From Callorhinchus milii (lineage: Eukaryota), in assembly GCF_018977255.1 (NCBI RefSeq), contig NW_024704742.1:82710001-82774000 (forward strand): 64,000 nt of DNA. The letters are read 5' to 3'. Every line of letters starts with the position of its first letter. Within the stretch, counting starts at the first letter, position 1. The position numbers and the translations under genes were made by a program. Under the pieces are notes generated by a model, which was not told the DNA's origin, searched no databases, and was given only the letters and a program-made list of their open reading frames with translations. Positions 1 through 64,000 of the stretch are shown here, piece after piece.

Positions 1-443
1 TTGTAAGAAGCCTGAGTATAATGCACTGGTTGACAACAAAATTGAGTCACAGACAGAAACATCTTTACAGTACTTAACATTTATTGCCTTCTGCAGTTGA
101 TCCTTGGGGAGTGTTATGAATAAATCCAGATGTACATTATCCAATATATTATTTCAGAAACAAGAGAGAACCAAATTCCTTAGAAGTCAGTTAATCAACC
201 AAAACTATCATTGTGTCCTTCTTTGGGAGTGTTCTGTCGTCAAAGTGAGTACAGGGTCCAGGAGGAATTGAACCTTCAACCCTTTGCAGGCTTCGAAATC
301 TTGTTTTAATTACTAAGAGATCCAGATGGTAATTATTTTGTGTGTAATTAATTTGTGGTTAAGACCAGAAGAAAATTCAGCTGGTAACATTTAACTGTGT
401 GCACAAAAACTAGAAATTTGATAATGCTTTTCCACTATCCAAT

Positions 444-640
444 TCGCAATTGGCTGTCGCACTTCACCCACAAAATACATAGTCAATCCACTTTACAATA
501 CAACAACAACTTCAATAACTTCCATTTATATAGCGCCCTTCATGCAAGATAGTGTCCTGGAGCAATATATGCTGTGAAGCGCTTTGAGAAGTCTCAATGA
601 CTTGATAAGGTGCTATACCAAATGCAAGAAATCATTATTA
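444..640 (+). mobile_element. SINE 3' fragment split by a 62-bp minus-strand L2 tail (501-562)
   Basis: SINE body motif AATTGGCTG..CACCCACAAAATA and tail AAATGCAAG..ATTATTA. The insert is (CAA)n plus the L2 terminal hairpin, flanked by CAATA at 496-500 and 563-567. Confidence 0.8.
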
Positions 641-1495
641 TCCATACCATTGAACCCAAGGTGGCAGATAGTGCTATATCACCTGTTGAAGTTCATACAG
701 ATTTGTCTTCTCCACAGAGTGCTTGCTTTAAATATAATTATACCCCGATTGCAGCAAATGTTGCATTATGCCTTGATGTTGGAGGCACTTTTTTGAACAA
801 AGTAATGGTTTGCAGGTATCATCGAGCGTTCTGCCCATCATGGGAGAAACACCAGGGCTGAAGTGCCAGGAAAGTCCTGGTATAATCTGTACGGAAGAAA
901 AGATTTCAATGNAAAAAAAGGCCTCCTTCTGTGCTGCAAATTTCTAAAACTTTTCTCACTGCCAAACAACGCATTGATACCCAGATAACTCTTTGCAAAG
1001 GAATTGATATAGGAGCAACGACTTGATTCTTCACACGGCAGCCAATTTGCACACAGCAAAGTCACACAAACATTCCTCCTCATGCGCATTTTCTGGTCAA
1101 CCAGCTAATAAGTAGCCTGGCCTCGGGTCAGGCCAGTTTGCAGTCAAATCATAGGTAAGTTAATGTTGTCACTATTGCTGTCTGCTCAGAAGGTTAAAGC
1201 TGCTCGCATTCCAGAAGCAAAATATCCAATTGTGGGACGTGGGAAAATAAGTGGATTTATGGAGTAGGATGTTTATTTGAGAAAAACTAGATTGCATTGC
1301 AACAAAGAGTCGCTGGAAAGTATTTTGGCATCCCAAATTGTTGTTTAGAATACATTACCAACAAATTACATTTGTATAGCGCCTTTGACTTCAGAAGGAT
1401 GTCCCAAGGTGCTGGATAAACATCTCTTCTCTATTTATGGTTTTGTCTTGGGAGTGACAGAGAAGGCTGGCTCTCAGATTTATGAAAAGTGGCCA

Positions 1496-1760
1496 CAATA
1501 ATAATCATTATATTTGCTATAGCGTCTTTCATGTTGTGAGGACATCCCAAAGTGTTTCACGGGATTTACTATAAAGTGTAGTGACTGTGTGTTCTGTGGG
1601 CAAACATGGCAGCCTATTTGCACACATCAATGTCCCACAACAAACGTGAAGTGAATGACAATATTATTTGGGGAGATTGTCAACTAGGACCCCGGGAGAA
1701 ACTGCCTTCTGTTTTCAAACAATACCATGGGATCTTTAATGTCTACCTGAACAGCCAGAC
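1496..1760 (-). mobile_element. Deu-domain SINE, partial
   Basis: Reverse complement of the GTGGACGTTAAAGATCCCATGG and TGTGGGACATTG motifs and of the L2-like tail. Confidence 0.75.
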
Positions 1761-2115
1761 AGCGCCAACAATCATTGTGTGTGTTTCTTTAGTTTGGTAC
1801 ACATAGTTGTATTGTTCCTTAAATGCTTGTTTAAAAAGGGACAAGCCCTATAAAATCCAATTTAGTGCATTGCAGAGAGAGACATGGCACAGCTTTATAC
1901 CCAGGTTATCCCCATATTAAGCACCAACAAGGAATTGGTGTCTAAGGATTCTTTGGCTGCATTCCTATTGGAGTCTTTTCTAAACTAGTTGAAAAACTGC
2001 TATGTAATGGTCGTTCAGAATGTGATATGGATTGCAGGATTCACCAATGTTTTTGTAAATAGTGGGTGCTAGCCATTTGTATGCGACTTTGCTAACTCCC
2101 CACTCAACAGATTTA

Positions 2116-2390
2116 ATAATAATAATAATAATAATCTTTGATTTTAATATAGCGCCTCAAAATGCTTCACAGAATATACTGTAAAGTGGAGTGACTGTGT
2201 ATTTTGTGGGCAAACACAGCAACCAGTTGTACACAGCAATATCCCACAAACAGCTATGGAGTCAATGACCAAATTTTTCCTTTTTGGGGAGGGATCCCCG
2301 GAAAGCCAATTGACTGACAACTGGTTTCCTACTTACTGCTAAGTAAACAGAGGCGTGTGGAATAAGGAAACTTGCCTAAGGTTTCGCCCA
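2116..2390 (-). mobile_element. tRNA-headed SINE, long form, head missing
   Basis: (AAT)n tail, CCTACTTACTGCTAAGTAAACAGAGGC central block, AAGGAAACTTGCC. Confidence 0.85.
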
Positions 2391-2399
2391 CTTCTCAAT

Positions 2400-3040
2400 T
2401 CTTCCCTCCACAAGCTGCAAATTATTCAGCTTGTGTCCTTTCCTGCACTAAGCTCCAGAAGCCGATCACCCCCATCCTCACTTGGCTTCACTGGGATCCC
2501 ATCTTCGCCCACAAATATACAGTCAATTCACTTTACAGTATATTCTGTGAAGCGCTTTGGTATGTCTAGAAGACATGAAAAGCACTATATCAAAGGATTA
2601 TTATTATTATTATCTCCCAGTGGATTGAGTTCAAGATCCTAGTCTCACTTGTAAAGCCCTCCATGGTCTTTCTCCTTTCTACCTCTGTGACCCTCTAAAC
2701 AATTCCAAACTTATCCGCTCAGTGCGGACTGGCCTGCTCCATTCCCCTGCCCTGCCCGCTCCACCATCAGTGGTCGAGCCTTCAGCTTTTCTGCCCCCAC
2801 CCTTTGGAACTCCATCCTGAAAACCCTCTGCCTCCCTCCCTCCTTTGCCTCCTTCAAGGGCCATCTTAAGACCTCCATCTTTGAATGTGCCTTCAGTTAT
2901 CTTCCCACCTCTACCTTGTTTGCCCTCCAGACCTCTTTCCAGCCACCAGCTTGGGTACAAAGCCTTCACTGTCCAGCAACTTGGACATCCTTCTGATGAG
3001 AAGGTTGCTATATAAATGCAATAAGTCGTTATTGTTCTTG
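2400..3040 (+). mobile_element. Old L2 3' fragment interrupted by a SINE 3' fragment (about 2503-2612)
   Basis: Degenerate match to the ORF2 C-terminus of the L2 at 8961-9875 (LHKLQIIQ.., ITPIL..LHW) and an L2-type terminus. Confidence 0.8.
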
Positions 3041-4312
3041 TAGTATCAGACCATCCTTTGGAGCTTTTCTCAAACACTGATTGGCAATGATCTCCTGCCT
3101 GGCACCAGGAACATCCTTTTGGCTACAATCTGGCTTTAAATCTGAGTTGAGGTTCCAAAGGGTCCCTCTAGGGTCCACTATTTACAAATGCTTTTGCGAG
3201 TCTCACAAATTAGACCTCATTGTGAACATCGCTGTCATGTGAAAGACTGGAAGGGGCCCTAGGGGTCAAGGCACTTTGTATGTCTCATTCACAACAGAAT
3301 TCGCTACTGCAGACATTTTCTTGATGGTCACTAGACAGAATATTACTGTCAGCAACAGTTTGCTCAGTTTGTCTCACAGGAGAAAAGACATTGATAATTG
3401 TGGTTTGTTTTCAAGCGCAGCAGGGATTCTAAAAATGCTAGCTTATTTACTGCTGCATGACCCCAGTGTGAGAAAAACGCTTGATATCTGGGGCTTTCGA
3501 ACAAAAGATTTCAGTAAACCTAATCTTTTCCAGTCCGGAGCACATAGTCTTCCGCTTGTTCCTTCAACAGGGCACGAGTGATTGAGTAACAGTTGATCGG
3601 CTATTAAAGAAGGGCCTATCTATTTCTCTTCTGTTAGCAGCTGGCTTGGATGGTGTGATAATTACAACAGTAATATTTAGATTAGTGGGAAATTAGAGCA
3701 TGAACTTGATAAAGATATATTTTAAGAGAATTGCTTAAATGTCACACAGTTCATCCTTCATTTACAACTTATGCAGTAATTTATAGTTCAAGCCCTTTTT
3801 TTTAAATATGTAAGAATTCAGGCAAATGTCAGCTTTTACTGTTAAATGAGCTGAAATCCTAGCTACTTTTGACAGTTAAACTTTGCTCCATTATAGCTTC
3901 CACTATTGTCAAGTTGGCCAAAGTATATTCACTCATTCATTTGAAACCTACAATGTGGCAGATTGTCTGAAGCGCTCCATGTCCTTTACAAGTGTTGTGC
4001 GCAATTGGCTGCCACGTTTCACCCACAAAATATACAATATACATGCACTTTACAATATATCATGTGGAGTGCTTTGAGACGTCTCAATGACGTGATAAGA
4101 TGCTATATCAAATGCAAAGATTATTATATTATTATGTCTATCATGAAATTAAACCCCACAGGGAGGTGCTCAATCATGTTCAGTAAAGAAGAGCTCAGTA
4201 AGTTTTTTTGTAGAAATTGCAAGTTCTTTTTTAAACTAGACTTGTTGGTGAAAGAAAATGAGGTAAAATTTGCAGTGTTTCTTAACTAATTTCTTGTGAT
4301 ATTTAACGAGTT

Positions 4313-4740
4313 TCAGTCTGGTTCAGTCGTGACTATTTCGCATCTGGGTCAGAAAGTTGTGGGTTCAAGACACACTATGAGCGATTTGAACTCATAGATG
4401 AGGCTGACACTCCAATGCAGTGCTGGGGGTGTGCTGCATGGTCAGAGGTTCTGCTCTCTGAATGATTTGTTAAACCTATTCAGGTGGACATTAAAGGTCC
4501 AATGGCACAATTCGAAAGAGAAGTGAATTTCTCCCTGTGTCCTGGCCAACAATCCCCAAAATAAAACTGGTCATTCACTTCATAGCTATTTGCGGGACAT
4601 TGGTATGTAAACATTGGCTGCAACATTCAGCTACAAAATACAATCCCTACAGACCCTGCGCTCTGCAATAATTCCTGTGAAGTGTTTTAAGATGTTTCAA
4701 CCATGTCATAAGCAACCATATCAAATGCAAGGATTATTAT
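4313..4740 (+). mobile_element. Deu-domain SINE (SacSINE1/AmnSINE1-related), near full length
   Basis: tRNA-like head TCAGAAAGTTGTGGGTTCAAG, Deu-type block GGCTGACACTCCAATGCAGTGCTG..CAGGTGGACATTAAAG, tail CAAATGCAAGGATTATTAT. Confidence 0.8.
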
Positions 4741-5309
4741 AAATGACTGTAGTACAATCTGTTCTCCACATTCAGCCTGAAATACCACAGAATATTCATA
4801 TGGCTTGATGACTTTGTTCTGAAACCAATCTGATTTGTAATTGTCAGAGAGGAGTTAAAAAAAAGCCCGATTGAATAATCACCCACATTGTGATCCTTGT
4901 TTTGGTTTACTTACGTTTTTTTTTCTGGAATATATTGTTGTTTCACTGGTGAAGTATGATTTAAATCGTCAGTAAAATTAACTGGGAGGAGTTAGTTATT
5001 AAGACAGACGGGTTGAATGAGCCGAATTAATGCTGTTAGAGATATAGCCATTAACCCAAAGGGCATCGGCAATCATGATCGGGTGGGTAACTACGACTGT
5101 CAATTCATTCCCTTCACACAACCAGGCTCAAAACTATCCTAACTGTATTGCCAGCAGCTCATGTCCTTAATGAGGCTCCTGACATTAAAATAATCCCTAC
5201 ATTTGATACAACGCCTTATCCCATTGTCAAGACATCTCAAAGAATTTTACAGGAAATACTGTAAGGTATAGTGACTGTGTATTTTTTGTGCATTAACTAT
5301 GTGTCTGCT

Positions 5310-5630
5310 ACCTGTCGACTAACCGAGACTCTTCTTTTGCTCAGCTTGCTTCACGTCGTCTGCCCTATCCACCCCACTATCATCGGGTGAACTTTCAGCC
5401 ATTCTGCTCTCGCTCTCTGGAACTCATTCCCAGAGTCCCTCCCACTCACTCACTTCCTAACCTGGCTCAAAGCCAGCCTCAACACATGCCTGTTTAACAA
5501 TGCTTTTGGTCATCTTTCCCTTCCCCACCTCTTCAGCTCCCACTCCCCAGCTCGGGTGCTTAGCCAGCAATTTGAAGCCATTTGAGACATCCTGCTGACA
5601 TGAAAGATGCTACATAAATATAAATTGTAT
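5310..5630 (+). mobile_element. Old L2 3' fragment
   Basis: CCCACTATCATCGG..TTCAGCC..CTCTGGAACTC and terminal GAGACATCCTGCTGACATGAAAG. Confidence 0.7.
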
Positions 5631-6261
5631 TCTAATTGCATTTGGTGGACAAAAGCGACAGCCAATGTGTGGTAACAGCCATGAAGTCAATGACCAATTT
5701 TATCTAAGATGATTGTTTGAATTCCTCCTATAACAGACATGAACTGAACGTCTGAATGTTGAAGATCGAAATAATAAAAGCAAGATTTTCTTGTTAACTG
5801 TACATTTTTAACAAGTATCCCTCCCCAACTATACCCACTATCACTGAATTTATTTTTCTTTTATGTAGACTACATTATTGGAGAAAAGTTAGGATTAGGA
5901 TTCATGGTCATTGATCAGAAGGGAATTTCTCCCTATGTCGTGGCCAACAATCCCCCAAATAAAATTGGTCGCTCACTCACTCCATGAATGTCTGGGGAAC
6001 ATTGCTGTGTGCAAATTGGTGGCAGGTTTTCCAACAATAAATAGTTTCCAGGTGTTAACAAAACAGCAGCACAAAACATCTCTTAGAACTATTTTAGAAC
6101 AGTTGTGACTATTTGGGGGGAGGGGGGAGCAAACCTTGAACAATCACTGGGTCCCACATGTCTGGGGTAGAACTACATCAGTTTGTAAAATTGAAAGGAT
6201 TTTGAGCCTAGTTTGACTTGGGTTAGGATCAGCGACGGTGACTCTCGTTGCCAAGATTTTA

Positions 6262-6772
6262 ACAATAATAATAATCGTTGCATTTGATATTGCTCCTTAT
6301 CACGTCGTTCAATGCGATGTTTCAATGCGCTTCACAAAATATACTGTAAATTTAACTGACTGTATATTTTGTGGATGAAATGCGGCAGCCAATTGCATAC
6401 AGCAGTGTCCCACAAACAGTCATGGATCAAGTCACCAAATTATTTTTTTTTTAATTTAAAAGGATTATTACCCCCAGAAAAGCAATCTGCCAATCAACCA
6501 ACAACTGGGATCCTACTTACAGCTAGGTAAACTGAGGCTTGTGGAGTAAGATTGGCTGCCGCGTTCGCCCACAAATATACAGTCAATTCACTTTACAGTG
6601 TGTTCTGTGAAGCGCTTTGGGACGTCCTCCCGACGTGAAAAGCGCTATATCAAATGCAAGGATTATTATTATTATTATTATTATTATAAGAAAACTTGCC
6701 CAACATTTCACCCTGCTCGGGAATCAAACTCGCTTGTGAGGCGAGTGCTCTAACCACTAAGCTACAAGAATT
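6262..6772 (-). mobile_element. tRNA-headed SINE, long form, host of a younger SINE
   Basis: Complete tail-body-head order on the minus strand. Confidence 0.9.
6551..6686 (+). mobile_element. Young 5'-truncated SINE
   Basis: Essentially identical to the 3' part of 15461-15786, (TTA)n tail, TSD TAAG(A) at 6547-6551 and 6687-6691. Confidence 0.92.
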
Positions 6773-7117
6773 TACAGGACTTGATAATAGTTAAGCAAAT
6801 CCATCTTACTGCTGAAAGGGCTGGACAACAGAATAATTTTTCCACCACAACAAATCCCACCACAGTACTGATGTAGCTTTATTGTCACTGCTGCAGCTTT
6901 CTGGAGTGTGCGACTGGTGGGCCACAGCATGAAAACAGGAAAATGTGCGACATTCTGCGGCATGACATGGCCTCGAGCAGTATAAGTAAATCCCAAATGT
7001 AATTCTTGTCCTGCAGTGCACAGATGTGAAGCAGGAAGCCTGATTTACAATTTGCCATGTACAATTCAGCACATGTGCAGCACTCTGATATCGCATATTT
7101 GTTCTCTTATCTTACTC

Positions 7118-7380
7118 AAGGTGACATGTTTGGCAGCGGAATGTCGGAATCGAGCCAGCCCTCAGTGGCGGTCTCAGTAGTCTGATTCCTGAGCCAGGTG
7201 GGTTCAGCAGTACTTCAGGGCACTGCTGATGACAGCACAGCCAGCCTGGCTCATCGCCAGGACTTGGAAGTACAGACCAGTCACTGGGGGCAGGGAGTCA
7301 TCCCATTCAGCTCCTGTTAACCCCGCAAGCCAAAGCCATAACAGGTAGGGTGGTACTAGCTGAAAAAGCCAGACAGCAAT
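7118..7380 (+). repeat. Unclassified old interspersed repeat X, copy 1
   Basis: Aligns by eye to 38030-38295 (+) and 62020-62260 (-). Confidence 0.75.
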
Positions 7381-7664
7381 ATCAATGGCAAGCTATATTG
7401 TTTTAGCTAGTTAGACTCCAGCAGTACCCCAGGCCATGCTCTGCGGTCCCCAAGCCTTGGCTCTTGCCAACTTACACCTATTACTTTCCAGAATTAGGTA
7501 AGCGTCCCTTCAGTGAGAAGGAGCACATTCCATTCCAACAATCTATCTTTGGGATTTCCATGTGCAGGTGGGATGCATGAAATTCTCAATTTGGTTTGAA
7601 TACTCTTAAGCATGGTGGTAATTTATGGCATGTGTCACATACCTAGCTGACAAAAAAATCTTAC

Positions 7665-7827
7665 TCAAAATCTGTCCATGGGTCTGCCAATGAGTATTGA
7701 GGTTGGAGTTGAAGTTGAAGAGTAGAGTCAGAATTAATTCTCAGCTCGGGACTTAAACAGCTCAAGCTTGAATCAAACTGCACTTGAAACTCTTCCAGAA
7801 TTTCACTGTCTGAACCCCTATTCTTAC
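7665..7827 (-). CDS. Possible internal exon (..SDSEILEEFQVQFDSSLSCLSPELRINSDSTLQLQLQPQYSLADPWTDF), product unknown
   Basis: Open frame in repeat-free DNA ending at a GA|GTAAGA donor. The acceptor is weak and ambiguous. Confidence 0.2.
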
Positions 7828-8960
7828 TGTATTTACACAGCGTGGCGATTGGCAATGAAGAGAGCAGTGTAACTATAGTATGAGAGACAACTTGTGAATT
7901 GCACACAATATCTGTTTGTGAAGCTCTATGGAAAGGGAGCATTTAGTGGCTTATGGTGATCATTAGGGAAAGGTGCACTCAGAAGCAGTGTCGATAAAAA
8001 TCCTTTTCAGTTTTTGCCAAATACTGTCTTTAAGATGCTGAATTAGTGAACCCTCATTTTCTTTTTACTGGTGTATTTTCGGCACTATCTGTGGGCATTA
8101 AATGCTGTTTAACGGTTTGAGTGCAGCAGAGAACAGTGCAAGCTGTCTGCAGATAATATTATAATCCAGCTTTCACTGTCAATACACACAAAGCATCTGC
8201 TTTCTATAGAACGCTTAGATGGAATGGCCCTGCATGTCTGCCAAGAACTAAAAGCATTATTCCTCCTCTCCACCATAATTTATCATTTCTATTTCCCATT
8301 TATAAGCTTTCTAGAATGTCCCTCCATAAAAGGGTTCATCATTCTTCAGAGCAAACAAAAACAATATTTTGGTGTAGTTTCTTCAAATCTCTCCCCAACC
8401 CCCTCTTCTTCCCTCAAAGGCATTATATGCATGTCAGCCGGGCTCAGCTGCTAGCACTCTCATCTCTTAAGGCATAAAGGTTCAAATCCCAAGTCAGGAG
8501 TTTGAACAATACTTGTTACAAGTAATAACTCTCCCTAAGTCTCTAAATATGACAGCAAATTTCCCTTATTTCAGGAAATAAAGTAGCATTTTTGACTTTG
8601 AACAGATGATTGATCTGCTAGGGAATGACTGGGGAAGTGAGAAATTGAGACATGGAGGATGGGTGGCTTCTCACAGGATATCACGATTATAATCAGAAAT
8701 CGTCAATGTTGCTTTAAAAAAGACAGAAATTTCAGCCTTCTGCAGGGCAACTTAAGGGATGAAATTTTCAATGTTGTGATGTGCTAATTAACACTGATAA
8801 TATAAATTAATGATTGAAATTAGAAACCTGACGATAATTAAAACACTGACTGATCTCTGGATGGACTGGGAACACAATGTTCCCAACTTTCACAGAGGAA
8901 TTAATTCTGGTTATCAGCATTAGTTGTTTTTTGAGATTCCAGGAAATGGATATTGGACTT

Positions 8961-9875
8961 TACAACAACAACATCATCAACAAGATTCCATTTATAGAGC
9001 GCCTTTCACGTCGGGAGGATGTCCAAAGGCGCTGGACAGTTGGGTCAGGACCCGAGCAGGGGAGAATGGTAGGGTGAGGGGAGGGAAGGGAGGGAGCGAG
9101 GAGGGGGTAGAGAGTCGAGAGGGGAGCTGAAGGCACGGTCAAAGAGAAAGGTCTTGAGACTGGCCTTGAAGGAGGAAAGGGAGGAAGCAAGGCGAAGGCA
9201 CTGGGGGATAGAGTTCCAGAGCCTCGGGGCTGAGAGACTGAAGGCCCGGCCACCGATGGTAGGGCAGTTGGGGCGGGGGATGTGGAGCAGACCGGAGCCA
9301 GAGGAACGGAGGGTACGGGCAGGTAGGTAGGGGGATAGTAGGTCAGAGAGGTAGGAGGGAGCAAGGCCGTGGATGGCCTTGTAGGTGAGGATGAGGATCT
9401 TGAATTCGATCCTCTGGGGGATGGGGAGCCAGTGGAGGCGAGCGAGGGTGGGAGTGATGTGGTCCCGAAGCCTGGTGCGGGACAGTACACGAGCTGCAGA
9501 GTTCTGAATGACCTGCAGCTTGTGGAGGGAGGTGGCGGGAAGGCCGGCGAGGAGAGAGTTCCCATAGTCCAGCCTTGAGGTGATAAAGGCGTGGACCAGA
9601 GTTTCAGCAGCGTGAGGGGTGAGGTAGTGCCGTAGTCTGGCGATGTTCCGGAGGTGATGGAAGGCGGTGCCAGTTGTGGCGCGGATATGAGGGAGAAGGG
9701 ACAGCTCAGGGTCGAACAGAACCCCGAGGTTCCTGAGTGGCTTTGAGAGGTGGAGAGTGCAGCCTTGGATGCTGATGCTGTCAGCGCCAGAGGTGCGGAG
9801 GCGCTGACGCGAGCCAATCAGGAGGGCCTCGGTTTTACGCACGTTGAGCTGAAGAAAGTTGTCTCTCGTCCAATT
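8961..9875 (-). mobile_element. Young 5'-truncated L2 LINE (ORF2 C-terminus plus 3' UTR)
   Basis: Uninterrupted frame 9045-9884 (NFLQLN..KTE, RNLGV.FD, SRLDYGNSLL.GLP, HITP.L..LHWLP, APRLWNS), terminal hairpin and (TTG)n tail. Confidence 0.95.
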
Positions 9876-12149
9876 TGATTCCATTTCTGCGCTGGGTAGT
9901 ATAAAGTCTTATCATAGTGTAAGTTTTGTGTGGCTCTGAAAGGATTTAGCTTGAATGGCCTTAACAATAAAATATACAGGAAAGAGGACAAAAATGTAAG
10001 CATGTTTGTGCCACTTCGCCCAGAGACAAAGCAGCATGATGTCCTCGCCAGGGGACAATAGGCTGTGAATCATCTGTGCACAACAGTTGATAGCTCCTCT
10101 CGGGAAGTGTGAATCAGACACTTTGAAATATCCCTTTACTGTGCCAACGGAATAGTCGTCTGTCCTTTGATCGAGGTACTAGCAGAGTTCTGTGTGATGG
10201 CAAATCAAAGTTGTTTGAAGTCACGTGTTTCACTTTAAGCATTGTCCTCTCAAAAACCTCTGGGGGCACTTCCGTGGTGAGAAAATGTTCTCGCTATCTG
10301 ATCATTCCCATTAAACACTGTAGGAACAAGCTATGTCTAAGCAAATGTTCTTTAAATGATCGTGGCCATTAACTGGGTCCCTATTTAAATGGTGTCTAGT
10401 GTATATGGAGCAAAGTGCGTTTGAAACATCTCAGCCAGTAATATTAAGTATTTGAATTGAAATTTGATAGCATCACTGTTCAGATTGGTTCATTGTTTGC
10501 AATAGAAGTAAAGTACTGTGAAACAGAGCCCTGATCTCTGGACCTAGCTTGATGTAGATGTAAGGGATAATACTTCAAAGGAATTGGGCACATGGAGAAA
10601 ATTGGTATCAGATCCATGTATGAGTGAGCTCCATTGCGTGTGAATTATCCAAATAGTTCTGAAATAGATAACCACGCTCTTGAAATCTGATTGAATATTA
10701 ATTGCTTGGAGCTGTATCTTGCTGTTCAATATTTGTTTTCAATTTGTTGACCTCAAGATCTTTTACATCCTCAGTGATCAGTCTTGCGCTGTGATCTTCA
10801 GAGAAAGCCACTGCTGCCTTGATACAGTGTGACTGAATGTGTTGCACCATGTTCGTTTTTGGGGTTTTGAGGAATTTTTCAGGAATGTTTTACCTTAGGA
10901 ATTCTGCTTCCAATTACCACTGTGACATAGTTGTAACTTGCCACATTAAATCTCCTCCCTCCCCTCGGCATCAGTATCAGGCTCACAACTTTTAAGGGCT
11001 CCGTAACATTGCCCTGCGTAAAGGGCACTCTATCAATGCAAGTTGTTGCCATTTAAAGGAGATAATAATAATCCTTGTTTTGATATAGTGCCTTTCCCAC
11101 ATCACTGAGATGAGATTGACTGCTTATAAATGCATTGCTCAATAATTCCTGACTAATGCTATGATTTTTTAAAGATGCCCATATCCTTGACTGAATTGCC
11201 TCTGGTGAATCATTGAAGACACAGAGCAAGTCAGTCCCATGCTCACCCCTGCCTGGAACATTCCTACCTTAGGAACTCTTGAAGGTTTTTCTGAGTAGGG
11301 TACTTCTTATCAAAGACAGCTGCTTTGAATTAAGAGTTAATATGGTGAGCCAGCAGCTGGCTAGGCTGTTGTGCATATTTAATGTATCGCAACTCACCCC
11401 TCTACTTCCAGTCTCTAAAAAATGTGGGAAACTATTCGATAATGTGTGGTACCAATGAAGGCAAATTGACTTAGCCTGTGTGGGAGCTTCTAGGCCTTGA
11501 CCCAAGCAACTGAATGGCAGAGTCATTGCTTAGATGGCAAAATGCCGCACTGGAAATCTAAGCTTTCTTTGTACACAATGCCTGGTCAAAGAAGTTGAGT
11601 GCATCAACCTCACCAAAAGGAAAAACAAATGGATCCTTACAGGTGTTTATTGCAGCACAGGAAGAATGGGAAATACCATACTACACCAGAATGGGAAATG
11701 GCTAGGACCTTTTCAAGCCCTGGGTTCTCGCCAGCTCCCATTTGCAGCTGATCCCTTTGCACTGGCATTACTGTTGGCAGAAGGTGACCGTTTTCGCAAA
11801 ATGCACAGTTAAGAGTATGTTTGCAGGAGGCAAAGCACTCTCGTGACTTGTCTGAAACAATCGTTGTCATAATAATTGCAACCGACTGACATCGTCTTTC
11901 ACAATTTGCTAAACAAACCGCTTTTTTAAGCAACAATGGTCAAAAGGGAATGTTACAAACCAGAATTCATTGCTTTCAAATTGCAGTGGGCAAGATGTTG
12001 GCCTTACACTATTATAGACCTGGGCTTTTGAAAGTGTTCTCTATTTGTTGAGTGTAAACGTTCTATGTGAAAGGGGCTTCAACTCATTTCCTAGCGGACG
12101 TGGGTGCAAAGCACAAAGCAACCTCTAAATTAACTATTTCACAGAGAGA

Positions 12150-12370
12150 TTCACTGCCCTGAACATTGCTTAAAGTAGATTGTATCGATGGATTTAAGAG
12201 AAAGCTAGATGTACAAATAAGGGGGAAGGGAATAGCGTTCACTATAAGAGTGTGGCAGGGAGGGAGTAAAGTAATGGGTAGAGACTCACATGGAGTGTAA
12301 ACACCCACACAGACTGTTTGGGATAAATGGCCTGTTTCTGTGCTGTACAGTCTATGCAATTCTATATGTC
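12150..12370 (+). mobile_element. Old CR1 3' end
   Basis: TTTAAGAGAAAGCTAGAT..AATGGCCTGTTTCTGTGCTGTA..TTCTAT, matching the terminus of the CR1 at 50941. Confidence 0.7.
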
Positions 12371-13304
12371 AATCTCACTCAGAGGTCACAAGATGGTCTG
12401 TGTGGGAAGTGGAGAAATGCCGCACTGGTAAGGTAGAGGGCGCTTTCTGAGGTTGGGAACTGAGTCCTACTGCTGTATAGTGTAAAGGAGTTTTTACTCT
12501 AGACCTAGCCATGCTGTACCTGACTTGGGGAATGCTTGGCTCTGTCAATGGATAAATAAAATGGGAGGACTGGCCAACATCCCCCATCTTGATCATCACA
12601 AACTAAAATAAATTGTTGGTGGCATGGGCCTGGGGAATAATAATAATCCTTACATATGGTATAGCTGCTTTCATATCACAAGAGTATCCAAAAGCTCTTC
12701 ACACGATATACTGTAAAGTATAATGACTGTGTGTTTTGTGGGCAAACACAGCAAGAATAATAAATGTCAAGCTAAAGATCGATTCTGGTGGATATAATGT
12801 GTATGTTAGAACCTGCGGCCAATTAACAAGTGTTGCATTGATATCTGAGTAGTGTACGAGATGATGACAATGCTCCAGGGTTCTTGAATGTTAATATGTA
12901 GGACAGCAGAAAGAAATAACATTGGAATAATAGAACTCCGTATTTACACTATAATGCCACGCAAGTTACTGGACCAACAGTTACTTAAAAGTAGATATCA
13001 ACAGAGGTTGGCCTAACATTTCAGAAGCTTCAGAGTGACTTCAGTTAGTTTGATCAAGGTCTTTCTTCCTCAGGAGTGTCCTGCACTTGCGTCTCTCAGA
13101 GGTGCATACTATAATGTGTGGAGTTAGAAAGTGCCATGAAGTGGCGACAGATAGGTTGAAAAAGTGGTGGTTCGTAACAGGATTCACTCACTTTCATTGC
13201 AGATAAGCACATAGTACATATCACAAAATACAACTACAGTGGCTACCGTGCTCGCAAAAAAAGTTCCCTCGACAATTATACTGTCATTTTATCACTACAC
13301 ACTG

Positions 13305-13674
13305 TGAACACTGGAGCTTAGTGGTTAGAGCACTCACCTCACAAACGAGAGACCTGGGTTTGATTCCCGGCAGAGTGAAATGTTGGGCACATTTCCTTAC
13401 TCCACATGCCTCTGTTTACTTAGCAGTATGCAGGAATCCGGTTGTTAATCGATTGATGGATCGTTTTTCCAAGGGTAATAATTCCTTCAAAAAAAATTAA
13501 CAAATTGTTCAGTTCAATCCATGACTGTTTGTGGGACACTGCTGTATGCAATTTGCTGCCGTGTTTCACTTTAATTTAATTTGTCAATTCACTTTACAGC
13601 TTATTCTGTGAAGTGCTTTGAGATGTCTAGAAGAAGTGATAAGTTGCTATATCAAATGCAAGGATTATTCTTAT
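13305..13674 (+). mobile_element. tRNA-headed SINE, long form, full length
   Basis: A box AGCTTAGTGG, B box GGTTTGATTCC, central GCCTCTGTTTACTTAGCAGTA block, L2-like tail. Confidence 0.92.
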
Positions 13675-13835
13675 TGTACCAGTCTTTTCTCTCTCTCTGT
13701 GAGTTTTTTCCTTTTTCTCCCTCTTCCTCACTCTGTTATTTTCTCTCCGAGTCTCTCTAACTTTCCATCTTCCTTTTTCTATCTCAAGAACACCTCTACC
13801 TCAAAACTTGGCTAGTTAAATACTTGACTAGTACC

Positions 13836-14020
13836 AATATCAGGGCACTTGGGGAAAAGAGAGGCAACTGGTATTGAGCCCCAGAGCGGGTATAATCCAA
13901 GAAAAATGATTCAATAGCTAGACTATCCTCCTTCGTGAATATGTTCTTGTGTTCATACTGTGTTTGTTGCAACTTCACTTCAAGCACGCTCCTCTCTGTA
14001 TTTGTCATTCTTGCTGCCCT
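13836..14020 (-). CDS. Possible internal exon (RAARMTNTERSVLEVKLQQTQYEHKNIFTKEDSLAIESFFLDYTRSGAQY..), product unknown
   Basis: Open frame in unique DNA after CCTTCCCTCATATTTCTGGTAAACAG. The donor is uncertain. Confidence 0.2.
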
Positions 14021-14659
14021 CTGTTTACCAGAAATATGAGGGAAGGATATTTCCATTTGCATTAATCCAGTTTACTTGGGGAATTTGGTTTCAGCAGCTC
14101 TTAAAACCATAAATGACTCAAACTAAGGTTGCCCCTGTCTTATATACTGTATATCACCAAACCCTAAATACTGTCAAACATAGTTTATAAATAAAAAATA
14201 GGTTTTAAAAATCTGCCTCCTTGTTATGATAGTTAAGTGGTGAGAGAAAGAACAAGTTCATTTTTTTTAATGCAAAATGTAAAGGAAAAATATTTCTTTT
14301 ACATTGGGGTAAGTTTTTTGTTTTATATTTTGGAAAGAAAGAGAAGTCGAGAAAGAAAGTAAGATGGATTTTAGTCTAAACTGCTCATTGAACTTGTTTC
14401 AAAGCTTGAGAGACAGCCCAAGTGTCATCCAGAGCATTTTAAGAAATAAAACAGAGTTTGTCAGATACTTAGATTATGAACGACTGGAGATGTGATTTCC
14501 CTCTATAATACAAGTAAGTGACAGTGCTGGGAGCCTCAGTGAGCATTCAGTAACTGACAATAGTCACAGTCGGAACTTCAGCAGTGTCCTTTGCTGCTCC
14601 ATCTATGATGATGTGAGGCTACAAACATTCTCATTGAAAGTTTACTCAATAATTTTCAG

Positions 14660-14935
14660 ATAGTAATACCAATCCTTGCATTTGGTATAGTGGCTTGTCA
14701 AGATGTCTGAAAGTACTTCGCAGGAGACACCATAAAGTGGTATCTCAAGGCTATTTTGTGAGCAAATGTGGCAGCCAATTTGCACACATCACTGTCCCAC
14801 AAACCGTCATGAAGTGAATGACCAATTTTATCTGGGGGATTCTTGGCCAGGGCACCAGGAGTAACTCCCTTCTCTTTTCGAATAGTGCCATGAAATCTTT
14901 AAAGTCCATTTGAACATGCAGATGGGACCTTGAGC
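14660..14935 (-). mobile_element. Deu-domain SINE, partial
   Basis: Reverse-complement tail and Deu-type block. Confidence 0.75.
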
Positions 14936-15348
14936 TCTCATAGCAGTGTATTGTAGTGTCAATGGCAACATGAAAGGTACAATATCAAATACATGGATTA
15001 TTTATTATTTAGAAATCCTTTTTGAGAATCCTGCAATTGTAACCTATTTATGATTGAAGGGTTCTTTCCAGTGCCGAAGCGACGGGCATTTCAACTCTTA
15101 AAACATGAAGAGAGAGAGTCTTTTTGATGCATATCTGCTTCAAGACATAGATCTAAATGTACTTTTTCTCCCATTAAGGTGCCTTTCATCTCTCGATGTC
15201 TCGGTCGCTTTATTATTTTCAAACACAATTGCTTCCTGAATAACTGAGCAGTATTTAGTCAGATTATTTTCTGTTGGAAACTATGATACTCAGTAAACTC
15301 TTTTGCTCTTTAAATATTGCCATCAACGCTGTATTTAGCAAATGGAAG

Positions 15349-16910
15349 ATGTTTGAAGATGTATCTAACAGGTTAGATAGGGGGAACCAGTAGATGTAGT
15401 ATATTTAGATTTTACAAAGGCATTTGACAAAGTGCCACACAAAAGGCTATTGCACAAGGTGGAGTCCTGTAGCTCAGTGGTTAGAGCACTCGCTTTGCAA
15501 GCGAGAGACCTGAGTTCAATTCCAGGCAGAGGGCGAAACCTTGGGCAAGTTTCCTTACTCCACACAGAGCCTAATAATAATCCCTCCAAAAAACCAAAAC
15601 AATAATAGATTGGTAATTTTCAATCTACGACTGTTTGTGGGACATTGCTGTGCGCAATTGGCTGCCGCGTTCACCCACAAATATACAGTCAATTCACTTT
15701 ACAGTGTGTTCTGTGAAGCGCTTTGGGACGTCCTCCCGACGTGAAAAGCGCTATATCAAATGCAAGGATTATTATTATTATTATATAAGGTTAAGGCCCA
15801 CGGGATTAATGGGAACATATTAACATGGATTGAAGAGTGGCTAACGGGTAGAAAACAGAGAGTAGGGATACACGGGTCATTCTCGAGATGGTAGGATGTG
15901 ACTACTGGAGTGCCACAAGGATCAGTGCTTGGGCCTCAGCTATTTACAATTTACATCAATGATCTAGACGAGGACATTGAATGTAACGTATCTAAATTTG
16001 CGGATGACACTGAACTAGGTGGGAGAGTAAGCTCTGAGGATGATGCAAAAAGATTGCAACGGGATATAGATAGGTTAGGGGAGTGGGCGAGTAGGTGGCA
16101 GATGGAATTTAATGTGGGGAAGTGTGAAGTTATTCACCTAGGTAGCAAAAATAGAAAAACAGATTATTTTCTAGAAGGGGAGAGATTAGATAGTGTTAGT
16201 GTTCAGAGGGATTTGGGTGTCCTTGTACACCAGTCTCAAAAAGTTAGTTTGCAGGTGCAGCAAGCAACCAAGAAAGCGAACGGCATGTTAGCGTTCATTG
16301 CAAAAGGTTTAGAGTACAAGAGTAGGGAAGTATTGCTGCAACTGTATAGGGCCTTGGTGAGACCGCACCTAGAGTATTGTGTGCAGTTTTGGGGACATAC
16401 TTGCCCTAGAGGGGGTGCAGCGTAGATTCACTAGGTTAGTTCCTGGGATGAGGGGACTGACCTATGAGGGTAGGCTGAATAAACTAGGGCTATATTCTCT
16501 AGAGTACAGAAGAATTAGGGGAGATCTTATTGAAACATATAAGATTCTTAACGGGCTGGATAAAGTAGACACTGAGGGACTGTTTCCCCTGATAGGAGAA
16601 TCTATAACCAGGGGTCACAGTCTTAAAATTAAGGGTCAGCCTTTTGGAACAGAGTTGAGGAAGCATTTCTTCACTCAGAGGGTAGTGAATTTATGGAATT
16701 CACTACCACAGAAGGCTGTAGATGCTCAGTCCTTGAACATCTTCAAGGCTGAGACTGATAGATTTTTACAAAATAGAGGGATTAGGGGATATGGGGATAG
16801 GGCAGGTAATTAGAGTTAGATCTGAAGATCAGCCATGATCTTATCAAATGGCGGGGCAGGCTCGAGGGGCCGAATGGCCTACTCCTGCTCCTAAGTCTTA
16901 TGTTCTTATG
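15349..16910 (+). mobile_element. 5'-truncated CR1 LINE (RT domain to 3' end), inactivated
   Basis: [43 protein letters not shown]. In-frame TAG near 15892, frameshifting deletion near 16390, (TCTTATG)2-type tail, probable TSD ATGGAAG at 15342-15348 and 16908-16914. Confidence 0.95.
15461..15786 (+). mobile_element. Young tRNA(Ala)-headed SINE, short form, inserted in CR1
   Basis: A box TAGCTCAGTGG, anticodon arm CTCGC-TTTGCAA-GCGAG, B box GTTCAATTCC. TSD AAGGT at 15456-15460 and 15787-15791; the CR1 frame resumes on the far side. Confidence 0.95.
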
Positions 16911-17074
16911 GAAGTCAAAATCGAAATAAAATGAGTATGGAATGAACTATAGAACTATAGAAATTGACAACACGTTTGATCCTTTCTCTTAGTGTTAGGG
17001 TTTGCTCCTCAATCTAACCTAAGATAGGCCAATTGACTCATTAAGTTTGTTCCTGTCCAGATCACACAATAAAG

Positions 17075-17333
17075 GCAGGGTGAAACCTTGGGCAAGTTAC
17101 CTTATTTCACACGCCTAATAATAATAATCCCTCCAAAAAAACAAAAACAATAATAAATTGGTCATTTCCAATCCGCGACTGTTTGTGGGATACTGCAGTG
17201 CGCAATTGCTGCCCCGTTTCATCTACAAATATACAGTCAATTCACTTTACAGCATATTCTGTGAAGCGCTTTGAGACGTCTAGAAGACTGAAAAGCACTA
17301 TATCAAATGCAAGGATTATTATTATTATTATTA
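17075..17333 (+). mobile_element. SINE short form, head missing
   Basis: GAAACCTTGGGCAAGTT..CACACGCCTAATAATAA through the tail. Confidence 0.88.
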
Positions 17334-17519
17334 AAGGTTGCCCTTCATATCTGAAGATGGCCATTCACACAATGTGAACACCTGAGTGCGTGAATTTGTT
17401 TATAGTGTAGAAGCTGCTGACCACACAGCAACCACACTCTCAGATAGCAAGGAGTGTAACCTGGTGTCAAGGAATATACAAAAAGACTAGACCACTTGCT
17501 AACCTCACTGGCAGAAACC

Positions 17520-17890
17520 ATTACCCCCAGAATGTAATCTGCCAATGACTAACAACCGGGTTCTTACTTACTGCTAGGTAAACAGAGGCATTAGAAGTAA
17601 GGAAACTTGTCTAAGGTCTTGCCCCACCCAGGAATTAAACCTGGGTTCTCTCGCTTGAGAGACAAATGCTCTAAACCACTATACTAACCACTCTTTGACC
17701 GTGCCTTCAGCTCCCCTCTCGACTCTCTTCCCCCTCCTCGCTCCCTCCCTTCCCTCCCCTCACCCTGACCATTTCCCCCCTGCTCGGGTCCTGACCCAAC
17801 TGTGCAGCGCCTTGGGACGTCCTCCTGACGTGAAAGGCGCTTTATAAATGGAATCTTGTTGTTGTTGTTGTTGTATACTATGGGACTTCA
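17520..17890 (-). mobile_element. SINE long form, 5' half, head split by an L2 3' end
   Basis: Central block and head on the minus strand; the head resumes after 17874. Confidence 0.8.
17691..17873 (+). mobile_element. Young L2 3' UTR fragment
   Basis: Near identical to 43924-44149, (TTG)n tail, TSD TATACTA at 17680-17686 and 17874-17880. Confidence 0.93.
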
Positions 17891-18966
17891 ATCTAATCCA
17901 AATCATGAAATACCTCTCCTACCAAGAACTAAACCTCATCTACTCAATCTCCTGAGGAAAGATTCCCGTTTCCCAAAGTTAACAGAGCAGCAACACCAGT
18001 CAATTTGTCCTCCCATGTCTCAACTACTTCAATTCTGGCTCCTTTTTCTTCCACCTCCCCTTCCAGATCAGATACCTGTGTTTCCAGGTGACACTTGCAC
18101 CAATTCTCAAGCTACTTGAAGCACAGAAACCAATTTGTATCAAGTTAGTGGCAATCTTGTTATTTTTAATGAACCGCGTGTATATGAGCAAAAGGTGAAT
18201 AATGCTCAGCCTTATTTTTGCTAGCTCACAATTAAATATAATTCACAATCTTCACAGGCATTGCATATTTTTAACTTTGTCCTTTTTCTGACATTTCTGA
18301 GTGAATCGTTGTTTATTTCTGTACCTTATTCCCAATTCTTGTATTTTTTATACTTTTGGTTNAAAAAAATCCTTCATTATGTCCGAGTCAATTTAATATT
18401 GAAAAATATCCCCTGAGCACCCAACAATCTTTTCATTTTCAAATGATTTGTTCCAAAAATAATACCTTAATTTTCCCTGGATTGCTTCACTTGTCGAGAG
18501 GATTGCGTTAAGGTGGATATTGTGATATTGTGTGTTTCGGTGAATAATTGAAATCTGGAATCCATCAAGATCACGGTGCTAATAACAGCGAAGGAAATGT
18601 GATCCTGCCTGCTTGTCACTTGGAAGTGTTAGAAGATGTTGCTCTAATCATGCAATTTAGCATATGGCAACGAGAGGTTTCCTTACCAACTACGGAGGTA
18701 CACACTGCACTTCAGATCAAAGTAATCGAGAGAACATTTCAGTTGTGTACAAATTCACATATACTATGCCCTGCTGCTATCTTCCAATTTCTGTGATACC
18801 CGGTTTCCAACAGCAACAAGCTATTTCATTCACCCCACTCAAATTGTAAAGGTTCTCTGATTCAGGTTTTCTACTGCATTTTTAGTTTGTTTCAGCATAG
18901 TATTGGACAACAACAATAATAACAACTCCATTTATATGGGATAATGTCTCAGAATTGTTCATACTG

Positions 18967-19381
18967 ATAACATAACATAACATAACATGTAGGAGCAGGA
19001 GTAGGCCATTCGGCCCTTCGAGCCTGCCCTGCCATTCAATCATGGCTGATCTTCTAATCTAATGCAGCTAATAACCTAACTCTGCCTTATCCCCATATCC
19101 CTTAATCCCTTTTGAAATAAGAAATCTATCTATCTCAGTCTTGAATATGTTCAAGGACTGAGCGTCAACAGCCCTTTGGGGTAGTGAGTTCCATACATTC
19201 ACCACCCTTTGAGTGAAGACGTTTTTCCTCAACTCAGTGCGAAAGGGCTGGTCTCTGATTTTAAGGTTGTGACCCCTGGTTTTAGTTTCTCCGACCAGGG
19301 GAAATAATCTCCCACTATCTACTCTATCATGTCCTTTGATGATCTTATAGGTTTCTACCTTTGATGATCTTATAGGTTTCT
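18967..19381 (-). mobile_element. Young CR1 3' fragment
   Basis: ETYKIIKG..TRGH.LK..FTQRVVNVWNSLP, (TTATG)n tail, near identical to 63488-63870. Confidence 0.95.
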
Positions 19382-21665
19382 GGGGGATCAGAACACTGAG
19401 CAAGGGATACCTACCTTATACATTATGTACCTTGGACACTGTTGGGCAGAATCCCACCTGGGCCCAGCTTTACAATATTTTCTTTGCATTTTACAGCTTC
19501 TCACATTTACCAAACTGTTGAATTCAGTCTTAACTTTGAAGCCTGTTTTATGTAGTTTTTAAATGAGCTTACAACCAACACAGCTCCAAAATGAATCTGA
19601 AATGCTACATATTTAGTCCCACACAGATAAACCAAAGAGCTCTTCCCATGTTTACGCAGCACTAAAAGCTGGTTTATTTTTAATATACTTAGGATCCTGC
19701 AGATTCCTTAATAGTGTTAAAAAAGGAATGTACAATCTTAAAAAAATTAGTTTAAAAGTTTCCTTTGCAAAGCCTACAGTCTGATTGCAATTATACTGCA
19801 GTCAATGCAAAGTGCTCCAGTCAGAAGCACAGTTTGTGTTCATTTGATGTTCAAACCACATCAAATCAACGCACATTCGATATTATGGCTGTGGCATGCA
19901 TTTCACAGAATTTTGCTGACGTAGCTAAATGATAGGACTGAAACCTGACCACAGTGATAAAGAGACCAATGGGCAGGGAAAGCTTTGCAGTCAGTCATTT
20001 TTAAGTCACAGAAACAAAGACTGACAGTGATTTATTTTTCGCCCCTCAGGTGAAGGGATCGTAAGCCGTTTGCAGTTAGGCATTAAAAGAAACGTAGCCA
20101 GTGGCTTGTGTCTGAGGATAACAACACACACAGCATTCACAAATTGAGGGATTAGAACATGTGTTGGCCTTAGATTTTCCCAATAATCAACTGCAAATTG
20201 TTTTTTAATGAACCTGCAGTAATGGGGTCACAATTGTTAATCATTCAGTGCAGGAGGTATTGCATCATTTATCACTTTACCAGCATTCACTAGCAGTGCA
20301 AAACAGAACCCAAACTCAATCAAAGCAGCCTATCAGCGAGATTTTTTTTGGACAACCGGGTGTGGAAACCCGTCACCATGTTTAAGAGTAACCACACCAG
20401 CAGCTTCACGTATGTATGCCACTTGCCAATGGGAATTTCCCATCATTTCAGGGAAGTTAGATATCCTCTTGTGCTTTGAAGTTGTCATCTTAACTCGGGA
20501 CTAACTGACAACAATTTACAAACCATAAAAATCTATTTTGATCGCTGTAGATAGGCACCATCTGAACGCCCTCTTTGGGGAACTACCAGAAACCCTGAGC
20601 AGTTAATGATTTTCTTTGATGCATGTTTCTTTGCCTCAGTAATCACTTTGCACTTTCCTGGCCTCCAATGAGTGTGGACAAACGTCTGTATTCCCATTTC
20701 CCCAGGATACTTTGAGGAAAATCAATGATTCTAAATCTTTCTCCCTTCAGTCCATGGCTTATTGAATGCATCATGCCCAGGAAATTTGAGCTGCATCTGC
20801 TACAGGCATGGTATCCAGCTGTCTGAGACACCACCCTTTGTGAAGAGAGCTATATAACGGCAGGTTGTTGTTGTTGTTCCCGACCTGCATCTGTCCCATT
20901 ATACTCTCATGTAGGAGTTATGATAAGATATCCGGCTTGCTCGCACATCCATCATCACATCAGTATGATTTCTAAGAGGTTCTTGTCCTCTTGTCAGCAG
21001 GTGAACTTCTTTCAGGTATTAGCATGCAGCTCTGGCCAGGAATTCCTATCTTCATTGGTAGTCGCTTACCTCGTGGGAATCCCTGGCAAAAATTGTTTAT
21101 TCTCCTCATGACTGTTTTGTGGGACCTCGCTGTTGGCAAAGTGTCTCCTGGTTTGTCTAAAAAAAAGTCACTATTAGGAAGTCACTCTTCACTCAGAGGA
21201 TAATAAATAACTGGAAGAGGTTGCCAGGAAAAGTAGTTGAGTCCTGACTGTCCAGTGCCTTGGGACATCCTCCCGATGTGAAAGACACTATGCAAATGTA
21301 ATTTTGTTGTTGTTCATATTGTTGTTGCATCTTTGAAGCCTGGAATGCTGTTTGCATATGGAAAACACTGTATCATTTATTTCCACCCTCATCCTCAGCT
21401 CCCCCCACCCATCACCAAGCTTCGGCTCCCAGTAGACTGTGTGAAGCTGTTTGAGGCTTCCTCCTGATATGAAAGGTGCTATATAAATGTAAATTGTTGT
21501 TGTTGTCTCCACCTGATACCACAGCCAGCCTTCCACCTCTATTGGACGTTGTGGGCCCAGACCCCATTCGCCTGCTCTGTGAAACAGCACAGTGCGCCTT
21601 CACCCCACAGCAACTACCTTGAAACCACCGTATGCTTCACACTGTGCAAGTGTCAGCTATGTAAG

Positions 21666-21985
21666 AATAATAATAATAATTGCTGAATTTGATATAGCGC
21701 TTTTCATGTCTTCTAGACGTCTCAAAACACTTCATAGCATATACTGTAAAGTGAATTGACTATATATTTGTGAGCGAAATTCAGCAGCCAAATTGAGGAG
21801 AGCAGTGTCCCACAAACAATCATGGATTGAAGTGATCAATTTTTTATTGTGTTTTTTTTTTCTTGAGGGATTATTATTAGGCGTGTGGAGTAAGGAAACT
21901 TGCCCAAGGTTTTACCCTGCCGAGAATCGAACTCAGGTCTCTCGCTTGAGAGGCGAGTGCTTTAACCACTGAGCTACAGGACTCC
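21666..21985 (-). mobile_element. tRNA-headed SINE, short form, full length
   Basis: Head GGAGTCCTGTAGCTCAGTGG on the minus strand; tail with TAGAA loop. Confidence 0.92.
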
Positions 21986-22694
21986 ACGATAAGGATGTGA
22001 TAGGGAGTCACCTCATAGCTAGCAGGAATTTATTTTGGTACATTTTTACCAGGTGTATTCCAAAGTGGAAAAGAGTAACTGGCCAGTTTTGCTGCAAAAT
22101 GTAAAGTGAGCAGTCCTGCTAATTGCCTCAGTAGCACTAGAAATTGCCCTGGGACCTCCTTTCAATGTGAAGAAGTTATATAAATGTAAATGTGTTGTTG
22201 TTGTTGCCAACATAACAAAGGAAATGGAGTAGAATTTCCTTCACTTAATGAGAACAGTATCGGATTAGTGTTCAGACCGGCAATGTTAAACAGAATGGAT
22301 CTATCCTGGGCAGTGTGTGCCATTGTCATTGTGTCTACCCATGTGAGGTAACTACTGGTATTAGCATGGCTAGATTTCAATGGTTAATAAGACGTGTCAC
22401 ACTTTTTGAAACCCATTATCAACGTATTATTTCAAATTTGCAGTAATATTAAATTACAACATTAATTTACGGCTTAAATGCTGCTGTGCCTTATTTACCC
22501 TTCAGAAATGATTAACAGCCTGTTGAAATTTCAAATGGTCTGAGACAATTAACAGTGAAGGTGTGCATTAGCAGAAAAACCTCCATATCCAGTTAGTGGA
22601 ATCATTCCAATCAGATATTCTGACACACAGCAAGGTAGCAAAGAAACAAAAGCATGCTTGCCCCTCAGGTAATGTGGTTAGTAACCCATTGAGA

Positions 22695-22912
22695 GAGGGA
22701 GACACACACACATATTCATTCAAACACATAGTCAGGCATACAGCAAGCGAGACACACACACTTACAGACGCAGAGCAAGAGAGAGAAAGACCCTCACAGA
22801 CACACAATGGGAGAGACACAGTGAGAAAGAGACAGACACACAAACATACACTCACACGCAGGCACATATGAACAGATGTGCACACAGACATACATGCACA
22901 CAAACATACACA
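22695..22912. repeat. Degenerate (CA)/(GA) low-complexity tract
   Basis: Visible dinucleotide runs. Confidence 0.8.
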
Positions 22913-23675
22913 AGATAATAAGAATTATAAATCCTAGCTGCCTGTGTTGGTGGTATTGGCTGGAGAAAGTATGAACAGTAATCCCAATGTGACAGATTTA
23001 ATACACATTCTCTAGACATAATGGAGATAGAAAGCGGGATTTATATAATGAAATATTTAATTCATTACTAGAGCCTGAGGTACAGTTTGCAATTTAGCAC
23101 GATCTGCGTCTCGTGTTTTGTAGCTATTACACTAAACCTGTTCCAAGACATAGAAACAGTAGCATGCAAAATCTGCAGCATTGTTTAACATCAAAGGAGA
23201 TATCTGACATAACTTCAAAAAGAAATTACTGGAGATAGAGAATCTAATTTCTGCTCCTAAAACAATTCAGCACATCAGGACTTTGCAGTGGTTTCACATC
23301 TCATTTCACTTCAAAGAGATTCTCAAAGTAAAACTCAATTTTTTTTCTGGGATATTGTCTTGCTTAATTTCTTTCTCTTATTACAGCTATTCATAACTGT
23401 CTTTTTTAATGAGGCAGCTCCTTCCTGCTGTACAAACTTAATTGCCTGTCAGTGTGGCAATCATGAAGAAGGGCTGTCCTTGTACAGTGAGCTTTTATAT
23501 TATTGCCGCTTTTGGCTTTGTCTAAAGTTCCTGACCCGTGCTGGAGGACAGATTCCCAATCACTGTCTGTAATACCTCATACAATCAGTCATTCTTCAAT
23601 TGTGAGCCGAGAAAGACAGTATCATTACATCAGATTGGTCAGCTGGGTGTCTTGACACATTCGGAAACCCATTAC

Positions 23676-23763
23676 CCTGCTTAAGAATATCCAAAGCAAA
23701 GTTCCATGCATGCTGCCTCCACATGGAAATGTCTGTGTCTGGAATGCAATGCGCACTCTCTTG
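23676..23763 (-). CDS. Candidate internal exon (QESAHCIPDTDISMWRQHAWNFALDILKQ), product unknown
   Basis: Acceptor GTGTGTCCCTCCAG, donor CAGG|GTAATG, open frame. Its phase-0 start fits the exon at 24495-24644. Confidence 0.35.
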
Positions 23764-24199
23764 CTGGAGGGACACACTCTGCTTATCCATTTTGGGAGAT
23801 ATGAGGCACAAGCTGATAAGAGCTCGGGCTTCAGGACCCCAGAGTGTTCATTGAGGTACAACTAGCTGAAACCTCATGGCTTGCCATTGGAGGCACCGTG
23901 TGGCAAGATTCCCACTGTTTGCCACATAAGTAACTCTAATTGGGAGTTTAGAAGGACCTTCTTCACATTGAGGGTGATGAAAATGTAGAACTCATATGTG
24001 AAAAAGAATCATGTCTTCTAGGGCAGCAGCTATTGTAACACATGTCTTGTAGTATGCATGCCATGTGCCATTATCATTAACAATATAGCAATGTACCGCC
24101 ACAGGAGTTTGTTGTTTGCTGGGAAGCTTCAGCGTATAATCATTAATGGCAGTTTTGAGATCCTCTGGTAGCTAGATGAAAACATGCATTATGTACTGA

Positions 24200-24460
24200 G
24201 AAATATAGACAAGCAGGGTCCAAGGTTAAATGCCTTGCCTGTGTTAAGTTAGTTATCTCAGGAGATAGAGTGGAGCAAGAGTAAAATGCTACAGTTAGCT
24301 TCAGGATCATGCACTCAGGCAGGGGTGGGAATGTCAGCCAAGTTTGTGCTTGCTATTCAGTGACTCGCTAGTTATTGTGGATATCAGATGATGTCTCTCA
24401 CAGCTGAATAGTATGTGGATATTGGCTGTACAGGACTGGGCATATGGAATGGGCATAGGA
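24200..24460 (+). mobile_element. Old AmnSINE2-like SINE relic
   Basis: CTGTGTTAAGTTAGTTATCTCAG..GCTACAGTTAGCTTCAG..TCAGCCA..GCTATTCAGTGAC, homologous to 33460-33970. Family name from recall. Confidence 0.55.
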
Positions 24461-24494
24461 GGTTTCCTAGTGTCTATAGAACACAAATCATTAC

Positions 24495-24644
24495 CTTCAG
24501 GTCAAGAGAGGCAAAGATTGTAGGCCCGGGTTCATTTTCGTAACAAAAATCGACTTCAATAAGATGGTTTAGATGATTTCGGAGTGTGTCTGCACACATC
24601 AAATGATCTTTGATATCCTTTTTGGAAATTAACATTGTTGCTTG
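24495..24644 (-). CDS. Probable internal coding exon (QATMLISKKDIKDHLMCADTLRNHLNHLIEVDFCYENEPGPTIFASLDLK), gene not identified
   Basis: Acceptor TTTTTATTTTCCAG, donor AAG|GTAATG, exactly 150 bp, phase 0-0, stop-free, protein-like composition, unique DNA. Confidence 0.6.
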
Positions 24645-25889
24645 CTGGAAAATAAAAACCTTACCCAGTAACAAAAAAAGGCGAGGCAGATTTGTGAATG
24701 GTGCTACTCTTCGTGATGATTCACCCTGGGACTCAATCATGAACTATATCCTTTGAAGAACTGGCGAGAAGGTTAGGGGAGAGAGACACTGCCTCTGATA
24801 CATTTAACTGTCTGGAAATCAAGGATCAAAACGGATATTAAAAGCAGTGTAAAAATCGTGGAGCATTCTCTGAAAACAGAATGCTTAAAAACACTGCCTC
24901 CATCGAAGTGTAGTCCGCGCCTGGTGGCATTGTCCTCTGAGCATTGGATTGAATCATTTAACTGGGCATGGTAATGTTGACCCCATCAGTATTGTTAGCA
25001 AGAATCTAGAAATCAAGGGTCTCTACACAAAACTCCAGGAACTCCTTCCTTCTTTATCTTACTCTGCTTAACCCATTCTCTGTCTATAAGTCCTGTCTCA
25101 AATGCAGCCTATGACCCCACTTTGCCCTTTTCCATTCCTCGGCATCCAACCCCCCATCCCTTTGAAGTGCTCGGAGATGTTACTATATGTGAAGAGTGCT
25201 ATATGGAACCTTCCAGTGCATTCAGTATCATGGCTGAACTCTATGCAGAGATAACTGTAATGCATGTGGCTCTACACATTAAGGTCTCAAATGTTTTGCA
25301 TTTGACAAACAATATTCACCGCTAATCTTTTTCTGAACTGTATAAAAGCAAACGTTGAGCCCGAGCTCCCAATGCAGAAAAAGAATTTTAATTCACTGAA
25401 GTGTTGTCAAATCAGATGTATTAGTGAACACGCTGCAACGTGAGCATGTAATCAGATAGGGAACCCCCATTACACGGCTGGTTGAGATTTCCATTAATAT
25501 GACTCTCTTGGTGAAAGCTTGGATTGTGTGTGCGTGTGTATTTTTCATGAATACATTCAGGGAAACATTTAATATCTGCACTAGTCATTGTGCTGAAACT
25601 CAAACCTCCCACGCAGTGCTCAAAGCATCCAATATCTATGTTCTCTGTGAATAAACCATTTTGAAACGTCCTTCTGATGTGCAAGGCTCCTTATAATTGT
25701 AAATTCCATGGTATTGAAAGGTGTTTGTCTGAGAGAAGGTAATATCTGGGATAGCAGGAATAGAGCATGTGTCTTAATTTGTTTTCTTTACTCTTTATAA
25801 TTGTAAATTCCATGACCTTCCTAAATGCTTCATAAAGTTTTAACTGCAGGTAAACAATATTTTCATTTGAGATCATGCGTTATGTTGCA

Positions 25890-26135
25890 ATGTTTCAAAA
25901 TGCTTCTTTCTGTAAAGTGTAGTGACTATGTATTTGTCAACAAATGCAGTAGGTAATTTGCGCGCAATTTTTAACGCCCACCTGAACAGGCAGGTGGGAC
26001 CTCGGTTTAACATCTCATCTGAAGGAAAACTCTTCTGACAATTCAGCGCATCCCCAACAATATTCCGCAGTGTCAGCCTGGGCTGTGAGGTGAATGTCTT
26101 GATGTGGGGATTGAACCCACAATCTTCTTGAAACA
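25890..26135 (-). mobile_element. Deu-domain SINE, internally deleted
   Basis: CACCTGAACAGGCAG..GGTTTAACATCTCATC..GTGTCAGCCT..TTGAACCCACAA. Confidence 0.75.
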
Positions 26136-27109
26136 TCAGCCAGAAAGAACGACAGAAGCAATCAGCAAAGAGCTGGTGTGGAGAAATTGCAAATTGAATC
26201 CATGAAAGTGAATGGCATCTTGAAAACATTTTAAACGTTACACTATTCCAGTTCGCTTTGCGAAAATTTGCTTAAAATCGGACTTGCAAAGTGAATGGAT
26301 ACAAAGGTTTTACGCTGACCTGGCCTCATTCGGATCAGTTCACTCGCAGTCTCTTCATATTCAGGAAGCAGCTAAAAAAAGATGAGTAAGAAATGTGCAC
26401 AACTGTTTTCCAATCTTTTTCCCCTCTCCCTCCAATCCAGTCAACATGCCTATCAAAAGCGTTATTGGCTCTTCATTTGTTGGTTCTACATGAGTTAAGG
26501 GAAAATCAAATGTGCCTGAGATTCTCATCTACAAAGCAGTCTAACATTCAGGGTTAATGTAAGGTGACAATCGTATTGCAGCAATCTATGGCCACCCACA
26601 CTATGAGCTTGTAAACATATATGTCACAGCATTTAAATTGAATCCTTACGACAGCTGCCTAGAATGTATTCTTTTTTATACTGAGTCATTAAAATTGTAT
26701 TTCTTGAGTGTTTTCTTTTTAATGACAACTGACTTCAGCTTAGGAAGCAAAAAGGAGTATCAAGAATGATGGCTCTCTCTACTTATCCAGTCGTGCTCTC
26801 TGTTGCTGTCAGTGTTGTCAGTATTTTTATAGTCCCCACCAAGATGACACCCCGAGTAAAGGACACTAAGTAAATGCACATCTTTGGTGTTGCTGTTCCA
26901 GTCGTGACTGCAGAGGTGCTGCTATGTTTAGAAAATCCCTTTCTGTCTCTGGGAATTTGCTTTACATCAAATTCTGAGCAGAAGTGAAAGTTGCCTTCTC
27001 TGTAGTATTGAGTTTGCGTGTTTGGGAATGCTCTGTGTCATAGAGTGGAATGAGACGGGGGGGAAAGTAATCTAATAATGTGAAACAAAGGTGATAAGAG
27101 CTTGATAAG

Positions 27110-27505
27110 AAAGAACTTGCATTTTATTGTGTCAAACCGCTTCATAGTGCGTAATCACAAGTAGCCAAGCAAAGAGACTTTTTTGCAGGTAAATATGGCA
27201 TCCATATGATCCCACAAGCAGCAATAAGGCAAATCACAAAACATTCTGGAGTTTTTTTTTAACTCGGAAACTAGGAGAAACTCCCTCTATTCACGAATCA
27301 TATCATGGAATTTTTAACATCCACCTGTAAAAACTTTGCTTAACAACATCTTACAAACCTATTTTGAAAGATGGTACCTTTAACAGTGCAGCACACCCCC
27401 AGCAACGGAATGGAGTGTCAGCCTAGACTATGAGATCAAGTCCAGGTGTGGGGCTTGAACCCACAACCATCTCAACTAGAGGCAAATGTACCACTAGCTG
27501 AGCCA
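27110..27505 (-). mobile_element. Old Deu-domain SINE
   Basis: Head GGGCTTGAACCCACAACC and Deu-type block on the minus strand. Confidence 0.75.
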
Positions 27506-28541
27506 AAATGGATAAAGGAGTTACGAAGAAAGTCAAACCAAAGTCTTGTTTTCAACATGCATTTATCTCAGAGGCCCCTGTCCTAATAGAATCGTCCTAT
27601 TAGAATCAGGGGATTGATGATAGAAAGAGATGAATGAAAGTTTATGTGAATTGGATTGACTGGCAGCAGATTTATGTTTCAGTTAACAATTAAAGCGGCT
27701 TTAGCCTGCAGATCTCGAGGCTGATTTAATTTTGCTACTGGTTTTGCAGAATCTCTTGCCTTCATGTTACAGTTGTTTTGGTGCAGCTAAGAGCAAAGCT
27801 GTGCGCAGTGGGTGAAATGAGGTACTAATAAGATGCAAGGGATTAGTTTTATTAAATGTACACACCATGCTTGTAGACAGAACCCGAGTTAATCCAATTC
27901 ACTAATTATCTCTATTTGCATCTGCATAATTATCCAGTCCAATTCATCTCTTCCTTAGGTGCAAACAGGGGTTTGCAAGGCAAGACATCTGGGGCTGAAA
28001 CTATGAAGCCCAGGGCAATACATGTTTCAACATTGCAACAGGAATTCTGTCCAAACATTTGTAGAGTTAATGATGGAATTTGGAGAGTAAAATAAATTCC
28101 GTAGGGATTTTCTACCCAATATTAAAATACAATTTATCACTGTAAAAAAAAATACAATTTAATTGTTCCTCATTATTGGGTGAGTTGCGCACTGGGATAC
28201 ATTCATTCTGTGAAATCTGTTGTTTTAAGACTGCTTTAAGACCACCATCAAATTACGGCTGTTAACTATCAGCACAAACATGCTGCAGGCTGCTGTAGAG
28301 GAAGTAACATGGCAGTTTGCAAAACAGATACAGTGGGCAGCATAGTCTTTTCATTAAAAGGGTTTTTGGCTATCTTTCTTTCGCCGATACATTTCCTGTC
28401 TTACTAAAGCAAGTTCTATGTACAAATCTTACACCATCTCTTACCAGATCTCCCTCAACCACATACATCTTTTTGCACAAAAGGAACATTCCACATGGTT
28501 TCTTTACTGACCTTCAGAAGTGATAAGTCTATTGGAGGCAG

Positions 28542-30065
28542 GGCAACAAAATTATATTTGTATAGCGCCTTTCATGTCAAGAGGACATCCCAAGGCCCTG
28601 GACAAACAGAGCTTCGGATGTGGGGTAGACTGGCTTATTAAGGTGGAGTGTGCATCCATGGATGGTGATGCTGTCAGCGCCTGAGGTGAGGAGGTGCTGA
28701 CGGAAGCCAATCAGGAGAATGTCTTGTTGTCTTTCAACTGAAGAAAATTAGCTCTCATCCAGGACTTGATGTCCCACAGACATTCTGTCAGGCAGCAGTG
28801 GTCCTGGGGTCGAGGGTGGAGGCAGAGAGATAGAGTTGGGTGTCATCCGCATACATGTGGAAGTTGACTCCATGTCTGTGGGTGATGTCACCAAGAGGGA
28901 GCATGTAGATATTGAAGAGGAGGGGACCAAGGACAGAGCCTTGAGGAAAGTGCGGGCGGTAGAGGAGAAACAGTTTGTGGAGATGAAGTGGAGACAGTGT
29001 GAGAGGTACAATCTGAACCAGTCAAGGATAGAACCATGAAGGTTGAGGTGAGAGGAAAGGTGGTGGATGTGGATAGAGTGGTCGACGGTGTCGAAGGCAG
29101 CAGAGAGGTCAAGAAGGACGAGGAGGCAGAGGGAGCCCTGGTCGCAGATGGACAGAATGTCATTTGTCACTTTGACCAGGGTTGTTTCTGTGCTGTAGGC
29201 GGCACGGAAACCCATTTGGAGGGGTTCGTGAAGGGAGTGGCATGAGAGGAAGGAGCGAAGCTGGGAAGCAACAACTCATTCCAGGATCTGGAGTCCTGTA
29301 GCTCAACGGTTAGAGTGCTCGCCTTGTAAGCAAGAGACTTGGGTTTGATTCCCACCAGGGTGAAACCTTGGGTAAGTTTCCTTACTCCACACACCTGATA
29401 ATAATCAAACAATAATAATTTGGTCACTCAATCCACGACTGTTTGTGGGACACTGCTGTGTGCAATTGGCTGCCGCATTTCGCCCACAAATATACAATCA
29501 ATTCACTTCACAGTATATTCTGTGAAGTGATTTGAGATGTCTAGAAGACGTGGAAAGTGCTATATCAAAAATGCAAGTACCTTGGAGAGAAAAGGGAGGT
29601 TAGAGATGGGGCAGTAGTTTGGGAGAAGAGATGGGTCCAAGGAGGGATTTTTAAGGATAGGAGTAATCATAACGGTTTTTAATGGGGTGGGAACAGTACC
29701 AGTGGACAGCGAGACGTTTATGATGTCTGTGAGTAGAGGGGCAAGGAGGTGGAGCTGGGAGGTAAGGAAAGGGAGGGATGGGTTGAGGGAGCAGGTGGTC
29801 GGTTTTGTGCGGGTTATAGTGGTCATGAGAGAGGAGGGGGAGACAGGTTCAAAGGTGTGAAGGGAAGGATGGGCAGGGGCCGGGGTGGGAGGGGGAGATG
29901 GGGAGGGGTAGCAGATGGAATGGCAGAAGCAGCTGAGCGGATTCCCTCGACTTTGGATTCGAGGAGGTCCAGCATCGCCTCGCAGTTGGCATTTGAGGTG
30001 AGGATGGGTGAGGCGTGAGAGGATGGGCGGAGGAGCCGGTTCATGAGAAGAGGAGCCTGGGGTTG
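28542..30065 (-). mobile_element. Old L2 LINE (RT region), internally deleted and interrupted by a SINE
   Basis: [50 protein letters not shown]. The 3' tail is joined near 28600-28650 across a deletion. Confidence 0.92.
29290..29578 (+). mobile_element. tRNA-headed SINE, short form, inserted in L2
   Basis: Head GGAGTCCTGTAGCTCAACGG; the L2 sequence continues on both sides. Confidence 0.9.
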
Positions 30066-30584
30066 TCCTTAGCCTCCAAGATTGTCTTGGAGTAGAACGA
30101 CGATTTCGTGGAGGCAATCGTGGAGCAGTAAGCAGAGCTAACAGACTTGACTACTATGGATAAGAAAACATCTGGACTCAAGAAATCACAACGTATTGTA
30201 GTTTAGGACACCAGTTCAAATTTGCCAGGCCTTCGCCATTGAGGGGAATATTTCTGTTTCTTCAAACTCACAACGTTTGCCTTTCTGTTGTTTTTATGCA
30301 GATCCTCATAATGATGTGTGGTTAAGAGCAGTACTTTTGTGGCCTGATGTGTGATAAAGCTTTATTGACTCCATGAAAGTGCACCCAAGACAGTATCCAA
30401 CATTGTTCAGGACATTAGATAAATGCAAGTTGCTGTTATTCTGTAATGTTTTGCCCGCAGCTCAGATGTACCGTGTGGGAAATTTACAGGGGTGGTAGGG
30501 ATTTGGTGTTGCCAAATACACCATAAGGAAGTGTAGCCAGAGGGTGTGAATTCTAAGTGAAACAGCTTATGTGAACAAGCTAAC

Positions 30585-30978
30585 ATAATAATAATCCTTG
30601 CATTTGATATAGTGCCTTATAACATTGTTGAAACATTGTTGGGTTGACTGTATTATGGGGTGAAAATGTGGCAGCCAGTTGTGCATAGCAATGTCCCACA
30701 AATAGCCATGGAGTGAGTGACCAATTTTGTTTTATTTGGGAGATTTTTGGCGAGGACACTGGGAGAAACAACCTTTTTTCAAATAGTGCCTTGGGATCTG
30801 AATAGGAAGACGGAACCTTGGTTTAATGTCTCACCAAAGGACGGCACCTCCGACAATGCAACTCATCCCCAGTACTGTGTTGGAGTGTCATCTGAGACTA
30901 TATGAATCCAAGTCCCAATGTGGGGCTTGAACCCACAATCTCTGATTCAGAGGTGAAAATGCTGCTGCTGAGCCAAGC
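30585..30978 (-). mobile_element. Deu-domain SINE, full length
   Basis: Tail, Deu-type block (AAAGGACGGCACCTCCGACAATGCA) and head in order. Confidence 0.85.
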
Positions 30979-31451
30979 TAACACACAATACCAGTTAATA
31001 ATGCCAGTTCCCGTGAGGGTTGGATCACTCCGTGCTCCAGCCTTGGGAAAGTCCTCTCTCTTGCACCATTGCTAGGTCCCAAAGTTTTGTTCAACTCCCT
31101 AACTAACCTGTCTAGGTCACTCCCATTTGCTGGATGGTTGTAGGGAAGGTATGTACCTCCCCAGAATATCTGAGTACAAATGAAGCAGTGCAAAAAAAAT
31201 GAACTGGAATTAACTCTTGCAACATTTAGCCATCAGAATTTTGACCCTTGTGTGAGCAGTGAAAATACTGTTGTTAACAGCTTTATGTTATTTTCTACGA
31301 TAGCTGCTCATAAAATTGTAGGCCTTGTGCTAAATCCTATAAATTTCACGTAAGTGTTTCTAGAATCTCTCGGGTGTGTTATATATTGCCCTCTAATCCT
31401 TGAGATTTGCAAAAGGACTTGTAAAGAGTGAATCCTACATGGTCATAAACC

Positions 31452-31925
31452 CGCAGCTTGGCTCAGTTAGTTGTACTCGTGCGTCTGAGTCAGAAGGTTG
31501 TAAGTTCAAGCCCCAGTTCCCCACGGCATTTTGAGCTCACATATTCTAGGTTGATGCCACTAAACTGAGGTCCCGTCTGCCTGTTCAGGTGAACGTTAAA
31601 GATCTCATAAAATAGTAATTTTGCATTTGATATAGTGCCTTAACACGTCTTCTAGACATCTCAAAGCGCTTCACAGAATATACTGTAAAGTGTAATGACT
31701 GTGTGTTTTGTAGGAGAAATGCGGCAGCCAATTGTGCACAGCAGTGTCCTACACACATTCGTGGATTAAGTGACTGCATTATTATTTTTTTTAAGCAATT
31801 GTTACCCCCAGAAAGCGATCTGCCAATCGATTAACAAGCGGGTTCCTACTTACTGCTAGGTAAACAGAAGTGTGTGTGTGTATGTGTGTGTGGAGTAAGG
31901 AAACTTGCCTAAGGTTTCAACCTGA
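31452..31925. mobile_element. Deu-SINE 5' fragment (+, to about 31606) abutting a long-form tRNA SINE (-, 31610-31925)
   Basis: Motif matches to the copies above; (TG)n expansion inside the second element. Confidence 0.8.
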
Positions 31926-31939
31926 TCCACTCAAGAGAG

Positions 31940-32045
31940 TGTACGGGAGAGTGTGAGAGAGAAACAGAGAGAATGTGAGCACGTGAAAATGAATGTGTGA
32001 GAATGACTTAGAGAGACTGAGAGAGAGAGAGAGAGAGAGTGAGTC

Positions 32046-32075
<30 letters not shown>
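31940..32075. repeat. (GA)n microsatellite and flanking low-complexity DNA
   Basis: Visible repeat. Confidence 0.9.
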
Positions 32076-32076
<1 letters not shown>

Positions 32077-32204
32077 AATGGCTCTATTTCAAAAAGAAAA
32101 AGGAGTTTCTCAAATCAGCTGCCATATTTTCCAATATAATACACAGGTATTGTACAGTGAATCCTATAAAGTGCTTTGAAACGTCCTCATGATTTGAGAA
32201 GTTT

Positions 32205-32980
32205 TAACTTTCTTCAATTAAATGTAGAGAAGAAACTCGCCTACTTGACTCCCATCAGCTCCTTCTCACCTCAGTCACTGGCAGCATTAACCTGCATGAA
32301 TGCTCACTCCACCATATTTGGGCGTCTACTTATTTGGGTTTTCCCGCTCCATAACGTTGCTCGTTTCCATCAATACCTCTTCCTCCAGGCCCAGACCACG
32401 CCTTACCCTTCTCCCTCTCTGTTAGTCCTTAAAAGCCTCTCCCTCCAACGTGTCCCAATTCTGATGAGGAGGTCGTGGACCCGAAATGTTGACTCACTTT
32501 CCTTTCTCCATAAATGCAGCCTGACCTGCTGAGTATTCCCAGCGACCTTCTGTTTTTGTTTCAGATTTATAGAATCTGCAGTATTTTGCGTTTTATTCAT
32601 GGCTTAATCATGTCCAGGGTTGATTACGCCAATCTCTCCACCATCTCGCCCCACCCTTCCTCTGCGACCTCCTGTAACCCTACTGACCCAGCCACTCCTT
32701 CCACTTATTGAACACTGCTTCATGTCACGCTCTATTCACCCCACCATCGGCGGGTGGGCTTTCAGCCATTCTCCCTCCATTCGGTGGAACTCCATCCCAG
32801 AATTCTTCCAAATCCATCCAACATTCAAAGCCAGTCTCAGGATGTACCTCTTTCATGGTGTTTCCGGTCATCTTTAGCTGCCACACCTTCTTCTACTCTC
32901 CCCCTCTTCCCCCAGCTTGGGTACCAGCAATGTTAAAAGGGTCCTCCCGACGTGAAAGGCCATATAAAAATATACATTGT
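32205..32980 (+). mobile_element. Highly decayed L2 3' region
   Basis: NFLQLNVEK, SRVDYAN, HPTIGG.AFS, L2 terminal hairpin. Confidence 0.75.
32420..32597 (+). mobile_element. Penelope-type terminal-repeat relic with a decayed hammerhead core
   Basis: CTGATGA-GGA-GGTC.GTG.GACC-C-GAAA-TGTT followed by GCCTGACCTGCTGAGTATTCCCAGC..TTTCAGATTT..TCTGCAG, which I recognise as an abundant chondrichthyan repeat. Confidence 0.65.
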
Positions 32981-33459
32981 ACTGAAATTCTCTTTTCCTA
33001 GGTTGTTTTTTTCTTGTTTTTCTCATTTGTTTCCCAAGCCATGAACTGCCTTCAGCAATGCTTACTGACACTGAATCATGAATAGATGCAATATAAATCA
33101 AGACAGAGCCAGCATGAATTAGAGGAATGAGCTCTGAGCAACCATTAGGCAAGCTCGGGCAATCATCCAGGTTGCTCTCCTCTGTACCACCTCTAGGGCT
33201 TGGGCAATCCCTTCATGTTGCAGTGATCAGAACTACGTGCTATACTCTAAGTGCCATCTGACCACAGCACTGTATAGCATGAGTATAACATTTGGAGATA
33301 TAAACTTAACTATCATTGTGGGAGCGATGAGCTGTGAGCAACAATCAGACAAACTCGGGTTTTTCATTCTTGAGAGACGATGACTCAGAGGGGACCTCAT
33401 AGAGGTGTACAGTGGGATTGAGATCGGATCGTCCAAAAGGCTTTCTTCATGCAAACCAA

Positions 33460-33970
33460 TCTTGTGATTTCAACCAGGACAACAGTTGGGAGGCTACAAT
33501 TGGCCTCATTTCCCCTTGGTTAGAGCGTAAAATATTAGCCATTGTCTCTGCTCCTGATAGCGATTGAGAAACCAATGTGTCTGGACATGAGCTGAGTAAG
33601 GGACCGTGTTGATTTACAATATAATAATAGTAATCATCCTTGCATTTGATACAGCGCCTTATCACATCTTCGAGACATCTCAAAGCGCTTCACAGAAGTA
33701 AAGTGAATTGACTGTATATTTTGTGGGCAAAATACAGCAGCCAGTTGCGCACAGCAGTGTCCCACAAACAGTCATGGATCGAGTGACCAATTTTTATTAT
33801 TATTATTTTTCTTTGAAGGAATTATTACTCCCGGAAAAGTGATCCGCCAATCACTAACAACCGGGTTTCTACTTACTGCTTGGTCGATACGGTCGAATAG
33901 CTTGCCAACTCTCACTGTTAAGTATCAAACAGGAATAATGGCAACTTGGGCAATGTGGCAGCAGAAGGAG
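33460..33970 (+). mobile_element. AmnSINE2-like relic split by a minus-strand long-form SINE (33620-33880)
   Basis: GCTACAATTGGCCTCA..GCTCCTGATAGC before the insert and ACGGTCGAATAGCTTGCCAACTCTCACTGT..AATGGCAACTTGGGC after it. Confidence 0.6.
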
Positions 33971-34544
33971 GAGGGAAGAAAATTAATGGAGAAAAATGGT
34001 AGTGTTTATCAAGGTAGTGAAAAAAAAATGAGCCTGGCATCTTGAGTCCAAACAGGTAAGGAACTGTTCCAACAAGCCAGCTGTTTTTTTTTCTATTTGA
34101 AATGCACAAGGAATAAATCAGTGCTTCCTAACAAATACACATTCTTCATAAGAGTGTGCCTTTGATCTAGCACGTACACTTGACAATATCTATTTTTTTT
34201 TACATTTATTGGTTGTGCATATTGTGACCTTAGGATGTAAAGCTACCCTGCACAATCTTCGACCAGAAATTTGGCCGTCAACCTGGTTGTAGATATGCCG
34301 ACGTCTCTCGAATGAATTCCGGAGCTGTATTTTGTGCACAGTTAGGGGCAGGCCTGGCTGGCTCTGGGCCAACTCATAGGAGCACCACTGGAAAAGGACA
34401 ACCAATGAATCAATAGCTTAATGTGGTACTGACTGTGTCACTGCTACAGATAAGCAACAACTCCACTGACTGACAGTGGCAGCAACAACGAATGACCCGA
34501 TCGGCAGGGAACAACAAATACTTGAAGGTTTCAGGCGAAAAGGA

Positions 34545-35027
34545 ACTGGAGCCATCACCTCCATGAAATCCACCAACTGCTGCCTCGACCACCTCCCCAC
34601 CAAGTTGCTGGTCACCCAGCTCCCCCTCTTCTGCCCACTACTGGCTAATGTCATCAACCAGTCGCTCTCCTCCATTTCAGTCCCAGCCCCCCTCAAAACT
34701 GCTGTCATCACCCCCCTCCTCAAAAAACCTTCCCGAGATCCCTCAAACCCCAGCCATTACCGCCCCATTTCTAACCTGCCCTTCCTCGCAAAAGTCCTAG
34801 AATGCGTTGTTGCCAATCAACTTCGCGCACACCTCAACTCCCACTCCCTCTTCGAAACCCTCCAGTCCGGTTTCCGCCCTGTCCACAATACAGAGACTGC
34901 GCTTGTGAAAGTCTCAAACGACATCCTCTCTATCTGGGACCAGGGCTCCCTCTGCCTCCTTGTCCTCCTGGACCTCTCCGCCGTCCGGCATGGAGGGCGC
35001 TATTTAAATCAAAGTTGTTGTTGTTGT
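34545..35027 (+). mobile_element. L2 RT fragment fused directly to an L2 3' terminus
   Basis: Open frame [39 protein letters not shown], then GGAGGGCGCTATTTAAATCAAAG(TTG)n. Confidence 0.9.
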
Positions 35028-35223
35028 ATCCAATGATCCTTCATCGCATCCTGAAATTCTTCAGTATTAGGGGATATATTCGGTGTCTTTGTGTCGACGA
35101 GTCACATAGGTAAGTATGGCTGCTAGCAACAGTTAATTTAGTCTCATAGCGAAGTTAAATGCCTGGAAAAAGCTGTGTGCAATATAAATTCAGTTCTGGG
35201 TTCAATGAGACTCCACAGATTAT

Positions 35224-35935
35224 AATAATGACCCTTGCATTTGACATAGCGTCTTAACATGTCTCTGAGGCATCTCAAAGCGCTTCACAGAATATACTGT
35301 AAAGTAAATAATAATCCTTGCATTTGATATAGCGCTTTTCACGTCGGGAGGACGTCCCAAAGCGCTTCACAGAACACACTGTAAAGTGAATTGACTGTAT
35401 ATTTGTGGGCGAACGCGGCAGCCAATTGCGCACAGCAATGTCCCACAAACAGTCGTAGATTGAAAATGACCAATTTATTATTGTTTTTGGTTTTGGAGGG
35501 ATTATTATTAGGCTCTGTGTGGAGTAAGGAAACTTGCCCAAGGTTTCGCCCTCTGCCTGGAAATAAACTCAGGTCTCTCACTTGCAAAGCGAGTGCTCTA
35601 ACCACTGAGCTACAGGACTCCTCAAATAAAGTGAATTGACTGTATTTGTGGGTGAAACGCTGCACCCAATTGTGCTCAGCAATGTCCCACAAGCAGCCGT
35701 GAATTGAATACCAATTTTTTTTTTAATTTTTAATTTTTTGAAGGAATTATTAACCCCAGAAAAGCGATCTGGCAATTACCAGTACTGGTAATCCAGTAGG
35801 TGATCTTCCTATTTCCTCTAGTTAAACAGAGGCATTGGAGTAAGGAAACTTGCCCAACGTTTGCCCTGCCAGGAATTGAACCCAAGTCTTCTCGCTTGCG
35901 AGGCGAGTGCTCTAACCGCAAAACTGCAGGACTCC
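35224..35935 (-). mobile_element. Long-form SINE containing a young short-form SINE (35306-35620)
   Basis: TSD TAAAGT at 35300-35305 and 35627-35632; the inner copy is near identical to 15461-15786. Confidence 0.92.
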
Positions 35936-36514
35936 AGATTGAGCAGAGAGACTGAGGCCCAACTTCCTTTACATTGCTTGATGTCTGGAATTGTACATTG
36001 TCAGACATCACTGCCTTCAAGCTACTTGCCCTAGTAGAACGTATACTATTGTGCTAAAGTCACTTTCCCGCACCCACAAAATTACAAAGAGCACTGCCAG
36101 GAAGCAAAATGTCCCTAACAATAATAGTAATACTTGCATTTAGTGTAGCACCTTTCATGTCAGACTGACATCCGAAAGTGCTTCACAGTCCACTTTTGTG
36201 AAGTGGAGTCACTGTTTTGTGGGTGAAAAAGTGTGTGTGTTTTTATCCTGAGGACAAAAGCGCCAGCTGACTACGCAGCTTCTTTTGTTAAACGTCTATC
36301 ATGTTTGAAACATGAATGCAGATTTTAATATGGACTGGCTGACGGGTCACAGATATACAGCATCTCAGGAACTCAGTCATTGTAGTGAAATTTAGTAAAT
36401 AGAGCCCCAGGGTCACAGAGTTGTTTTTGTATCTATACAAATGGGTCACCATGTTTAGGTGAAGGGATTCACTGTCCTGAACACCTGAAAAGTTAAAAAT
36501 GCTAAATCATCTAA

Positions 36515-37500
36515 ATAATTCTAATCCTTGCATTCTTTGTAGCACCTATAACGTTGAAAGGTCTCAAAGCTGTTCACAGATAATTACTGTCAGGTTTAGT
36601 GAGTGTATTTATAGACAAACGCATTAGCCAATTTGCATACAGCAGGTCTCACAAACAGCCATGAAGTCAATAATGATAATAATAATAATAATCCTTGCAT
36701 TTTATATAGCGCATTATCACATCTTCGAGATGTCTCAAAGCGCTTCACAGAATGCACTGTAAAGTGAATTGACTATATTTTTTGGACAAAACGTGGCAGC
36801 CAATTGCGCACAGCAGTGTCCCACAAACAATCGTGCATTGAACAACCAAATTATTATTTTAATACTAGTGGATTTTCATACGAGTGTATTTCATGTGGCC
36901 TGTTTGTAGGCAAATGCAGCAGGCAGTTTTGATCACAGCGACGTCCCACAAACAGCCATGAGGGGAACGGGGTGATTTTCAAGAGTTCTGAGATGCTGCC
37001 CTGCGTGAGGGGTGCTACATGAATACAACTTGTTGCTGTTTTAACATCCCCCTGAACGGGCACAGAAGGAACCTTTATTTTAAGCTTCCATTTGAAGTAT
37101 GGAGTCTCTGACAATATGGTGCTCTCTACCCCCAGCGCTGATGCTGGAATCTCAGCCTCAGACCATGAGCTCGAAGATCAATTTTATCTGTGAGTTTGTT
37201 GGCCTGGATACAGGGATTCCCGGGCAGTGCGAAACCTCAGGCAAGTTTCCTTATTCCTAATAACCATGTTCCTACTGAAAACGGTTATTAGTCGATTGGC
37301 AGACAACTTTCCGGGGGTAATAATCCCTTAAAATTTTGGTCATTCAATCCACAATTGTTTGTGATACGCTGCTGTGCGCAATTGGCTGCCACATTTCGCG
37401 ACAAAATATTCAGTCAATTTAGTTGACAGTATATTCTGTGAAGCGTTTTGAGGCGTCTTAAAAATGTGATAAGGCTCTATATCAAATGCCAGGTATTTTG
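36515..37500. mobile_element. Cluster of SINE fragments: minus-strand 3' halves, Deu fragment, plus-strand long form at 37205-37500
   Basis: Repeated tail and body motifs. Confidence 0.8.
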
Positions 37501-38029
37501 CGCAGTCAGGACTTCAAGAGTTCAGTTCAAGTCTCAGTCAAGGCTGAAGGGAACAGCAGATGAGTCTATCACTTCAGTTAAGGAACATTGTTACAACAGA
37601 ATTACAACTTCTTTTCTGTCTGAACTCTTGTAACTCAGTCAATTGAATATGAAGTATTAGAACACATAACAATATCAGCAACCTTCTCATTTAAATGGCA
37701 TCACTGCACCTACCATGCCAGGATCTTATGCTCACATTCCCTTTCATTTTTCACACTTCTGTTTCTGTTCTGTCAAGTGGGTTTGTGAAAGGCAACAGCT
37801 CTGTGAGACCTAATTATTGGGAATGAAATAATCCAAATGGTTTAAACCAGCTTCCCATTTATTTATTTTGCATTCCAGGTTTTGCTAATGACTTTTTCCA
37901 GCACTATAGCCTGGGCATCTCACAGACAACTGGACGTGCTTAATTGTATTAAAACAACACCAATACGTAATGTTTAGTGACTGTCCTCCTTGTTGGGGTG
38001 GGGTGGTGAGTGGGGGAGGGAATCAGGGT

Positions 38030-38295
38030 CTGCCTGGAGCTGAGCTGGCTCCTCAGAGACATGCTTCGCAATAGAAAGTCAGAATCGATGCATCTCTCTA
38101 CAGTGGCCTTGGTAGTCTGCTTCCTGTGCCAGGCAGGCCAACAGTATTCCAGTTGAAAGCAGACCAGCCAGCCTGACTCACCAGGGGTATTGGAAGGGCA
38201 TAATGGTTACTGGGAACAGCAAATCTTCCCACTTGTCTCTTATTAGCCCTGCAAGCCAAGGCCCTAACAGAGTGTCCTCGCTGAACAAGCAGCCT
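38030..38295 (+). repeat. Unclassified repeat X, copy 2
   Basis: GACATGCTT..GTCAGAATCGA..GTAGTCTG.TTCCTG..CAGCCAGCCTG.CTCA..GCAAGCCAAGGCC shared with 7118-7380. Confidence 0.65.
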
Positions 38296-38517
38296 ACAAG
38301 GACACAGTCACTAGACTTCACAGCAAAATCTGGTGAAACACTTTGAAATGTCTCAACAACATGATAAGTGCTATATCAAATGCAATTTATAAAAATTTTT
38401 TTAAAAAAAGTATCATATCATATTTTTAAATGTATTATGTGGTTTCCCCTAGAGTAGTGGTTAACAAGCTTGTGTCACAAGGAAGAGGACCCGGGTTCAA
38501 TTTCCAGTTGAGGCGAA

Positions 38518-39425
38518 ACAACAACAACAATTTGCACTTATATAGCGCCCTCCACGAAGATAGCATCTCAGAGCGCTTAAAAATGAAGGAACCTGACTCT
38601 GAGCCGGGGGGAGGTGAGAGGTGGCCGTAAGCAAGGTCGAAGAAGAAAGTTTTCAGGCGGGATTTAAAAGAGGGGAGAGAGGGGGCAAGGTGGAGGGATT
38701 GAGGAAGAGTGTTCCAGAGTTTTGGAGAGCAGTGGCTGAAAGCACGATGTCAGATGTCAGATGGTGCGGCAGAGGGTGCAAGGGACGAGCAGCAGTCTGG
38801 TACTAGTCGAGCAGAGGCGCTGGGTGATGGATTGGAGAGTGAGGAGGTCGGAGAGGTAGGGAGGTGCCAGGGGTGAATGGATTTGAACATGAGTGTGAGG
38901 ATCTTAAAGTCGATCCATTCAGTGGTGAGGAGCCAGTAGAGCCTGACCAGAACTGGTGAGATGTGGGTACGGAGTTTGGTCCGGGTCAGTATGCACGCGG
39001 CAGAGTTGAATGAGCTGGATCTTGTGAAAGGTGAAGCTGGGGAGACCGGCAAGAAGTGTGTTGGAGTAATCCAAATGGGAGGCGAAAAACGCATGCACGA
39101 GGGTTTTAGCTGCATTTGGGGTAAGGTACGGTCAGGTGCGGGCAATGTGGTGGAGGTGGAAGAAGGCGGGCCTAGTCAGGGACTGGATGTGGGGGAGGAA
39201 GGACAGTTGGGGTTCTAACCAGATGCCTAGATTGGTCACTGGTTTGGTGAGTCTGAGGGAGAGTCCAGGGAGATTGAAGAGTTAAATCTGCAAGATGAAG
39301 ACGTTGACGGGAGCCAAGGAGTATGGGTTTCATCTTGTCCATATTCAGCTGCAGGAAGTTTACACTAACTCAACCTTCGATATCTGTCAGACAAGCTGAC
39401 AGAACATCGGTGGATCTGGCGTTGG
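38518..39425 (-). mobile_element. L2 LINE, second subfamily, 3' part
   Basis: NSAA.ILTRTK..HISPVL.RL.WL..IDFKIL; distinct 3' UTR and terminus shared with 48372-48787 and 57215-57417. Confidence 0.9.
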
Positions 39426-39436
39426 TACTGGAAAAA

Positions 39437-42290
39437 CAGCAACAACAACAAGATTACATTTGTATAGCGCCTTTCACGTCGGGAGGATGTCCCAAGGCAT
39501 TGGACAGTGTACAGCATTTCAGACCTGAGCTGGGATCAGGGAGGGAGAAGGGAGGGGAAGGGAAGGGGAGTGTCTGATGGCATGGTCGAAGAGGAAGGAT
39601 TTTAGGCGGGACTTGAAGGAGGCTAAGGAGGGGGCGAGGAGGAGTGATTGGGGGATGGAATTCCAGTGGTTGGGGGCAGAGTGGCTGAAGGCTCTCCCAC
39701 CAATAGTGGGGCGGGTGGGTCAGTGACGTGGAGCAGGCCGGAACCGGCTGAGCAGAGGGAGCGGTCAGGTTGGTAGGGGGTTAGGAGGTTGCAGAGGTAG
39801 GGTGGGGCGAGGCCATGGAGGGCTTTGTACTGGAGGAGGCAAAGTAGGCTTATGTGTCATCCACATACATGTGGAAGTTTACCCAGTGTCTGCGGATGAC
39901 ATTGCCCAGAGGGAGCATATAGATAAGAAAAAGAGAGGGCCAAGGATGGAACCTTGGAATACCCCACAGGTAACCAGTCGGGGATGGAAAGAGAAACCAT
40001 TTGCTGAGATGAAATGGAGGCAGTTGGTTAAGTGGGACTCGAACCATGCAAGTGTGGTCCCACTAAGGTAGATAAAGGAGGAGAGCCGATGGAGGAGGAT
40101 GGTGTTGTCGACTGTATCGAATGCGGCAGAGAGATCCAGGTGGACGAGGAGGCAGAGGGAGCCCTGGTCACAGATAGAGAGAATGTCATTTGTGACTTTG
40201 ACAAGTGCTGTCTCTGTGCTGTGGGCAGCGTGAAAAACAGACTCCTGGTACTTGAGGAGGGAGTGGAGGGAGAGGTGTGACTGAAGTTGATCTACAACAG
40301 TGCATTCCAGGACTTTGGCAAGGAAGAGTAGGTTGGAGATGGGATTGTAGTGTGAGAGATTAGAGGGATCGAGGATGGGGTTTTTGAGGAGGGGTTTGAT
40401 GACGTGGTTTTCAGAGGGAGTGGAACAGAGGCTGAGGAAAGAGATTGGTTGACCTTGTCGGCCAGCAGTGAGTAGAGAAGGAGGAGTTGAGTGACGAGTA
40501 GCTGGGTGGGGAAGGAGTCGAGGCAGCAGGTGGTGAACTTCATCCACGTGCTTGTGGTTGAGAGGGAGGGAGAAATGGGGGCAAAGGAGTGTAAGGAGAG
40601 GGAAGTGGCAGGATCCATGGCTGAGGGAAAAGGCAGTGTAGATGGTCTGGGTGGGGTGGAAGTGGATATGGTGGGAGGGAGGACGATGCAGCCAAGTGGA
40701 TGTTTTCAATTTTTGAGGCAAAGAAGTCTAGGACCTCTTCACAATTGGCGTTTGACGTGAGAATTGAGGGGGCTTGTGGGGGTGCATGGAGGCGGTGATG
40801 AACAGTGGAAAACAGTGTCTTTGAATTGTTGTTTGCCTCCAGGATGACTTTGGAGTAAAAGTCAGTTCTTGCCTGTGAAATGGAAAGGTAATAAATGCAG
40901 AGGTGCTCGAGCCACAGCTGGCGGTGAATCATGAGGTCAGATTTCTGCCATCTGCACTCGAGCATCCGGGTTTGTGTTTTGAGTGAGCGGAGATGACTGT
41001 TGTACCAGGGGGAGCGGGTGGGTTTGGAAACAACACTGGATTTCAGGGGAGCCAGGAAATTGAAGGTTGTGGAGAGACGTTGATTCAGCAGCTTGACGGC
41101 TGCATCAGGATCGCTGGAGGTGGACAGCCAGAGGGAGGGGTGGTCCGAGAAGAGAAGGAATTTGTGAGGGACTAAGGGGCAAGCTTTTCGCAGAGGTGGA
41201 AAAATATGGTGGAGGGTTTAGAAGAAGGGAGGAAGATGTGGGAAGAGTGGGAGATGCGGAAATGGTCCAAGATGGCCTTGTCCATGATAGACATGTCGGA
41301 AATGTCAAAGCCATGTGTGATGACTATGTCGAGAGAGTGGCCACAGTTGTGGGTCAGTGGGTTGATGTGGAGGGTGAGGTTTAGGGAGGAGAAGAGAGGG
41401 CAGTGAAATCCAAGGAGGTGGTGCAAGGGGAGTTTAGGTGGAGGTTGAAATCACCCATTATGAGCAGATCTTCAGTGCAGAGTGACAGGGATGACAGGAG
41501 AGAGGAGATATCGGTGAGGAAGGAGCCAGGAGGTTTGGGGGCCGAGTGGTAAACTAGCAGGATTTTGGGGGAGAGAGAGGAGGGATGGTAGAGGGTGAAA
41601 TGCTCAAAGGAGGAGAAACAGCCAGAGGAATAGGGGGATAGACCAAGGGAAGCTTAGGAGATGAGGGCCACCCAACTGCCATGTTGGTTGGGGTGGGTGG
41701 TGTGGTGAAAAGTGCAGCCAGGAGGGGAAGCTTCAACGAGGGGAACAGGGTCACCAGGGAAGGGCCAGGTTTCTGTAAGCCCACGAATATCAATGTGCAC
41801 ATCCAGGATGAGGTCATGGATAGTAAAGGCTTTGTTGGAGAGGGAGCGGACATTTTGGATAGGTTTGCTGGTGGTGGGGTGCTGGAGGAGAGTGATATAA
41901 GAGGATTTGAGGTCGTAGTGGAGAAACGACCATGGAATTTAAAGCTCAGGGAGAGTTGGAGATAGTACAGATGTGGAAGGAGGAAGGTGTGTTTGCCTTT
42001 CAGAGCCGATCGCTGCGGAGAGAATGAGCGATGGGACAGTTGGGGCGGCTGCTCTGGGACAAACAATGCCGGGAGCCACGATGGGCCTGGGGGAGGATGC
42101 CCAGACTGGAGCAGAGGGAGGTATTGGTGGGGTCCAAGAGAGAGAGAAGGCGAGGAGCGCGGTGGGAGAGAAGGACAGAGTGGGGGTAGCAGAATGTGAG
42201 GATGGGAGCAGGAACATTTTCAGGGGGAGCGGCTTGGGTCGGGGCGGCAGCCAAAACATGCACACAAAGACTGGGAGTGAATGATCAGCG
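39437..42290 (-). mobile_element. Long decayed L2 LINE with APE endonuclease and RT, internal deletion near 39830
   Basis: QNVRSLSNK..GLTETW (about 41770-41860), GDFNLH, TH..GHSLD, LDLSAAFDTVD, QGSILGP, YVDD in place of YADD, frameshifts, terminal hairpin. Confidence 0.93.
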
Positions 42291-42314
42291 GGGCAGCATC
42301 AGCCTATGGACTAC

Positions 42315-42593
42315 AGGAAGTTTCCTTACTCCACAAGCCTCTGTTTGCCTAGCCGTAAATAGGAATCCAGTTGTTAGTCAATCGGCGGATCTCTTTCCGG
42401 GGCTAATAGTCACTCAAAAAACTTCAATCAATCCATGACTATTTGTGGGACACTGCTGTGCACAATTGGCTGCTGCGTTTCGCCCAGAAAATACACAATC
42501 GATCCACTTGATAATATATTCTGGAAAGCACTTTGAGACTGCTCAATGATGTAATAAAGTGCAATATCGAGTGCAAGGATTATTATTATTATT
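42315..42593 (+). mobile_element. Old long-form SINE, head missing; donor of the segments copied at 43527-43664
   Basis: Central block and tail carrying private mutations. Confidence 0.88.
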
Positions 42594-42627
42594 GCAGTTT
42601 GATTTATTTTCAAGTACTGCATCCAAC

Positions 42628-42846
42628 GGTCCCTTCGCCTCGCTTCCTCCCTTGCCTCCTTCAAGGCCGGTCTCAAGACCGGTCTCTTTGACCGTGCCTT
42701 TGGTCTCCCTCCCACCTCTCTGCCTTCCCTCACCCCTACACCACCCCTCCCCCATGCTCGGGCCCCAACACCTGACTGTTCAGTGCTTTGGGATGTCCTC
42801 CCAACGTGAAAGGCGCTCTGTAAATGTAATTTTGTTGTTGTTGTTG
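42628..42846 (+). mobile_element. L2 3' fragment
   Basis: CTCTTTGACCGTGCCTT, terminal hairpin, (TTG)n. Confidence 0.88.
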
Positions 42847-43414
42847 CTAACCCGCTGGCAGTCCATTCAGTGGCTTAGGGCAACACAAAAGTGGAGGGAG
42901 GAAAGAGGGGAATCACACGAGACAGTCAATTAAAACTTGGTTTAACTGACGACACTATTCAGTGATGTGTTGATTAACACACCATAGGTTGCAATTTTCA
43001 CCCCAATATCAGAACAGTTATGCTGTTAATTCTCGGGACTTGGTATGGCATATGAGCTCATTCTTCCTTTGTGATTTGCCTGTATTTGTTCATTGGTTTT
43101 CTTTTCTCTATTTAGGGTTTTTAATTTTGTTGATGTCATTTTCAAATGAATTTTTCCAGAAAATGCAGTATTATTTTGTGAAGCTTGCTCAAAGAGAACT
43201 TTGATAAACAAATGTTTTTATGTTGTTTCATTAATGGAGAAAAAACATTGAAAATCTACATTTTCGGTATATGACATAGTTCTAAATTCATAAAATGGAG
43301 GTTATAATAATAATCCTTGCAATTGATATAGCACCTCTCAAAATGCTTCACAGGATTTACTGTAATGTGCAGTAAACTGTATATTTTGTATGCGAACAAT
43401 AATGCAAGTTATTA

Positions 43415-44405
43415 TAACAATAATAATCGTTGCATTTAATATAGCACCTCATCACATTTTCGAGATGTTTCAAAGAATTTCACAGAATATACTGTAAAGT
43501 GAATTAACTGTATATTTTGTGGGTGAACAATTGGCTGCTGCGTTTCGCCCAGAAAATACACAATCGAACCACTTGATAATATATTCTGGAAAGCAAAAAA
43601 TTGAAGTTTTTTGAGTGACTATTAGCCCCGGAAAGAGATCCGCCGATTGACTAACAACTGGATTGATTTCAAGATCCTCATCCTCACCTACAAGGCCATT
43701 CACGGCCTTGCTCCCTCCTACCTCTCCAACCTACTATCCCCCTACCTACCTGCCCGTACCCTCCGTTCCTCTGGCTCTGGTCTGCTCCACGTCCCCCGCC
43801 CCAACCGCCCTACCATCGGTGGTCGGGCCTTCAGCCTCTCAGCCCCCAGGCTCTGGAACTCCATCCCCCAGTGCCTTCGCCGCCTCCTCCCTTTCCTCCT
43901 TCAAGACCGGTCTCAAAACCTTTCTCTTTGACCGTGCCTTCAGCTCCCCTCTCGACTCTCTTCCCCCTCCTCGCTCCCTCCCTTCCCTCCCCTCACCCTG
44001 ACCATTTCCCCCCTCCTCGCTCCCTCCCTTCCCTCACCCTGACCATTTCCCCCCTGCTCGGGTCATGACCCAACTGTGCAGCGCCTTGGGACGTCCTCCT
44101 GACGTGAAAGGCGCTTTATAAATGGAATCTTGTTGTTGTTGTTGTTGTTGTGAAATGTGGCAGCCAATTGTGTACAGCAGTGGCCTACAAACAGGCGTGG
44201 ATCAAGTAACCAATTTTTATTTTAATTTGAAGGGATTATTATACCCAGTAAAGCAATCTGTCAATCGACCAACAACCGGATTCCTACTGACTGCTAGTTA
44301 AACTGAGGTGCGTGGAGTAAGGAAACTTGCCCAACGTTTCTCCCTGGCCGGGATTCAAACTCACTTGCAAGGAGAGTGCTCTAGCCACTAAGCTAAAGGA
44401 ATCTA
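43415..44405 (-). mobile_element. Long-form SINE split by the composite insertion 43528-44149
   Basis: The SINE stops at GTGAA 43523-43527 and resumes at GTGAA 44150-44154. Confidence 0.9.
43665..44149 (+). mobile_element. Young L2 3' fragment
   Basis: FKILILTYKAIHGLAPSYLS..APRLWNSIP, near identical to the L2 at 8961-9410, (TTG)n tail. Confidence 0.95.
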
Positions 44406-44552
44406 CAGGACTTGATAATGGTTGAGCAAGTCAATTTTTTGTTTTACTGCTGAAAGGGCTGACAGAATAACAGAATAATTTTTCCACCACAACACATCCC
44501 ACCACAGTATTGATGTAGCTTTAGTGTCTTTCTAACCTTAGAGTTTTAGAGA

Positions 44553-44698
44553 TCACACATCTCTCAAACAGGGAGCTACAGACAATAATAATAATAATCC
44601 TTGCATTTGATATAGCAGTTTATCACATCTTGAAGAAGTCTCAAAGCACTTCACAGAATATACTGTAAAGTGAATTGACTGTATATTTTGTGAGCAAG
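44553..44698 (-). repeat. SINE 3' part plus 31 bp of flank, inverted copy of 46220-46361
   Basis: Flank matches 46331-46361 at 29 of 31 positions. Confidence 0.85.
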
Positions 44699-45129
44699 AG
44701 TTATTAAGGGCAAAGTTATTAAGACTAGCAATGGTTCATGTACATCATGTGTATAATTGAACTGTTTTAGCAGGATATCTTTAAACAGTTCACCTATAGT
44801 GAAGATTAGATATAGGAATCTCAAACTGCAGACTGTACAAGGATCAGACTCATTCTTTCAGGAGCTTTCCAGTCTCACCCCTATCACCAAACAAGAATGC
44901 CCAAGTGGACACCAGGTATCTACAGCGAAGAGGTTTTGATGAAGGTTGCTATTATGTCGGAAAGTAATAACCAAATCTGACCTTGGTAACAGCAGCACTG
45001 CAAGGTCACGTGGTGCAATTTAAAATGTGATCGATTGAATGAATTTACATTTTACACACATTGAAATATCTCAAAGTGCTGAAGCCAATTACTAGCAACT
45101 ATAATAACTGTTTTTGTTTATCAGATGCC

Positions 45130-45530
45130 AATAATCTTTGCATTTGATATACTGCCTTCCATGTCAGGAGGATGTCTCAAAGTGCTTTACAGGATTTGGA
45201 ATGTGGCAGCCGATTTGTGTACAGCAACGTCCCATAATTAACCAGGAAGTAAAATGAGCAATTTTTTTTCTGGCAGATTGTTGGCCAGTACACCAGGAGA
45301 AACTCCCTTCTTTTTTTGAATATTGCCACATGGGACCTTTAACGTCCACTTGAAAACATAGATGAGACTTTGGTTCAACACATCATCCAAAGGATGGCAC
45401 CTCCAACAATACAGTGCTTCTCTCCACCACTGCACTGGAATGTCATCTCGATTTGAGTTCAAAGTCCCAACCCCCAACCCACAACCTTCTGACTCAGATA
45501 TAAGAGCATTACAAACCGAATCAGGGTGAC
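45130..45530 (-). mobile_element. Deu-domain SINE, full length
   Basis: Tail, Deu-type block, head CCCACAACCTTCTGACTCAGA. Confidence 0.82.
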
Positions 45531-45957
45531 ATTGTATGTGAATAAGTACAACTGTGGTTCTGATACCACCGTTCTGTTTTTTCCTTTCTCCAGTTTTCTT
45601 CCCGCTCCTCCTGAAATCCAGTTTGACTCCTTTTTCCTTCGATTTGGACAGGGTTCCATGGGCCTTAGGTATCCTCTGGGTTGTCACCCAAGTGAGCTTC
45701 AATCATGCCTGGGCGTTCAAACGGTATCCATAAAGATACGCTTCTAGAGAGATCAGAAGATAGTGATCAGGAACACTGCTTGATTCTGCTCTCCCTAGGC
45801 ATTAGTTACTGAGGCCTATTTTGCAACTTTTTGTTTTACTTGCATTATAAAATCCATGTAATTTGAATTTTGCAATCTTTCCACTATTAATTTTATTCAG
45901 AAGAGACCTTTTTAAAAAAATTTCAGTAGCATATAACCATCAGGTTGTCAGGTCTGT

Positions 45958-46330
45958 GGAGTCCTGAAGCTTAGTAGTTAGTGCAATTTCCTCGCAAGCG
46001 AGAGGATCTGGGTTTGATTCCTAGCAAGCAAAATGTTGGGCATGTTTCCACACTCCACATGCCTCTGTTTATCTAAGAGTAATTAGGAACCTGGTTATTA
46101 GTCGATTGGCGGATTGCTTTTCCAAGGGTAATAACCCCTTCAAAAAAAAATATAATAATTTGGTGATTCAATCCACGACTGTTTGTGGGACACTGTTGTG
46201 CACAGTTGACTGTCATGTTTTGCCCACAAAATACACAGTCAATTCACTTTACAGTATATTCTGTGAAGTGCTTTGAGACTTCCTCAAGTCGTGATAAGCT
46301 GCTATATCAAAAGCAAAGATTATTATTATT
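45958..46330 (+). mobile_element. tRNA-headed SINE, long form, full length
   Basis: GGAGTCCTG head, central block, tail. Confidence 0.9.
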
Positions 46331-46649
46331 GTCTGTAGCTCCCTGTTTTAAAGATGTGTGAACCCAACAGCCCATTCAACCCAAGTAATGTGGTTTCTGA
46401 AAGCCACAATGTACTTAATCAGTCAGCCAGAGCTCTGTTGCTCTAAGAAATATTGAAGTTATTCAATGCATTGTAAAGATCAGGTCAACTGTGTAGAACA
46501 AATCTGCCGCTAAATGACCAGTTTCAAATCATTGGTGCACATTCCCTCAGTGGCTTCCAAGACTCACATAACTTGTGTATCTTGCCAACATTTGGTTTGT
46601 GGAGTCTGTGATTCAGTGGGTGAGATATCTCTGGCCACTGGGTAACTGG

Positions 46650-46652
<3 letters not shown>

Positions 46653-46711
<59 letters not shown>
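46653..46711. repeat. (TAA)n microsatellite of about 19 units, expanded SINE tail
   Basis: Perfect triplet run adjoining CCTTGCATTTGATATAG. Confidence 0.95.
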
Positions 46712-47165
46712 CCTTGCATTTGATATAGTGCTTTATCATGTATACTGGAGTGACTGTGTATTTTGTAAGCAAAATGTGGCATAATAATGTCATATATAAT
46801 AATTCTTGCATTTCATATAGTGCTATATCACATAATTGAGACATCTCAAAGTGCTTCACACAATTTTACTGTGAAGTGTAGTAACTGTGTATTTGTAGGT
46901 GAATGCAACAGCCAATTTACACAAAGCAATATCTCACAAACAGTCATGATAATATTTTATCTGGAGGATTTTTGGCTAGGATATTGGGAGAAACTCCCTT
47001 CTCTTTTCAAATAGTGCTATGAGATCTTTAATGTCCAGAGATATGAAAAGGTACCTGAAAGGGTGGACTGGGCCTGGGTTTAAAGTCTCATCAGAAGAAC
47101 AGCATTTCTGGCAGCAGCTCCCCTGGCAATACACTGAAGTATCACCCTAGACTATGAGCTCAGAA
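46712..47165 (-). mobile_element. Stacked SINE 3' fragment and Deu-domain SINE
   Basis: Two successive tails followed by the Deu-type block. Confidence 0.75.
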
Positions 47166-48371
47166 TCCCAATGGGGCATTCGTCACGCAGATTCTTAAGC
47201 CTAGTAAGAGGAAACTTACATGAGAGCTCTTTGTGGCAGCACAATAGATGATGAGTTAGTTGAGTGAAAATGCACTTCACATATGTTAGTGAAGTCTATT
47301 ATGTGCGTTAGATAAATGCACGTGTAAATCGCGTGTATACCAATATGCAGCAGATCACAACCTACCTCACCCGTTTTAATCATTTCTAAAGCCATTTTTC
47401 TTAATCAACAATTATAGGTTTACAAAAGGTTAAAGGATAATCCAGAAGAGTTTAAAATTTCACTGTGAATTGCGGACCAGTGTAACATTTGATGTTTTGA
47501 TGAATTGTACCCTAATCTTTCATTATTCATTTGTGAGACAAGATGCAGATGAATCTATAACATTACCATTACCTCATATAACTGAAAAGCAAGTCAATGC
47601 AAACAGCACATGTGTTATTATTGTTTCAGTGAATCAGATCTCAATGAAAACCTGCTCTATATCACTGCACTGATGTGTGGTGCTGATGGAGAGTGTGAGG
47701 GATTCTTCCAGGTGTGATTATAAACCTTCATCTGATTCTTTGGTGGATGAGTGTGTTAGTAGGATTTAGGAAAGAACTACAAAGTTACAGCTGAATTGAA
47801 CAACTTGACAAATTCTGCACAGCCTGAATATCTCCACCGCACATCTTTGTGAGAACTTGAAACTCCATGGGGTCTAACATGTGTCTTGAATTTAGAAATT
47901 CAGACGGTATCATTTAGGAATTGTGATAATAGGTGGGTTAAAGCACCTGATTGGCATGCGTGCCGAGAAGTATGGTTAAGACATGTGACTGACATAGGAG
48001 CACAGCATAAAAAAGGGAGTGAAATTGTACTAGCGATGGATAGTTTAGGAGTGAATAAATAGAAAAAATGATGAACAAGCAGGAGTACTGTACATCTCTT
48101 GACTTCTAACAGAGTTTGACAGATTTGCTGGAGATGACAACTCCTACCCCACTGATCACACATTTGTCTGTGGTTGGCAGCATATTGACTTTTTAACTAA
48201 ACAAAAAACTCTGAGAGTAAAACTAACCAGAAGTCAAATGCATGATCTGGCTTCAAGGATATGGCATTGAGAATGTTACTGGAGGGGAATTCAGCCTCAG
48301 ACATATCCAACTTGTTCTTAATCTAATGCATTTCAAATGTCTAAAGTTAAACCACACATTAGACCCCCATA

Positions 48372-48787
48372 TAACAACAACTTGCACGTCTCAGTGCGCA
48401 TAACAGTGGCGGAGCCTGACTCTGAGCTAGGTGGGGGGAGGTGGGGTGTGGTGACAGTAAGCACAGTCGAAAAGGATGGTTTTCAAGTGGGACTTGAAAA
48501 AGGGGAGAGAGGGGCAAGGCAGAGGGATTGAGGGAGAGTGTTCCAGAGTTTTGGGGTCTAGTGGCTGAATGTGCAACCTCCAATGGTGGGGTGGAGGATG
48601 CAAGGGACAAGTTGGCGACCGGTACCAGTCGAGCAGAGGCACTGGGTGGTGGATTGGGGAGTGAGGAGCTCGGAGAAGTAGAGGGTGCTAGTGAGTGAAG
48701 GGATTTGAACACGAGTGTGAGGATCTTGAAGTCGATCCGTTCGGTGATGGGGAGCCAGTGGAGCCTGGCCAGTACTGGTGAGATGGT
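48372..48787 (-). mobile_element. L2 second subfamily, 3' fragment
   Basis: ISPVLARLHWLPITERIDFKIL; homologous to 38518-38960. Confidence 0.9.
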
Positions 48788-49034
48788 AAACACTGTGTGA
48801 AGAATTTGTAGCTTGAAATTAAAACACTAGAAATTATGGAATGAGAAAAATCCCACCTACTCCCCTTTCACACCCACACACGGTGGTATAATAAGGCCCT
48901 AGTGAGCCCCGATGCAAAAATATGTTAGAGGTTCTCTTCACGATGCCAAAATCAAAAATGTTGCTTCCCTTTACCATTGCCTTGATCTACATTTTCAGTT
49001 ACTTCTTCAAAACACTCTATTAAATTGTTCTGTC

Positions 49035-49320
49035 ATATTGTCAGAAGTGCTGTCCTTCAGATGAAGTCCTGTCTGTCTGTACAGGTGGAGGTTATAGGTC
49101 CCATCTCTCTAAAAGAGAAGGGAGTTTCTCCGAGTGTCATGGTCCATGATCCCCCAAATATAATTAAAATTGGTCATTCACTACATAGCTGTTTGTGGGA
49201 CATTACTGCGTGCAAATTGGCCGCCATGTTCACCAGTCACTACACTTCACAGTATATCTTGTGAAATGTGTTGAGGCATTTTGAGATAATAAGGCACTTT
49301 ACAAAAGAAAGTTCTTTCTT
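49035..49320 (+). mobile_element. Deu-domain SINE, partial
   Basis: Deu-type block and body. Confidence 0.7.
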
Positions 49321-49929
49321 CCTCCACTGTTACCCCAACTAACTCAGCACAGACTGGGGGAATTGAATCTGAGACTTTTCTGCTCTTTGGGCTTCATTCT
49401 CACTCAGCTCTCCAAGCTGCTACCAATGTGAAGGGTGCTTTAGAAATGTAAGGGATAGCGGAGGGGTGGGGAAGAATTTTAGCATATTTCTATTTGAATT
49501 ACTTCCACAGTCACATTCTGCTGATCTGGGCACACATCTTACTCTGTATATTATCACAGATTGTACATGTTGAACAAGTTTATGGAATGAGTGCACTTAG
49601 AACATTGTTGAAACAGTTAAGGTAAATTATCGGAGGCAATGTAAGCCAGAGAGTGATGTATTGGACTTTGATGAATGCCTTGTGGTATGTTGAATTATCA
49701 GTGAATTTTAAGAAAACCCAAAGGTGGGAGTTTGATAATTTGCTAATACATCAAACTACTTCACACAAAATTCCTCTAGACGTTGGCAGAAGTGAAATAG
49801 TAGATGGATTTGCAAACTGTGATCTGTCAAATGGAAGTTATTTACTTCCATTTCCTGACCTAGTTTTAAATAATATATCTGCAAATAATAAAGCCTTGGG
49901 GCTAAATTTGCAGAGTTTCATAATGTAAT

Positions 49930-50265
49930 GAATAATAATGTAATCCTTGCATTTGGTATAGCGCCTATGACGTTGTTGAGACATCTCAAAGCACTTCACA
50001 AGACTTTGTCTAACTGTAGTGACTGTGTATTTATAGGCAAACACAGTAGCCAATTTACATACAGGAAAGTCCCACAAGCAGCTGTGAACTGAATGACCAA
50101 TTTTATTTGGGGGATTGTTGCCCATGTCATTGGGAGAAACTCTCTTCCCTTTTCGAATAGTGTGATGAGATCTTTAACATCCACCTGGATAGGCAGACAG
50201 AGCCTTGGTTTAACATCTCATCCAAAGAATGGCACCTCCAGGATTCCAGCACACCACTAGCACTG
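49930..50265 (-). mobile_element. Deu-domain SINE, head missing
   Basis: Tail and Deu-type block. Confidence 0.82.
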
Positions 50266-50705
50266 AGGAATTTTTGACTGTGACATTAGGAGGCTGACAC
50301 CTGACACATTCTTAAATGTAACAAAATAGCAAATATTTCAATCGATTCCAAAAAATATCCATGATGATAAACATTGGTAGGGTGGACAGGACTTTGAATT
50401 CTGGAAAATGGTTTCTTGGACCACCTTGTTTGAAGCCATCTTTTCTTAAAAAAGATGTGCATTTTCACGAGTTTTAATTCAATTTTAACCATTTTTTTAA
50501 GAAGTGTTATAATTGTTTTGAGATTGAAAAAGTGTGAAGTCTACCACCAACTTTATGGTTTTCCCTATAGACTACAGTTATTTAAGTCCATTTACAGGTC
50601 TTCAGGGAAAGCTCAAAAGTCTGTGAGGCAGATTGTGCTAGTTTTTAAAAATGCATTCTCTGTTGATACCAGTGGCTAAACTAGTCATTATGAAACTGTA
50701 GGCAT

Positions 50706-52480
50706 CAGGTGGGCTGGCGGGAATTTGAAAAGGGGGGGGGAGGAATTTGAGCACTCGGGACGGATCTTTAGTGCGTGGAATCATGGGATTTTTTGCAGAC
50801 CCATTCTAGCTAATTCCAATTCCAGATACTTGGAGTCCGGATACCCAGGGGTTTATTGAACTTTGACTGATGATGCAACCATCTAAGAAAAGAAAATCTG
50901 AGCAGAATTTCATGACAGAATTTTTGAACGAATTTCCAGACATTAGAATATATTAGAATACATTAGAATATACAGCACAGAAACAGGCCTTTTGGCCCAA
51001 CTGGTCTATGCCGATGTTTATGTTCCACATGAGCCTCCTCCTGCCCATCCTCAACTAAGCTCCCTATCTAGCTTTCCCTTAAATACATCTTTGCTATTTG
51101 CCTCAACAACTCCTTGTGGTAGCATGTTCCACATTCCCATTACTCTCTGTGTGAAGAAATTTCTTCTAACTTCCCTATTTGATCTATTTGTGACTATTTT
51201 ATATTGATGGCCCTGGTTTTGGTCTCCCCCACAAGTGGAAACATCTTCCCTATGTCTACCCTATCAAAACCTTCCATCATTTTAAAGACCTCTATCAGGT
51301 CACCCCTTACCCTCCTCTTTTCAAGAGAAGAGTCCAAGCATGTTCAGCCTTTCCTGATATGTATAACCTCTCAGTTCTGGGATCATCCTTGTGAATCTCC
51401 TTTGAACCCTCTCCAGTGGCTCTACACCCCTTCTATAATGTGGGGACCAGAACTGCACACAGTATTCTAAGTGTGGTCTAACCGAGGTTCTGTAGATGTT
51501 TACCATAACTTCCCTGGTTTTCATTTCTATCCCTCTAGAAATGAACCCCGTTGCCGGGTTTGCTTTTTTTATGGCCTTATTAACCTGCATTGCTACTTTT
51601 AGTGAATTGTGTATGTGTACCCCTAGATCCCTTTGCTCCTCTATCCCATTTAGGTTTTTATTTTCCAGGATGTATGTGACTTCCTTATTACTTCTACCAA
51701 AATGTACAACCTCAAACTTTTCTACATTGAATGCATTTGCCATTTAAATGCCCATTCAGCAAGTTTATTAACGTCTTGCTGTAATTTGTTGCAGTCCTCC
51801 TCTGTATTAACTATCCCCCCCAATTTTGTGTGGTCTGCAAATTTTGAAATTGTACTACTGATTCCCGAGTCCAAATCTTTAATGTATATTGTGAAGAACA
51901 GTGGTTCTAATACCGATCCTTGTGGAACACCACTGCCCATCCCCTGCCAGTTTGAGTAGCTACCCTTTACCCCTACTCTCTGCTTTCTGTTTTGTAGCCA
52001 GCTTGCTCTCCGTTGTGCTATTTATCCCCGACTCCACATGCTCTGACCTTGTTCATTAGTCTATTACGTGGTACCTTATCGAACACCTTTTGGAAATCTA
52101 AATATATTACATCTACCTCATTACCCTTGTCTACTCTTTCTGTTACCCCTTCAAAGAATTCAATGAAGTTGGTCAAGCATGACGTTCCTTTTTGAAAACC
52201 GTGCTGACTATTCTTTATTATGTTTTCCGTTTCCAGATGTTTTTCTGTTACCTCCTTCAGTAAGGATTCCATTATCTTTCCTACCATCAATGTTAAGCTG
52301 ACAAGTCTATAGTTCCCTGGGCTTGTTCTATCTCCCTTTTTAAATAGTATAAGTAGAGCAGATGATTGTTATGTTTTCTGTGCTTTTTGCAGAAAGGATA
52401 TTTCAACAGCAAAGGGTGGCAAAATGGATTTCAAGGATCAAACACAAACAAAGTTCCATATGACAAATATATTAATTTGA
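50706..52480 (+). mobile_element. hAT-like DNA transposon 5' relic (50706-50939 plus 52346-52480) split by CR1
   Basis: MQPSKKRKSEQNFMTEFLNEFP before the CR1 and SRADDCYVFCAFCRKDISTAKGGKMDFKDQTQTKFH after it, resembling a transposase N-terminal zinc finger. Confidence 0.6.
50941..52345 (-). mobile_element. 5'-truncated CR1 LINE, inactivated
   Basis: SQHGF.KG.SCLTN, VDVIYLDFQK.FDKVP, GVPQGSVL, FADHT in place of FADDT, RPHLEYCVQFWSP, frameshifts, 10-bp terminal repeat in three copies. Confidence 0.95.
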
Positions 52481-53299
52481 TTTTCGGGTACATTTCAGTA
52501 AAGAATTCTAGATGAGACCTTAAACTGAGGTCTTATCTATCTGCTCAGGTGAATGCTATAAATCCACTATTGAATTGCGCTATTTGCTACTTGTGAAGAG
52601 AAACCAGTTCCTTACATAATCCAACAATCTTGTTGTGACCAACAATCCTCCAAATAAATAGACAATTGACTTCATGGCTGTTTGTAGGTCCTTACAGTAA
52701 GTAAATTGACTGCTGTGTTTGTCTACATATCCACAGTCACGGCACCTCACATGAATTCAATGTGAAGTGCTTTGACACACTTTGAAGTTATCAATGCATG
52801 GATGCTTACCATTAATAATAAAGTCAGTAATAGGTAAATAATGTACAAATGCTTTTTTCTGCCTGCACTTTATCCAGTACAGCAGCCATGATATTCACGT
52901 GGAAAAAAATCTATTTCATTCCCAACATGGCTTAAACTCCTCTATACACATGTATTAAAAGCTGTGTCATAGAACTAATGACACTCAAGGGGTTACAAAC
53001 CATTCCCTGCATCCTCAGAACTATAGCTTCCCACTTTCTGGCCGATTGCTTCCCCCCAAGCCCTCCCAATCAACATATCTGGATGCTAAACACCATATTA
53101 GCCTTTGTGATAAAATATGACATCAAATCAAACAATATTTTGTCCTTTGTTTTGTAATGGAGGAGAAGATACACACAATCATTCTACAGTATATGTCAGA
53201 AGGCATGAGAAACAAATTCAAGATCATACACTTTGTATCTACCATGCCTTGCAAAACTACCAGAAAATGCACCCCTCCCTCCCAGATGATTGCTGGAAG

Positions 53300-53625
53300 G
53301 AAAGCGTAGCATTGTCAGAGTTACCGTCCTTTGGATGATAAATTAAACCAAAGTCCAATCTGCCTGTTCAGGTGGATCTTAAGGATCCCATGGCATTATT
53401 CGAAAAGAGTAGGGAGTTTCTCCCAGTGTCCTAGCCAACAATCCTGCATATAAAATTGGTCATTCAGTTCACGGCTGCTTGTGGGACTTTGCTGTGTGCA
53501 AATTGGCTGCTGCTTTTGCTTACAAATACACAGATACTAGACTTTACAGTAAATCCTGTGAAGTACTTTGAGACGTGTCGACATTGTGATAAGGTGATAT
53601 ATCAAATTCAAGGATTATTATTATA
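53300..53625 (+). mobile_element. Deu-domain SINE, head missing
   Basis: CTGCCTGTTCAGGTGGA..GATCCCATGGCA..tail. Confidence 0.85.
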
Positions 53626-54924
53626 AGAATGTACAGAACTGAATGATTGATGTTGAAGTATGTTAAATTAGGGATGTACCATTAATCTGGAGCCCTTTTT
53701 GATAGATGGCATAATATTCTACCCCCATCGTCCCCGAAAACCCAACCTGGAGGAGAAAGAAAACCCAAAGGAAAGAACAAATATTATAGTTTTTAATATA
53801 GTTATATCCTTAAATGTCCGTTCTCTCTCCAATAAATATAGAAAAAGAAAAAGATATTTAAAGCAATAGCATTGTTTGCCTGAAACTAGGCAAGGTTAAC
53901 CAGGAGTCCTCTAAGTTAATGGAGATTAGACCTCTTATTTCTTTCCAATAAAATCAAAACCCGTGAGTCAAGAAAAAACAATTAACTCACATACGTTGCT
54001 CCTAACTGTTCCAACAAATCTCCTGTAAAAACGTTCTCACCCCATGCACCTTGCTATCAAAGTGTGCATTGATTTCAGAAACATCTGTCAATAAGTACCC
54101 ATGTGTACAAAAATGTCAGCGAGGTCTGTGACACACATGGAAACTCTTCACCATGCTTAAGAGTCGCCAAACCAAACTGACTGAGAGTTTCACACATGTA
54201 TGGAAATTTCTGTTTGCCTGGTACACTTGCTCATCCCTGGAAAGACACAAGCTGCTCATCCAATCCCAAGAGTTTAGGAACAAGTTGACAAGAGCCAAAG
54301 CTCAGGGACCCCAGTGTTTATTGGGGTGCTGCTCGAGATTCATTAACCAATATGAACACTGGCATGTTTCCCGCTGTATAACCAGTTTGGACTTACTACC
54401 CCTGTTTGGGCTTTTGCCTGCAGGGTTAACAAAACCTAATACTAAAAGCTTATTGACTAGGGAAATACCGTTAAAGGCTGGAAAATTGGTCCCAAGTTAT
54501 TTATAATATCAATTTTATCAATTTTAAAGGAGGTTCTTTTAAAATCTATTCATGAAACAGAACTGAGTCGTGCGGATACAGGCAAGTGTTTTTTTAAAAC
54601 ATTGCTCAGTGGAGGGAGCGATACTTATATCCCTGAATTCCATATTTAAACATCTGCAGAACTGCAAAAGGTGAAATACTGTGCTAAAAATAACAGGCAA
54701 ATAGCAGGCAACATTGAGCACTGAATTTTAAAATGGAAGGATCTTGAAGTCTAAGACCAATGATGTTGCATAAATAGCCTCAATGTGATACTTTATTGTC
54801 CTCAACCATATGTGTGATTCAAAACATTCATCACTTAGGGCTTCATTTGCATAGATTTCACTGAGACTCCATTACCACGCAACACCATAAGCATCAGTAA
54901 CCAAGGCGACATAATTTCCATTAC

Positions 54925-54946
54925 CTTCAATATCCCCACTTGCCAT
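54925..54946 (-). CDS. Possible start-codon exon end (MASGDIE)
   Basis: AGAATGG Kozak context followed by an AAG|GTAATG donor in unique DNA; too short to be secure. Confidence 0.15.
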
Positions 54947-55239
54947 TCTTAACTGACAGCTGTAATCACAAGTTCTCTTTCTTCGTGTTCTTCCCGAACA
55001 TGCAATCTCCAGAGAGAAATGCCAGAGATAACCAGCAGACACATAGAAGGCATGAACCCATTCAGAAAGAAGTACAATAAACTGAAATCTGCATTCACTC
55101 AAAAAATTATAAAACACACAGCCAAACACTCTTCAACATTCCAATGATATACAAAACTCCAACAAACCAATTCTATACACTACACAACCAACATTCCTTA
55201 ACAAACCAGTAATATACACAATACTCAGCCAACTATCAG

Positions 55240-55660
55240 TCAGCCTGGCTCAGTTGACTCGTGCTTCTGAGTCAGAAAGTTGTGTTTTCAAGCCCTATTG
55301 TTGGGACTTTTTAAAGTTGTCAGTATAGGTAGGCACTCCAATGCAGTGCTGGGCGTGTGCTGCATTGTTAGAGGTGCGGTCCTTTGGATGAGACGTTAAC
55401 CAAGTTCCTCTCTGCCTGTTCTGATTGATGTTAAAATCCCTTAACTGTTCAAAAAAAAAGGGAGTTTCTGCCAGTGTCCTGGGCAATGATCCCCCAGATC
55501 AAATTGATCATTCACTTCATGGCTGTTTTGTGAGACATTGCTGTGCTCAACCTGGCTGCTGCTCTTGCCTACAAAATACACTGTCACTACACTCTAGTAA
55601 AATCCTGTTAAGCATTTTGAGACATCCTCCCAATGTGAAAGGCACTATATCAATTTAAAT
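55240..55660 (+). mobile_element. Deu-domain SINE, full length
   Basis: Head TGGCTCAGTTG..TCAGAAAGTTGTG, Deu-type block, tail. Confidence 0.82.
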
Positions 55661-55665
55661 TTGTA

Positions 55666-55976
55666 TTAATAATAATCCTTGCATTTGATATAGCGCTTTT
55701 CACGTCTTCTAGATGTCTCAAAGCGCTTCACAGAATATACTGTAAAGTGAATTGACTATATTTGTGGGTGAAATGCGGCAGCCAATTGCGCACAGCAGTG
55801 TCCCATAAACAGTCGTGAATTGAAGTGACCAATTTATTATTGCTTTTTTTTTCTTAAGGGATTATTATCAAGCGTGTGGAGTCAGGAAACTTACCCAAGG
55901 TTTCGACCTGCCAGGAATCGAACCCAGGTCTCTCGCTTGCGAAGCTAGCGCTCTAACCACTGAGTTACAGGACTCC
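55666..55976 (-). mobile_element. tRNA-headed SINE, short form, full length
   Basis: Complete element; tail with TAGAA loop. Confidence 0.92.
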
Positions 55977-56379
55977 ACAGGACTCTACAGGATTTGTAAA
56001 CTTGGCAGTAATTTCTGACTTATATTATTGCCTGGGTGCATCTTTCGTAGAAATTGTCATATTAATGAAATACATGACACCAACAGGATTATTCGAATTT
56101 AATCGGTGGTGTATTGCTTGGAACCAATACTGAATTTGTGTATTGTGCTGAATATTTAAATATTAGAAATTCTGTGGTGAACCTTTTGAATGAAGGCTGC
56201 TGTGCTGACACGGTACTCAACAAAGTGGTGTTTCACAGTCCTGAACCCTGTAATTCTCTTACAGTGAGTTTCTCATCTTGGGCAAGGAAGTCCAAAATGT
56301 GGAAAACAATGTGTGAGAAATTATGTATTCAGCCCTGTGAAGCATGAAAGGCAAGAGCTGAACTGAGTTCGAATAGTAA

Positions 56380-56597
56380 ACCTATGGAACAGGCTCCCTA
56401 GGGAGACGGTTGAAGCAAGAAATGTTGATTCTTTCAAACAGAGATTAGATAGTTTTCTTTTAGGAAATAACATTATGGGATACAGTACATAGGTAGTTCA
56501 GAACATATGTGCATGTGACCGCCAGGAAGATGGAAGGCGAACTAGATGGACCTTGGTCTTTTGTTTGTCTAGTATTTCTTATGTTCTAGTGTTCTTA
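56380..56597 (+). mobile_element. Old CR1 3' end
   Basis: GTAAACCTATGGAACAGGCTCCC..TTCAAACAGAGATTAGAT..TTCTTATGTTCT. Confidence 0.75.
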
Positions 56598-57214
56598 GAG
56601 TGAGCTGATTGCCAGTTGGGAGAGAAGGCAAGGACAACAGGAGGATACATTGACTCACACACTCTCTCGCAGACTGACTACAGTGTAATTTAGACTTCTG
56701 ATTAGTTAGTCTTACCTCAGTGTCTGACAGTGGGGAGAAAATACATTTAGCTAAAGTGCCACTTTTATTTTATTTCTAACTCCAATTCATGCAAAATAAA
56801 AATGATAAATGTTTGATATTTTTAGCCATCATACTTCTCGACAAGTGAAGAATCATTTATCATTGCCCTTACTTGCATCAGAAAATGTTATCTGCACACT
56901 GCAAACAACAAATAAGTCTAACCTCTACTCTGTCCTAATCCAATAACCCAAATCTTCAAAGAATCCTAAACTCTGCGGTTGAGTCATTTCTGCTCCTCTT
57001 CCATCTTTTGGAGCTTATTACACTTATCTTGTATATCAGTACTGTATCACCCCCATTCTCTGGAACTCCATCCTTGAGTCCAACCTGCCCTGTACCTCCC
57101 TACTTTAACTGCTTTTGGTCATCTCCCCCCCCCCCCCCCCCCCCCCCACACAAACTCTCTTTAGCTTCTTCTGCAGCTCAGGTGTCCAGATGGCTATGTA
57201 AAGTGTTTTGAGAT

Positions 57215-57417
57215 GTCTTCGCTTTCTCAATCCCTCTGCCTTTGCCCTTCTCCTTCCCCATTTTCAGATCACACCTGAAGAACTTTCTCTTTGACTGTGC
57301 TTACAGTCACCTTCTGCCTCTCCCCAGTTCAGTGTCAGATTCCGCCACTGTTAAATGCTCAGAGACGTTGCCTTGTGTGAATGGTGCAATATAAATACAA
57401 GTTGTTGTTGATGTTGA
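57215..57417 (+). mobile_element. L2 second subfamily, 3' end
   Basis: Reverse complement of 38518-38710. Confidence 0.75.
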
Positions 57418-58954
57418 AGAACTATATGAATATGAATTGTGTGGCATTGCACAAGACTGCCATTGCACCATTTCGTATCTGCAAACTTTTTGCATTGTAT
57501 CATCTTTTCTGTTGATAAGTAGTTCAGAACTACTTATCTGCAGCACAATCCTAAGAATATGGAAATAAAACAGCATATGGATGTGAACAAGGGTCCAGGG
57601 TAAAGGTTTTTTATGGGTTTTATCGTGAGTGAGGATCATAACTTAATACCGTAACTCGCTTGTAGAAAGAAAAACATAAATAATTACCCATCTGGAATCG
57701 ATATGCTAAATTACGTATTTTTGTGTACTTCTCCCTTTCGTTCTTTCCCAGTTTCCTTTCTTTCTAAATATATTTCCTTATACACATGAGCACGCACAGA
57801 AGGCTCTACCACATGCTGCTCAGTAACACCTGTGGTCTTTTTGTGCTTACGTAAGTGAAGGAACGTTTGCTAGCTCTAGTGAACAGTGCATGTTACACCT
57901 GAATGACGTGGAACAAATTGCCACAGCCAGAATCTATTATTTTGTTAAAGAATTAAGATGCACATTCTTGTTTGACGTCTTCCTTTATTTCAAAAATCTT
58001 AATGCACAGTTTGAGGTTTCTCAAACCAGCACCAGTCTTTCTCTGTATCCTTTGACACCAGAGGAATATCTTCTGCCCCGGGATAGGGCTACTCAGAGTT
58101 ATTTTGAGATAAATTCCATAATGTTTATAACAATGGTGGGCAGGGGATTGGCGGGGTGGGGGCAGGGGGGTGAGGGAGGGGAAAGAGAGGACAATGCGTT
58201 ACACTTGAAATCAGTTGCCTGGAACTGTGCTGTTGGTTTTTATTAAGAATCATAACGCAACATTAGATGAATTTCTTTTTAATAAGACATAAAAATGATG
58301 CAGGAAGGATAAGATCTTGGGTCATTGGGTTTATCGCCCTTCTCTTTTTCTATCTCTGCTCTCTCTTTCTCTGCAGTATGAATAATAATGTCTTGCCACA
58401 GTCAATTACTTACACTACAATGCTAGATAAAGGAGTGTGTGCTGGAACCATGCCTCCAGGCCTGGGCACATCAGGGAATTAATACTTGTGCTTCATTAAT
58501 ATGCAGGAGAAAACCCTCCTGCTTTAAAGCTTTCCCAAGAAAATGAGAAATGATGTCTGGAAACTGAAACATCTGTTGAAATCAACTTTATTATAAATGC
58601 TTAATTTAAAATAATTAATATTTGTCCCTTGCAGTAATTGTACACAATGGTTTAATTGCTTGGGATTTTATTTTAAATTGTTAAGAGATTTTTGACTTTA
58701 TAAAAGCATTTCTAAATGATCCTCCAGTGGAGTTTATGTCAAAATGGTGTACTTCTAATACTTTTTTGAAATACAGCTGCATGGACTATTTTAGAAAAGT
58801 ACAGATAAGTGTGTGTAACATGAATGTTCCAGTGAGTTTCATGTTAAAGAAAGCAGATAAACATTTCTCAGTTTCTTGTTCCAACAAGCAAAATGCTTTT
58901 TTCGGTATTGGTAGAGACTAGTCATTTTAGGGATGGAGAACTTGTATTTAGGTG

Positions 58955-59545
58955 TTAGACTGGATCAGTTGGTAGTATTCTTATATTCTTTCTCCAAGTC
59001 AGAAGGTTGTGGGTTCAAATCCCATTAAACTCATACAATCTAGGCTAACCGAGATCCCATCTGCCTGTTCTGGTGGACGTTAAAGATCCATGGCACTACT
59101 CAAAAAGCAAACAGAGTGTTTACCAGTGTCCTGACCAACAATCCCCCAAATAAAGTTGACTGCTCATTTCATGACGAATTGTGGGACATCTCTGTACATT
59201 GGGTTGCCAAATTTGCCACAGATACACAGCCATACCATTTCACAATAAATCCTATGAAACATTTTGAGATGTCTACCCGATGTGAAAGATGTTATACCAA
59301 ATGCAAGGATTATTATTATTATTACCTATTGTGTCAGGGGAAACTCCTCTTTTTAAATAGTGTCATAGAATTTTTAACATCCATCATAATTGGCAGATGG
59401 GACCTCAGTTTAATGTTTCATCTAAAAGAACGCATCTCCGACAATACAGCATCCTGCCCCCACCCACCACCCCCCCCCCCCACCCCCCCCCCGCAGTGGC
59501 TTAAATCCACCCAGAGGTGAGAGTTCTACCACCTGAGTTAAGTGG
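58955..59545. mobile_element. Two opposed Deu-domain SINEs (+ 58955-59322; - 59335-59545)
   Basis: Head, body and tail motifs in opposite orientations. Confidence 0.75.
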
Positions 59546-59569
59546 ATACCTGTTCAAGAGAATCAAGTA

Positions 59570-60340
59570 GTAGCTGAAAGCATGACCTCTGATGGTGGGG
59601 CAGACGGTTGCAGCCGAGCAGAGGCGCCAGGTGGTAGATTGGGGAGTGAGGAAGTCGGAGAGGTAGGAAGGTGCCAGAGAGTGAAGGGATTTGGACATGA
59701 GTGTGAGGATCTTGGAAATTGATCCGTATGGTGATAGGGAGCCATTGGAGCCTGGCCAGAACTGCTGAGATGTGGGTATGGAGTTTGGTCCAGGTAAGTA
59801 TGTGAGCAGCAGAGTTCTGATTGAGCTGGATCTTTTGAATAGTGGAGCTGGGGAAACCGGCAAGGAGGTCGTTTGAGTAATCCTGGCGGGAGGTGATAAA
59901 CACATGCTCGAGGATTTTGGCTGCATTTGGGGTAAGGTATGGTCGGAGGCAATGTAGCAGAGGTGAAAGAAGGCGGTCCTGGTCAGGGACAGGATGTGGG
60001 GGAGGAAGGACAGCTAGGGGTCGAACAGGACGGCAAGTTTGCACACTGGTTCAGTGAGTGTGAGGGAGAGCCCAGGGAGGGTGAAGTGTTCAGATCTGCA
60101 GGAATGAAGACGTTGATGGGAGCCAAGGAATATGGCTTCTGTCTTGTCCACATTCAGCATACACATGGAAGTTTACCCCGTGTCTGCGGATGACATCACC
60201 CAGAAGATAGATACGGAAAAGAAAAGGGCCAAGGATGGAGCCCTGGGGTACCCCGCAGGTGACCGGGTGGGGGCGGGAGGAGAAACCATTTGCTGAGATG
60301 AAATGGAGGCGATTGGTTATGTAGGACTCGAACTATGCAA
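59570..60340 (-). mobile_element. L2 second subfamily fragment with internal deletions
   Basis: LRPYLTPNAAKIL.H.FITSR.DYSN, NQNSAAHILT, GVPQGSILGP. Confidence 0.88.
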
Positions 60341-60459
60341 CCCTTTTATCTCATTAGGTCTGCAATACAATACAATTTGATTTTGGGAGGAGTCTCAAAG
60401 TACTTGACACTACTGCCTGACACCCTATACTGATGCTCATCAACTTAAATTAATCTAAT

Positions 60460-60965
60460 TCCAATCTCCTTCTCGCTCCACATATGCTTTAATATTTCTC
60501 CTCTTGAAACATCTAATTTCCTGTTAAAATAATTTATAGATTCAAATTCAACCTTCGTTTTTGAGATAGAATTACATATTCCAACTATCTGTGTAAAGTT
60601 TTTTTATACAAACCTCCCCTTTAATTATTTTTGTGATTAACTTACATTTGTGCACTCTATTACTAACTTGCTAGTCCGTGGAAATAACCTATTACTATTT
60701 AACCTTATAATAACTATTCATAATCTTGAAGACCTCTATCAAGCCATCATTTAAGCTCGTAAGCTCTATTAAAAAAAGACCTGAATTTCTCAAGTCTTTT
60801 TAAGATTGAAACTCCTCATCCCTGATGAATCTATGGTAATCTTAATCTACTGTTTTTATATTGCTCCAATAATGGGCTACTCATAACCATATTCCAGCTA
60901 TGCCCTAAACAAGGTCTTATATAAAATTCAACATTGCCTCTTTGCTTTTGTGTTCCATATTTCTG
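60460..60965 (-). mobile_element. Very old CR1 3' fragment
   Basis: AT-eroded match to 51050-51580. Confidence 0.6.
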
Positions 60966-60970
60966 AGTAT

Positions 60971-61470
60971 AACAACTACAACAAAATTACATTTGTAAAG
61001 CGCCTTTCACGTCAGGAGGACATCCCAAGGCACTGAACAGTCGGGGATCAGGACCGGAGTGTGGGGGGGGCAGGGTTGGCATGAGGGAGGGCAGAGAGGT
61101 GGGAAGGTGGCTGAAGGCACAGTTGAATAGAAGGGTCTTGAGTCGTGCCTTGAAGGAGGCAAGGGAGGGAGCAAGGCGAAGGGAATGTGGGATGGAGTTC
61201 CAAAGGATGGGGACAGAGAGGCTGAAAGCCCAGTCGCTGGTGGTAGGGTGGGTCGGGTGGGAGACATGGAGCAGGCTGGAGCCTGCTGAACAGAGGAGGC
61301 GGGCAGGTTGGTAGGGAGTCTGCAGGTCAGAGATGTAGGAGGGGGCAAGGCTGTGGAGGGCCTTGAAAGTGAAGACGAGGATTTTGAATTCTATCCTTTG
61401 AGGAAGGGGGAGCCAGTGGAGCCGGGCGAGGGTGAGGGTGATGGGGTCACGGAGCCTGGTGTGGGAGAGG
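60971..61470 (-). mobile_element. L2 3' fragment
   Basis: Homologous to 8961-9480, with terminal hairpin. Confidence 0.9.
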
Positions 61471-62019
61471 ACGTGATAAACAATAGATTAATTATGCCTT
61501 TTAGAGCCTTCTGTTTCTGCGCTGCCACCTTTAATGAACACGGCAGAACTCCGCTTCTCTGTTTAAAATCTTACCATTTAAGGTGCAATTTCTTTCCCAA
61601 TTCTTAATACTAAATAATATTGGTCATTCACTTCATGGCTGTTTGTGGGGCATTGCTGTGCGCAAATTAATTACCATCTTCACCACAAAACATGGTCACT
61701 GCACTTTACAGTATATCCTATGAAAGCTCTTTGGAACATGCTCCTGATGTTAAAGTCACTGTACCAAATATAAGGATTAATCTTCTTATTAGTATGACTA
61801 CAAAGTGCTTTCAGACATCCTTCCAATGTGGAAGGTGCTGTGTAAAAGTACATTATATTGTACAAAACGTTGATATTCAATAGCCTCTGCCTCCTATCTG
61901 ATCAAGTTTCTCGTCTATACATGTTCCTCATGCAATCTTTTGCAATCTTCGGCATACTATACAGTCGCCCATAATTTTTACAATTTGGCGTCATCAGCAA
62001 ATTTCCATTGGGATCACTG

Positions 62020-62340
62020 CCTGATAAGCTTGTCTGTTAGGGCTTCATCTTACAAGGTTAACAGGAACTGACTGGGGAGAGACCCTGCCCTCAGTGACTG
62101 CTCCTCTGAGACCTACTGATGAGCCAGACTGGCTGTGCTGTTATCAGCAGTGCCCTGGAATACTGCAGACCCACCTGCCTCAGGAACTAGACTACCGAGA
62201 CTGCCACAGAGGGTTGAATCGATTCTGACGTTCATTGCCAAGCATGTCACCTTGGAGCCAGTTCAATTCCAAGGATTTCCAGGTCACATTATATCCACCG
62301 TTTCTTCCACTCAATGTTACTAGTTAGCTAAGCAAATAGA
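62020..62340 (-). repeat. Unclassified repeat X, copy 3
   Basis: Reverse complement aligns colinearly with 7118-7340. Confidence 0.75.
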
Positions 62341-62801
62341 GGACCGGATTGTCGAGTGTTCTTAGTTTGCTGAAGACATCAAGTAGAATTAATGAGGATA
62401 ATAATTACTTGTTTGAAACACTATAAATACAATCTTCAATGCCTCGATTTGAATGTTAGTAAACAAACACCATTGTCAGCTTGTAGCAAATAAACATCCA
62501 ACTGATACACAGAGAATAGATTTTTACAGTGAGAAAGGGAGAGCAAGGAAATTATCAATAAGAATAATGTAACAGTTGATAAGATCACCAGAGATTTGGA
62601 TGAAGAAGGCTTTTCTGCAGTTGGTTCGAACTCACTGGGGGAACACAATTTTGTTAGAGATGCCATCCTTTGGATGAGACATTAAAATGAGACTGTCTGC
62701 CTCTTGAGGTGGATGTTAAAAGATCCCAAGGTACTATTCAAGAAGAGTTTTTCCAATGTCTTGGCCAATGATCCCTCAGATGCAGATTGTGGGACATTGC
62801 T

Positions 62802-63121
62802 GGAGTTCTGTAGCTCAGTGGTTAGAGCACTCGCTTTGCAAGCGAGAGACCTGAGTTCAATTCCAGGCAGGGCGAAACCTTGGGCAAGTTTCCTTACTCC
62901 ACACGCCTAATAATAATCCCTCCAAAAAATGAAAACAATAATAAATTGGTCATTTTCAATCAACGACTGTTTGTGGGACATTGCTGTGCGCAATTGGCTG
63001 CCGCGTTCGCCCACAAATATACAGTCAATTCACTTTACAGTATATTCTGTGAAGCGCTTTGGGACGTCCTCCCGACGTGAAAAGCGCTATATCAAATGCA
63101 AGGATTATTATTATTATTATT
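62802..63121 (+). mobile_element. Young short-form tRNA SINE inserted in an old Deu-SINE (62655-63255)
   Basis: TSD ATTGCT at 62796-62801 and 63122-63127. Confidence 0.95.
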
Positions 63122-63487
63122 ATTGCTATGTGGAAATTGGTTGCCACATTCACGTAAAAATAAATTTGCTACAATTTACGGAAACGTTGTGTAGCACTTT
63201 GAGATGTTCTCGAAGTTCTAGCTGCTATACAAAATGCGAGGATTATTTATTATTGATTTATCCAGTGTGGATAAATTCGACGTCATGCAAAATACTAATT
63301 GATTGCAGTGTTAACTACAGTTTTGTTCCCATCAGGAGTTATACTGTCATGATAGTACCACACTGTATCAATCCTTAGCAATCAATGGAATTAAACCTGT
63401 TACCAGGGCCTTTGGAAACATTCTTGTTTACCATTCAGCTCCTTTACTCAGATAACCACTTGCACTCTTGAAGCATATTTTCTTTCT

Positions 63488-64000
63488 ACATAACATAACA
63501 TGTAGGAGGAGGAGTAGGCCATTTGGCCCTTCGAGCCTGCCCCGCCATTCAATCATGGCTGATCTTCTAATCTAATGCAGCTAATAACCTAACCCTGCCT
63601 TATCCCCATATCCCTTAATCCCTTTTGCAATAAGAAATCTATCTATCTCAGTCTTGAATATGTTCAAGGACTGAGCGTCAACAGCCCTTTGGGGTAGTGA
63701 GTTCCATACATTCACTACCCTTTGAGTGAAGAAGTTCTTCCTCAACTCAGTGCGAAAGGGCTGGCCTCTGATTTTAAGGTTGTGACCCCTGGTTTTAGTT
63801 TCTCCAACCAGGGGAAACAATCTCCCACTATCTACTCTATCATGCCCTTTGATGATCTTATAGGTTTCTATAAGATCCCCTCTAATTCTTCTATATTCTA
63901 GAGAATATAGGCCCAAATTGGTCAGCCTATCCTCGTAACTCATCCCCTTCATCCCTGGCACTAACCTAGTAAATCTACGCTGCACCCCCTCCAAGGCAAG
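63488..64000 (-). mobile_element. Young CR1 3' end, continues beyond the window
   Basis: Open frame EGVQRRFTRLVPG..GLYSLE.RR.RGDLIETYKI..WNSLP, (TTATG)n tail. Confidence 0.95.

Follow-up and report, generated by a model that had tools for sequence, protein, structure and literature searches.

The 64-kb stretch of DNA analysed here (the window) contains a LINE insertion with a composite 5' junction. The target-site duplication (TSD) GTGAA lies at 43523–43527 and 44150–44154 and encloses the whole unit (features are on the plus strand unless the minus strand is given). The order between the TSD copies is a direct copy of 42462–42530 at 43527–43595 (68/69 identical), an AAAA linker at 43596–43599, an inverted, minus-strand copy of 42364–42428 at 43600–43664 (65/65 identical), and a 5'-truncated young L2-type LINE of 490 nt at 43660–44149, which comprises the end of an ORF, a 41-bp duplication, a 3' stem-loop and a (TTG)n tail at 44130–44149. 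The structure described in the first-pass annotation was reproduced in every part, and the GGAT microhomology that it had placed at the LINE join is present, even as GGATT (5 nt) in the present sequence, the last 4–5 nt of the inverted piece (GGAT/T) being common to the LINE. GGAT is invariant in all six of the other L2-type copies shown.

The unit interrupts a minus-strand SINE, of which the SINE-family alignment places the 3' half in the left flank (43414–43527) and the 5' half, with the head, in the right flank (44155–44398). When 43528–44154 was removed in silico, the SINE was collinear with its family and gap-free at the site, so that the 5-bp duplication is genuine; the GT with which it begins is also compatible with the (GTT)n tail. 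The locus is a genuine insertion of a young LINE whose 5' junction was templated nearby, an event of a kind already known, and it is now a dead single-copy scar of 627 bp without sign of function.

The LINE part has close relatives in the window. It agrees at 421 of 447 positions with a copy at 9 kb, to which its ORF end is 94.5% identical, with a 2-nt gap near 43881 against the same copy, which in turn matches the RT-bearing element at 39.4–42.3 kb, and its 3' part agrees with the copy at 17691–17874 at 183 of 184 positions, the 41-bp internal duplication excepted. This tandem duplication (43990–44030, in the 3' region) is absent from both the 9-kb and the 17.7-kb copies. Pfam searches of the LINE relatives returned RVT_1 only. 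The 3' stem-loop (z = −3.1) recurs in the young tRNA-headed SINE; the L2 label rests on motifs, namely a 3' stem-loop and short-repeat tail common to the LINE and a tRNA-derived SINE, which we take to be the mark of L2. The TSD round the whole unit, the 5' truncation, the 3' tail and the homology to an RT-encoding element are those of a TPRT insertion, and the TPRT chemistry itself would follow by analogy with known LINE biology.

Other repeats were observed in the same window. A long and decayed LINE (39432–42260, minus strand), in which endonuclease-like and RT segments occur, lies directly to the left of the SINE described below as the donor, with a second LINE 3' part next to it (~38520–39400). 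This adjacent LINE (39.4–42.3 kb), tried as a source through 5' transduction, was ruled out, being only 75% identical. The sister young LINE fragment at 17680–17881 has TATACTA in duplicate (7 bp) and, at its 5' end, 4 extra nt repeating AACCACT from the flank; its junction is of the ordinary short templated form and counts in favour of the path proposed below. A very young tRNA-headed SINE subfamily (6551–6687, 15460–15784, 35307–35621 and 62801–63124; 95–100% identical) is without the internal segment of the older copies and has the hairpin in common with the LINE 3' end, and its copies at 6551 and 35307 lie inside or beside older SINE sequence. Two 383-bp pieces (18975–19357 and 63488–63870) are 97% identical, have the same ACATA-repeat start, and probably represent the minus-strand 3' terminus of a further young repeat family.

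Both copied pieces trace to an old, 5'-truncated copy of the tRNA-headed SINE family at 42318–42594 (the donor SINE). The template of the inverted piece (42364–42428) begins with AATCC, matching the 3' end of the cDNA, and is separated by 33 uncopied nt (42429–42461), like the gap at a twin-priming inversion point, from a priming match with the template of the direct piece (42458–42530), which consists of GTGCA, identical to GTGAA at 4 of 5 positions, followed by 42462–42530. The points of entry into the template hence carry GGAT(T) microhomology of 4–5 nt at one and the 4/5 match of GTGAA to GTGCA at the other.

The pieces were compared with 20 rows, comprising 19 other SINE copies of the window (blast, at least 140 aligned nt) and the emptied target. 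At best, these rows matched the direct piece at 55/68 and the inverted piece at 48/64, and the insert has the donor-private base at 20 of 20 positions (10/10 in each piece), some columns resting on 10–13 rows only, as about half of the rows are without much of the inverted piece's region. The sole mismatch is A at 43568 against T at 42503; nearly all family copies have T, so the change is derived in the insert, and the upstream copy is therefore the donor. The first-pass claim that the pieces carry the private mutations of this particular SINE is borne out, and the circumstance named as speaking against it, an equally good match to many SINE copies, is not found in the window. These counts rule out a family-level origin of the pieces, and within the 64 kb the nearby locus beats every other source for the extra DNA.

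The public data contain four runs of one study with 64–71% of the stretch's sampled words, no RNA run being among those listed, and contigs were examined from three runs of that study (X1, X2 and X3) and from a run of another organism (X20). Record 5 of X1 matches 43533–43664 with 0 differences, with 63 nt before AAAA and 65 nt after it, and includes the derived base at 43568. The depth of this contig, 14.3, compares with 12.9 for neighbouring unique DNA of the same run, so the junction contig stands at about single-copy depth. A contig of X3 terminates exactly at 42428, the point at which donor and insert fork; at the LINE side it continues unbroken from the shared 65 nt into the flank of the donor, which is a point against the structure. 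The middle junction, for which spanning sequence had been called for in the first-pass annotation, is accordingly spanned by a contig of X1, while the outer two (flank to direct piece and inverted piece to LINE) have no bridging piece among the 32 contig pieces listed of ~297,000; among the pieces listed, X2 has none on the junctions and X20 no long unique piece. Assemblers prune short links into very deep repeat nodes, and the missing outer bridges are probably a result of this usual behaviour. An empty-site joint was not seen among the 15 rows listed (2,719 more exist), the read tables being dominated by repeat copies.

At 43035 and 42985 the window departs from the three public samples, as a result of either polymorphism or assembly error; at 43035 the sole covering contig reads A in each of X1–X3. 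Since all three differ there, X1–X3 are not copies of the assembled haplotype, unless the assembly is in error at that position.

These data bear on whether the structure is an assembly artefact, in which a repeat-driven misjoin would have connected the donor SINE to an L2 copy. In favour of a misjoin are the two of three junctions that are unbridged among the pieces listed, and the remaining 40 letters of X1 record 5, which are unplaced and do not continue into the LINE, although their number fits the donor flank 42324–42363. Against it stand the same record, which holds the direct piece, AAAA, the inverted piece and the derived base without a difference, the stop of the X3 contig exactly at the fork, and the difference at 43035, which makes X1–X3 independent unless it is an assembly error; moreover, a misjoin would not predict a clean TSD in a collinear SINE. 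We consider an artefact highly unlikely. Still less likely, and in our view extremely so, is that a chimeric RNA of a distant locus, or a small composite family, was already equipped with these SINE pieces and was retrocopied: this reading gains from the limitation of the copy comparison to the 64-kb window, and has against it the agreement of all private bases with a locus 1.1 kb away, the near-equal depth of the junction contig and the low identity of the adjacent long LINE, which is thus not the source.

The copied pieces have 1 difference in 134 nt (95% range, 0.02–4.2%). The pieces (133/134) and the LINE (183/184 to its sister copy) are similar in age, as is expected for one event. An alternative would be two events, in which an ordinary truncated L2 insertion was followed by a later break at the 5' junction, whose repair added the pieces. 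An inverted copy at 44553–44697, 400 nt away, lends this some colour, because it suggests that local copying may occur here without a LINE body. That copy is older (91%), derives from 46220–46361, 1.5 kb downstream, and consists of a SINE 3' end with ~30 nt of unique flank; it has (A)GAGTT on either side and a 7-nt filler resembling the left flank, and may be a second locally templated insertion, from a plus-strand template, or a read-through SINE retrocopy. The intact TSD adjoining the direct piece, the similar ages and the microhomology at the LINE truncation point all speak against two events, which we regard as very unlikely. With high confidence, the locus records a single insertion event that used a local template.

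The target is itself a minus-strand copy of the donor's SINE family, 76% identical to the donor (209/275), and no other inverted relative lies as near to it (donor at −1049; the next at +2065). On the donor, the cut site maps to 42479–42483, 17–21 nt within the template from which the direct piece was copied. The inverted piece derives from the part of the donor that is homologous to the right flank of the target. When the minus strand of the emptied locus was folded, 201 in-register SINE–SINE pairs were obtained as RNA and 180 as DNA. The local SINE template had been recognised in the first-pass annotation, which overlooked that the target is an in-register inverted copy of the same family. 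Among 92 sites that match GTGAA equally well at distances between 100 nt and 1.3 kb, one on the plus reading lies within 25 nt of the homologous position of an inverted copy, and seven do so near the homologous position if any copy or strand is counted. This coincidence of register (~1–8%) was evaluated post hoc and is suggestive.

A direct repeat of an old SINE tail (43375–43400), 131 nt upstream, offers another route to the donor. It matches the primer end at 19 of 22 positions and continues with CAAT, and the primer end after this CAAT step, GTGAACAAT, finds an 8/9 match within 2.5 kb only at the upstream repeat and at 42458. The repeat is a possible stepping stone to the donor and competes with pairing of the SINEs as an explanation of why this donor was used; this reading is weakened by the position of CAAT in an AAT-rich tail. 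The AAAA linker is either untemplated or a snap-back or slip copy of CAAAAAA at 42415–42421, which it matches together with its neighbours; 10 of the 256 possible linkers match equally well, and untemplated addition of A is as simple an origin. Both the linker and the CAAT repeat fit end-joining synthesis, resembling synthesis-dependent microhomology end joining and polymerase-theta templated insertions in primer realignment and in snap-back or loop-out filler that makes a match. The tracts of such repair are usually shorter and closer to the break than those found here.

We propose the following path. The endonuclease would have cut the old minus-strand SINE so that the ends were staggered by 5 nt; the cDNA would have been primed on the (UUG)n tail and extended for 490 nt. 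The 3' end of the cDNA (...AATCC) would then have left the LINE RNA and copied a further 60 nt from the minus strand of the donor, giving the inverted piece, while the top-strand end (...GTGAA-3') would have primed at GTGCA on the same minus strand, ~95 nt further along, and copied 68 nt, giving the direct piece. Joining of the two new 3' ends via AAAA would leave two opposed pieces and a 33-nt gap, in the geometry of twin priming. The donor would have been brought to the break by pairing of the two 76%-identical inverted SINEs, a step that the short match at the repeat 131 nt upstream may have assisted or replaced; recruitment in one of these ways is probable.

The TSD, the tail, the truncation, the microhomology and the geometry are present in the sequence, and the order of the steps and the second priming are those that we would assign to them. 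The templates are tandem on one strand, with the distal piece inverted and joined to the TSD, as in the layout of twin priming; of 828 pairs drawn at random from priming sites that match as well within 1.3 kb, 23 were on the same strand, in tandem and at most 150 nt apart. Every path uses the minus strand at least once, and the two-primer path uses the minus strand only, so that no strand change would be needed. The TSD, at 5 bp, is shorter than the 10–20 bp of twin priming, and the event shows twin-priming geometry but is not canonical twin priming.

The final sequence does not separate this path from those with one primer. In these, both pieces come from one and the same end, which changed strand on DNA: either the end of the cDNA copied first the minus and then the plus strand, as the first-pass annotation proposed, or the top-strand end invaded the inverted SINE, took the direct piece from the displaced minus strand, crossed to the plus strand for the inverted piece and finally paired with the cDNA at GGATT. 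Both give the identical product. The top-strand version would also explain the register, most of the direct piece falling within the displaced region 42479–42592, and a single end makes second priming on RNA unnecessary, consistent with the available text of PMC4245944; local genomic templating is moreover reported for L1 in the accessible parts of PMC11702581 and 10.1101/2024.08.27.596794. Against these paths, both strands are required, and the cDNA-only version involves a forward jump of 102 nt to the other strand with a match of 0–2 nt and offers no reason why the pieces do not overlap. On balance we lean towards two primers on one strand as the most likely path, followed by one primer with a strand change as a possible, clearly less probable one. 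The local templating of one L2 insertion put forward in the first-pass annotation stands, while its double switch of the cDNA with a strand change is one of three paths equivalent in sequence and not the simplest of them.

Concerning the nature of the template, plus-strand RNA alone, including the SINE's own transcript, is excluded by the geometry, which needs the minus strand at least once. We slightly favour exposed DNA as the minus-strand template; a nascent minus-strand transcript is a serious candidate that we place just below even. A-to-G editing was found at 0 of 37 template adenines, weakly against an edited double-stranded RNA template, and the SINE orientations in the window (17 plus and 25 minus, p = 0.28) are uninformative on the strand. 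A simple splice-site scan for a host gene and its strand, a weak test, gave 8 rows at 5 starts, none convincing. A Pfam search of 273 of the 285 non-repeat open frames, leaving out the 12 inside the 40.6–42.3-kb LINE, gave nothing, and is likewise weak since a control with the LINE C-terminus was also blank; Rfam returned tRNA-like SINE heads only. Splicing as the origin of the join between the inverted piece and the LINE was rejected, as there is no GT after it on the donor minus strand.

A more speculative reading, which we think doubtful, is that a nascent minus-strand transcript with the inverted SINE formed an R-loop on the cut target and that the L2 enzyme reverse-transcribed it from both ends. 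The 5-nt top-strand end would here be displaced by the hybrid between the 76%-identical repeats. The reading rests on one event. If it were true, L2 elements would perform twin priming on host RNA even with their short stagger, and in repeat-dense genomes the choice of the local sequence duplicated during retrotransposition would be guided by pairs of inverted SINEs.

Related junctions are known from other LINEs. In the zebrafish, according to the available portions of the reports, about half of the 5' junctions of ZfL2-2 have extra nucleotides, many of them copied from the flank (PMC4245944, PMC4760211, PMC2666801), and ZfL2-1 has 5-bp TSDs and gave no 5' inversions, the authors' suggestion being that an overhang of 5 nt does not suffice for second priming (PMC4245944). 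With the same 5-bp TSD and no 5' inversions, the ZfL2-1 result, as given in the text available, counts against the two-primer path (PMC4245944). As far as those texts go, the present locus is like ZfL2-1 and ZfL2-2 in being L2-type, with a 5-bp TSD and a truncated 5' end joined via flank-copied extra DNA, but the zebrafish extras are several nt in length and copied from the junction flanks, whereas here they amount to 138 nt in two opposed pieces from 1.0–1.2 kb away. The first-pass annotation named no earlier description for chondrichthyan L2, and we found no report on chondrichthyan LINE junctions in a search with thin coverage of subscription journals; the novelty is nevertheless smaller than it suggested, the flank-templated zebrafish L2 junctions having been published, as their accessible text states.

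In human L1, the accessible text of 10.1101/2024.08.27.596794 gives 22 templated insertions among 3,598, shorter than 250 bp and typically at most 15 bp from the site, and that of PMC11702581, including the legends to Fig. S9-S10, three insertions with locally templated DNA, one of them of four pieces. On these partial texts, the likeness lies in short local copies at the 5' junction of TPRT products, sometimes multi-piece or inverted; the L1 cases come from tumour or cultured cells, whereas the present one is a germ-line L2-type copy, and its template is 1.1 kb away, yet lies in an inverted repeat, where 17–21 nt separate it from the homologous position. L1 twin priming, as far as described in the sections available (PMC11702581, PMC4245944), likewise places an inverted piece by the TSD and a non-inverted one by the 3' part, with a small gap and microhomology, but it uses the LINE RNA as template, which is not so here, and its TSDs of 10–20 bp and gaps of mostly 1–10 nt compare with 5 bp and 33 nt. 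Somatic L1 insertions, in the accessible part of PMC10191854, include foldback synthesis of 52–220 bp and one co-insertion of a local pre-mRNA; they resemble the present locus in local sequence at the 5' junction and in similar lengths, and differ in that the transcript is known there, while our weak tests found no host gene here. Templated insertions at homeologous sites are reported, in the text available, for a C. elegans repair mutant (PMC8078821). The available portions of PMC5389967, PMC13526784, PMC13174262 and PMC8078821 contain no L2 or CR1 junction like the present one, and no fitting case of twin priming outside L1 was found in the literature, in which subscription journals were thinly covered.

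Taken alone, the locus carries little weight: it is a dead insertion of 627 bp in repeat-rich DNA, and our weak tests found no gene close by. What it offers is a finely resolved view of the sealing of the second end of a LINE insertion, a step not yet settled in general; the private SINE mutations fix the template to the base. Its wider interest is limited to the repeat-guided, one-strand reading: should the geometry not recur, this would be an ordinary templated junction. If, however, both the inverted donor in register and the one-strand geometry turn up again across the genome, the strand bias would permit a test of DNA versus RNA as the template, and homeologous repeats would be seen to guide the choice of template.
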